Assembly (NCBI RefSeq): GCF_028641065.1
Contig: NC_073384.1
Location: 49,662,001-49,726,000 of the forward strand
From: Leucoraja erinacea
Lineage: Eukaryota
Length of the DNA: 64,000 bases
Direction: 5' to 3'
Shown here: positions 1 to 64,000 of the stretch, piece after piece
Layout: the number at the start of each line of letters is the position of its first letter
How positions within the stretch are numbered: the first letter of the stretch is position 1
Notes under the pieces: generated by a model
Database searches by the model: none
Told to the model about the DNA's origin: nothing
What the model saw: only the letters and a program-made list of their open reading frames with translations
Position numbers and translations under genes: made by a program

Positions 1-307
1 GCACAAATAAATTATATAAGATGACAAAATGTCTCACCGTTGTTCTGAGAACACTGGAAAATAATATAAATGAAGCCATAAGTACGTTTGTCTGCTGGAG
101 AGGGTGGAAAAACAATGTTGCTATTAAAATGTTGATAATATTTCCTTACATCTTCTCAACACCAAGAACTGACATGATTTGAAAGGCGTAATAGGAAATC
201 CATGTGGTCAACAGCTTCAGTACTCTATTCTTGATAGCCTTGACTAAATCCACTAATCTTGGGTCCTCAGTCTGTAACGACAATTGCTTCTGCAGTGCTG
301 GATTCCT

Positions 308-407
308 TCAATTAATTGAGGGTTGAAGAGATGGCAAGATAAGTGGGAGGCAAGGTCTCCGGGAAGCTCTCCTCATCTCAGAAGGCGTCAGAAGTTTACG
401 AATCTTC
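308..407 (-). CDS. MTA3: MTA-family last coding exon: (R)KIRKLLTPSEMRRASRRPCLPLILPSLQPSIN*; 3' UTR continues toward position 1
   Basis: Acceptor tttttttcttcatacag. Only the phase-2 frame stays open, and it matches recalled MTA1 KIRKLLSSSETKRAARRPYKPI. TGA at 308-310. Confidence 0.85.
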
Positions 408-973
408 CTGTATGAAGAAAAAAAAAGAGATGTCTGGTTTGTTGCAGATTCACAAAATTTGTACATAAAATATTAACAATTTCAGTCATAAAATGTCCCT
501 ATCATAATCAAGCATCCCAAGATGGTTATGAATATCTATATAACTAAGAGTATCATCTTGACCCCTTCCTGTCTGCGCTGTATATTGATTTTAGAAAAAA
601 CGCTACCATATATCGCTATGATTTTGGGCCATCTTACTCACAGTCCCCCTCCGCTGAAGCAGCCCCGAGGATTTTTCCGCTCTATGAAAAATAAAAAACT
701 TATGAGTGTTTAAAAAATCCTGATTGGTCCTCTCGCCTGTCAATCATCATGATGAAGGTACCACCCCTTTTGGGGGGGGGAAGGGGGGGGGGAGGGGCAA
801 GTCTATAAAACACCGGATGCCTGGACATGAGCCAGTCACTCTGAAAGATCGTGAGGGAGAGTCCACAACTATGATTCTAAGTTGAGAATAAACTGAACAG
901 TGAGTCTGCAATCTACTTCCAATAAATGATTTGTTAGCCCTTAATGACAATGCAATGAGTTGTTTGGCAATTT

Positions 974-1265
974 GGTGGCCTGCACTCTGCTTGAAATGCT
1001 ATGAAATAGCTTGACATGCTATGAAATTGAATATGGTGGCCTGCACTCTGCTTGAAATGCTATGAAATTGAATGTGGTGGCCTGCACTCTGCTTGAAATG
1101 CTATGAAATTGAATGTGGTGGCCTGCACTCTGCTTGAAATGCTATGAAATTGAATGTGGTGACCTGCACTCTGCTTGAAATGTTATGAAATTGAATTTGA
1201 TGGCCTGCACTGCTTGAAATGCTATGAAATTCATTTTGGTCCTGCACTCTGCATGAAATGGAATT
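974..1265 (+). repeat. 41-bp minisatellite (ggtggcctgcactctgcttgaaatgctatgaaattgaatgt), about 6-7 copies, inside the Helitron
   Basis: Units start at 1035, 1076, 1117 and 1158, with degenerate edge copies. Confidence 0.9.
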
Positions 1266-1296
1266 TCAAGGAATAGCCATGCGTGAATGCCTGCTC

Positions 1297-1530
1297 ACCA
1301 GCCCTGAGTGACTGATCTACCAGCCCTGAGCGACTTAGCTGCTAGCCCACCAGCCCTGAATGACTGAGCTGCCAGCTCAGCAGCCCTGAGTGACTGAGCT
1401 GCCAGCCCACCAGGCCTGAGTGACTGAGCTGCCAGCCCGCCAGGCCTGAGTGACTGAGCTGCCAGCCCACCAGGCCTGAGTAGGACTGAGCTGCCAGCCC
1501 ACCAGGCCGGAGTGACTGAGCTGCCAGCCA
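1297..1530 (+). repeat. About 30-bp GC-rich minisatellite (caggcctgagtgactgagctgccagcccac), about 8 copies, inside the Helitron
   Basis: Tandem periodicity is directly visible. It explains the repetitive ORF 1295..1531. Confidence 0.9.
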
Positions 1531-1964
1531 AAGAATTGTTTCAGCTCACAATGTCCATACTAGCCCTCTGAAAACAGTCTCTTCAGCCCACAACACCCAT
1601 ACTAACGCTCCTGAAAGCCCCCTCCCCCCCCACGCCACCAATATTGGAATTGGTGGAGAGGTACAATATTGCGTTGGTGGAGCTGAACTCCCATTTGAAC
1701 GTGGGACCCATCGGCTCCCACTTAGTCTAGTTATCAGATAAAATATTAAAGCTGAACAAAAAAAAAGTGAAGGCAAAGTTTAAGGAAGAGAATTCCAGCG
1801 TTTAGGCTCAAGGCAACTTAAAGCTCAGCCAGTAATGTTACAGCAGTTAAAATCAAGACATTGGTGTTGGTCACAATTGGTGGATTACGGAGATGTAGAG
1901 GGCTTGCAAGGAAGAGATAAATCGAGATGGCATTGGATAAGGGGGAATGGGCTGAGAGAAGGAG

Positions 1965-2622
1965 ACCTTTTCCCTGTCGGGTCTCCGTTGTCGTTGGGGC
2001 CTAGCACCGTGGAGCGGCCTCCAACCTGAATGACCCGGGGGCTCGGGAGACTGCGGAGCTGCGGACTACTCACCATCGTGGGGCTGGCTGGCCTCGGAGC
2101 GTGGGGAGCGGTGGTGACTCGCTGCTAACTCATTTGATTCCTGGAGCTCGGAGGCTCCAGCAATGCAGCCGCAGGTCCGGTGGACTGGAAACATCGGGAA
2201 CTCGCGGGTCGGGGGGGAGAGACCGCTTCCCGGAGCTCCCGCAACGCGACTTCTCCAGCCCGTGTCGCGGGGTTGGAATAACCCGGAGTGGGGACGTACA
2301 TCGCCCGGCACGGCTTCATGGCCGTGGGACATTCCAGCGCCTGCCGGGGGCTCCAACATTGTGACATTTAGACCGGGAGCGGGGCCGTAAATTGCCCAGC
2401 GCGGCCTAAAATGGCCTTGGGACTTGGCATCGCCCGCCTGGGGCTTGGACATCAGGAGGGAAATGGAGAACAGGGGAGAGAAAAGATGTTTGTGTGAATT
2501 AAATTGTGTGTATGTCTGTAGGAAATTGTCTTTGTTTGTATGGCTGTGGAAACGGAATTTTGTTTGAGCCTCACTGAGGCTCAAATGACAATAAATGGTA
2601 TTGTATTGTATTGTATTGTATT
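1965..2622 (+). mobile_element. GC-rich non-coding retroposon with a Rex1-type 3' end
   Basis: CpG-rich body ending atgacaataaa plus a (tattg)n tail, the same 3' signature as the Rex1 copies in this window. Confidence 0.5.
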
Positions 2623-2843
2623 TAGTTTGGTTTAGTTTCGTGATTCGGCATGGAAACGAGCATTTCAACCCACTGAGTCCACGCCGACCATCGATCACCC
2701 GTTCACATTTGCTCCATGTTATACCACTTCATCATCCACTCCATACACATCAGGGGGAATTTACAGAGGCCAATTAACCTCCAAACCAGCATGATTTGGG
2801 ATGTGGGAGGAAACTGGAGCACCGGGAAGAAACTCGCCGCAGT

Positions 2844-3617
2844 TCCTCGGTGTGCAGATAACGGACAACCTCACCTGGTCCAGGAACACCACTGGGACCG
2901 TCAAACGGGCCCATCAGCGACTGCACTTCCTGAGGAAACTAAAACAGGCCTCACTCCCCACCAACATCCTCAGGACTTTCTACAGGGGCACGGTGGAGTC
3001 TGTACTCACGTACTGCATCAATACGTGGTACTGCACCTGCAACTGCTCGGACAGGAAGGCTCTGCAGAGGGTAGTGAGGGGAGCAGAGAGGATTATTGGC
3101 GTCTCCCTACCCTCGGTACAAGAACTGTTCCAGAGCCGCTGTCTGAAGAAAGCACAGAGAATTGCCAAGGACAAACTGCACCCCCTCCACACACACCTGG
3201 ATCTCTTGCCATCAGGCAAGAGATATCGAAGCATCAAAGCCCGGACTACGAGGCTGCTAAACAGCTTCCTACCACAGGCTGTGAGGCTGCTAAACAGTCA
3301 CTCTGCACTCACAGTCACTTGACTTGACTCTGCGGCTGGCACGGACACTTTAATAACTGGCACTGGCCACTCAAATCAGCGGCCCCGGACATTTTTTTTA
3401 TGATTGGTTTACTGTTTTTAACATTGTGTTTTTTACCTGATTTTAACTATTTATTCTGTTCCATCAGGGACTGGATTGTTTTTTTTAGTGTTATTATGTG
3501 AGAAGTGTTTTAAATTTCATGTGCGAGGCTCCGCTATTCACTGGGAAACGTCTTTTCATTTTGCACTGTACTTGTTGCTTGCAAGATGACAATAAAGGTT
3601 GATTGATTGATTGATTG
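2844..3617 (+). mobile_element. 5'-truncated Rex1/Babar LINE inserted in a minus-strand HE1-like SINE
   Basis: ORF FLGVQITDNLTWS...QRLHFLRKLK...LLPSGKRYRSIKARTTRLLNSFLPQAVRLLN. Tail atgacaataaa plus (gatt)n. Flanked by a 61-bp direct repeat. Confidence 0.85.
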
Positions 3618-3919
3618 AAACCAGCATGATTTGGGATGTGGGAGGAAACTGGAGCACCGGGAAGAAACTCGCCGCAGTCACGGGGAGAAAGTACAAGCTC
3701 CACACATTGGGAGTGATATGAATTAAAAAAGTTATATTATGCAGCATGTGCTTGGAATTTGGAATGCTGTGGCGGAAGATGTGGTGGAGGCACGTTTTAA
3801 TCAGGCCAACTGGTTTGATAAATATATGGTGGAGAAAGGTATGGAGAGTACAACTAAAGAGTTTATCTGGCAGAAAGCTGGGTCTGGCTGAATGGTCTCA
3901 TTTTGTGAAGTAGTCATTC

Positions 3920-5025
3920 AGTGATTCTACGTTTCTTGTTCGAAGTGTACCATTGCCCTATCCCCAAACTCTACCTCCGCTACATCAACGACAGCATTGG
4001 TGCTACCTCCTGCACCCATACAGAACTCACTGACTTCATCCATTTCACCACTAACTTCCATCTGGCACTCAAATACATCTACTATAAACCCAATGACTCC
4101 CATGGCTATCTGGACTACACTTCTTCCCACCCTGCTTCCTGTAAGGATTCCATCCCCTACTAATTCCTCCGTTTATGCCGCTCTGCACCCAGGATGCATC
4201 GGAGATGTCCTCATTCTTTAGGGAACGGGGGTTCCCCTATTAGACTATAGATGAGGCTCTCACCAGGGTCTCTTCTATACCACGTAACTCTGCTCTCACT
4301 CCCAATCCCTTCACTCTTAACAAGGGCAGAGTCCCCCTTGTCCTCACCTTTCACCCTACCAGCCGTCACACACAACAAATAATCCTCCAACATTTTCGCC
4401 ACCTCCAATGGGATCCTACCACTGGCCGCATCTTCCAATCTCCTCCCATTTCGGCTTTCCACAGAGACCGCTCCGTCCCTAACTCCCTGGTCAATTCGTC
4501 CCTTCCCACCAAAATCATCCCCTCCCCTGGCACTTTCCCTTGCAACCGCAGGAAAAGCTACACTTGTCACTTTACCTCCCACCTTGACTCCATTCAAGGA
4601 CCCAAGCAGTCTTTCCAGGTGCGGCAGAGGTTCACCTGCACCTCCTCCAACCTCATCTATTGCATCCGCTGCTCTAGATGTCAGCTGCTCTACATCGGTG
4701 AGACCAAGCGTAGGCTTGGCGATCGCTTCGCCCAACACCTCCGCTCGGTTCGCATTAACCAACCTGATCTCCTGGTGGCTCAGCGCTTCAACTCCGCCTC
4801 CCATTCCAAATCGGCCCTTTCTGTCCTGGGCCTCCTCCATGGCTAGAGTGAGGCCCACCGTAAATTGGAGGAGCAGCACCCCATATTTTGCTTGGGTAGT
4901 TTACACCCCAGCGGTATGATCATTGACTTCTCCAATTTTAGGTAGTCCCTGCTTTCTCCTTCTTTCCCCTCCCCTTCCCAGCTCTCCCACAGCCTACTGT
5001 CTCCGCCTCATCTTTTCTTCTTCTC

Positions 5026-5057
<32 letters not shown>

Positions 5058-5157
5058 ACATCAGTCTGAAGAAGGTTCTTGACCCAAAACATCGACTATT
5101 TCCTTCGCTCCATGGATGCTGCCTCACCCGCTGAGTTTCTCCCGCATCTTGTCTACC
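3920..5157 (+). mobile_element. Penelope-like element (degenerate RT C-terminus, GIY-YIG endonuclease and pLTR)
   Basis: RYINDSIG RT remnant, YYKPNDSHGYLDYTSSHP, and NLIYCIRCSRCQLLYIGETKRRLGDRFAQH (GIY-YIG). Followed by a poly-C run and a pLTR with a hammerhead-like core at about 5066-5093. Confidence 0.85.
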
Positions 5158-6114
5158 AATGATTCTATGATGTCAGTTACAGCTCTTTCAAGCAGGTCTT
5201 TCAAGTCTTTTTACACACCACCAACCCAACAAAAGAAAAACTATGCATTAAAAAGGAACTGTAGGTCCTGCTTCATACCACAGACAGATACAAAATGCTG
5301 GAGTAACCGAGAGGGGTGGGAAGCATCTCTGGAGAAAATGGATAGGTGACCTATCGGATCGAGACCCTTCTTCTGACTCCTCAGTAGGAATGAGAGAAAA
5401 TTAGGTTGCATTGGATGAGGGGATATGGGCTGAGGCGGAGGAGGTTTAATTTAATTTAGTTTAGAAATATGGCATAGAAACTAAAGAGACTGAAGAAGAA
5501 TCATGGGGAAATATAAATCAAGATTGGATAATAAAATTATACAATTTTATGGATAGACATTAATACATATTTTTAGTTAACGTCAGAACCAAGCTTACAA
5601 ATTAAAAAATATTAATTACAAAACGGAACCATTTTAAAGCACTCAGTCAAAGTTTACAGTTGCATTAATGGTTTTTTGTTTAAACTCAAGAATGATCACT
5701 TGTAAACAATAAACAACACTGTGAGAACCAAGTTATCATTCAGACAAAATACTTAATGACTTAAATGAGTTCCACCATGTGAGCAACCGAAACAAAAGCA
5801 ATTAATTCTTTACCAAATAATTAAGTAAAATGATCAATATTCCTGTCACTGCCTCCACTATATGGCTTCTGAGAACTAATCAATTGTAACCAAAGATGTG
5901 ATTTGTGAATTCACATACTTTGAGTGGATGTCATCCCCTGCTTGAATACATGGTGCTATATTCTAAAATTGTCTGCATTCCTGTGACATGCAACCCACTT
6001 AATTCCTTATCATAGATCTAATCCTGCGATTCGTATTTATCAATGCAAGAACGATCAACTACCTTAGACCTTTTAATACAGCTACGTGACAGATATGACT
6101 TGCAAGCCAATATT

Positions 6115-6418
6115 AGAGCTTAGAGCATTTAGAGGAACAGTGTGGAAACAGGCCAGGAGGCCAACTGAGTCCACCGACCATCGATCACCCATACACTGAT
6201 TCTATGTTTTTCCAGTCACATCCTACAAACTAGGTTTTACAGAAGCCAAACCTGCATGTGTTTGTAATGTGGGAAGAAACCAGAGTACCTGGAGAGAACC
6301 CACGCAGTCACAAGGAGAATGCACAAACTTTGCACAGACAGCACCCATAGTCCGTATCGTACCCGTGTCTCTGGCGCTGTGAGGCAGCAGCTCTACCGCT
6401 GCACCACTGTGCTGCCAC
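6115..6418 (-). mobile_element. HE1-like tRNA-derived V-SINE
   Basis: A/B-box head at about 6350-6418, V-domain tgctgtctgtgcaaagtttgtgcattctcc and a CR1-like tail. Confidence 0.75.
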
Positions 6419-6584
6419 GCTGTGCTGTTTTCTGTACTATATTGATAACAGTAAGGCAACAAAAAGGATAAAATCCCCACATTCTATTTCTTTTTAGTTC
6501 ATTCACGAGCCTCCTTTAAATATCTGAAACATTCAATAATAGCCAGTTTGCTGCAACAATGTTGCCACCATAACAATACTGATC

Positions 6585-9500
6585 ATTTTACTTCGGAGTC
6601 ACGTGAGTGACTACGTGAAAGAAACCCGCTACGACGCATGCGTGTCATATCGCATACACGCATTGAACGAGTCAGACATGGGAGAGGACGTCTCCCTAGA
6701 GGGAAATGCAAAGAAGCAGGTAAGAGACTGCAAATTTTTTCCCACTTACCTTGCAGGTAGGAAAGGCAAGAAGCTGCAGGAGCTGGAGGGGAGAACTGCG
6801 GAAACAGCGCAGCCAGCAGCCAGCAGCAGCCGATGCGCGAATCCTCCGGAGAGGATTCCTAAACGGCTATTTTTAGCAGCAGAACAGCTGTGCCCGACGT
6901 CGCTCCCCGCACCGGCAAGATTGACTGCTGCGGGGCGGGAAGCGAAGCAACACGTCCCGGGGGTTTTTCAGACTAAGCAGTCTATGTTGGATGCAGTCGC
7001 TAGCGGCTCTGGTGCCGATTTGAAGCGGCTGCGGGACCCGGAAGAGAGAGAGCCGACATCTGGGACAGCAGCCCAAGGACCTGCGCTACGGGGTCTGTGG
7101 GGCTGCGGGAGGAAGGACGTTCCTCCCAAACGGCAGGCTGAAAACCAGTACAGGTAAGAACAAATTTCACTTACCTTTGGTTCTTTTTTCCAGAGTTTGC
7201 TGCTGTATTCTAAAGAGCAGCAGGCAGCCAGCTAAGGATGTCAGGGCAGAGCCACAGGTCGTTACTGCTGTGTTCTCAACAGCAGGCAGCCAGCTACTGA
7301 TGTCAGTATAGAGCTGAAGTGCTGCCACACAGAGTTTTGCTGCTGTTTAATGACCAGCAGCAGGCAGCAATGAATGTCGGCACCAGCATCTCCCATAAGG
7401 GAGCGAGTGCCAAACTTCACCCTAAATGGGTAGAGGTGCCCGTGAGTACCAGGACCATGGGAAGTGCCCGTAGGCATGGGGACCGGCTGCGGGAAATACC
7501 GCGTGCGACTAGTGCCAGAGAGCACCAAGGTCGGCAGGAGCGGTCCCATATATTAAAGCACCCGCGACGACTAGTGCCCGAGAGCATGTAAGTCGGCTGG
7601 AGCGGTTGCTGGAGGAAATTTCTCCACAGTGGCAGGCTCCGGGATTGGAGGAAAGCCACAGTGGGCAAATAAATATAAGTCCCACAGCAGTTTCCCATAA
7701 GGGCTGCATGAAATGTCAGACGCCTCTGAGGAGGGTATGGAAGGTCTGACGGGGTAAAATCTGAGCAGGTGAACAACCTGCTGAACATGATGAGCCAGTG
7801 CTGCCAGCAGAAACACACTGAGAATGATCTTGAGAAGGTGGCTGTGAGTATTGAAGGACTGTGAGTCCACCCACCAACTTCAAGCTAAATATTTTGGCTG
7901 AAGTGTTGGCAAAGCTTTTTTACCCCGGGATATTGTGGTGCTCTTAATGTAGCCATTGTTACAGATGCATTTGCAGACATGTTGGGAAGGCCGTTAGGAG
8001 TCGGGATATTAAAAATCCGTAATACTCTGAAAGGTCTCATGGCGGGCATAACAGCTTTGGCCCGCATGTTAAAAAAGGTGGAAAATTAGTAACCACAAGG
8101 ATGCCATTAGCACTAATTTTTGCGATGTGCAGTTTGAAGGGCCATTCAGCCAGCTCTAGACCCAAGTTCGCTATACTATGTAAGCAAAGGGCTATAGACC
8201 CCGTTATTTGGGGGGGGGAGGACCTGTCCAAACAGGTAAAAGAATTGGCGAGGAGGCTCGACTTTGGGGCTGATTAAAGCATCCAAAGGATATCTGGGGA
8301 AGACATTAACCTTATGTGCATCCTAAGAGAGGTAGTGTTTTTGTATTTATACTACAAAGAATTGGGCAGAGGTACCCAGCAGCAGCGTCCTGTTTAGGGT
8401 TTGGCCCGGGACGACCACTGTGGAAGATGCAAAAGTCTACGTCAGCATCTACCCTAACATTAACCTTTAGGCTCTCCACAACCGCGTATGAAACCAAGAA
8501 AAATAACTTGGTTACCACCAATAACCATGGAGGTAGGTGAATTTGGGGCTCCAGCATTATAAGGGAGCACGGAAGTTGGAGGGACATTGAAACTTCATGT
8601 TGAAGCTTGGTGTATATATCTATGGACAGATACATCCTTAGCAGTTTTAAGGGATATCTGATAGAGTTTCTACTCAAACAAAACTCTCCAGTACAACATA
8701 AACCGGTCAGATATACATGCTGGTAATGGAATAAACCAAACCTGAACAACAGGATTTGTCTCAAACATCTTTATTAGAAATAAGAAAGATGGGGGTTGCC
8801 GTATTATTATGGATTATCAATGCTTCACAATGTTGTGCAATATTCATTTTAAAGATGGATACTTTTAGCAGTGCTAAAGACTTAGTTTTCAGCAGGCTAC
8901 TGTATGGCAAGTATTAATCTTTAAGATCCTTGCTATTCAATATACAACAGGGGGGAAAAATGTTAAACCAGTGTTGGGACTGCTGCAACACCAAAAACCA
9001 TAGAGTAATGGTATAGTTGGATGATATCCTTATTGTAGGAATAACTTATGAATCGGCATGTTAGGCAGTGGTTGCCACTAAACAATTGTTTGAACAGCTG
9101 GGATTCATTGTCCATCCACTTAAGTCAAAATTGACACCATTAACACATTTAATATGTTAATGACTTTACTAATATGGAAAGCCACAGAGTTCAATGGGCT
9201 CATAATTATAGAGGTCATTTATTTTGGCCAATGGAGCTAATGATAGAAGCTATAAAAGAATTACAATGTTGGGAATACAATGTTAAGTATTGCTCCAAAC
9301 CCAATAGTTATTCACAACCCGTCTGTGCTATTACAAACAGATGCCAGTGCATTTGGTTACGGTACAACTGATACCATCTCGAGCTACGGGGGAGATGAAA
9401 TATATAAGAAGCTAACCTACATAACACTAAGGGTTAGAAATGTTAAGTGCATTTCATGGGCTAAACATTTATTGCTCAGGAATGAAACTGCAGCATGTTA

Positions 9501-11586
9501 GATGGTAGATAGATAATACCTCGGTGATGGCATATATAAGTCATATGGGTGGAAAGATATCAAAATCTTGTGATGAATTGGCAAATTCAATTTGGCAATG
9601 GTGTGTCCAAAGGAATATTTGGTTATCGGCTACGTATCTACCAGGGATACTAATTCAGTGGCAGACACCAGGTCACGAAAATTTATTGAAAGTACTGAAT
9701 GGATGTTGGATAGAACGGTATTTGCTAAAATCAGTAAAGTAGGTAAGGCCGGATATTAGAATTGCATCCAGGGTTAAATCACCAGTTACCGAGGTATGTA
9801 TCATTGGTACCAGATCCTGAGGCAGAAGCTACAGATGCTGTTTCACTGCACTAGGGGAGGGTTTTCATTCATGTATTACCTCCTTTTTTCTACTTTATAA
9901 ATTTGGGGTACTAAGGGAAATTCAACAGGAATCGGCATCGCGGATGTCTTAGTACCTGATTGGCTTACCCAACTATGGTTTTCCGGGGTACAGGACATGG
10001 TGCTGGAACCATGTATAATGGTAAGACATAGTCCTAAGTTGCTAGTGCATCCAGTAACTGAGGATAGCTATCCATGTCATAGAAAATATTGATTTAGTAG
10101 GTTGTAGACTCTAAAACACCGCTACGGGACATGGGGCTATCATAAGAACTGTGGACATGATCACAGCAGCACGAAGAAGGTCTACACAATAACAGTATTT
10201 AGGTCATATTAAAATGGACTAATTACTGCCATAATAACTTTCTGGACCACAGAAATAAGGATGTTCCGGTGGTGCTAGAGTTTCTCACCAGCCTGCAATA
10301 TGGAGGACTGAGTTTCAGCACTGTGAATAGTGCCAAAAGTGCATTGTCAAGGTATTGGTGGCAAGGAACAGTAAGACAGTCTGTGGGATCACATCCTCTG
10401 GCAGTTAAAAATTTTAGAGGATATGTTAACACCAAGCCACCAAAAATAAGATACAACTATATCTGGAATGTAAGTGTGGCTTTGACCTTGCTAAGGAATT
10501 GGTCGTGGGCTACAGCATTAAATCTGGATAACTAACTAGAAATGGTAATGCTGATGGCGCTAGTCACAGCGCATAAGCTCCAGTTATTGCTAAAAGTAAG
10601 ACTGGATGGCTTCACTATTGCGGCACGAAGTTTGGGGTTTGTGATCCAGGACCGTATTATTAAACAAAATAGGCCAGGATCAGCGGGGCAGGTCATAGAA
10701 TTGATGGCCTACCCGGAGGACAAACGCCTCGGTATAGTGAAGCACGTTTTTTGTTATACAGTGAAAGTACAAAGGCTATCAGAGGCAAGGAATTGGCGTT
10801 TAATCAGCTATAAGAAACTGTACCATAGAGTGTAACTCAGACCATTTTGCGGTGGCTGAAATATGGGTTATGATAGGCGGGAGTGAACAATAACATATTT
10901 AATTATCACTCCACCAGGGCTGCAGCTACATCCGCAGCAAAACGCCTTGATGTATCCATGGACCATATCCTCAGGATTGCAGGATGGTTGTCGGAGAAAA
11001 CGTTTCAGAAATGTTATAACAAACCAGTTAGCAGTATGGGAACGTTTTTCGGGGAACATTTTAAGTTCTGTATGATAATTTATCCCTGAAGAATACAGGG
11101 TTATGATTTGAATTAATTCGATATTATTTATCATTTCCATTAAATAATTGGTATGAATGTTTTGAATATAATTAACAATTTCTCCCTAACTACCAAGGCA
11201 GTTGTGAAGCATGGACTCGTTTCCACGGCATGAGGTCACAGAGCTTTGAAATCTTTCACGTAGTCACTCACGTGACTCCGAAGTAAAATAGTAAGATTAA
11301 ACGAGAACTTACCAGTTTGAAGTTTGATCTTTATTTTATGAGGAGGAACGTTGAGGGAATACGTGCCCTCCGCTCCCACCCTCGAATGGTCATATCTTAA
11401 ACTGGTATCTCTTTAATAATCTTACTATTTTAGGTCATTATAGTGTATCTGTGACCTCACACCGCTGCTTTGAAGGATGACACGCATGCGTCGTAGCGGG
11501 TTTCTTTCACGTATTCCCTCAACGTTCCTCCTCATAAAATAAAGATCAAACTTCAAACTGGTAAGTTCTCGTTTAATCTTACTATT
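6585..11586 (+). mobile_element. DIRS1-type tyrosine-recombinase retrotransposon with intact termini and decayed ORFs
   Basis: Perfect 37-bp inverted repeat (6612-6648 vs 11477-11513). ICR 11252-11365 is complementary to both extreme ends. Frameshifted RT (LDDILIVG at about 9017), RNase H (LQTDASAFGYG; MAYISHMGG...IWQWC...ATYLPG), methyltransferase-like remnant and tyrosine recombinase (HSTRAAATS...AGW...TFQKCY). Confidence 0.92.
10130..11040 (+). pseudogene. Disrupted tyrosine recombinase of the DIRS element
   Basis: Fragments VLEFLTSL...STVNSAKSALS, LMALVTAHK and HSTRAAATSAA...ILRIAGWLSEKTFQKCYNKP are separated by stops and frameshifts. Confidence 0.85.
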
Positions 11587-12784
11587 ATCCTTTTCTTCAT
11601 GGTATGCGAAACACATTAATTTCTAAATTTAAACAATCAAATATTTTCCAAAAGATTTTTGTATTTAAGAAACAAATCGTTCAATAATAATTCAAACATA
11701 AGAATGGCTTCAAAATCTGATGACTCTTGCACGCGATCTCAGTGGACTATTTCCATACACTTTGTACTAATCGTGCAAAGATTGGTATCTTTGACACAAT
11801 CAAAGATACCTAAGATTGTGCTTGCGTTTGGCAATACTTTACTGAACTGTATGCAAAAAAGGAATGTCACTGTACATCTGTACATGGTAATAAAGAACCA
11901 CTGACTATTGAGACATTTCAGAAGATGAAAATCTGAAATAGAGACAAAAATACACAGTAAATCCGGCAGCATCAGTGAAAGGACAAATTATGTTATCATT
12001 TCAGATAATTGGCCTTTCATCATTTACCAGCATGGAAGAAAACCTACGATAAATAACTCTTTATGGCACTGAAATTCTTTCATCAATTCACATGTAAAGT
12101 CATCAAGCTGAAACAACTCTCTTTTTCACTCCATAGTGCTCCATGACACTAAGTATTTCTATTCATTTGCTTTTACAAAAGATTATGCAGTCTTTTTCAC
12201 CCCAAAAGACACGACAAACTGATAATTGCATTGAACTATTAACGATTCGGCAAGAATGGCAGGAGTGTGGTAAATAAAGCTAATTAATTTGGCTTCTTCA
12301 ATTTCTACGTCATATTGAAGGGTACGTAAAGGAAGGTCATTAAACATGCACATATCCATCACTTACTGAAATAAATGCTTCACATAGCCAGCTTTGGATA
12401 AAGAGTTTAGCCTCAAAGATGGATGATTTAATAAGGAAGGTTTACTATTGAGAAACTCAGAGGTCAGTTTACTAGCTTGCATGAATGAAAACCACACTAT
12501 GAAGAATGTTTGTTATATGGCAGTTGACAATTGAACAAATTACATTTTCTGCACAGTGACTTTGTCCTCTCTTGTTTCTGACCCAGTGATGTAAGTGCGA
12601 GATATTACCAATTGACTAGCATTGGACAGATGCATTATGCTCAAGTTAAGCACAAGAATTTGTCCATTAGTTTTGTTGGCATTTTTAAACAATTTCCTCA
12701 TTTTGTTGTGTACTTCAGTAGAAACTATTTAAAAAAAAAAAAGATTCTGCAGCCATAAATGCAGTCAAGAACTGCCTCGTAAAG

Positions 12785-13082
12785 CTTAGTTTAGAGATAC
12801 AGTGCAGAAACAACCTCTTCGGCCCCCCGAGTCTGTGCCGACCAGGGATTCCTGCACATTAACACTATCCTTCACACACTAGGGACAATTTATATTTATA
12901 CCAAGCCAATTAACGTACAAACCTGCACGTCTTTGGAGTGTGGTAGGAAACTGAAGATCTCGGAGAAAACCTACGCAGTCACAGGGAGAACATACAAACT
13001 CCGTACAGACAGCACCCGTGGTCAGCATTGAACCCGGGTCTCTGGCTCTATAAGACAGTAGCTCTACCACTATGCCGCCGTG
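12785..13082 (-). mobile_element. HE1-like tRNA-derived SINE
   Basis: A/B boxes, V-domain and (taaac)-type tail. Confidence 0.8.
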
Positions 13083-14993
13083 ATACAAAGAAAGATACAT
13101 GCCCATTCACTCTCTTCTCATTGCCAAATCGCACAAATGTCCTACCAGGAGTGTGACAGTGACTAATGTTTCTCTCCATGTCACCAGAAGATTCCTTACC
13201 CTGGCCATAAATAGCAGTGCCAATGAGAGGCAACATACTCAAACGCATTTCATTCCCATCCAGAATATCACCAGTGGAATAAACAATACAGGTTACCATG
13301 CAGCACTCTTTCTGTTCATTCATTTTACATAGATTCACTGTGAAAGACTATGAAATATAAAAGCACCACATCCATCTAAGTGAGCTGAACATTTACTATC
13401 ATTCACATATCTGGAAACATATTTATAAAATTAGATTTCCAGACAAAATAGAAGTAATTGGTGGAAGAAGTGGAATGAAAAAGTACTGTCAATGGTTTAT
13501 TAGATCTGTTTCCGTTAAGTTACTAATAAAATATCAACTATAACTAAAACAATATATAGAGGTGATCCAATACCATCATTAACATTCAGAGTTATGAGAG
13601 AATCCCGTGAAACATACTTTGTTTTAAATAGTTCTATTCCATACAAAAGTAACCTGAACAAAAATGATGGAGTTGATGAAATCGATGGGAATTGGATGTA
13701 TAAATATAAATTGTGCTATCTATTCCATTGTGGGCAATAGTGGAAAATGAAACCAAAGATTTCAAGCCTCTATAAGCAGATACAATTTATTGAGCAACTG
13801 ATGTTCAGATCTTCCAACTATTAGTTCACTGATGGGAGACATTGCACAGAAGGTGGATATACCACATTCCCTGCCTCTAACAGACATATACACAATATCA
13901 TAGAATAATTACAGCCCCTTCAACTCTGAAAACAAAAGCAAAACATGATCCAAAACACCACCTATCCATATCTCCAGAAATGCTTTCTAACCTGCTGTAT
14001 TACTCCAGTCTTTGTGTCTTTCCCTGGTCATCATGTCCTTCTCCATAGTAAAAGTAGTGGAAAAATATTAATTGAGAATGAATCCACCCATCCTTGTCCA
14101 CCTCCTGAATTTCAACATGTAAATGACCATCTTAGTTTCTAGGGTCCAATTCTCTCTCCAATAGCTTATTTCCTTTAATATACTTATGATTTACAAGTCA
14201 TATTTTACCATCATGGGTATTTTCCACAAGCTCTACTCATCTACACAAAATGTATTCCACTAACTTATGTGAAATGGAAGACACTATGAAAAACCCAAGT
14301 CAATTAGGAGATAAAATAGGAAATAAAATTCACGCAGTCCTGTCCAAACCCCTCTGATAATCGTTAAGTTAGTCTGGCTTTAATGACTCAGTATCTACAG
14401 TCTGTACAAGCTGATCTTTGCTTAATGCAGAAACTTAAATTCTATCCAAACCTCTTGCCTTGGGAGTTCTCTTGTCCAGTTTCATAAATGAAGTTTTATG
14501 TAAACTTATCACATTGTACTTCTGCTCTTCCTTGCTCCACTTCAGTCTCCAGTCATCCCACCTCCATCACAACTAATGTCATGGTAGCAACTTGATTTGT
14601 TGGTTTGAACTGCAACAATAACTTGCATTTAGTACAACGTAATTAAAGCACCATAGCAGAGTTAACAAATATAATGCTTTTTCATTGGGCCGCAAAACAA
14701 CATTTAGAGAGATAAGCAGAAAGCTTGGTTAAAGGAGTAGGTTTAGGCATAAGATTTACACGCTCATGTTTAGTACAAGAGGTAATGAGGCTCAGTTGGG
14801 AATGACAGAAGCTCCAGAAATAAACTCCTGTGGCTGAAATTGGGTCTATGTCACTGGCTTTTAAAATTTTTCATATTACTAAATCAAGTTTAAATGAATT
14901 TTAAAGATAATGCATGGTTATAAGAAGAGTTCTGAAAATAAGGACGTTGTTCAAGGCTAAAATTAGACCGCAATTAGTAGATTTGCTACAATG

Positions 14994-15300
14994 GGGCGGC
15001 ATGGTGGCGCAGCGGTAAAATTGCTGCCTTACAGCAAATGCAGCGCTGGAGACCCGGGTTCGATCCCGACTACGGTTGCTGTCTGTACGGAGTTTGTACG
15101 TTCTCCCCGTGGGTTTTCCCTGAGATCTTCAGTTTCCTCCCACACGACAAAGATATACAAGTATGTAGGTTGATTGGCTTGGTAAATGTAAAAATTGTCC
15201 TTAGTGGGTGTAGGATAGTGTTAATATGCGGGGATCACAGGTCAGTGTAGACCCGGTGGGCTGAAGGGCCTGTTTCTGGCTCTAAAGTAAACTAAACTAC
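14994..15300 (+). mobile_element. HE1-like tRNA-derived SINE
   Basis: A box tggcgcagcgg, B box gttcgatcc, V-domain and tail gaagggcctgtttc...taaactaaac. Confidence 0.85.
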
Positions 15301-15600
15301 AGAATCACATAAGGGCAATGGAAAAGAGGCGATATTGACAAGCAGTAGCAGTTACTATTATCCATGTCTCTACAACAACAATAAAATCACTTACTTGTAA
15401 AGGCATGGTGCACCAAAGTTAAGCTTTGTGTTTTCTGTAACTTTTGGAACTCCTACATTAGGTAAGGTGTACCATGTTTTACTAATGTGATTTTTAAGAA
15501 ACATTTAGACATGTACATGGATAGGACAGGTTTAGAGGAATATGGCAAACACAAGCATGGATGACTAGTGTAGATGGGTATAATGGCCGGTTTGGGCATT

Positions 15601-16574
15601 ACTAATAATAATAATAATACATTTTATTTGCGGGCGCCTTTCAAAGTCTCAAGGACACCTTACAGAAAATTAACAAGAGAGAAAAAACATATAGTCGGAG
15701 TAAAATAAATAATAAGGACATCACCAATACACAAATTAAAGACAGAATTCGCTCCAAAGACAAAAAATCAAAAACACAATGTGAAGAGAGAGCAGCGGCA
15801 GCTAAACCGCGCTAGCGTCCACTCTCCCTTCCGACAGCCATCTTGGACACAAACTAACATATTCACATTACACACAAAAAAAAATCATCCCCCCACAATG
15901 GTTACCACTGTGGGGGAAGGCACAATGTCCAGTCCCCACCCCCAGTTCTCCCAAAGTCAGGCCTATTGAGGCCTCCGCTGTTGCCTCTACGGAGGCCCGA
16001 TGTTCCTGGCCGTTCTGGCCGGGTGCTGTTGCCCCGGCGTCGGGAGAGTCCTCTCAGCGGCTGGGCCACTGGAACAGCCGCTTCCTAACTGGGGACCGCG
16101 GCTTCCGAAGCCGACAAGGCCGCGCCCGTTTGGAGCTCCCAGGCTCCCGATGTTAAAGTCGGCGCTGCCCGCTCCGCTCCGCAGACCCGCAGCCCGGAGG
16201 TGTTGATCTCGGCGGTCACAGCTCACCGGAGCTCCAGCGCGTCGATCCAGCGCGGCGACCCAGGCAAGGCATCGCCCGCTCCGCTCCAGCGCTGTGCCAC
16301 CACCGAAGCCGAGGTGCTGGGCGGTCCCCGCCAGGAAACGGCGCTCCACGCCCGCTGGTAGGCCACGAGGACGGGTCGACGGGCAGCCCGGAGAAAAAGC
16401 TGCCTCACCGACCAGGTAGGGACCTAGAAATATTATTACCCCCTACCCCCCACATTAAAAAGACTATCTCTCCCACAAACAGGGCACAGGACTAACTAAA
16501 ACTGCAAAAAAAAAGTGAATTAAATGGACGGCTGCTGGTTAGCAGCCGTTCCCCAAGATGCATCCTGGTTACCC
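15601..16574 (-). mobile_element. GC-rich non-coding retroposon with an L2-type 3' tail, inserted in a CR1 tail fragment
   Basis: Minus-strand 3' end gtaaggtgtccttgag...aaaggcgccc...aaataaaatg(tat)n. 6-bp TSD ggcatt at 15595-15600 and 16575-16580. Confidence 0.65.
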
Positions 16575-19500
16575 GGCATTGACCAGAAGGGCCTGTTTCC
16601 TTGCTCCATGACTATGATTGCACAATTGAAAATCATATGAAAATGGTCTTATAGTTGCACTCACACTTAAGTCTTTAATGGCCAAATAATGGATTGTAAT
16701 GTCCTGCTGGGATTCAAGAAACAGAGGACATGGGTTTAAGGTGAGAGGGGCAAGAGGGTGGTGGGTATATAGAATAAGCTGCCGGAGGAGGTGGATGAGG
16801 CAGCTACTATAACAGCATTTTAAACACACTTGGTAGGAACATGAATAGGAAAGGTTTAGAGAGATATGGGGTAAATGCAGGTAAATGGGATTAGCTTGGA
16901 TGGGATTAGTTTGTTTCCTTGCTATGTGACTATAATTCTGTATTAAAGCAATGGGAGGAGAGGCTTGAACGCTGTGCATATAACATCTACAGAACATTCT
17001 ATCCAAACGAATATCTGTTTCTCTTAATGAAAGAAGAATTTCACATCAACCAGCTTCACCTTCCATGAGACTCAGTGCAAAAGGTCACAAACAAGAGAAA
17101 AAACAAGTTCAGAGCACAGAACAGGAGCACGGAGGCTGACCGAGGTACGATGCGTTCATGGGCCGACGTTAAGGCATCGGAGAGGTTGAGTCAGCGGAGT
17201 GGGCTTCTGGAGGCCTTGAAGCAGCCTGGGGCTCCATAAGATTGGGCACCTTTCTAAGCGGCTGCACATGTAGAACAGACGCGGCCTCCAGCGGCATGGA
17301 GTTGCGGAGCAGCTGTACAGGACATCGACACATCGCCTGGCCAGGATCACCCTGTAGCACCGACACAGTGCTGCCGCCAGGATAATGGGGCTTTATGGCC
17401 ATGTTCAGACTCCAACATGTACAAAAACATTTCAGACTTGACGGGTACAGATGGCACCTTAAACATGAGTACTGACTGAGTGTGGTCTACTATCTTACAC
17501 TCTTACACTTAGTATGAATGTGCCTAATATAAAGTAGGCATGTCACCAAACTGTATGCAAAAGAATAATTTCACTGTACTTAGTTACACGTGACAATAAC
17601 GTACCATTGAACCATATAATACATTAAGAGTGAATCATTTTGAATTGTTAAGGAATCCACTGTACACGAGATCCAAGTTAACAGATGGATTCAGAATCTC
17701 GACTGGAAAACATTCACAGCAGATGTGCATAACCAATTAAGTTCATGCTTTATTATAGTATTTAGTATAATTCCTGGACTAAAAACATTAATTTAAAAGC
17801 AATTTTAAAACTGGCAGGTTTAGAGGAACATGACAAACTCTACAAAATAATTGATATAACTTTCTAAATATCCATAAAATTATACAATTCATCTTAAAGA
17901 ATTAGAAACAAATCACAGTTCTTATGGTGCTTTGTAAATGAACATGCAGTGCTAACTGCTAACAGTTGCTCCTATGTGAAATGACAAACAGCCCCATTAA
18001 TGGTCTGGCTGTGAATGGTTTGAAGTGAGCTTTAAGTCATGGGAAGAGCTGTACTTACTGTGGAAAGGTGTTCAGTTGCTTCAGCACTGAAATGAGATAA
18101 GCATTCAAACATTTAAAAAAAATGGTTTCACAAACAAACACTTAAGTTGCTGACTCTTCAGGAGAACGTTGTGGCTAAGGTGGGTGGCTCCTGGAGGAGG
18201 GTGAAGGAATTGCTACAATTAATTTAGCCACGACTGCTGCCTTTGATTCGGTCGCCACATCAAATTCATGCCGCTGCTCATTAACATGATGGACACCGCT
18301 GACGGAGCAGTTTATAGGCTTAGTGCCATCGCACATTGGCAAGTATCACCTCAAGCCAAGCTGAACATCATAAAAGGGAAGGACATTTGTTTGCAGTGTG
18401 TGTCCTTGTGACCGCGTGGGTTTTCTTCGAGATCTTCGGTTTCTTCCCACACTCCAAAGACGTACAGATTTGTAGGTTAATTGGCTTGGTGTATGTGTAA
18501 ATTGTCTCTATTGTGTGTAGGATAGTGTTAATGTGCGGGGATCACTGGTCAGTGCCGACTCGCTGGGCCGAAGAGCCCGTTTCCACACGTTATCTCTAAA
18601 ACTAAAACTCAGAGTCAAGAATATATAATTGTCATATACTGGAGCTTCGATCGCTCCGACAGATGGATCAACTGACCCGACCGCGGGAGAAAAATGAGGG
18701 AAGAAGATTAGACTTTATTGCCTTCCATCACAGTATAGCTTTGATAATTCGCATATCACTGTACCTTAATTGGTGCACGTGACAATAAAAGACCTTTGAT
18801 CTTTTTCAACCCCACATTTATAGCTCAATTGCCTTATTGCTAGATTTGGTTGTCTATATGTACAATAGGAATGCATATTCTGCTTTGTTCTGCATCTGAT
18901 TGTAGGATGCTAAGCTTGGTCGTGCTTGGCAGAAAGAATAAATCAATACTCAGATTGCAGGGAGTTTTACCTGGAGCTATTGGTGCCCACTAAATGTTTT
19001 ATGGAATTAAGTTCTTGTTTTACTCTTGTGTATTTGTAGATTGTACTATTCCAATGCACTTCCCCACTTCCCTTGTTCAGGCCTTTGCACTTCCCAAAAC
19101 CTAGTTGCCCAAGTCCTAACATGCACCTGGTCCCATTCATACATCAGCCCTCTGCTCACTGACATATATCTGTCCGCGGTAAGATTGTACTGCTGTATTG
19201 TCCAAAGTGGCCAATAGAGGCTAAGTAGCCATGCCTTCAACTGCCAAGGCCTAAACTGTGGAATTCACATCCTAAACCACAAAATTTCCCTTTTGATGTT
19301 TCCCTTTAAGATGTTTCTTAAAACCTATTTATTTTTTATTAGAAATGCCATTGTAACAGATCTTCTGGCAAAGATTGATCATAACAGGTGTAAGTAAATT
19401 ACACACTTGCGTAAATAAACCATTTGCAAAGATGTGAGGAATCAGTTGGCTAAGCAATATTTTGAAATTATATAGAAAAGTTTGACTTGAGATAAATAAT

Positions 19501-21057
19501 AGCAAGCGGTTAAAGAAATACTTGGTGATTTTCGTGAAGGTACGTCCCATGAAAAAATACAAATGTCATAGGAAATATGTTACATGCATAACTAAGGTTA
19601 TGGATAGTATTCAATTAAACACGAGAAATATAATGCATAAAGATTAAGGAGTAGTGGAGGCCAAAAAGTGAAAGAGAAAGAGAAATATATTCATCTACAA
19701 AATATATCACACGCTCTTCTAAATACAGAACTTTAATGAGTGTTAAGTTAATGTGAGTCCTTTGTAGACAAAAAGGGGGAATTAAAAAAGTATCAGAAAA
19801 AAGCTGAGACATAAACAAATCTGTATCTTGTAATTATCTTGTATCCTCCTTCTAAATTTAAGACATAGCAGTGAAAGAGCCAAATTAGAGTTAACGTTTT
19901 GTTAAATAATTACCTAAGAAAAGGCACAAGATAAGTAAGCCAATTGCATTCAACATCTTAGATCTTTCTCTTCTGAAAGAGTTGACTACAGAGAAAGTGG
20001 ATGTATTAATAGTGACCTTTAAATCTTCCTATTTATTTTAAATATTAATACACAGAATTGGGAGTAACCCAGGAAGTAATTTGGTGAGAATTTCCTGCAT
20101 TACTCTTTGACAAATATTTCCTTTTTCATTTACGGAGACTAAATCTACAGTGTGCTTAATGTGATTCTCGCCAAGGCCCTCCCTTATGTACTTAGAGATC
20201 TTCAGTCTTGTTGAAACAAATAACTGCAGATGCTGGATTAATACATAAAAGGACACAAAGTGCTGGAATAAATCAGCAGGTCGGGCAGCATCTCTGGAGA
20301 ACATGGATAGGCGCCATTTCAAGTTGAGACCCTTCCTCAGAGTGATTGTGGGGGGATGGGAGGAGGAGAAGAAAGCTGGAAAAGGAAAGAGGCAGGGCTT
20401 GTAGAGAAGTTTATTAACAGTATAGACAAAAAATGCTGGAGTAACTCAGTGGGTCAGAGAGCATCTCTGGAGAGAAGGAATGGGTGACATTTCACATTGA
20501 GCCCGTTCTTCAGATTAGTCAGGGGAAAGGGAAATGAAAGATATAGACAGTGATGTTGAGAGATATGGAACAAATGAATGAAAGATATGCAAAAAAGTAA
20601 CGATAATATAGGAATCAGGCCATTGACAGACAGTCTTATTACAAAGGTCAACATACCATTCACATTTGTACTGTCTGCTACAACTCCATGTTAGTTTTCA
20701 GTAACATAAACAAGAACACCAAGATCCCTTTGAATATCAATATTTTCCAATCATGCATCTCTCAAAAAATAATTAAAAATGTATTTTTCTCTTGCCAAGT
20801 TTTTTTTCATGTTGGACTCCATTGCTTTGTTGACAGCCACTTATTTATCTTGATATATCCTCTTCAAGCCTCTTTGCATCATCAAAACCATTCATCTCCC
20901 CAATACCAAGGACAAATTTGGGAAGGGTACTATTGGATTTCAGGGCCAAACCATCTCTATAGACTTGATCAATCTGAAGAAGTGTCTCAACCTGAAACGT
21001 CATCCATTCCTTCTCTCCAGAGATGCTACCTGTTCCGTTGAGTTACTCCAACATTTT

Positions 21058-22027
21058 GTGTGCTCAGCCCCCTGCTGTACTCACTCTATACTCATGACTG
21101 CGTAGCCTGTCACAGTGCGAACTCCATCATCAAGTTCGCTGATGACACCACTGTTGTGGGACGTATCACTGATGGGGATGAGTCAGAGTATAAAAGAGAG
21201 ATCGAGCAACTGGCCATATGCTGCCAGCGCAATAACCTGGCCCTCAACACCAGCAAAACCAAGGAACTGATTGTGGACTTTGGAAGGAGTAGGAGGGGGA
21301 CCCACAGCCCCATTTATATCAACGGGTCAGTGGTTGAAAGGGTCAAGAGCTCCAAATTCCTGGGCGTGCACATCTCTGAAGATCTTTCCTGGTCCGAGAA
21401 CACTAATGCAATTATCAAGAAAGCTCATCAGCGCCTCTACTTCCTGAGAAGATTACGGAGAGTCGGTTTGTCAAGGATGACTCTCTCTAACTTCTACAGG
21501 TGCATAGTCGAGAGCATGCTGAACGGTTGCATCGTGGCTTGGTTCGGCAATCTGAGCGCCCTGGAGAGGAAAAGACTACAAAAAGTAGTAAACACTGCCC
21601 AGTCCATCATCGGCTCTGACCTTCCTTCCATCGAGGGGATTTATCGCAGTTGCTGCCTCAAAAAGGCAGGCAGTATCATCAAAGACCCACACCATCCTGC
21701 CCACACACTCATCTCCCTGCTACCTTCAGGTAGAAGGTACAGGAGCCTGAAGACTGCAACAACCAGGTTCGGGAAATAGCTACTTCCCCACAGCCATCAG
21801 GCTATTAAACCTGGCTTGGACAAAACTCTGATTATTAATAACCCATTATCTGTTATTTGCACTTTATCAGTTTATTTATTCATGTGTGTATATATTTATA
21901 TTATGGTATATGGACACACTTATCTGTTTTGTAGTAAATCCCTACTATGTTCTGTGTGCTGAAGCAAAGCAAGAATTTCATTGTCCTATACAGGGACACA
22001 TGACAATACACTCACTTGAACTTGAAC
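21058..22027 (+). mobile_element. 5'-truncated Rex1/Babar LINE inserted into a Penelope-derived short repeat
   Basis: [16 protein letters not shown]...KFADDTTVVG...LLPSGRRYRS with an (acttga)n tail. The host repeat resumes at about 22028 (tatctttg...gcatctgcagttcc). Confidence 0.9.
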
Positions 22028-22991
22028 TATCTTTGATTTAAACTAGCATCTGCAGTTCCTTCCTACATGTGAATATCCAGGCTCCAAACACTGACATCCA
22101 TGCTATTTAACTAAACACAGCTTGCCAATAAAGATCAATTTATTCCCACTATTAGTTCTTTTAACTGTTAATCAGATCCAAATCAATACAAGTGTTTACA
22201 TGCAGTTCTGCATTCTCTAACCTTATGTCAGGTTAACAGGCTAGTATTTCCCTCTTTTTTTTCTATAACACGACCTTCAATTTGCCGAAACCATTCCAAA
22301 ATCTATCATGATTTGGAAGTTGATATCTAGAACATCTCCCATCTCCACAGACATCTCCTTCAAAACCCAGGAATGCATATCATCAAGTCTTTCAGATGCG
22401 TTAAAATTGATATCGTTTCTATGTGGCTTTTTAAATAAATCTCATTTGCAACTATTACTCAATATGAGTTTTCATTGATGTATAAGAGGGCCGTATTGTC
22501 AACGTCCGGTTTATGTTCAATTTAGTGGTGTCTGAAATCTGAATCCTGGCTTTGGTTCCAAGGGGTTGGTGAACTCTTTGTTCAGGATATTGTTGTTCCA
22601 TTGAGACATCAACACTATTGCTTGCTATAGCATTAGACTCTCTCCTTTGGCGTGACTGGAATTGTGATCTTGACTTGCCTTCCATTCTGCTGCAGTTCAG
22701 ATGTGACGTGATCAGTGGAGCAGGTGAAGAAGGATACCGTTTGCTCCACCAGGGACGGAGGGGAGGGAGACTGGCTGACTGGCAAACTGGGTGCACGCGG
22801 AGTCGATGTTGGATCGCTGACTCTTGAACAATATGTACGTGACATTCCAACACGGCAACAGCCTAATTCACATACAATGATGACCTAGTTTAGTTTTACT
22901 GGCAGCCACCTTCACTTTAGCCAATACTACGCTGAACAAGGATGAATCAACCCTGATTTAACACTTGCTCTGATATGAATGTGTGGCGAAT

Positions 22992-23350
22992 TGAATGAAT
23001 GAATACGTTTATTGGTCAAATATGTACACATGCAAGGAATTTGCCTTGGTGCTCCGCTCGCAAGTAACAAGACGACATAAAGTAACAATTAAGAATGACA
23101 CATAAAACATTAATAATCAATCAATATAGTTTAAACATGTGAATGAAATAAAATACCAGAGCAAACGGAGGCTACAGATTTTTGGTTATTTAGTAGAGCT
23201 ACTTCTCGTGGAAAAAATTGTGTTTCCTCAGCTGCCACAGGAAGTACATCCTCTGTTGGGCTTTTTTGACTGTGGTGTCGATAGTGGCCCCCCGCATATC
23301 AGGTCCTTGGAGATGATGATTCCAAGGAACTTAAATGACTCCACAAAAGA
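22992..23350 (-). mobile_element. Degenerate Rex1/Babar fragment
   Basis: VESFKFLGIIISKDL remnant and a (gaat)n tail. Confidence 0.6.
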
Positions 23351-24304
23351 TCCACCAACATCAATCCAAGGCTTTGTGCCAGGAATGACTACAGACAGAG
23401 ATCCTTTAATTCTCATTATTACCATGGTGTCTTGAGTCTACCAGGCAGGCCTGGGCTGAGAATCATTGAGCAGGTTATTTTAATGGACAAGTCTCAGACC
23501 AATTTTTGGCCATCAGCTGACTAGTATATTTCGAGATTTTACATGGCCCGTCCACAGTCAAAACCGGTTTTAGTGCGCACACAGTGCCTGCGATCAAATG
23601 ACCCCCACAGTCAAGCCTTTGATCTTATAAAGGAATGGTGAACAGTTCCCACATCATAGAGGAGGGACCACAAACTTAAGCTGTGAAGCACCTAACCGGG
23701 AAACCACCACTGATCTCGGATGGCCAAAGCCAAACCATCCACAGTGCGAGTTTTTGCCCAAGATGTCAAATGGGCTCGTGTTGCAGCACGTCGCTCACAG
23801 AGTATGCCTGCTGCCGGCATGTCTGGGGGAAGATAGGTCTCCTGGAATCCCTCCTGGGTTGGCATACCGAGGGCTGCTAGTGTAGAACTTTTGCTGTTCT
23901 GTGCTAATCGGAAGACTTGTCAATCTCTCGGTGCCTGGGTTTTGGATTCTCAGCCGGCCGATTTTACCATCTCATTTGTCAGGCGAGACGTTTCCAGCGG
24001 GGACTTACAAGGGGGTGCGGCTAGCTGCATGCTTGAAACCAAGATACAGCAGCTAATGTGGTCAGCATCCGATGTTGACAGCCATGCAATTACGGCCTGA
24101 GATGTCCGACAAGATGGCCACACCCTTGCACGGCACGTCACTTAAGGTCCCGTCATTTAAGGACTCATCTTCGACATGCTGAGTAACCGCATCCACTCCA
24201 GCCAGAGAGTGACCACCGCTTGAGTAACTATGATGCATCTCTCAACGTTTTAAGAGAGTCATAGTTATTCCCACTAACTGTACGTGTTCCCAATCTAGTC
24301 TCCT

Positions 24305-24605
24305 CTTTAGACTTTAGTAATACAGTGCAGAAAGAGGCCCATCGGCCCACCAATTCCGTGCCAACCAGCAATCACCCCGTACGCTAGCATTATACTACAC
24401 ACGAGGGACAATTTACAATTTTACCAAAGTCAATTAACCCACAATTCTGTAGGCCTTTGGAGTGTGGAAGCAAACTGGAACACCCGGAGAAAACCCACGT
24501 GGTCAGAAGGAGAACGTCCAAACTCCGTACAGACAGCACCTATAGTCAGGATCAAATCCGGGTCACTGGCACTGTGAGGCAGCAACACTACTGCTGTGCC
24601 ATTAT
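24305..24605 (-). mobile_element. HE1-like SINE
   Basis: Same head, V-domain and tail as the other copies. Confidence 0.75.
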
Positions 24606-25014
24606 GGCGCCTCTGCATTGGAGAAACCAAATGGTGATTGAGCGATTGGTTTGCCAAACTTCTGCTTTCAGTCTGTAGGGGCAACCATGCACTTCCTCAC
24701 ATCTGCTACTTAAATTTTCTATTCATTTCCCACTCTGACCCTTTAACCTGAGACCTCCTGCACTGCTACAATGAGGCCACACACAAACTTGAGGAACAGC
24801 ACCTCATCTTCCATCTGAGCACGTAAGGCTTTTCTGTTTTACAGATACACGATTGAAACAGCCCTTTCGGCTCACCAAGTCTGGGCCAACCATCGATCAC
24901 CCTTTCATACTAGTTCTATGTTATCTCACTTTCTTATCCACTTCCTGCAATTTCTTCACAGAGGCCAATTAATCTAAAAACCCGCATGTCTTTTGGGATG
25001 TGGGGAGGAGCTTA

Positions 25015-25880
25015 GGTAAGTAAGTAAGTAAGTAAGTTTTATTTATATAACACGTTTTAAGTCAACTTGCATTGACACCAAAGTGCTTTACATAAATTAA
25101 ATAATAAGTTTCCATACAAACCATGGAAAAGGTTAAAAAAATAAAGAAAATGAACACAACACATTTAGAGTTCAACACAAACGTCCCCCCACAGAAGAAT
25201 CAAAAATGTCCACTGTGGGGAAAGGCACCAGAAAGTTAAGTCCTCTTCCTCTGTGAAACACCCGTGGTCGGGGTCCATTTGTGGCCTTGCAGCCAGTCCG
25301 ATGATTTTCAGGGCCCTCTTGCCGTGAAGATGGAACATTGCGTGGAACGTCGGGTGAAACATTCCTCAGCGGCTTGGAAAGTCTGGAGCGGCTGCCTCCT
25401 CCCTGGAGACCGGGGCACTCGTAGTCCTCAGGCCGCGCCAGTTGGAGCTCCGACCCCGGCGAACTCGATCCCAGGCTCCGTGGTGCTCCAAATCCAGCGC
25501 CGCCCGCAGCAGGACGCCCGCAGCCACAGCTCCGCGATGTTGGGAGTCGGCAGCCACAGCGCTCCGGAGCTTACCGCACGGCAACCCGGTAAGGCATCGC
25601 CCGCTCCATGACAGTGTCCCAGCGCTGCGCCGCTGCCGCCGAAGCTGAAGTCCCGGCCGGTCCCGACAGGAAACGGCGCTCCATTCTCGATGGTAGGCCG
25701 CGAGGACGGGGCGAAGAAGCAGCTTGGAGGGATGCTGCCTCTCCAACCAGGTAGGGGACTAAGAATTAAAGTTTCCCCCTTCCCCACCCCCACCCACCAC
25801 ATAAAAGACCTCCACTAACATTTTAGACAGGACTTAAAATTTAAAAAAAGGTGAAGAGCGGACTGCGGGCGAAAATGCGG
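25015..25880 (-). mobile_element. GC-rich non-coding retroposon with an L2-type tail, related to 15601-16574
   Basis: Tail gtaaagcactttggt...tatataaataaa(ctta)n. Shared core aaggcatcgcccgctcc...caggaaacggcgctcca...tggtaggcc.cgaggacggg. Confidence 0.6.
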
Positions 25881-25884
25881 AAAT

Positions 25885-27243
25885 AGGTGGATCCTATTTC
25901 CATTGATTATCCTTGAGATGTTTCTACAACTTGATTGGAGTCCACCAGTGGTAAATTAAATTGATTGGACATGATTTGGAAAGGCACACACCTGTCTATA
26001 TAAGGTCCCACAGTTGGCAGTGCATGTCAGAGCAAAAACCAAGCCATGGAGAAAAAAGGAATTGTCTGTAGACCTCTGAGACAGGATTGTGGTGAGACCC
26101 AGATCTGGGGAAGGGTATGAAATAATTTCTGCAGCATTGCAGATCCCGAAGAGCACAGTGGCCTCCATCATTCTTAAATGGAAGAATTTTGGAACCACCA
26201 GGACTCTTCATAAAGCTGGCCGCCAGGCCAAACTGAGCCATCGGGGTAGAAGGGCCTTGGACAGGGAGGTGACCAAGAACCCAATGGTCACTCCGACAGA
26301 GCACCAGAGTTCCTTTGTGGAGATGGGAGAACCTTCCAGAAGGACAACTATATCTGCAGCACTCCACCCATCAGGCCTTTATGATAGAGTGGCCAGACAG
26401 AAGCCACTCCTCAGTAAAAGGCACAAGACAGCCTGCTTGGAGTTTGCCAAAAGGCACCTAAATGACTCTCAGACCATGGGAAACAAGATTCTCTGGTCTG
26501 ATGAAACCAAGATTGAACTCTTTGGCCTGAATGCCAAGCGTCATGTCTGGAGGAAACCAGGCATAGCTCATCACCTGTCCAATACCATACCTACGGTGAA
26601 GCAGGATGGTGGCAGCATCATGCTGTGGGGATGTTTCTCAAAGGCAGGAACTGGAGACTAGTCAGGATCGAGGGAAAGATGAACGGAAGAAAGTACAGAG
26701 AGATCCTTGATGAAAACCTGCTCCAGAGCATTCTGGGCCTCAGATTGGGGTGGAGGTTCACCTTCGAACACGACAACGACCCTAAGCACACAGCCAAGAC
26801 AATGCAGGAGTGGCTTCATGACAAGTCCTCGAATGTCCCAGCCAGAGCCCGGACTTGAACCCGATCGAACATCTCAGGAGGGACCTGAAAATAGCTGTGC
26901 ATCGACGCTCCCCATCCATCCTGACAGAGCTTGAGAGGATCTGCAGTGAAGAATGGGAGCAATTACTCAAATACAGGTGTGCCAAGCTTGTAGCGTCATA
27001 CCCAAGAAGACTTGAGGCTGTAATCGCTGCCAAAGCTGCCTCAACAAAGTACTGAGTAAAGGGTCTGAATACTTATGTAAATGTGATATTTCAGTTATTT
27101 CTTTTTAAATACTTAACAAAAATTTCTAAACACCTGTTTTTGCTTTTTATTATGGGGTATTGTATGTAGATTGATGATAAAAACAAGTAGTAACAGAAGG
27201 TGGAAAAAGTGACGGGGTCTGAATACTTTCTGAATGCACTGTA
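25885..27243 (+). mobile_element. Tc1-family transposon relic (Passport/Eagle-Glan-like) with a frameshifted transposase at about 26046-27055
   Basis: WSDETKIELFG, HDNDPKHTAK and SPDLNPIEHL motifs and a C-terminal AAKAASTKY. The right end cactg|ta has inner and outer DRs (gggtctgaatactt at about 27061 and 27215). The left outer end is missing. Confidence 0.9.
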
Positions 27244-27493
27244 CATGATAATAAAACACTTTTGGTTCTTGACTCTCTTGGAATTAATTTTAAATTCTAC
27301 AAGCTCAGGTAACTATTTTTCTGTCTGTATAAGCCTTACTTGCTGGACATGTCCAACTGCTCTGTAGTTCACAAATCTTACAAGCTTTTGTCTTTTCTCT
27401 CACATTCGCTCATTGACAAGATAACCTTGTTTTATGTTTACCCCCAGGGTCATCCCGGTTTTATCCCATCAGAGACAGTCCCATCTGCGAAAC

Positions 27494-27817
27494 GGGTGGC
27501 ACAGTGGTGCAGCTGGTAAATTTGCTGCCTCACAGCGACAGAGGCCTGGGTTTGATCCAGACCTCGCGTGCTGTCTGAGTGGAGTTTGCACATTCTCCCT
27601 GTGACCACATGGGTTTCCTCTGGGTGCTCCGGTTTCCTCCCACATCCAAAAGACGTGCAGCTTTGTAGGTTAATTGGCCTCTGTAAATTGCTCCTAACGT
27701 GTAAGGTGTGGTGCGACAGTGGAATATCACAGAACTAGTGTGAACGGGTGATCAATGGTTGGCATGGACTCAGTGGGCTGAAGGACCTTTTTCCATACTG
27801 TACCTCTTGACTAAACT
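27494..27817 (+). mobile_element. HE1-like SINE
   Basis: A/B-box head, V-domain and CR1-like tail. Confidence 0.8.
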
Positions 27818-29858
27818 ATCATCCCTGCAGCTTAACAGGCATCTTTTGTCGTCTATACTGTTCGAACAAAGGATATTTAACCTAATACTTTGACTCTTAT
27901 TCTCTTCACACAGGCAATGGCCTGACCTGCTGAGTAATTTGAGCATTTTCTGTTTTTATAATATATGATTGTGGAAATGCTACTTTATAGAGATGTCAAC
28001 AATTAAGTTCTCCCACTATTTAGATTTCTAATGCACAATAGGTTGTTTTAAGGAAGGGAGAAAATTACCAAGCCATTTTGTTTACTGAGTACCATGTTTA
28101 CATATCTCTTTTGCTGCTGCAAGGAAGAATTTCATATTTCTGTTTCTGACATACGACAATAATACTATTTTGAGCAGATTCTTGTAGCAGAGGAAAGCTC
28201 TCTCTGAGAGTCAAAATGGTGAGGTTGCTCAGGCCACAGCAACCTGCTTCCAGTGTGAAAATCTTCAATTTTTCACACCAATTAAACCACAGCTTCTTAG
28301 TGAACAACTTCAGTGGTAAATTAGAGTTAGCTTTATAATTAGAAACTGGGTGAACATTATCTAAATTCAAAATAAATGAACAGCGGTAGGCTGTACAATT
28401 GAATTGCCATTTAAAAAACAATATAGGTACATCAGTGGCATCTTCCTTCTTGGCCAGGACGGCTGTCCAGTTCTATTGTGGAAACAAGGAACAGATGCTG
28501 GTTTACACAAAAGGACACAAAATGCTGGTGTATCTCAGAAAGTCAGGCAGCATCCCTGGAGATCATGGATAGGTGACAAGAGAGGCATAAAGGAGGCCAA
28601 GGTGGTCTACAACAGGAGGATTGAGGACCACCTGTCACACAACGATCCACGGAGAGTGTGGCAAGGGTTACAGCACATAACCAACTATAAAGGCAGTACC
28701 AACAGCACTGTAAATACCGACGCGGAGGAGCTTAACCGTTTCTTCGGCCGGTTTGAGGTTAACAGGCCAGCTACAGGCTCACTGCCTCCACCCGCCTCTA
28801 ACACCCACACACTCACACTACAGGAACAGGATGTGAGGCGTGTGCTGAGGTCAGTAAATCCAATTAAGGCTGCTGAACCTGATGCAGTACCCAGTAAAGT
28901 ACTCCAGGCATGTGCTGACCAACTCGCTGGGGTCTTCACAAGGATTATTAACATCTCCCTGTCACAAGCTATCATACCACCCTGCTTATAGTCAGCCACA
29001 ATCATTCCTATTCCCAAAAAAAAACAGTCCCTGAGGACCTGAATGACTATAGACCGAGTGCACTTACACCAGAGATTATGAAGTGCTTCGAGAAACTAGT
29101 CCTGCATCACATCAGAACCAGCCTACCTCTCTCCTTCGACCCACATCAGTTTGCATATAGAGATAACAGATTCACTGAGGACGCCATCGCCATAGCAACT
29201 CACACTGCACTGACCCACTTGGAACATCGGGAAAGCTACGTGAGGATGTTATTCATTGATTATCGCTCAGCATTCAATACAATCATTTTAATCAGCAAAC
29301 TGCTTGACCTAGGCCTCTCCTCGCCCATCTGCACATGGATCCAAGACTTTCTCACAAACCGCCCACAGAGAGTTAAAACCGGCCCCCACATCTCCTCCTC
29401 TTTCACACTAAGCACTGGTGCACCTCAAGGCTGTGTGCTGAGTCCACTCCTCTACTCCTTATACACCTATGACTGTACACCTGCCCACCCTTCCAACACG
29501 ATTATTAGAAACATAGAAAATAGGTGCAGGAGGAGGCCATACGGGCCTTCGAGTCAGCACCGCCATTCATTGTGATAATGGCTGATCGTCCCCTATCAAT
29601 AACCCATACCTGCCTTCTCCCCATATCCCTTGACTCCACTAGCCCCTAGAGCTCTATCTAACTCTCTCTTAAATCCATCCAGTGACTTGGTCTCCATTGC
29701 CGTCTGTGGCAGGGAATTCCATAAATTCCCAACTCTCTGGGTGAAATGTTTTTTACTCACCTCAGTCTTAAATGACCTCCCCTTTATTCTAAGACTGTGG
29801 CCCCTGGTTCTGGACTCGCCCAAAATTGGGTACATTTTTCCTGCATCTAGCTTGTCCA

Positions 29859-30623
29859 AGTCAAGTCAAGTCAAGTCAAGTTTATTTGTCACATACACAT
29901 ACGAGATGTGCAGTGAAATGAAAGTGGCAATGCTCGCGGACTTTTGTGCAAAAGACAAACAACAAAACAACCAAACAAATTATAAACACAATCATAACAC
30001 ACATATTCTTTTACATAATAAATAATGGAAGGAAAAACGTTCTGTATAGTTAGTCCCTGGTGAGATAGGCGTTTACAGTCCGAATTGCCTCTGGGAAGAA
30101 ACTCCTTCTCAACCTCTCCGTTCTCACCGCATGGCAACGGAGGCGTTTGCCTGACCGTAGCAGCTGGAACAGTCCGTTGCAGGGGTGGAATGGGTCTCTC
30201 ATGATTTTGTTTGCTCTGGAGTTGCACCTCCTGTTGTATAGTTCCTGCAGGGGGGTGAGTGAAGTTCCCATAGTGCGTTCGGCCGAACGCACTACTCTCT
30301 GCAGAGCCTTCTTGTCCTTGGCAGAGCAATTCCCAAACCAGATGGTAATGTTCCCGGACAAGATGCTTTCCACCGCCGCTGCGTAGAAGCACTGGAGGAT
30401 CCTCGGAGACACTCTGAATTTCCTCAATTGCCTGAGGTGGTAAAGGCGCTGCCTTGCCTTACTCACGAGTGCTGAGGCGTGTGATGCCCATGTCACATCC
30501 TCGGAGATGTGGACTCCCAGATATTTAAAACAGTTCACCCTATCCACAGGATCCCCATTTATCCTCAATGGAGTGTGCGTCCTCGTATGATGTGCCCTCC
30601 TAAAGTCCATGATCAGCTCCTTC
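29859..30623 (-). mobile_element. Young 5'-truncated Rex1/Babar LINE nested in the CR1
   Basis: Uninterrupted 186-aa ORF FKYLGVHISED...RSFFPEAIRTVN and an (acttg)n tail. TSD gtcca at 29854-29858 and 30624-30628. Confidence 0.9.
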
Positions 30624-32229
30624 GTCCAGTCCTTTTATAATTTTATATGTTTCTATGAGATCCCCCTCATCCTTCTAAACTCCAGTGAATACAAGCCTAG
30701 TCTTTTCAATCTTTCCTCATATGACAGTCCGGCCATCCCAAGGATCAATCTCGTGAACTTACGCTGCACTGCCTCAATCACAAGGATGTCCTTCCTCAAA
30801 TTAGAAGACCAAAACTGTACACAATACTCCAGTTGTGGTCTCACCAGAGCCCTATACAACTGCTGAAGAACCTCTTTACTCCTATACTAAAATCCTCTTG
30901 TTATGAAGGCCAACATTCCATTAGCTTTCATCACTGCCTGCTGTACCTGCACGCCAACTTTCTGTGACTGGTGTACAATGGTATCCAGGTCTCGCTGCAC
31001 CTCCCCCTTACCTAACCTAACCCCATTGAGATAATAATCTGCCCCCTTGTTTTTTCCGCCAAAGTGGATAACCTCACATTTGCCATGCATCTGTCCACTC
31101 ACTCAACCTGTCCAGGTCACCCTGCAACCTCCTAACATCCTCTTCACAGTTCACAATGCCACCCAGCTTTGTGTCATCCACAAACGTGCTAGTGTTGCTC
31201 CTAATTCCCTCTTCCAAATCATTAATATATATGGTAAACAGTTGCGGCCCCAACACCGAGCTTGCGGCACTCCACTCGCCACTTCCTGCCATTCTGAAAA
31301 GGACCCAGTCACTCCTACTATTTGCTCTCTCTTCTGCCAACCAATTTTCTATCCATGTCAACACCCTACCCCCAATACCATGTGTTCTAATTTTAGTCAC
31401 CAGTCTCCTGTGCGGGACCTTATCAAAGGCTTTCTGAAAGTCTAGATACACTACATCCACTGGCACCTCTTCATCCATTTTACTTGTCACATCCTCAAAA
31501 AATTCCAGAAGATTAGTCAAGCATGATTTCCTTTTCATAAATCCATGTTGACTTGGACTAATCCTTTTACTGCTATCCAAATGCCCCATTATTACTTCTT
31601 TAATAATTGAATCCAGCATCTTTCCCACCACCGAAGTCATGCTAACTTGTCTGTAATTCCCCGTTTTCTCTCTCACTCCTTTCTTGAAAAGTGGGATAAC
31701 ATTAGCTATCCTCCAATCCACAGGAACTGACCCTGAATCTATTGAACATTGGAAAATGATCACCAATGCGTCCACTATTTCTAGAGCCACCTCCCTGAGG
31801 ACCCTGAGATGCAGACCATCAGGCCCAGGGGTTTTATCATCCTTCAACCCCATTAGCCTACCCAATTATATTTCTCGCCGAATGAAAATTTCTTTCAGTT
31901 CCTCTACCCCCTTAGATCCTCTGTCTTCCAGTACATCTGGGAGATTGTTTGTGTCTTCCTTAGTGAAGACAGATCCGAAGTACCTAATCAACTCTTCTGC
32001 CATTTCCTTGTTGCCCATAATAATTTCACCCGTGTCTGCCTTCAAGGGACCCACATTTGACTTTGCTATTCCTTTTCCCTTAACATATCAAAATAAGTTT
32101 TTACTGTCCTTCTTTATATTCCTGGCCAGCTTCCCTTCGTACTTCATCTTTTCAGCCCGTTTTGTTTCCTTCTGTTGTCCTATGAAAGTTCCCCAATCCT
32201 CTGGCTTCCGGCTACTCTTTGCTGTGTTA

Positions 32230-32455
32230 TGCCTCTGTCCCACTTAGGAAACCTGAACGGAAACCATTGGAAACTTTGCGCCCCACCCAAGTTTTCCGTG
32301 CGGTTCCCGGTGGTTGCAGGAGGTTGCCGGAGGTTGCAGGTAGTGGAAGCAGGTAGGGAGACTGACAAAAACCTCCGGGAACCGCACGGAAACCTTGGGT
32401 AGGGCGCAAAGTCTCCAGAGGTTTACGTTCAGGTTTCCTAAGTGGGACAGGGGCA
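32230..32455. mobile_element. Palindromic Harbinger-type MITE nested in the CR1
   Basis: Long TIRs tgcctctgtcccacttaggaaacctgaacg / cgttcaggtttcctaagtgggacaggggca. The same terminal motif occurs at 61789-62090. Confidence 0.75.
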
Positions 32456-35400
32456 TATATACATCTTTTCTTTTAGTTTTATTCTATCCCTAACTTATCT
32501 TGTCAGCCATGGTTGCCTCCTACTCCCCTTAGAATCTTTCTTCCTTTTTGCTCTTTTTTCCTTTTTGCTGATTATTAAATTTGCTGACGACACGACAGTC
32601 GTCGGGCTCATCTCAGGAGAGACGAGTCAGCATATAGGGACGAGATACAATGACTGTCAGAGTGGTGTGCAGTAAATAACCGGACACTGAACACCACAAA
32701 GACAAAGGAGCTAATACTGGATTTCAGGAGGAAATGGTACGTGGACCCGGCCCCGCTCTGCATAAATGGGGCGTATGTGGAAAGAGTGCAGACTTTCAAA
32801 TTCCTAGGAGCCCTCGTATCCGAGGACCTCTCCTGATCGGCCAACACCACTGCAACCATCAAGAGAGCACAACAGAGACTCCATTTCCTGAGAGTGCTCA
32901 GGAGGCACAACACCAAGAAGAAGCTGCTGGTGGCCTTCTACCGGGCGACCATTGAGAGTCTACTGACATATTGCATGTCAGTGTGGTATGCAGGCTGCTC
33001 TGCTGCAGGTAAGAAAGCGCTCCAGAGCATGGTAAAAACAGCAGAGAGAATCACCGGCTGCCCACTGCTCTCTCTGGAGGATATTGCCACCACACGCTAC
33101 CCCAGCAGAGCCACTAACATCATCAAAGACTCCACACATCCCAGTCACCACCTTTTTGAACTGTTACCCTCTGGCAGGCGTTACAGGTCAGCCAAAACAT
33201 GCACCTCCAGACTCAGAGACAGTTTCTTCCCCAAAGCAATCTTCACACTCAATATGAAAAACACAATTATTCATGCTGCACTCTTCCATGCTGCTGCTCA
33301 CCTTGAAAATTACTATCACCATGTACAGTACTGATTACTTAGTTATCTTAATACCTAGTTTTTGACATTGTTTTTAAATTGTGTCCTGTACTTTTATGTT
33401 TGTATATTATGCACCAATGGAGTGGCAACAACAATTTTGTTGTATGCAGTGCTTACAATGACAAATAAAGGCATTTCATTTCATTTCAGGTGCGAACCCT
33501 TCTTCAGACTGAAGAAACTTCACGTATCCATGTTGTCCAGAGATGCTGCCTGACAAGCAGAGTTGCTCCGGCACTTTGTGTCCTTTTCTTCCCCCCTATC
33601 CTGTAAATCTTTTTGTCTAACTAAAATCTTAGATTTAAATTATCTGATCTGGCAACAATTAGCATGAGGAAGAAAGTTTCAAACTTCAATTATCCTCAGA
33701 ATGTGAAGGCCTAGATTAAATGTTTTGGGGGAACACAGAGGAAAGGACAAAGTGGGGAAATTGTAGAAATGGATCACCAACACTGCTTCTTTTTGTCAAT
33801 GAATCAGTCGGTAACAAAAGCAAATTATCGGGATATTTGACATTTATTGGAAGTTGATGTGTGGAAAATGCCTGCTGCATTTCCTTACACTGCGACCATA
33901 TTTATTGAACTTAGAAGTGACTTAAACACCATGAGGTCGAGAAAGGGCCCTTAGAAATGCAAGTCCTTCCTACACAATTGCCTGTTCACACAAACATGTA
34001 CAAATACAAAGGCAACGTTAGGTGCCATTACCACACAAACCACTTACTTCCTGACTGCAGAGAAACTGGAACTCAGCATCCATCTGCAAAACAAAAATAT
34101 CATACATGATCTGCCCATAAAAAATTCTGGATCTGACCCAAAACTAAACTTGCATAGTTTACAAATAGGTGATATCCTAAATGTGCTTTAAGTGCAATAT
34201 TTTGGAACATGACTAGAACATGTCAATGGTATGAATATTTTAGACTGTGCATATTTAAACGTCCATTTGCAACCTAAATGGCTAAATATGCTTTATAAAT
34301 GTGCAAAAAATCCTCGTCCTTTGGAAGTTATTCAATAATAAATATGTGCGTGAGATAGTATGTGTGGACTGATAGAAAGGTTTGTAAATAATATACCAAA
34401 TAGTCAAGATCACAGCACAAACTCAAAATCGAGTTACATATTCATCAAGAGACCCTTTCTTTGCCACTTTTAAGTATCCTCAAGTCTTCAAAACACAATC
34501 AGACAAATGCCTATTTTATTTTGACAAAGAAACTACATTTCTACATACGTTCTGACTAGCGAGGAATTTTAAGCTTCAAATTTCAGTGACTGATGTAGCA
34601 AAGCAACCTTGACATATTTTAATAAAGTAGGATTGACACTGAGCTAAGCAGCAGAGGGCACTGATTCTCAGTCTCATGAGAGTTCTTTAAATCCTTAAAT
34701 GAGTCTTGCGGTCACGTGATAACTATGATTTACCTATAATGTCAACTTGGAAATCATTAATTGAAAAACAGCAAGTTGATCAACTCAAGAGATTAGTGAA
34801 GCAGGCTGAGTTTAGAGTTGACAATTTGATCTGCTTTTGAGCTTTTTTCTGTTCCTCATTTAAATCTGTATCCTTAGATTATATCCTTTGATAAATTGTT
34901 CCGAAATTAGGATGACATTGAATAATTATTGAAATTATTGAATAAATTAAAATACAAACAACATTTAATCTGTATATGATTAGACTAGTGAATGGCATAA
35001 TCTTTTCAAAGGACAATGAATAAGAAGATATACTGAAAGGGTCATCACAATGAAACACAACATTGCTGTATGTCAAAGAAAACCATTGTAGTTTGAAAAT
35101 AATAAGTAAACAGCATAAACTGGGTAGTGGGATTCAAACAATTCTTTGTAAGCGATGATTCGGATTGTTGCTTACATAACTAATTCAAATAGAGGTGATG
35201 AACAAAATGCTTCAGTATGACATGTAAAATGTAAACTGCAAATATTATGAGAATGGACAGTTTCATGGGTAACTAAACTATTTCTTATGCTGTAAAATAA
35301 AAATTGAAATTATATAGTCCTCTTTTCTGCAAGTTACAAAGTGTTATTTGGTAATAATTAGGTGCTATTTGTACTGGATCAGTGACAACGTGATGATGAA

Positions 35401-37023
35401 AGTAAAGCACTGTCAAACTGTTAAACGTTATTTTCAAAACTTTAAGTAAGATAAAAGAAAATGTGTTTAACATTACTTAACACGTTTAACAAGTAGAGAC
35501 AAAATGCTGGAGTAACTCAGCGGGACAGGCTTCTTCCGAAGAAGGGTCTCAACCCGAAATGTCACACATTCCTTCTCTCCAGAGATCCTGCCTGTGCTGC
35601 CGAGTTACTTCAGCATTTTGTGTTGTATCTTCATTTTAAATCAGCATCTGCAATTTCCTCCGACCCAAATTTAACAAGTTTATTTATTTTATGGGAAAAT
35701 ATCCAAACATTGAGAAAAAAGATGGAAGTAAAATAATTTATTTTCAGAACTGCCGAACAAATACGTTGGATGCTTTCAATTGGTGAAAATTAAAGTTAGA
35801 TCTAAACGTAAAATTAATTAATATGTTTAGAATCAAAATATATAATCTGTACAAAATATATAATCTGTATCTGTGCACATACTAATATTGTAGCAGATAT
35901 TGTGACGAGTAACCAAACAGTTGGACAAAGAGAATCTTAAGGAAGAGATAGGGATAGATGGCATACCCAAGCATACAGGCAGATGATAGATTGGTGGCAT
36001 GATTGAAACCAGTGCAGTGAAAAAGGTTAGAATTAAAGTAATGTTATAAGGATGCTGGAGATTATGGAGTCAGCAATGAATTTAGTTTCTCTTTAATATA
36101 CAGTCCTTATTTAAATTCCTTTACCATTCAGATAGAATTAATATTACAACCACACGATATTATGAAAATTGTCAAGATATATGGCTGATCCACATTAGGA
36201 GGTTTACATCAACCAGTGTATTTGCTAGCAATTATTTAACTGATGATCAGCCATGATCATATTGAATGGCGGTGCAGGCTCGAAGGGCCGCAGTATTGGC
36301 TGATCCATATAGGAGTTTTACTGCAACCCAGTGTATTTGCTAGCAATTATTTAACTGCTAAAGTGACTAAAACATGGTTTAAATTAATTTCTAATCTAAA
36401 ATTTCCAATGTATTCAAATAATGTTTTGAACAAAACATATTTGAAAACAGAATTCTAATCAGGTTTAATCACATTGTGTTTTTTTTTGCACTGAATCTTT
36501 ATGTCCTTTTTCAAATGTTGGTTACACATACATAACTGAATAACACAGCTGAACAAGAGAATAATCTGATGCTTATTGAACTGCTAGGTATTAAATTATA
36601 AACTGAAAAAACATAAATAAGACTTGACAAAATCTTACCCATTATTGTAAGAGTGATTGATTCACTAAAAACAGAAGCAAAAACATCTCAGAACTCTGTT
36701 AATGGGATATTAATTACTGCTATCCTTTCAAACTGTTCCCGCGAATCATTTCTCATCTATGGGATGAACAGAACTTCGCTCAGGCAAATCTTGTGTTTGC
36801 TCCAGGTTTACAAAGCAAATCAGGGATAACTCATTTGCTGCTTTGGATGATCTGATATTTAATAATGTCACAAGTATGTTAGCAACATGATTTAAATACA
36901 CAATTCTAAAGACAATAATTTCCATAAAACAACAATGCTATACACTTATGGACTATCACATGGGACTGCCTCAAGAAAAATGCAATTTGCAAGTATTGAC
37001 TAAAGAATTCATATTCGTCAAAT

Positions 37024-37255
37024 AGAAACATAGAAAATAGGTGCAGGAGTAGGCCATTCGGCCCTTCGAACCTGCACCACCATTCAATATGATCATGGCT
37101 GATCATCCAACTCAGTATCCTGTACCTGCCTTCTCTCCATACCCCCTGATCCCTTTAGCCACAAGGGCCACATCTAACTCCCTCTTAAATATAGCCAATG
37201 ACCTGGCCTCAACTACCTTCTGTGGCAGAGTTCCAGAGATTCACCACTCTCTGTG
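37024..37255 (-). mobile_element. CR1 3'-end fragment
   Basis: Matches the 3' UTR of 29508-29850 (tagaaacatagaaaataggtgcagg...). Confidence 0.8.
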
Positions 37256-38367
37256 TCAAAATTGAGCCAGCTCCATACTAAACTGGAGAACATTTAAAAA
37301 AATAATCCAAACGTGAATATACAAGTGCTATCCTGCATGCTGCCTGCAAAATGTCACCGCTCTCCAGCACCAACTTTTATTTTAATCTAGTCCCAAGAGC
37401 AGGTCAATAAAACTTGGTCAGAAATGGGGCAATGCCAGGCAATATTTAGCAATAATCAAATGCATAATTGCAAAAATTAAAAAGTTAAAAGGCAAAGTTC
37501 AGCAAATTAACTTTGCAATTCTTTTTGAAAAGTAATATTCATTGCTTCACTGCATTGTCTAGTTATTATATCATCCTCTAGGCTTATTAAAACTCTTCTA
37601 ATAATATAATATAGGCTGTTTAATATTTTTATGCATTTAGGGATAAAATAATAAATGTACCCTTCAATTAAGCAAAAAGATATCCTGATTATAAGACAAA
37701 TATATATATACTGTATGTTCCCAAACCACACAATGTTGGAGTGAGATAAGAGACAGATCAGATATATGCCACAATACCTCAAGTCCTTTAATGTGTAAAG
37801 TGTACTGAATTCAGCCTTGAATGGATCCAACTGAACACCAACCCCTCCGAGATATCGAATTACAAAGATTCATAATCTTCTGATCGAACAATTACTTAAC
37901 AACTTATGATGAGATTAATTTTAGGCTTTCCAGCCAGAGCAAATATTCTCTCAGCATGTACCCAACAATCTCTTAGAGCTTTATATATTTCATTAACACC
38001 ACCTCTCAATCCATCCATAATATCCATAAAAGAAAAAGCTGAAACACAGCGGGTCAGGCAGTATCAGTGGAGGGAAATGAACAGGCAAGTTTCAGCTACC
38101 CGAAACATCGTGTGTCCATCTCCCTCTACAGATGCTGCCTGACCAGTTAGTTCCTCCGGTTTTTTGCACAAGATCTGCAATCTCTTGTGGTCCCCTCATA
38201 CTCAAACTTTCCTCATAAAAGCATCTCCCTAAACTCAACAAACAATCTAGTGCATGTACCTTGCACTGCGTCCAATCCCTCCAACTGTCTTACAGTAAAG
38301 GGCAAAATATAATTTGCCTTCTTGATGCTTGCTGCCTGCACATTAACATTTTATACACCAGCATTTA

Positions 38368-38655
38368 TTACGATACGATACGATAAAACTTTATTCATCC
38401 CCGGAGGGAAATTAGTCTGCCAACAGTCACTACACACAAGGTACACAATAACTGGAAATTAAAAGTGAAAACTAAAAGAAAAAGCAAGCAACTGTTGCCT
38501 GGCAGCCGTGTGCACAGCACCTTCACCGGAACAAATAAACAAACGAACACAGACTTATTCCCTGGGCAGAGGATTCTGAACTAGAGTGCTCCCCCCCAGG
38601 TCCCCCTTTGTTCTCCCACCGTCCCTCACAGCTGTCGTTCCATGCCGGGTCCCCA
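38368..38655 (-). mobile_element. Short non-coding retroposon fragment with a Rex1-type tail
   Basis: Minus strand aatttccctccggggatgaataaagtt followed by (tatcg)n. Confidence 0.5.
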
Positions 38656-40540
38656 TCATTAACTTCTCATCATATTCCATTTTTGCTATTCCATCCATTA
38701 ACAATTAATAACCACTCACCCAGATTTCACTTGCTTGCCTCTGCATTCAAGCCATCCAAATCCATTTGCAGACTCTTTCATTTAGACAATGGACTCATTT
38801 GAACCTGCTGTTAATACATAGATCTCACAAAAAATGTACTTTTCACTGGCTTGAAAGTTTTGAACAAATCTCCCCTTGAAGTTCACCACATGGGAAACTA
38901 GAGAGGGCAATTATAGCAATTCACTCTAGTGTGAGTGTCTTTTCCTCTCCTGTACTTCATGGTCATGAAGGCATCATCAATGTACATAGTGCCCATGATT
39001 TACCAATGAATCACAAATAAATTCAAAGGTCACGACCCTTTCCACCAAGCTTGCGGAATGGTAAAATTCCAGCAGTGGATATAATTACGAGTCAATGTTA
39101 GAAAAACAACAAAATATTGCAAACAAGCAAACACTTCCATTTAGCAAAGATGGACACAAAGTACTGGAGTAACTCAGAGGGTCAGATAGCATCTCTGGAG
39201 GAAAAGGATGAGGGACGCTTTGAATTGGGACCCCCGAATCATCGCCTATCCTGTTTCTCCAGAGATGCTGCCTGAACCGCTGAATTACTCCAGCACTTTG
39301 AAGCTATCTTCCGTATATACCGGCATCAGCAGTTCCTTTCCACGCACTTTCATTTAGCATGAAGATTACATAGAAAGTGGACTTGCGGACCAATGACATT
39401 TGCATAACAATACAAACCTGCTTTTAAATTCAACCTGCGTACAATTTGGCTGCTATTACGAAAAGATGGTTTAAAACGTGGAATAATTTATGGAGTATTC
39501 GTTTTCAGTCAGTTTGATACAAATTATTGATGACAATGAAAAAGTAGAAAGCAGAAAACAAAACAGCACAATCTGGTGTTATAAGAGGGACTATGGTCTT
39601 CCAAATGTAGTTTATTATCAGGCAAGGTTATTGTTAATTAGACGTAGTGCCCAGAGGTAACCTAAATCAAAATAAATTATCTTAAATAAGAGGTATAAAT
39701 TTCAGCAGCTTAAAAAAGTGCTAATAAATCTCTGGGGATAGCATTTACACAAATGTTGAAAAGACCAAGGTGGAAACTCTAAGTCATGGGCTATCATAAG
39801 AAACTCACTGGAAAAAGAAAATATGAGTAACAATATGACAGACAAATGGGAATTTATTGGTTTCCTTTATACTATCTAAAATAATAGAAATCAGTACAGG
39901 TGCCCCTGGTGGCAATTGGTGGTCCGGCACATCCATTAATCTGGACAAAGTCACTTCTTCAATCTTCAGAGTCCAGACCCGAAATGTCACCTGTCCATGT
40001 TCTCCAGGGATGCTGCCTCACCCACTGAGTTACCCCAGCATTTTGTGCCTTTTATTAGGACATTGTGCTATCTGAATTGTTACTTCCTCAAATATTTTAA
40101 AATCCTGGCATTGGTTAGCAGAAATGTATAAGCAGATGCAACTAAGCAACTCAGTGGAATCCTTTTTCCTAAGTGTAGTTAACAATGAATTGTCTTTCCC
40201 CTATAATATGGTGATTTTTTTCCTCAAATTTCCTAAAATAGCAGAGTAATCAGTAACAAACTTGACATATAATTTACTCAGAGTGCATAGAGCATATCAC
40301 AGGAACAGGCCCTTCAGCCCATAATGTTTGTGCTGAACATGATGCCCAAGTTAAACTGATCTCATCTGCCTGTACATAATCCATATCATTCACCATACAT
40401 CCATACCCTGCACTTCTATGTGCCTCCCCAGAAGCTTCTTAAACACCACTATCATATCTGCCTCCACCACCACCCCTGGCAATGTGTTCTTGGCTCCCGT
40501 CACTCCCTGTGGAGTACACTTGCTCATCTCCATTAAACTT

Positions 40541-40970
40541 TCGGCCGAAAGCACTATGGGAACTTCATTCGCCCCCCTGCAGGAACTATACATCAGGAGG
40601 TGCAACTCCAGAGCCAATAAAATCATGGGAGACCCCTTCCACCCCTGCAACGGACTGTTCCAGCTGCTACGGTCAGGCAAACGCCTCCGTTGCCATGCTG
40701 TGAGAACGGAGAGGTTGAGAAGGAGTTTCTTCCCAGAGGCCATTAGGACTGTAAACGCCTATCTCACCAGGGACAACCCTTACTGTACCACTCTACTGCT
40801 TTTTTTTTTAATTGCTGTTTTTTTCCCTTTTTCCTTCCGCCCACAATATTTAATATGAATTGTAGTTTGTTTGGTTGTTTGTCTTTTTGCACAAAGTTCG
40901 CGAGCATTGCCACTTTTCATTTCACTGCACATCTCGTATGTGTATGTGGCAGATAAACTTGACTTGACTC
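40541..40970 (+). mobile_element. Rex1/Babar 3' fragment, same subfamily as 29859-30623
   Basis: SAESTMGTSFAPLQELY...RSFFPEAIRTVNAYLTRD and an (acttg)n tail. Confidence 0.85.
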
Positions 40971-41669
40971 ATGATTCCTTAGCATCTCCCAATACTGGAG
41001 CAGCATGGCCTATTTGGAGGAGGAAATTTAGTTGTCCCTGGACTTTCAAAAAGTCCTTCAGCACCGGGTCAAATGTAGGCAAGAAAGTCAATTATTTCTT
41101 TACTGCAGGAAACCTTTGTGCAGTTACACTGGACTATCTTAAGCTGCTTCACCAGTGATTGCTCTTTCATCATGCTAGAAGTGAAGAAGTTCAATGATGT
41201 TTGCAGAGAAGTTAATTTAGTTTACAGGTTTGTAGATAATGAAGCAGCTCATGCAAGCGTGCCCAGACTGAAAGAGGCATGGGCTGATGAGTGGCTAGAT
41301 ACATTTGCAATTGATAGGTGTCAGGTAATCAATATCTCCAATATAAAATATTCAAAATAACTTCTTGTAAGCTCAACCCCTCTTGAAAAACTGTTCAACA
41401 AGCTATTTGTCTTTCTAACAGTTTTCTATCCTCACATGTTTAGTTTGAGTGATTCATGTACTAGGAAAGATAGTCTCTCTGAACAACTAACTCTTTCAAT
41501 CTTCAAACATATACAATGTCTTCTGCCTTTTTATTTTTCTACCTGAGTGAATGACCGTGCATTTTTCTGCTTTATAAGCATTCCACCATCTCCTCACCCA
41601 TTCACTTGACCTATCTCTAGCCCTTTGAAGTTTTGCTGCTTATCTCTCATGACATATCATCAACCACAA

Positions 41670-42030
41670 AAACATAGAAAATAGGTGCAGGAGTAGGCCA
41701 TTCAGCCCTTCGAGCCAGCACCACCATTCAATATGATCGTGGCTGACCATCCAAAATCAGTACCGTTTCGGCTTTTTCCCCATATCGCTTGATTTCCTTA
41801 GCCCTAAGAGCCAAATCTAACTTTCTTGTGAAAACATCCAGTGAATTGGCCTCCACTAGCTTCTGTGGCAGAGAATTCCCCAGATTCACAACTCTCTGGA
41901 TGAAAAAATGTTTCCTCATCTTTGTCCTAAATGGCCTACCCCTTATTCTTAAACTGTGATTCCCCCCAACATCGGGAACATTTTTCCTGCATCTACCCTG
42001 CCCAATCCTCTAAGAATTGTATATGCTTCA
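41670..42030 (-). mobile_element. CR1 3'-end fragment
   Basis: RKHFFIQRVVNLGNSLP motif and CR1 3' UTR. Confidence 0.8.
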
Positions 42031-44516
42031 TACTAGCTTTATATATATCAGGCGCATGCCACACTTGGATATGTCACACTTGGATCCTTCCTCCAAATCA
42101 CAGTGCTGGTGAACATCAGCACCTCAATAGGGGCAGCCTCAAAACCTGAAAAAGTTCAGTTTTTCATTCCTGAAGATAGACACAAATTGCTGGAGTAAGA
42201 CAGTGGGTCATCAGCATCTCTGGAGAAAAAGGATGGGCGATGTTTTGGGTTGGAACCCTTGTTCAGACTGAAAGTAGACGTGGGAGGATCTGGATGTAAG
42301 AATTGAGTGGGTCCTGATCATTTCTAAGATAAGACTCGATCTGTGTTATAACTGACGTCTTGAAGAACTTCATCTCCATGGATAGAGAGGGATTATATTT
42401 TGGATGTTCAATGCAGTCACCCCAAAGCAAAGGCCACTTCCATCAACATCTTAAACATTCCATTTAAGATGTTTGCCATCAGCCCATTTCCAGCTCATGG
42501 GACAAAGAACAGTGCAGCACAAGGACGGCCTTTGGGCCCGCAATGTTTGTGCTGAACCTGATGTTTAGTTAAACTGATCTCATCTGCCTGCACGTGATCC
42601 ATATCCCTCTATTCCCTACACTTCCATGTGCTTATCTAAAATGCCACTATCGTATCTGCCTCCACCACTACCCCTAGGCCCCCACCACCCTCCATGTAAA
42701 AAACATGCCCTACACATCTATATTAAATGTCCCCCCCTCCCCCTCACCTAATAGCTCATCATTCAGGTTAGACCATTGGCTCTTCATTATTTACAATGTG
42801 TGTTCTGAACCTGCTCCCACAAGTTGAGAAACATATATTTGTTTAATTTCTCTTCCATTGACTTATTCTCCACAACTACTTATTCTTTCCAGTCTGTAGG
42901 ATGCTACATTGACTTAACCTCATCTATTTTTTACATGTGCTTTCACAGGCTGCTATGTTCCTTTCAGCTCTGCTCTGACATTGTACTTTTGGTCTAATCT
43001 GTAATCAGTCCATCCCTCTGACTGACTACTCATTTTGCTGACAGGAAAATCTTTTGTTTTGACACGTCTTTTGTTACTCTTAATTGGCAAATGTTCATGT
43101 CAGGATTTTGTGCCTCAGAAAGATATAAATTTGCTCTACATTGTTTATTAATTCTTTAAAACATTAAGGTTTGCTCATTTAAGATCTGACCATTTAATAT
43201 AGTTTCCCACTCTACCATAGCCAATGCACACTTAATGCTTCATAGTTTCCTTTGACTGAATTGCATAACTTTCAATCTTTATACAAAATACAACCCCATT
43301 ATGCTCACTCCTCACCGAATGCCCTATAACAACCAGGTTATTAAACAACCCTTTCACACTATACAAGATTGCACGCCAACGATTTTCCAGAACCTGGTGG
43401 TCCGGCACCTCCTTTAATCCGGAAACAATTATGAGAGTGCGTTTGGTATATTCCACCCCCTTCTGTTAGTCCAGCAAAATGGATAATCTAGAAAGTCTCC
43501 AGAACCAAGGGTGACGGAAAATCGGTGGTGGACCCATAAAACTAAAGCAAGTCCCCTCCTTACGTCCTCAACATCAGTAAAATCACCTTTTTATTGTTTT
43601 TATTGTCAGCTGTACCCCTCTATATTTACTATTCTGCCTATCTCAAAAGTTAAGTATCCTAGAACATTTTATTCTCACTCTTGGTCACTTCAACCACTTT
43701 TCTGTGATAGTCATTAAATTGTTCCCATTTAATTCTATCTGTGTCATTAATTCAACTATCTTTTTTTTTCTGAATGCAGCAAATATAGAGAACAAGATAG
43801 GTGGATTAACGACACATATATAGAAATAAATGTCAGTTTTGTCATTTTATCTCTTTTCTCCTCCATTAATAGCTAGATCTGCAAACCTGCTTCACTGTTG
43901 CTTATGGTGCCTCCAGCTCCTTATGACTGGCCAATTGCATTACATAATCTAAGAGTTTTTATTGCTGCCTTTGGAGAAAAAGTCATCTGGGAAACTTTCC
44001 CACTCTCTGATTTGTTGCATTGTCCAAATCTCATACTCCAGCTCATCAACGTTAAGCCAGATTCCTTGAGCTGCAAGCATCATAGATGTGGTCACCAAAG
44101 ATCGCAATGGTTTCCATTAGCTTCTGCATACTGTGATTACTACACAACCGGCTTTATGTGATTTCACTTTAAAAAAATATATAGAGCAGCCCTACAGCCT
44201 TTACCTCACAAAAGACCGCAGACATGTGGTCAGTGGCATTTTTCAGAAACAGGAACAACCCTGGGTATTCATGATGCCAATAGTTGTGGGTGCAGACTTC
44301 CAAGTTAATTAAAAGTAAAACAATAACTGTATCAGTATGTTGAATTGCATAGCATATCAGATATGGAAATAAAATACATTTAAAACTTATAATGCATCAC
44401 TAATAAGAACGTACTCATCAAATCACTGTGATTTTTTCCCCAATTTTTAACAAAATACTTTATGGGATTTTACTTTTAATTTAAGCAAGTTCCTCTTTTG
44501 AAGCATGAAATCCCAC

Positions 44517-44671
44517 CTTGTTTTCTCAGTAACCTTAAAAAATCCATTGTCATGAACGTCCACCCAGTCTGGCCGTTGTCTCTTGATCGCTGGAGCAGCA
44601 CTGGACTGGTTTATGTTGGTCCCAGTCGACATTCCTTTTCCATTAGCCAAGTATGGAAAATGATCAGCTTT
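44517..44671 (-). CDS. MTA3: MTA-family coding exon, 155 nt, phase 0/2: KADHFPYLANGKGMSTGTNINQSSAAPAIKRQRPDWVDVHDNGFFKVTEKT(R)
   Basis: Strong acceptor cttctcttctttgttttag and donor gtggga. Aligns to recalled MTA1 PPVKRRRMNWIDAPDDVFYMATEETR. Confidence 0.85.
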
Positions 44672-44846
44672 CTAAAACAAAGAAGAGAAGAGGCCACGTT
44701 GAAGATACCACTCCTTTGTTTATTTGTTGTTGGTGGCAATTTTGCATGACAATCATTCAGTATTATCTTTGCAAAATCTGAATGGATCTTCACTGGATAT
44801 TCGCAGTGTTTTATTATGTTGTTTTTAAAAAGAGCTTCAATCTTTA

Positions 44847-45122
44847 GGGCGGCATGGTGGCACAGCGGTAGAGTTCCTGCCTTATGGTGCCAGAGATCCG
44901 GGTTCGATCCTGACTACAAATGATGTCTGTATGCTGACGTCCTCCCCGTGACCTGCGTGGGTTTTCTCCGGGTGCTACAGTTTCCTCCCAAAAAGGCATG
45001 GAGGTTTGTAGGTAAGTTGGCTTTGGGAAATTGTTAACGTACGGGGTGATCGCTGGTCAGCGCGGACTCGGTAAGGCAATGAGCTGGTTTCCAGGCTGCA
45101 ACTCTAAACTAATGAACTAAAC
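44847..45122 (+). mobile_element. HE1-like SINE
   Basis: gggcggcatggtggcacagcggtagag...gggttcgatcc head. Confidence 0.8.
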
Positions 45123-48100
45123 GAAATCTTCGACAATTCTTATTTCTACACAGGGACTGAAAGAACAATAAAAATATTAAAATTAAATCTCTTGGATAGG
45201 GTGGTTTTGAGAGCAGCTGAGGAAATGGAGCAAACTAACAGCCTCCCATGGAATTGGCTTCAACTCTATAACATGAGGATGTAACACCGATACGTTGAGT
45301 TGTGTGCAAGCAGGTTCTTTCTAAATGTGTATTGTCAATAACATTACGTTAACAGCTCAGTGTAGTTGTAACAATAAGGATTATTTTCTATTTTAACTTT
45401 AAACTGTAAAATATGTCCCTGTGTGTTGGATAGAACTAGCGTACACTAGTTAGTGCAGACTCGGTTGGCCGAACGGTCTGTTTCCTGTGTCACTAAGCTA
45501 AACTAGACCAAACTAAACTAAATGCTGAAAAGTAGATGTAATGACAGGAACTGCAGATGCTTGTTTACACTGCAGATAAACTAAAAATGCCACGGTATCT
45601 CAGCAGGTCAGGGCAACATTTCTGGAGAAAAGGAATAGGTGACATTTCGGGTCAGAGCCCTTCCTCAGACTGAAAGGTTCCAATTGAAAACATCACCCAT
45701 TCCATTTCTCCAGGAATGCTTGCTGATCTGCTGAGTACATTTCTATGTGCTGAAATGGAGATGATCCATTTTGAGCCCCTATCGGGTCTGAAAGGTTCAC
45801 AGAATCTAATTTTCTGTCAACTTGAATCATTCTATGTGACATCATGAAACATCTGAGAATAATGAACCAAATCCCAGCTTCAGGGGAACACCACGGAGGC
45901 AAAATGAGGTGCAGCCTTGGAACCTCTGCAGATCATCCTGGCAATGAGCTGCATTCAGCTCCCAACTCAGAAATCATCAAATTCCATGGTGCGATGGCTT
46001 TTTAAGCACTGAAGTTGAGCTTGATTCATGTAGGATGTCGTCATGCCCACTATTTTAATCTGTTTGGAAACCTGGAAGTGTGATATACATTGACCGAGTT
46101 GAAAAATCACAAATTGATATTGCACTTGGTTCTGAGTTTCACATATGCTCTTGATTCTCTTGAATTCTTGCAAAAACAAAGAATCAGGCCTTGTGTCCAA
46201 CAAAACATTAATCAGGACAGAAATTGTAGGACACCTTCTATGTTTATTAATTTTGGAACAAGTAGCATGTGGTCTACTTCAGGAGTGCAAAAGGTGGCAT
46301 TAGCATGCACCAGAAGAATTGGTCTAACATCATTCCGTCATATTAGCCTGAGCATTTGACAGCCATCCTTGGCAGCTATTATGTTCCAAGACACACTGGC
46401 GTAGCATTTCCTGGGAGCAGCAAGTCGTGGGCTTTCTCTGTGCAGATCTTCAAGTAGCAAGCAGTTGTGAAACCAGATTTGGACTGGTTGACAAGGTTTG
46501 GACAGCAGCCAAAACAAGTAACAACCACAATAATACTTCGGGAGACAGCACACCATGATCCACACCCTAAGCTCCCCCAGCTGTCAAATAAAATAAATGC
46601 TTATGAGTGTCTTGGCTGTTCACCACGTCCAGAATCCATAAAAAGTTAATCAAGCTATTAAACTTATAGAAACTATTGATTAGTTTTCAACCAAAATACA
46701 CGTATAATTAAATAATTTTGAAGAAGACAAGATTCAATACCTCCCTTCTGCATGGATATTGTTCCCCAATTAAGTGAATGGAACCAGTGATCATGCATCA
46801 GTGTTCAAAGGTGCAGGTTCAAAGGACAGATTTCCCAGTGAACATTCTGTGTGGTTTCCAGCTCCAACTGTGAACCACTTGTCAGAACATTTGGGACTTC
46901 CAGTTGGGCACATGTGGGAATGTGGGAATTGCAGCATCAAAACAATTACAGAGGTAAAGGCTGGCAGTTGCAACAGGAATATGGGTGTTTCTTAGGAAAG
47001 CCAGACCATGATAATGAAACTTGGTTCCTGAATCTACAATCTTTCTTTCATCCTATCGAACATCATGGAGGCAAATGTTAACAAGGATTTTTTTTAAAGA
47101 AGATTTTTTGCTATAGTATTAAATGAAACTTCGCATTCTTTAAGCGAAGTCGCATTTATTATACATGTTGGAGTTTATTTTGACTAAACTAAATTCTTGG
47201 CTGTTTTGAATGTTGCCTGTAATTTCAACAAAGAGAGGGTTTCTTCATAGCAGCTAAACACTGTAAACTAAAAGGCACTAACTGCTGGAGTAATGCAGTG
47301 GGTCAGGGTATCTCTGGCTGAGGGGAGGTGGGACAAGAGACAGCTGCGGTAGAAAGCTCTCTCCCCCTCTCTGCTCCCTTCTTTAACCCCCCCCACCCCC
47401 TTTCCACCCACCACCACAATCAACCTGAGGAAGGGTCCTGATCCGAAATGTCACTTTAGACTTTAGAGATACAGCACGGAAACAGGCCCTTCAGCCCACT
47501 GAATTCACACTGACCAGCGATCATCCCATACACTATCAATATCCTACACACTCGGAACAATTTATAATTTCACCAAAGCCAATTAAAGTACCCGGAAAAA
47601 GCTCACATGGTCACAGGGAGAACGTACAAACTCCATACAGAGAGCACCCATAGTCAGGATCGAACTGGTGCTGTAAGGCAGCAACTCTAATGCTACGCCA
47701 CTGTGCCGCCCCCTAGGTGCTGGTCCCACCTGTCTATGTTCTCCAGAGATGCTGCCTGACCTGCTGAGTTGCTCCAGTACTTTGTGTCTTTATTTTTTAA
47801 ACCAGCATTAGCATCTCCAAACACTGAACACTGCTGGGATTAATCAGTAAGCTTTGAAGTGAGGTGGCACAGATGAAGCAGCACAAAGAGCACAGACCTG
47901 CATAGAAAGGCAGGCATGATAATGGGACACAGGCCATGTAGATATTCAGACAAAAATCTGTCATCAAATGCGTGTCCCAAAGACTGGACTTACAGACTGA
48001 TCCATATTGATCTGCTCATATTTAGTCAATTGGATATTTATGACTAGAAAAAAGACGCAAAGTGCTGGAGTAACCCAGCAGGTCAGGCAGCGTCTCTGGC

Positions 48101-49004
48101 GAATATGGATAGGTGATATTTCAGGTTGGGACCTTTCTTCAAACTATTTAAGACTGTTCACTTACGACATTCATTTACACCGAATGTCCAAAGGTTGGAC
48201 ATTTTTGAAACATGGGAATTGTAGGTACATGTGTACTACAAGGATATCAATTTGTTTGATTTTTTTTTTTAATAGTAATTCGGATTAATAAAATCAGTAC
48301 ATACATTTTATAAAACAACATAGACACAAACAGCTGGAGTAACTCAGCGGGCCAGGCAGCATCTCTGGAGAGAAGGAATGGGTCAAGTTTCGGGTTGAGA
48401 CCCTTCTTCAGCTATTAAAAGACATACAAGGTCACCTTTCGACTGACGAACTGTAACAAACATTAAATACAGGAGAATAATTTTGCCGGAATTGAAGCTT
48501 ACGTAAGTATTTGCCTCATCAATTTGTAGTCAAATTAAACGATTGACAATTACTAACTAATCTATTTGTTGGGAAAAAACATGCACAACATTTTTGCAGG
48601 AATATTCAAGGAATGGTTTATCCTGAAAAACTACCCATTCCCTTTGGTAACAAGTGTGCTAAAAATGTATATGGAAATGCCAAATTAACTGCCTTACCTC
48701 AATTTGAGGCCAACTTTACTTTTTCCCCCTTCACATTATAACCCTTTCCTTCCCCAATGTGTAACCAAAACAACAAAACTGCTTACGTTATTCATCTAAA
48801 TGAGAAGCGAATTGATAAGTGAACGAGCTAATCTTTACGTACATTCGACTATTGGTACCCAACTTAGAGTTTCTTTTGATGTAGGAGCATTTGCATAAAA
48901 CTAAATCATTATGTGCATAATTAAACTATAATACCCCCAACAGAAGACCCTTTCCTCGAGAACTTAACTTGATTCTAGCTGAATATGGCTGTGTTTCTAA
49001 ATCT

Positions 49005-49335
49005 GGTTTAGTTTAGTTTGGTTTAGAGATACAGTGTGTAAACAGGCCCTTCGGTCCACCGGGTCCGTGCCGACCAGCGATCCCCGCACACTAACACTAT
49101 CCTACACACACTAGGAACAATTTTTACATTTACCAAGCCAATTAACCTACAAACTTGTACGTCTTTGGAGTGTGGGAGGAAACCGAAGAACTCGGCGAAA
49201 ACCCACGCAGGAGAGAACGGGGAGAACGTACAAACTCCATACAGACAGCACCCGTAGTCGGGATCGAACCCGGGTCTCTGGTGCTGCATTCGCTGTAAGG
49301 CTGCAACTCTACCGCCGCGCCACTGTGACTGCCCT
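49005..49335 (-). mobile_element. HE1-like SINE, well preserved; further minus-strand copies at about 47455-47712, 49700-49985 and 58548-58860
   Basis: Intact A/B boxes, V-domain and (taaac)n tail. Confidence 0.85.
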
Positions 49336-50064
49336 TTCACTGTTCATCGGGAAAGAATACAACAAATCCTTTCACTGTTCATCGTGAAGAATATAAAGCA
49401 GCCTGAAAACTGTAACATCCAGGTTCAGGACCAGCTTCTTCCCTACAGGCTAATAAACACTACAACCTCCAAATAAGCTCTCAACTACATAGACGTTGCA
49501 GTATTTTTCTTGTTTATTACATTGTTTACAGAGTACTATGTTTACATGTTCTCTTGTGCTGCTGCAAGTAAGAATTACATTGTTCAGTCTGGGACATATG
49601 ACAATAAAACACTCTTGACTCTTGAATTATTGGAATAAACACTAGGGAGCTTATCGCCTGGAACCTGGTAGTTGTTCTCAAACAGAAGCAAGAAAAATTA
49701 GGCATGGAAATAGGCCCTTCGGCCCACCAACCAGTGATCCCTGCACATTAACACTATCCTGCACACACTAGGGACAATTTAACATTGATATAATTTTACC
49801 AAGCCAATTAACCTACAAACTTATACACCTTTGGAGTGTGGGAGGAGACCGAAGATCTTGGCAGAAAACTCACACAGGTCACGGGGAGAACGTACAATCT
49901 CCGTACAGACAGCACCCGTAGTCGGGATCAAACCCGGGTCCCTGGCGCTGTCAGGCAGTAGTGCTACCGCTACGCCACCGTGCCGCATTAGGAATTCAAT
50001 AAACCATGATTTTTTCCCCGGTTTAAAACAAGCTTGATTATTTTGCGAGAAATAAAATACTTAC

Positions 50065-50096
50065 TATTAATGGTCCTTGTGTTAGACTTGCACCAT
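50065..50096 (-). CDS. MTA3: MTA-family small coding exon, 32 nt, phase 1/0: (D)GASLTQGPLI
   Basis: Acceptor ctaatttttcag and donor gtaagt. It supplies exactly the phase change needed between the flanking exons. Confidence 0.7.
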
Positions 50097-51869
50097 CTGA
50101 AAAATTAGATTTTCAAATGAGGTTTGCATTCTAATGCAAAATATTAATAACATTTACAACAATTAATAAAGTGGACTGCATTTGTGTTAAATTGTAAAAG
50201 ATGTCTATGCCAGGCTAATTAAAGATACCAGGTTAGCTAAACAGAAAATCTGTTTAACAACATTGAAACAACTCGTCACTGATAAAATAAATAATCAGTG
50301 TTTTCTCAAGTGATAAAACTAATAATGAGACAAACCTGTTATGCATACATGTCTGATACATTTGTCAATTCCTGTTCTTATCTATAATTCAGAATTAAGT
50401 CCAGTCCCACCAGAACCCAGAATTACTTTTTAGGTTGTTTAGCATTAACTGTAGAATTTAATTCCTGTAAAATTTAATATCATCAAAATTCAAGCACAAT
50501 AATTCTTAATTCTTAATCTGTGGGATTCAATCTGGGTTTGGTTTAATTATATTTAAGCAATCATGCTATGTTATTACTTTCAGGATTTCTTCCCAGCTGT
50601 CATCAAGCAACTAAACCATTCTATCAACAACTAGAGAGCGCTCCTGAGCTACTGTCTTCCTCATTGGAGACCGTTGGACTACCTTTAATCAGATTTTACT
50701 GAACTTTATCTTGCACTAAAATTTATTTCCCTTTATAATTTATCTGTACATTGTGGATGGCTCGATTGTAACCATGTATTGTCTTTCAACTAACTGATTA
50801 ACATGCAACAAATCCTTTCACTGTTCCCAAGTGACAACAAAGTTTCACAAGCGACAATAAACTAAACTAAACTAGACGTAATCTAAACCTAATCAGCATC
50901 ATTTTCAAAAGAAGGCAGATTGCCACTGATTAAAAAATTATGGAATCACAGAAAGATAGGGTTGCAAACTTGCCAAAGGTTTGGGAAGATACTTGAGATT
51001 ACAGACGTCAAAGGGAAAGCTCACACAATAACTATGTGCTACTTTTTATTAAAAATATGACTTCAATATTGTAGGAACGGTGATTTTTAAATGAGATTGT
51101 GAGCTTTATGGGCAATATTTCATTGTCAAAAAAAGACACAGTGCTGTAGTAACTCAGCAGGCCAGGCAGCATATCTGGAGAACATGCATAGGAGACATTG
51201 CAGGACCCAAAACATCACGTATCCATGTTCTCCAGTGATGCCGCCTGACCCGCTGAGTTATTCCTGCACTTTGTCTTTTTTTGCAAACCAGTACCTGCAG
51301 TTCCTTGTTTCTTCACCGAGTCTAAATCCTTTTGCATTTTAAAAGGATTGATTGCAGACTATTAATGCGTGATTGCACTTAAGCTAAAGTATTAAAAGAA
51401 ATAATGTGGTTTATTAACTGATGATAACTATTTATTGGAATTAGCCTGGTCAATAGAAGATAGCATAGAATGAGCAAAAATTATTATCCAATTTAATTGA
51501 TGGAAGACGGGTTAAATAACTATTTATACTTAAACAAGGATTGGTTATGAGAGATATTTTTACATGAATTATGTAGATGATTAAGGTTTGGCTGGTGTAA
51601 TTTTTGCGTTTCATTTTGTCATTGCAAAATGTTGATTTTTTTCAAGAAATGGTGTAATTTTAATGAATACAATGTGTTGGAACAAATCCCATAGAAAAAT
51701 GAATGAAAATAAATTACACTAATATAGTAGATGTCATAAATGTAGCTGGAATACTTTATAAAATGTTATTCATATGAGTTGCAGCTTACATGTTTTCATT
51801 TTTAATTAATGTCAATGCAACCACTTTGAAATATATATTCAATTAATTGCTCTTTAGTAGGCACTTTCA

Positions 51870-54465
51870 AATGGATCTACATCAATGATTTGGATGAGAA
51901 TATACAGGGCAAGATTTGCAAGTATGCTGATGATACAAAAGTTAGTGGTTTTGCATAGTGAAGATGGTTGTGAATGATTGCACCAGGATCTGGATCAATT
52001 AGCCAGGTGGGCGGAGGAATGGTTGATGGAATTTAAAACAGAGAAGTGTGAGGTGTTGCATTTTGGTACGTCGAACCAAGGCAGGACCTACACAGTAAAT
52101 GGTAGGCCTCTGGGTAGTGTTGTAGAGCAGTGGGATTGAGGAGTACAGGTGCATGGGTCCTTAAAGGTCGAGTTGCAGGTAGATAAGGTGGTCTATTTAA
52201 GGTAATTTAGAAACAGGTGAATTTATTACAGGGAACAAGGAAATGGCAGATGAGTTGAACAGGTACTTTGGATCTGTCTTCACTAAGGAAGACATAAACA
52301 ATCTTCCTGATGTACTAGTGGCCAGAGGATCTGGGGTGACGGAGGAACTGAAGGAAATCCACATCAGGCTTGAAATGGTGTTGGGTAAACTGATGGGACT
52401 GAAGGCTGATAAATGCCCAGGGCCTGATGGTCTGCATCCCAGGTACTTAAGGAAGTGGCTCTAGAAATTGTGGACACATTGGACGTCATTTTCCAATGTT
52501 CTAGAGTTTCAGGATCATTTCCTGTGGATTGGAGGGTAGCTAATGTTATCCCACTTTTTGGTAAAGGCGGGAGAGAGAAAACAGGGAATTATAGACCAGT
52601 CAGCCTGACATCGGTGGAGGGGAAGATGCTGGAGTCAATCATCAATGACGAAATAGCAGCATATTTAGATAGCAGTAACAGGATTGGTCCGAGTCAGCAT
52701 GGATTTACGAAGGGGAAATGTTTGACTAATCTTTTGGAATTTTTTGAGGATGTAACTGGGAAAATGGACAAGGGAGAGCCAGTGAATGTAGTGTATCTGG
52801 ACTTTCAGAAAGCATTCGATAAGGTCCCACATAGGAAAATAGTGGGCAATATTAGGGCACATGGTATTGTGGGTAGAGTGCTGACATGGATAGAAAATTG
52901 GTTGGCAAACAGGAAACAAAGAGTAGGGATTAACAGGTCCCTTTCAGAATGGCAGGTACTGACTAGTGGGATATCGCAAGGCTCGGTGCTGGGACCACAG
53001 CTAATTACAATATATATTAATGATTCTGATGAATGGATTACAAGTAACATTAGCAAATTTGCACATGACACAAAGCTGGGTGGCAGTGTGAACCATGATG
53101 AGGATGCTATGAGAATGCAGGGTGACTTGGACAGGTTGGGTGCATGGGCAGATGCATGGCAGATGCAGTTTAATGTGGATAAATGTGAGGTTATCTACTT
53201 TGGTAACAAAAACAGGAAGGCAGATTATTATCTAAATGGTGTCAAGTTGGGAAAAGGGGAAGTACAACGGGATCTGGGGGTCTTTTGTTCATCAGTCAAT
53301 GAAAGTAAGCATGCAGGTACAGCAGGCAGTGAAGAAAGCGAATGGCATTTAGCCTTCATAACAAGAGGAGTTGAGTATAGGAGCAAAGAGGTCCTTCTGC
53401 AGTTGTACAGGGCCCTAGTGAGACCACACCTGGAGTATTTTGTGCAGTTTTGGTCTCCAAATTTGAGGAAGGACATTGTTGTTATTGAGTGGGTGCAGCG
53501 TAGGTTCACACGGTTAATTCCTGGGATGGCGGGACTGTCATATGCTAAGAGAATGGAGCTGCTGGGCTTGTACACCCTGGAATTTAGGATGAGAGGGGAT
53601 CTTATTGAAACATATAAGATTATTAAGGGTTTGGACACATGTTCCCGATGTTGGGGGAGTCCAGAACCAGGGGCCACTGTTTAAGAATAAGGGGTAAGCC
53701 ATTTAGAACGGAGATGAGGAAACACTTTTTCACACAGAGGGTTGTGAGTTGGAATTCGCTGCCTCAGATGGCGGTGGACCGCTGGATATTTAGAGCTAGA
53801 TAGGGCTCTTGTTCAGATATCTGAGGGCAGACACGGGGTGTTATTGGGGAATCAGCCATGATCATAGTCAAGCGGTGCTGGCTCGAAGGGCCAAATGGAC
53901 TCCTCACCCAGAAGATTGTCAACAAGGCTTTTGGCACTTTGCGCTTCATCGGAGTATTGAGTATAGAAGTGGTAGGTCTGAGCTATAGGGAGACCGGAAT
54001 ATTGTGAGTCTGGGCACCAGGCTGGGATATAGTCAAGCTGGATGGATTCTTGGAGCGCAGGATGTTGAAGGAGGAGGGTGAGCTTATAGGTTGAGTATGG
54101 GTATTCCTTGGAAAGGATCATGAGAGAAATGTATATAAAATCATGAGATAGATCGGGTAGATGCATAGAATCTCTTGCCCAGAGTAGGGGAATCACGGAC
54201 CAGAGGAGATAGGTTCAAGGTGAAGGTGAAAGATTTAATAGGAACCCTTTTCACACAAAGGGTGGTGTGAGTGTGGAACAAGCTGCCAGAGGAGGCTGGG
54301 ACTATCCCATCGTTTAAGAAACAGTTAGAAAGGTACATGGATAGGGCAGGTTTGAAGAGATATGGACCAAGCGCAGGCAAGTGGGACTAGTGTAGCTGGG
54401 ACATTGTTGGCCGGCATGGGCGAGTTGGGCCGAAGGGGCTGTTTCCACACTGTATCACTTCATGA
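51870..54465 (+). mobile_element. CR1 cluster: a younger CR1 (about 52205-53905, ORF remnants 52243-53684) flanked by pieces of a second CR1 subfamily
   Basis: YLDFQKAFDKVPH, QGSVLGPQL and FAHDTKL motifs. The outer pieces carry YADDTK (about 51925) and the gggccgaagggg.ctgtttcc tail shared with the SINEs. Confidence 0.85.
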
Positions 54466-57400
54466 CTCTAAGACATGTCAAAAAGGGATTATATGCTGAC
54501 ATCCACATTGTAAAAACAGGAAAGTGCTCTCCAATCTACTTCATAAATGTCCCAGACACCACTCACATTCTCAGGTATGCAATATTATACAATTTGTTTA
54601 GCATTCATAGCAGTACTTGCAGAAAACATGGATATGGAAAAGAAACACCCTACTTATAATTATTCGTCACTCACACAAAACATAACCCTATGCCGTCAAA
54701 AGTCATTTTTTCACATTCCCCGATAAAAATAACAAATAGAGAATTAAAGCATTTTCTCCCAAATTTAACAAAATTGCACATACAAAATACAACAATATTT
54801 CACATTCAACCCCACATATTTTCTTCATCAGCTAGATATAATTATCAGCTTCGATGAAAGTAGGTACCCACATGATAACCCCTATGACGTGTCTGCCTAG
54901 CCTTTCTCAACATCGGAGGAGCATAGGTGAGTGCAGAAGGCTCCCATCACCATCTGGAGTAAATTGATATTTGGCACTTTGGACTTTTAATATCTAGTCC
55001 TGTGTATTTGTAAACATGTATTTTGGTCCCATTGTGAAAATAATTCCATCTGCCGGTACTGACACAGATGCATTAACTTGATCACACCCTTACTTCATCA
55101 TATTGGGACGATTTCAGCAGCAAAAAATGATCCCAATGATCATCAGCAGCAGAGGCACTGCAAAAAAAGAGGTCGCTGAGATTGGTTTTATGAGCACACA
55201 TAATATGTATCTGTATGAATAAATGTATTGGACTGTATAGAAATCTCCATTAAATAAATCAAAGATACTTATTGAATATGGCTCTAAAGGTAGCTTTAAA
55301 GCCATCATTTGATTCTAATCACAAATTCAGTTCTGCCACTATAACAGTGCTGCAAATTCTGCCCTATGCTGCTGCAACTGCAGTTGGAATTAAACACAAC
55401 AATCAGATGTCAGGATCAAACTTGATTGGATTCCAGGTGAAATCTCAAAGGCAATGAAATGTAATAAAGAGAAAAATAGAAACAAAGAACTGCAGATGCT
55501 GGTTTATACCAAAGATAGACAGAAAGTGCTGGAGTAGCAGGTCAGGAGAAAAAGAATGGGCGATGATTTGAGTCGGAAATGGGTTGGGGTTCATGTATTC
55601 TTTATCCTTAATGAGGCTAATATGCTTGGAGGAACCAGGCATATTTGTCTATTCCCTACATTCCATGTGCCAATCCAAAAGACCGTTAAATACCACTGAT
55701 GTATCTGCAATAACCACCATCCCGGCAGCACGTTCCAGGCACTCACCAGCCTCGGTGTAATAGTACTTGCCCCACACATCTCCTTTGTGGGGGTTAGGAG
55801 GGCATGCGGAATAAACAGTGGTGGTGAAGAACATCCCCATTAGGATCAGACCAAGGAAGAATCACAGCAAGAAACAGGTACATAACTTGCAGGGGATTTG
55901 CCTATTTATCTGTCAGCTTTCCTCCTTTAAGCAGGAGTAGCTTTTGTTGTGAAGACCTGCTTCCATGAACAAGGTTCCACTACCTGCAGATCACGCATAA
56001 GCATTTGAATTTACCCGCACTGATGTTTATACGTGCATTGTCCTACATTTGACCCACCAATACAATGCTGGACGTCTCCTTGCATTATTAAGTCATGTGC
56101 ACAAAAGCTAATGGTGTGCTGTCTAAGAGAATTATTCATCTTGCATATCAAACATACACAATTTGTTGCAGTAATGTTGGAATATGATCAATATTTGATC
56201 TTACCAAATCAACCCGTTCTACCCTCATTCAAAATGCACATTTTCCCATCGACCTGTCCTAATGCCACCTTCCTCGAACAGAGAACAATACATGATTTCC
56301 AACAAACCATGGAGACCAAATAGCTAGTTCAGGAACTAACCTAGAAATTAGCACAGCACAAGAACAGGCCCTTCAACCCACAATGTCTGTGTTGAACATG
56401 ATGTCAAGACTATCTCTCACCTACCTGCACTTAATTCATATTCCTCCATTCCTTGCATGACTATCCAAAAGCCTCTTAAAGCCCGGCAGTGTGTTTCAGG
56501 CACTCACTCCCCTCTGTGCAGAAAAACCTGCCCAACACTTCTCATTTAAACTTTGGCCCACCACCTAAAGCTATGCCCTCCAGTATTTGACATTTCCATC
56601 TTAGGACAACTGTTCTGACAGTCTATCTATGGCCTATCTATACCTCTCATAATTTTATTAACTTCCATCAGGTATTTATGGTGGTGCCTTTATCCATTAA
56701 AAAAATATCATTATCACTAGAAATGTATTCAAAGACGAATATCCTATAAAATAATCTAGCAGGTTAATTGTCATAATTTGTATATTGCATGAAACTCCTG
56801 ATTCATAATATTAGAATGATACCCAGGACTGAAGCACTCAACCCAAATTGGATCTATTCATAGAGTTTATAAAAATGACGTGAAGCACACGAGGTTCTGA
56901 GGAGACTTGACAGAATAAATGATCAGCCATGGTGATGAAGCAGGCACAAGGTACTGCCCATTTCTGCTGTTACTCCAGTTAAAATGGTGAATTTCTATAG
57001 TCATACAGCACAGAAACAGGCCCTTTTACCTGCCCCATCCTTGTATCTGTCCAAGTGTTTCTTAAATATTATTATTATACCTGCCTCAACTACCTCTTCA
57101 GGCAGCTCGTTCCATATACCCACCACCCTCGGAGAAAAAAGTTGCCCTCAGGTTCCTATTAAATCGATCCCCTCTCACCTTAAGCATAAGCCCTCTGGTT
57201 CATTGATTACCTTACCCTGGGTAAAAGGCTCTGTGCATTCACCCTATCAACTCCCCTTGTGAATTTTATGCACCTCGTACATTCTTATATTACAATACAC
57301 AAATCTCTGCTTCGATATTCAAATATTTTGCTGGGTCTAAATCCAATGATTAGATGCACTTGGATCTCACAAAAGATTTGCTAACTGTCTTCTTTTTTGA

Positions 57401-57610
57401 GAGAGCAGGACTTGGAAAGATGCAATGTTCAACCATGGGAATCCACCTCCTGACGAGGGTGCATTCAGTGGAAAACTGTGCAATTAAAATCTATAAACTC
57501 CCCCACAATGTAAAAAGTAATGGGATGCAACAATGGCATACATCTGTCACTTGATAAATGTTAATTGCATTACTTTACCGTGCAGTATTAAATTGTGGCA
57601 TTAAACTAAC

Positions 57611-57769
57611 CATCCACGCCATTGTGTTGGCTGTAGCTTCGCTTGCCTAGAATAGTTGGAGACCCATTGTTTTGGATCGTAAACAGTCGTTTTGGTGTTT
57701 GACTGGTGCTCCTGGCAGTGATGGCTGGTCCGGTTCTGAACATATCTGGCTTTACAGCAGGATGCACTT
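57611..57769 (-). CDS. MTA3: MTA-family coding exon, 159 nt, phase 1/1: EVHPAVKPDMFRTGPAITARSTSQTPKRLFTIQNNGSPTILGKRSYSQHNGVD
   Basis: Polypyrimidine acceptor ...tttctaatgtgcag and donor gttagt. NNGSPTILGKRSYxQHNGVD is the recalled MTA1/MTA3 C-terminal motif. EVHPAVKP and TPKRLFT look more like MTA3. Confidence 0.9.
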
Positions 57770-58964
57770 CTGCACATTAGAAAAAAAGAGTGAAATATAA
57801 TAAGGTATCAAGAATTAAGAGCAACAAATAAAACATTCCATTAATTAATACTTAACCTTTGAAGAACTGCTTTTGGTTCCTGATGCATGATTTTAATATA
57901 ATTCAAATGAAGACAAGAGTAAACTTTTCAACCCATTGCATTCATGTTGTCCTTATTCAAAAGCAACTGTTAGTTCCAGTCATATAACAGCACAGAACAG
58001 GAGCAGGTCTTCCGGGCTACAATGTCTGTGGCAACCATGACGCCTCGTTAAACTAATCTCCTCTGCCTACATGTGATCCATATCACTCCATTCATATTCA
58101 TGTACCTATTTAAAAGCCTATTAAATACCACCACCTGTGGCATTCCACCACTCACTGGGTAAAAGACCTTGCCCCCCCACATCCTTTGCCATCTGTTCAG
58201 AGCACTGAAATTATACATTTTAAACAAAACCCATCAGTTTCTTCCCAGGCAATTGAACCATCCTCCCAACAACTAGAGAGCAGTCATGAGCTACTATTTC
58301 CTTCATTGACTATCTTTGGTCTGACTTTACTGGACTTTATCTTGCGCTAAAGGTTATTCATGTTATTCCTTTTACCCTGTATCCGTACCACTCTGAATGG
58401 ATTAATTTTAATCATATATTGTCTTTCCACTGACTGGTTAGCACGCAACAAAATCTTTTCACTTTACCTCGGTACACATGACAATAAACTAAACTAAATC
58501 AAAACAATTATTATAGATACTTGGAAATATGATGTTGAAAAAAATCTAGTTTAGAGTTTAGTTTAGAGACACAGTGCGGAAACAGACCCTTCAGCCCACC
58601 GCGAGTCCATGCCGACCTGCAATCAGCCCGCACTAACCATATAACCATATAACACTAGTTCTATCCTACGCCCTGGGGCCAATGTTATTTACAGAAGCCA
58701 ATTAACCTACAAATCTGCATGTCTTTCGGATGTGAGAGGAAACTGGAGCACCCGAAGAAAACCAACACAATCATAGGAAGAATGCGCAAAGTCCATACAG
58801 ACAGCTCCCATAATCGAACATCTGGCGCTCTGAGGCCGCAAATCTACCGCTGCACCACTGAGTTATATAGGTAATTTATGACAATGTGTGAGATTTTGTT
58901 ATTTAAATAACCTAACATGAGAATAGGCTTCAGAGAAATGTGGCGAATTGGGAGTGTGCGGAAT

Positions 58965-59492
58965 GCTCTGACTTCTTTGAAACATATTGAGAGTATCTGT
59001 GGGTGGACGCAGCCCAGACCATCACACAAACCAATCTCCCTTACATTGACTTGGGAGAGGAGAGAAGAGTGGCCAGGGTGTGACTCATCTTTGATTATGC
59101 TACTGGCCTTGCTGCGGCAACGTGAAGTACAAATGAAGTCACACCCCGGTTACTCCTTCTCTCCTCTCCCATCAGGCAAGAGGTATAGAAGTGTGAAAAT
59201 GCACACCTCCAGATTTAGGGGCAGTTTCTTCCCAGCTGTTATCAGCCAACTGAACCATCCTACCAGCAACTAGAGATAATTAGAGAGCGGTCCTGAGCTA
59301 CTGTCTACCTCATTGTAGACCCTCGGACTATCTTTGATTGGACTTTACTTTGCACTAAACATTATTACCTTTATCATGGATCTGTACACTGTGGATGGCT
59401 CGATTATAATCATGTATTGTTTTTCCGCTGACTGGTTAGCACGCAACTAAAGCTTTTCACAGTACCTCGATCACGTGACAATAAACTAAACT
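58965..59492 (+). mobile_element. Internally deleted Rex1-type 3' fragment; related short copies at about 50583-50875 and 58235-58500
   Basis: LPSGKRYRSVKMHTSRFRGSFFPAVI and a tgacaataaactaaac tail. Confidence 0.7.
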
Positions 59493-59574
59493 CATCTCAA
59501 TGAGAAAGAATATACATGCTAATTTCCAATATATTCTATCATTGAAGTATTTTCCCCAAATTATGATCACCCAC

Positions 59575-59664
59575 CTAGATACTTGATGACACTTGCCAGA
59601 GGCTTCCTCAAAGGAGCTTTGATATTCAGTGGTGTTTTCAATGCGTTTGGGAATCTAGCGGCAC
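59575..59664 (-). CDS. MTA3: MTA-family (probably MTA3) internal coding exon, 90 nt, phase 1/1: (C)AARFPNALKTPLNIKAPLRKPLASVIKYL(E)
   Basis: Acceptor ttttatctacag and donor gtgggt. The open frame resembles recalled MTA3 RKPLACIIGYLE and MTA1 RKPLEAVLRYLE, and splices in phase to the next exon. Confidence 0.85.
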
Positions 59665-61057
59665 CTGTAGATAAAACAGTAAACATCTCACGTAAATGTA
59701 TCAGCTGCCTGTTTACAGCATTCTCTGTGTAGAATTATTTTAATAAAAATCTTCCCCTACTGAACATATCAAATTCCAGTTCAAAAAGAATCCCAAGTAA
59801 AGAATCTTCAGAAGCACCTTCCATGGACAACAAGTTATACAGTCAAATGTTTGGCTTTACCCATTCCTCAATTACGTTTTGACCATTGGTACTTTACTCA
59901 AGAATGCCAAAACTGAACTTGTTACTATCTCTGATGTAATATAAGCAATTACACTTAGAGACTGTGTAATGTGGTGATGGATTCTGGATAAAACTTGAGC
60001 TGTTTTGTTTTAATTTCGCATTTTCGCATTTTCAACCGGTGGGAATATTATCACCAAATCTCATGAAAATGTTCCTCCATGCAACCAATAAAGCAAGATG
60101 ACATGCTGTTGCTGGAGAGAAATACAGATTAGTGGAAAAACAGGCGTCATCATTTTTTTTCATATACTATTTCAAATTTTACCTTCAGTTTTATGCCCTG
60201 CTTGTTTGTTTTAGCGTCTCTTCTTTGAGGAGACTGAAGAAGGTCCATCTGTCTCCTTACCGCTGCACCATCGAGAGCAACCATGCAGTATGGTTCAATC
60301 AGATGCCATTGCTGCTTCCTCGGTCCCCTTGTTCCAAAGCAAGCTCTGATCAAGAAGGCTCACCATGGACGTACCCTCTGTACTGTACACTGACTCCTGA
60401 CAAGGTCCAGGACAGCTTCTTAAAGTTCAACAACGTAATCTGAATCTGCCCCCCCCGGAATCTGAAAAATAACTATAATGTGTTTTTTCAATCAAGTGCT
60501 CTTCCAGGGAGTCAGCATTTTGTTGTGTACTAACCATTAAAATGAATCCATGAATCTGAACTAAATGTGTTTTTTAATCAAGTGCCCAGGTCAGCCTTTG
60601 TTACTAACCATTAAATACCATTACTCTGTATGTAGGAGCCATTAAGCTTAAGTCAGTATATTATAGCCATGTCTAACATTTTAAATATTTTAATTCGTAT
60701 CTGTATGTATGCTTGTAGGTGGGGTTTAATACTTAGAGGGGTCTGTCTATCTCTGAAGAAGCTAGCGCAGGCTCATTAATTTAGTTTCAGTTTACCTTGT
60801 GGGATTATGTGAATAACAGTTTTCACCATGAGCTGAGCCCAAAGCTGAGCCATGAGCTATGAGTCATGGACATGATTACGGGCTTAGAGCAAGTTTATGA
60901 TATGATTGGAACAGCTATGAAGAACAAAAAGTGATGTAATATATCATTGTTTTGAAATAATTCAATAAAAAACAATTAATCAAGATTCAACGACTGGAAG
61001 ACTAAAGGGGCTGTCCCACTTGGGTGATCTAATCTGCGAGTTTAGAAGAGTTTGCCC

Positions 61058-61453
61058 CAAAGATCCTATAGCGGAGCAAGATAGATCACTCCTGCTAAAT
61101 GCAATGGACTGACGTGTAGAACGCAACGGAACGGAACGTGGGCCTTTTTTTCATCCATTTCCATAAACCGGACTCGACCCGACTCGCAGTGTAATCAACG
61201 TTGCGGGGGAACAGTTTGTGTTAATAAATTACAATTCTGAAAATGAGGAGAAGATTTTTACCAAATAACTTTTATTTTTATGAGGATGTTTCCGTAACCG
61301 GCTTCCGTCTCCGCACTACTATCCTATGGGATCTTTGGTGCGGAGATGGAAGCCGGTTACGGAAATGGGGCCTATAATTACCCTTGAATCTGCCCATGAC
61401 CGCACTACGTCTTTTTCGTCGAGTGGACTATCTTGCTCGCTATAGGGTCTTTG
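61058..61453. mobile_element. MITE with an 8-bp TSD and CAAAG termini (P-element-like; hAT not excluded)
   Basis: TIR caaagatcctatagcggagcaagatagatcactc / gagtggactatcttgctcgctatagggtctttg. TSD gtttgccc at 61050-61057 and 61454-61461. Confidence 0.8.
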
Positions 61454-61788
61454 GTTTGCCCTGGACTTAAACTCGCAGCATGGTCGACGCGAGGTCGTAT
61501 GAGGTGGCTGGAACTCTCCTCGAGGGAGGTTCCCGAGGGAGGTTCCCGCCTATTCGCAGCCTCATCTAGGTGGCGGAAAAATTTTCAGCAGATTGAAAAA
61601 TTTTCCACGAGTAAAATTTGGTCTGCATGGGTCTTTTTCACTCGTAGTGCAGTTGAGTGGGGTCGCTATTTACTTACAGGCAGTCGAGTGCAGCCGTAGG
61701 CAATCTCCTTCGATGACCGGACATTTTGATTGGCTCAATGGAGTTTCACGACCTAGGAAGACCTACTGGTAGGTAAAATGCCCGCTAA

Positions 61789-62090
61789 AGGCCCTGTCCC
61801 ACTTTCCCGAGTTACTCACAAATTCTCCCGAGTTTTCCCCTTGATTCAAACTCGGAGAATTACGGTAATAGCCAGTCGTAGGTACTCGGGGCTATTTATT
61901 TTACTCGTGGACATTTTTCAACATGCAGTAAAAAGTCCTGACTTACCTGATGCCCCAACTACCTACGGCTGGCATTACGAACCGTTACGAAATATCTACG
62001 GGCTCCTAAGGACGCTACGGACATTCCCCGAGTTTGAATCAAGGGGAAAACTCGGGGGAATTCGTAACTCGGGAAAGTAGGACAGGGGCA
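61789..62090. mobile_element. Harbinger-type MITE
   Basis: Imperfect TIRs of about 65 bp (aggccctgtcccactttcccgagttac... / ...gtaactcgggaaagtaggacaggggca) and a TAA TSD at 61786-61788 and 62091-62093. Confidence 0.85.
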
Positions 62091-62175
62091 TAACTTTATT
62101 GAACTTCTTCAAAGTGTCTCGCCCCCCCCCCCCCCCCCCCCCCCCCCCCTTCTCTCTCCGTCACTCCTCCCTCAA

Positions 62176-62210
<35 letters not shown>

Positions 62211-63429
62211 ATGCTCACTAAAGGACTTACAGTACTCTGTGGCAGCCATTTACCTTCCTCTTCATCGCGCAGACAGTGCTCCTCCGCTGTCCCTGTCATT
62301 CAGCAGTGCCTTAAGCTGCATGTTAAATTCACCGCAATGTTTGTATCCTTTTACCAATTCTTCCCAAGGATCATTTGATATTTCACACATATTTTACCCT
62401 ACTGATAAAGCCACCAACATTTTCATTTTCTTGTAAATGCATCAGAAAATATATTTTCAATTTAGGATATTTCCCAATATATGGACAACACAACCATCCT
62501 TTGCTCTACAAACCTATGTATATCTGTGAACATCTCAAGCCTACCTTAGGAGATACAGTAGCACAAAGCAAAACCAAAATGGGTAGATTAATTCTTTGTA
62601 TCGTTCATCAGCAAAGTTTGATTACTTTAAGTTGTGGAAGATCTAGTAATGGGTGCAAATCTGTACCAAACACTGTGAAGAACAAGATGCCAAGGCCAAA
62701 CAGAAGCCAATTAGATGAAGCGATTGCTCTCTTTCCGTCACTGGTGGGAATCTCATGAAAATGTACTAGACTCTCATGTGTTGTTCCACATGGCCTAAAT
62801 CAGACCCTCCCCCTGATATGCCTCTGCCATAATCAACTGAGCTACCTTCTATTTTAGTTTAGTTTATTGTCACGTGTACCGAGGTACAGTGAAAAGCTTT
62901 TGTTGCAATTACACGTGACAATAAACAAAACGATTTTGGTTGGAGAGTGAAGATTGAGATGCTTTCGGTTCTAACTATGCTCCAGAAATGCTGGGGGGGG
63001 GTCATTGAGGAAGCACTGGTCATCCCGGGCAAACTATGCCATCATTCCCCTTACCTTGCACAGGTGAATGATGAGCCTAAAAATCCACTGGGGATGTGGG
63101 CCTGCACAGTAAATGTTGGTGTGGAAGGTCCTCTCAATGCAATCCCTTAAGACAGTCAAAATCTCATGACAATGCCAAGTGCCTTTAAGTTTGCAACTGG
63201 AAAGAGACCATTACCAACCTCTTGCTGAATGTACCTTTGCATAGGAAAGGGCAATAATACATGAATCTGTGCTCTACCAGTTATTCCCAGCATAAGACAG
63301 TAATTATGCTGGGAAATGAAAGTGGCCCTGTGGTCCCAGATGGAACACTCCATTAAATAGTTTTGCTCAACAGCATGTTTCAAAATTCAAGAACACATGC
63401 TGTGAGATCAAACCAAGCAACAAAAGAGC

Positions 63430-63835
63430 AGTGTAGGAAGGAATTGCAGATGCTGGTTTACACTGAAGATAAACACAAAATGCTGGAGTAACTCAGTTGG
63501 TGAGGCAAGTTCAAGTTCAAGTTCAAGATCTCTGGAGCAAAGGAATAGGTGACATTTCGGGTCAAGACCCTCTCCTTCAGACTGAGTCAAGGGGAGATGG
63601 AAACTAAAGGTATGAATATACAAAGGATGCATGGGGAAAGGCTACTGTAATCTGTTCTACCTCCTCTATACACACAATGCAACAGGACACAGAACGTGTA
63701 AAAGGTTTAAGAAGGAACTGCAGATGCTGGAAAATCAAAGATACACAAAAATGCTGGAGAAACTCAGCAGGTGCAGCAGCATCTATGGAGCAAAGGAAAT
63801 AAGCAACGTTTTGGGCCGAAACCCTTCTTCAGGTT
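63430..63835 (-). repeat. Two Penelope pLTR-derived short repeats with hammerhead-like cores
   Basis: Family consensus aaggaactgcagatgctgg...ctggagtaactcagc...gacgtttcgggtcgagacccttcttcag. More than 15 whole or partial copies occur across the window. Confidence 0.7.
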
Positions 63836-64000
63836 GCTTGCACTTGCATGAAGTGTGAATGTGTAGATTTTTCTGAATTCTTTTTTATTTAACAAAGTAT
63901 ATTTGCACCCATGAGAGTGCACTGGAGTGATACAACTGTGAGGCACCAACAACTGTGTCAATGGCTCTCCAGTGAAAATTCCATCTGGCACCGAAGCCCA

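Follow-up and report, generated by a model that had tools for sequence, protein, structure and literature searches.

A gene-dead DIRS1-type retrotransposon lineage in a skate has probably spread on the proteins of intact subfamilies and swapped its ends by capture

The replication model of DIRS retrotransposons dates from the 1980s, and we know of one direct experimental test of it. DIRS1-like elements such as AcaDIRS1/2 and SkoDIRS1 have ATT...ATT ends and an AAT junction (Piednoel et al. 2011, PMC3266345). In Dictyostelium DIRS-1, the RT works in trans and the ICR is indispensable; a truncated DIRS-1 underwent reverse transcription but, in the assay used, failed to complete the cycle (Malicki et al. 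2020, PMC7192593). Chlamydomonas TOC1 has been termed an active nonautonomous DIRS retrotransposon (bioRxiv 10.1101/2022.06.16.496473), and TOC elements are of the PAT type, with split direct repeats (PMC3266345). Among LTR elements, the non-autonomous wheat Copia RLC_Angela is full-size, >85% identical to its autonomous partners and degenerate in coding sequence, with monophyletic bodies and terminal repeats grouping with various autonomous partners, i.e. host switches (PMC9744471). Non-autonomous pararetroviruses exchange non-coding regions (PMC5491270).

The window analysed here (64,000 nucleotides of Leucoraja erinacea) contains, on the plus strand, a full-length, non-autonomous DIRS1-type retrotransposon in which gag, pol and recombinase are all ruined. 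The element spans 6585..11586 (5,002 bp, ATT first and last), limits given by dispersed copies with the same two ends and unrelated flanks. As in the described DIRS1-like elements, it has ITRs, a right extension, ATT ends and two ICR halves that complement both ends and overlap on a 3-bp junction (PMC3266345). The conserved parts of the left ITR (6612..6648) and right ITR (11477..11513) match at 37/37 positions, the left terminus (6585..6622) complements the left ICR half (11252-11289) at 38/38, and the right terminus (11508..11586, comprising the divergent ITR part and the right extension) complements the right ICR half (11287-11365) at 79/79, bearing out the three mismatch-free terminal pairs reported in the initial annotation. 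Self-BLAST returned E values of 7e-15 for the extended ITR match, 3e-13 for the left ICR pair and 2e-35 for the right ICR pair. The halves of the ICR (11252..11365) overlap at AAT (11287-11289), the circle junction, and the reverse complement of the ICR is, letter for letter, the right end and left end fused via one ATT. An extra A private to the lineage in the left ITR recurs in the ICR and right ITR. A PAT/Ngaro-type element was rejected, split direct repeats being absent and the ends and ICR being joined by inverted pairs only. DIRS1-like elements start and finish with an NTT trinucleotide; here ATT stands at the start of 79/84 elements and at the end of 78/84, as located by mismatch-tolerant motifs that favour ATT, and integration is at an identical 3-bp target, empty sites holding one ATT.

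Pfam searches of 14 ORF fragments from the window gave no credible match, and the domains were therefore read through an intact relative, L056, which is ~89% identical to the window copy across pol and recombinase. L056 ORFs match RVT_1 (E 1.2e-19) and Phage_integrase (E 1.8e-6), with a Dam match (E 2e-4) that lies under the curated Dam cut-off; the first ORF (505 aa) has no Pfam match and is assigned to gag by position. The order putative gag / RT-RH-MT / YR, with YLDD and HSTR, is the same in intact relatives as in DIRS1-like elements (PMC3266345). RT, RNase H, methyltransferase and tyrosine recombinase all remain in the window copy as remnants collinear with L056. The putative gag remnant (6759..8506), equivalent to the 505-aa frame, carries many shared frameshifts and stops. 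It is followed by the pol remnant (8353..10113), which holds RT (~8782-9141, with YLDD reading stop-LDD at 9014-9025), RNase H (~9334-9675) and a methyltransferase-like region (~9691-9984). We take the D-E-D-D motifs of L056 to place RNase H, where Pfam had no match. The tyrosine recombinase remnant (10108..11075) has HSTR at 10907-10918, and AQRVQ of L056 is AHKLQ at 10569-10583. Compared with L056, pol and recombinase contain 46 frameshifts and stops, in keeping with the earlier description of DIRS frames full of both. Upstream, a remodelled leader and 5′ gag region (6696..7462) combines short direct repeats, a diverged gag start (~68% to intact copies up to ~6950) and a second leader-like module common to the partly dead types L127, L125, and L063. 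A wholly foreign origin of 6696-7462 was dropped, one part aligning with the intact gag start and another with the leader of partly dead types. An Rfam search of 6000-12200 for snRNA cargo gave four weak matches under the gathering score, and U1, U2 and U5 were not among them.

The disabling damage is inherited, and the lesions predate amplification. Dispersed copies with the same disabling mutations, which the initial annotation had proposed to look for, exist: 27 of the 46 pol and recombinase lesions recur in 30 or more of 33 other copies, 17 occur in 2-27 copies, and two are private; lesions peculiar to this copy or due to sequencing error do not account for the pattern. A 57-bp pol deletion marks the dead lineage; its junction (8710..8732) is present in 20/20 dead and 0/16 intact-type copies and has 149 exact matches (control, 0). 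The dead family comprises about 150 or more copies sharing long-broken genes. No long plus-strand pol or recombinase ORF was found in 30 loci or in the dead copies (47 distinct full-span copies, from a total of at least 149). Along the dead stem, changes fall 43/40/28 on codon positions 1/2/3 and divide into 18 synonymous, 84 non-synonymous and 9 stop, vs. 46:20 (synonymous to non-synonymous) on an intact-type branch (Fisher p 1e-12). Coding decay in the dead lineage is neutral.

Such decay could have accumulated in a single copy sitting in place, later mobilised by a helper in one late burst. The long stem (~6% in pol and recombinase) and short tips (median 0.27%) fit this, and CpG transitions make up 6/111 stem changes, a share not significantly below the 22/199 among private changes (p 0.10), so that the mutation spectrum does not prove decay during replication. 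The burst would, however, have to accommodate dispersed, partly dead intermediates with 2, 4, 6, 19, and 19 of the 27 core lesions, further copies with 21-25, and a more decayed sub-lineage with ~60. Stem changes are also strand-asymmetric (T>G 18 vs. A>C 7, p 0.008; A>T 17 vs. T>A 4, p 0.03; post hoc, uncorrected), and the ends stayed constant during body decay. We consider a single revived fossil improbable.

The ends of the dead lineage were conserved while its body decayed: fixed differences from the parent group C number 0 at 352 gap-free terminal sites vs. 139 at 2,131 coding sites (p 6e-10). In the same genome, 12 elements combine three open ORFs with these ends and are the kind of intact partner that had been sought; of 65 pol matches, 28 run to nearly full length with no stop. 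Terminal mismatches (81 in 33 intact-type copies, 56 in 34 dead copies) suggest that both were active over overlapping periods. We infer that the lineage has likely spread using the proteins of intact DIRS subfamilies with the same ends; its shared lesions and intact partners support the proposal, made from the window alone, of a dead lineage copied in trans by an active DIRS partner. As helper of window-type copies, subfamilies A and C fit alike; among the elements sampled, 0/3 of B and 0/7 of C have three intact ORFs. Overall, we put at roughly 85% the probability that this is a multi-copy DIRS1-type lineage, all genes long lost, that spreads on the proteins of intact subfamilies, with ends swapped by capture.

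Twenty of the 47 dead copies carry ends of two other subfamilies, B and P. All 47 bodies are nearest group C, with ends nearest B in 12 and nearest P in 8. In the B-ended group, informative sites turn from C to B between L056 positions 4755 and 4783; past the switch 15/15 sites are B, and so is the left end at 6/6. In swap-bearing copies the left end changes with the 3′ cassette, and the sequence is of the dead type again past the ITR. A switch just upstream of the ICR alters both ends, as the ICR model predicts. Subfamily P is multi-copy, includes intact members and differs from C by ~12% in the body; in the last 335 bp, 5/7 new P members differ from the dead copy L015 by 2-4 letters. The P-end capture is read from few sites, with a 7-letter margin over group C. 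The window copy has kept A/C-type ends and is itself a mosaic of dead sub-lineages. Across 84 elements, paired changes outnumber mismatches in the ITRs (351 cells changed on both arms vs. 78 mismatched) and between left end and ICR (84 vs. 36); covariation between right end and ICR is weak (35 vs. 48, one column).

The foreign end signals of these two family branches were likely picked up during copying. Trans-mobilisation could also be true with swapped ends and mosaics produced by ectopic gene conversion between integrated copies. Donors are abundant (a 26-nt terminal motif has 11,057 exact occurrences), and particles are not visible from DNA data alone. Because the left end follows the 3′ cassette and the dead type resumes after the ITR, conversion would need paired events 5 kb apart, unless a single 3′ conversion was followed by a later replication round; the swaps are, moreover, inherited by groups of dispersed copies. 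We regard conversion as the source of the swaps as distinctly unlikely, slightly more so than a revived fossil.

Three related organisms, with flanks diverging by ~1.7-3.8%, have an empty insertion site: in runs X3, X5, and X10, one unbroken contig each spans 6584 to 11584, with a single ATT (11584..11586 in the window) between both flanks. An insertion common to distant species, which would have spoken against the initial reading, is thus not what we find. In run X1 (organism A, flanks ~0.6% different), one contig stops at 6587 and another begins at 11584, preceded by 27 unaligned letters; this fits an empty allele, as seen in two contigs with no single one spanning the site. Joined flanks of other copies restore host repeats around one ATT (L087, 98.6%; L095, 95.8%). 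The general possibility that the copies are DNA duplications of a dead locus or assembly or sequencing artefacts, their ends matching by chance of youth, has almost no probability left, refuted by unrelated flanks that begin exactly at the ATT ends on many contigs, these restored repeats, lesions in nested sets across copies, and an empty site in independent runs.

The initial annotation had taken the perfect ends as a sign of youth. The ends alone are a weak indicator, being perfect in 9/34 dead and 4/33 intact-type copies, and the absence of mismatches in 154 pairs bounds post-insertion change at ~1% per site. With 23 private substitutions (0.46%), above the family median, the window copy is an ordinary family member, not the youngest. 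In three raw RNA runs of organism A, sampled to 1-5% each, 289-461 reads per run matched; coverage of the body was sparse, both strands were represented, and most were terminal reads continuing into other sequence. No start or end sites and no circle joint were found in these samples.

The observed basis for trans-mobilisation with end capture comprises inherited lesions, intact same-end relatives, an empty site, single-ATT integration, neutral coding decay, conserved ends, and subfamily mosaics. On this basis, helper Gag and RT likely package and reverse transcribe dead-lineage RNA. The ends would be rebuilt from the ICR and right ITR, a 3′-end change being copied to the left end, and the helper tyrosine recombinase likely puts the circle into an ATT-H-T target. 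In a particle that holds both a dead and a helper RNA, RT probably changes template immediately upstream of the ICR; the dead body would gain the helper's whole 3′ cassette and then, via end regeneration, its left end. At least two such events (subfamilies B and P) would be needed. We lean towards the broader view that a vertebrate DIRS parasite lineage changes helpers by capturing the 3′ ICR cassette, one template switch re-branding both ends. That the lineage has kept a length of 5 kb may point to a constraint on size or packaging; such a constraint could explain the laboratory failure of truncated DIRS-1.

These data bring genome-scale evidence to DIRS replication, namely a lineage with no working gene and at least 149 insertions, in which the left end follows the 3′ cassette. 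If correct, our reading would demonstrate by natural genetics that DIRS RNAs are packaged together, that all three proteins (Gag, RT, and recombinase) work in trans, and that the ICR and right ITR supply the template for the left end. For transposable element curation, a DIRS copy that has ruined ORFs and matching ends is not necessarily old, and family labels assigned from the ends can conflict with those assigned from the body. A search of the main text of open-access papers found no description of an ITR/ICR-type lineage that is coding-dead and captures ends, and TOC1 was the one relevant case of a non-autonomous DIRS element in the same search; curated entries of this kind may exist in Repbase, subscription journals, or supplements. 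TOC1 is not known to be a degraded version of its helper.

In soybean, autonomous and non-autonomous elements reportedly swap LTRs (Du et al. 2010). Like those elements and the pararetroviruses (PMC5491270), which belong to other element classes, in plants, the parasite here retains or replaces its partner through recombination of cis signals in particular regions. RLC_Angela provides the LTR precedent for a full-size lineage with broken coding sequence, monophyletic bodies, and swapped terminal repeats (PMC9744471); it is an LTR/integrase element, whereas the swap unit here is a ~330 bp 3′ ICR-plus-ITR cassette, in which one crossover alters both ends. TOC1 shares the non-autonomous tyrosine-recombinase lifestyle (bioRxiv 10.1101/2022.06.16.496473) and is of the PAT type rather than ITR/ICR (PMC3266345). 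In the text available to us, the DIRS1-like survey describes no non-autonomous partner, in contrast to the wholly ORF-dead lineage here (PMC3266345). ICR-dependent end repair and RT acting in trans agree with Dictyostelium DIRS-1, a study that leaves trans action of the non-RT proteins open, whereas the dead lineage implies it for all three (PMC7192593). A lifestyle known from LTR elements such as RLC_Angela and from TOC1 is here extended to ITR/ICR-type DIRS in a vertebrate.

The element (6585-11586, forward strand, 5,002 bp; window at G000:C8:49662001-49726000 in a 2.19 Gb genome) is bounded by three complementary pairs with no mismatches at the coordinates reported in the initial annotation: the inverted terminal repeats (ITRs; 6612-6648 with 11477-11513), the left half of the internal complementary region (ICR) with the left end (11252-11289 with 6585-6622), and the right half with the right end (11287-11365 with 11508-11586). 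The ICR halves share the AAT at 11287-11289. Fusing the right end to the left end through one ATT gives a sequence identical to the ICR's reverse complement. This layout matches the definition of DIRS1-like retrotransposons in Piednoel et al. 2011 (PMC3266345).

A genome search with the whole element scored 28 candidates and gave 153 matches, among them full-span copies that are 94-98% identical and spread over many contigs. Flanks of the copies are unrelated, their divergence beginning exactly at the ATT ends, and none of the 30 copy loci inspected contains a long pol or recombinase frame. The core set of 34 full-span dead copies combines 21 from this first search, in which 9 truncated, interrupted or split loci were left out, with 13 of 20 from a second (the other 7 had no pair of ends within the stretch retrieved). 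A third yielded another 13 dead copies, which are more divergent, along with 2 intermediates and 2 parent-type copies; 2 of its 20 loci were without both ends, and L129 duplicated L090. A 57-bp deletion is specific to this lineage, and a 23-nt pattern spanning it matches the genome exactly at 149 places (control, 0); the undeleted form has 118 with at most one mismatch, from a pattern that reaches only the nearest intact-type groups. Element length is 4.94-5.14 kb in 34 of 47 dead copies, 4.4-4.9 kb in the most decayed sub-lineage and mostly 5.0-5.1 kb in intact-type copies; because sampling favoured full-length copies, these lengths no more than hint at a size constraint.

A search with a recombinase fragment revealed a second group with open frames of 323-336 aa. 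Its reference member, L056, has the same ends as the window element and three open frames (505, 700 and 323 aa) matching RVT_1, Dam (weakly) and Phage_integrase. With 11 further three-ORF elements (L095, L096, L099, L101, L106, L107, L109, L131, L134, L135 and L137), it provides the intact partner with shared termini that the initial annotation had anticipated. These elements sort into subfamilies A, O, P and Q, and the sampled elements of subfamilies B (n = 3) and C (n = 7) each carry a few lesions, mostly private.

Aligned to L056, pol and recombinase of the window copy contain 46 frameshifts and stops. These lesions are inherited: 27 are each present in 30 or more of the 33 other dead copies, another 17 are found in 2-27 copies, and just 2 are private. 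The 27 core lesions are absent from 31 of the 32 intact-type copies compared, and the remaining one has a single core lesion. The genes died in common, dispersed amplification followed, and intact relatives with the same ends persist. The branch to the dead lineage evolved neutrally: its changes fall 43/40/28 at codon positions 1/2/3, with 18 synonymous vs. 93 non-synonymous or stop changes (46 vs. 20 on one branch among intact-type elements). Dead copies and their parent group, C, show fixed differences at 139 of 2,131 coding sites and at 0 of 352 gap-free terminal sites, the latter count leaving out sites beside small ITR indels. Partly dead elements carry 2, 4, 6, 19 and 19 of the core lesions and one dead sub-lineage carries ~60 lesions, a pattern that fits stepwise decay within a lineage still replicating. 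The stem changes are strand-asymmetric, which slightly favours decay during continued replication; a CpG test on them was not significant. Three partly dead types, L063 (G000:C4:41895300-41905100), L127 and L125, differ in the leader; L063 retains an open recombinase frame with gag and pol broken, and is possibly a semi-autonomous stage.

The ends vary in a coupled manner. ITR variants occupy both arms in 351 cells vs. 78 mismatched, and left end/ICR variants in 84 vs. 36 (cells count copies, not events); the right-end pair, at 35 vs. 48, is less informative. In window-type copies a private extra A recurs at three places: the left end, the ICR and the right ITR. By body, every one of the 47 dead copies is closest to group C; by ends, 27 are closest to A or C, which cannot be separated, 12 to B and 8 to P. 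In the B-ended group, informative sites up to and including L056 position 4755 are C-type and those from 4783 onward B-type (15/15), placing the switch right at the ICR. At the left end 6/6 sites are B-type, and the dead type resumes after the ITR. L122 and L123 combine a B-type ICR with a window-type right ITR, and at their left ends the ICR-paired part is B-type and the ITR-paired part window-type; such partial swaps behave as the end-regeneration model predicts. Individual B variants can also be paired with individual dead copies: L068 with L116, and L067 with L111 and L114. The window copy is itself mosaic, its parts coming from different dead sub-lineages. One breakpoint lies within 7456-7607 (maximum chi-square 71, 0/2,000 permutations), and the nearest relative changes again near 9900.

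ATT stands at the start of 79 and the end of 78 of 84 elements. The next two flank letters, H (83/84) and T (74/84), mimic the start of the element itself, and in many cases host repeats become continuous again once the flanks are closed up around a single ATT. Insertion is thus of the recombinase type of the DIRS model (PMC7192593; PMC3266345).

The initial annotation deduced a young insertion from perfect ends. Perfect terminal pairs are common in the family (9/34 dead vs. 4/33 intact-type copies; 56 vs. 81 total mismatches) and do not prove youth, which is upheld by the stronger evidence of an empty site: the sequencing runs X3, X5 and X10, from three related organisms, each hold a single contig that joins 6584 directly to 11584, and their flanks differ from the window by ~1.7%, ~2.7% and ~3.8% (summed from contig alignments). 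Organism A (X1; flanks ~0.6% different) yielded no contig bridging the site and likely also has no insertion. Private substitutions in the window copy number 23 (0.46%), exceeding the family median (0.27%). Since the remodelled 5′ region (6696-7462) is present in X1 and X3 at high summed depth, the dead lineage likely predates the window insertion; dead bodies are 5.7-10.4% from the nearest parent-type copy.

Two leader modules (6716-6757 and 7151-7180) each contain a splice-donor-like CAG|GTAAG with a complementary CTTACCT ~20 nt downstream, and the resulting hairpin would mask the donor-like motif. Intact copies have the motif without the complement; G|GTAAGT at the right terminus is paired with the ICR, and Rfam gave no U1 match across 6000-12200. 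Short direct repeats of 33-39 nt, spaced 62-75 nt, lie in the remodelled gag region (7196-7368 and 7506-7606), the second pair also in intact copies. A 26-nt right-terminal motif occurs exactly 11,057 times genome-wide, often as opposed pairs (ICR and right end) separated by ~270-280 bp. This count suggests that elements with such ends number several thousand, well beyond the subfamilies studied. A second element start directly adjoins L066 on the right and L012 on the left, suggesting insertion into the end of another copy or a tandem product. The window appears repeat-dominated: a very high-copy short repeat with the highest read depth (~6150-6416), which may resemble a cartilaginous-fish SINE, lies just left of the element, and ORFs at 4244-4846, 21042-21779, 26080-26661, 28380-30634, 31074-31865 and 52428-53684 resemble, by their motifs, a GIY-YIG nuclease, LINE reverse transcriptases and a Tc1-type transposase.

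The initial annotation, correct in its central claim, also proposed copying in trans by an active partner. Amplification of the dead lineage and intact relatives with the same ends bear this out; the trans use itself we infer. Dead RNA would be co-packaged with helper RNA, template switching would occur near the ICR, and Gag, RT and recombinase would all be supplied by the helper. What the copies show directly is integration at ATT, coupling of the ends and mosaic structure. Malicki et al. 2020 (PMC7192593) demonstrated an essential role of the ICR and trans action of RT, leaving open whether other proteins do likewise. No description of a coding-dead, helper-switching DIRS of the ITR/ICR type was found in the literature searched, whose scope excluded Repbase and subscription journals. 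The known non-autonomous tyrosine-recombinase element TOC1 is of the PAT type (bioRxiv 10.1101/2022.06.16.496473; PMC3266345). The dead DIRS lineage resembles wheat RLC_Angela, for which PMC9744471 describes full-size, coding-dead partners that change helper through their terminal repeats: here, full-size, coding-dead copies would likewise change helper by terminal sequences.
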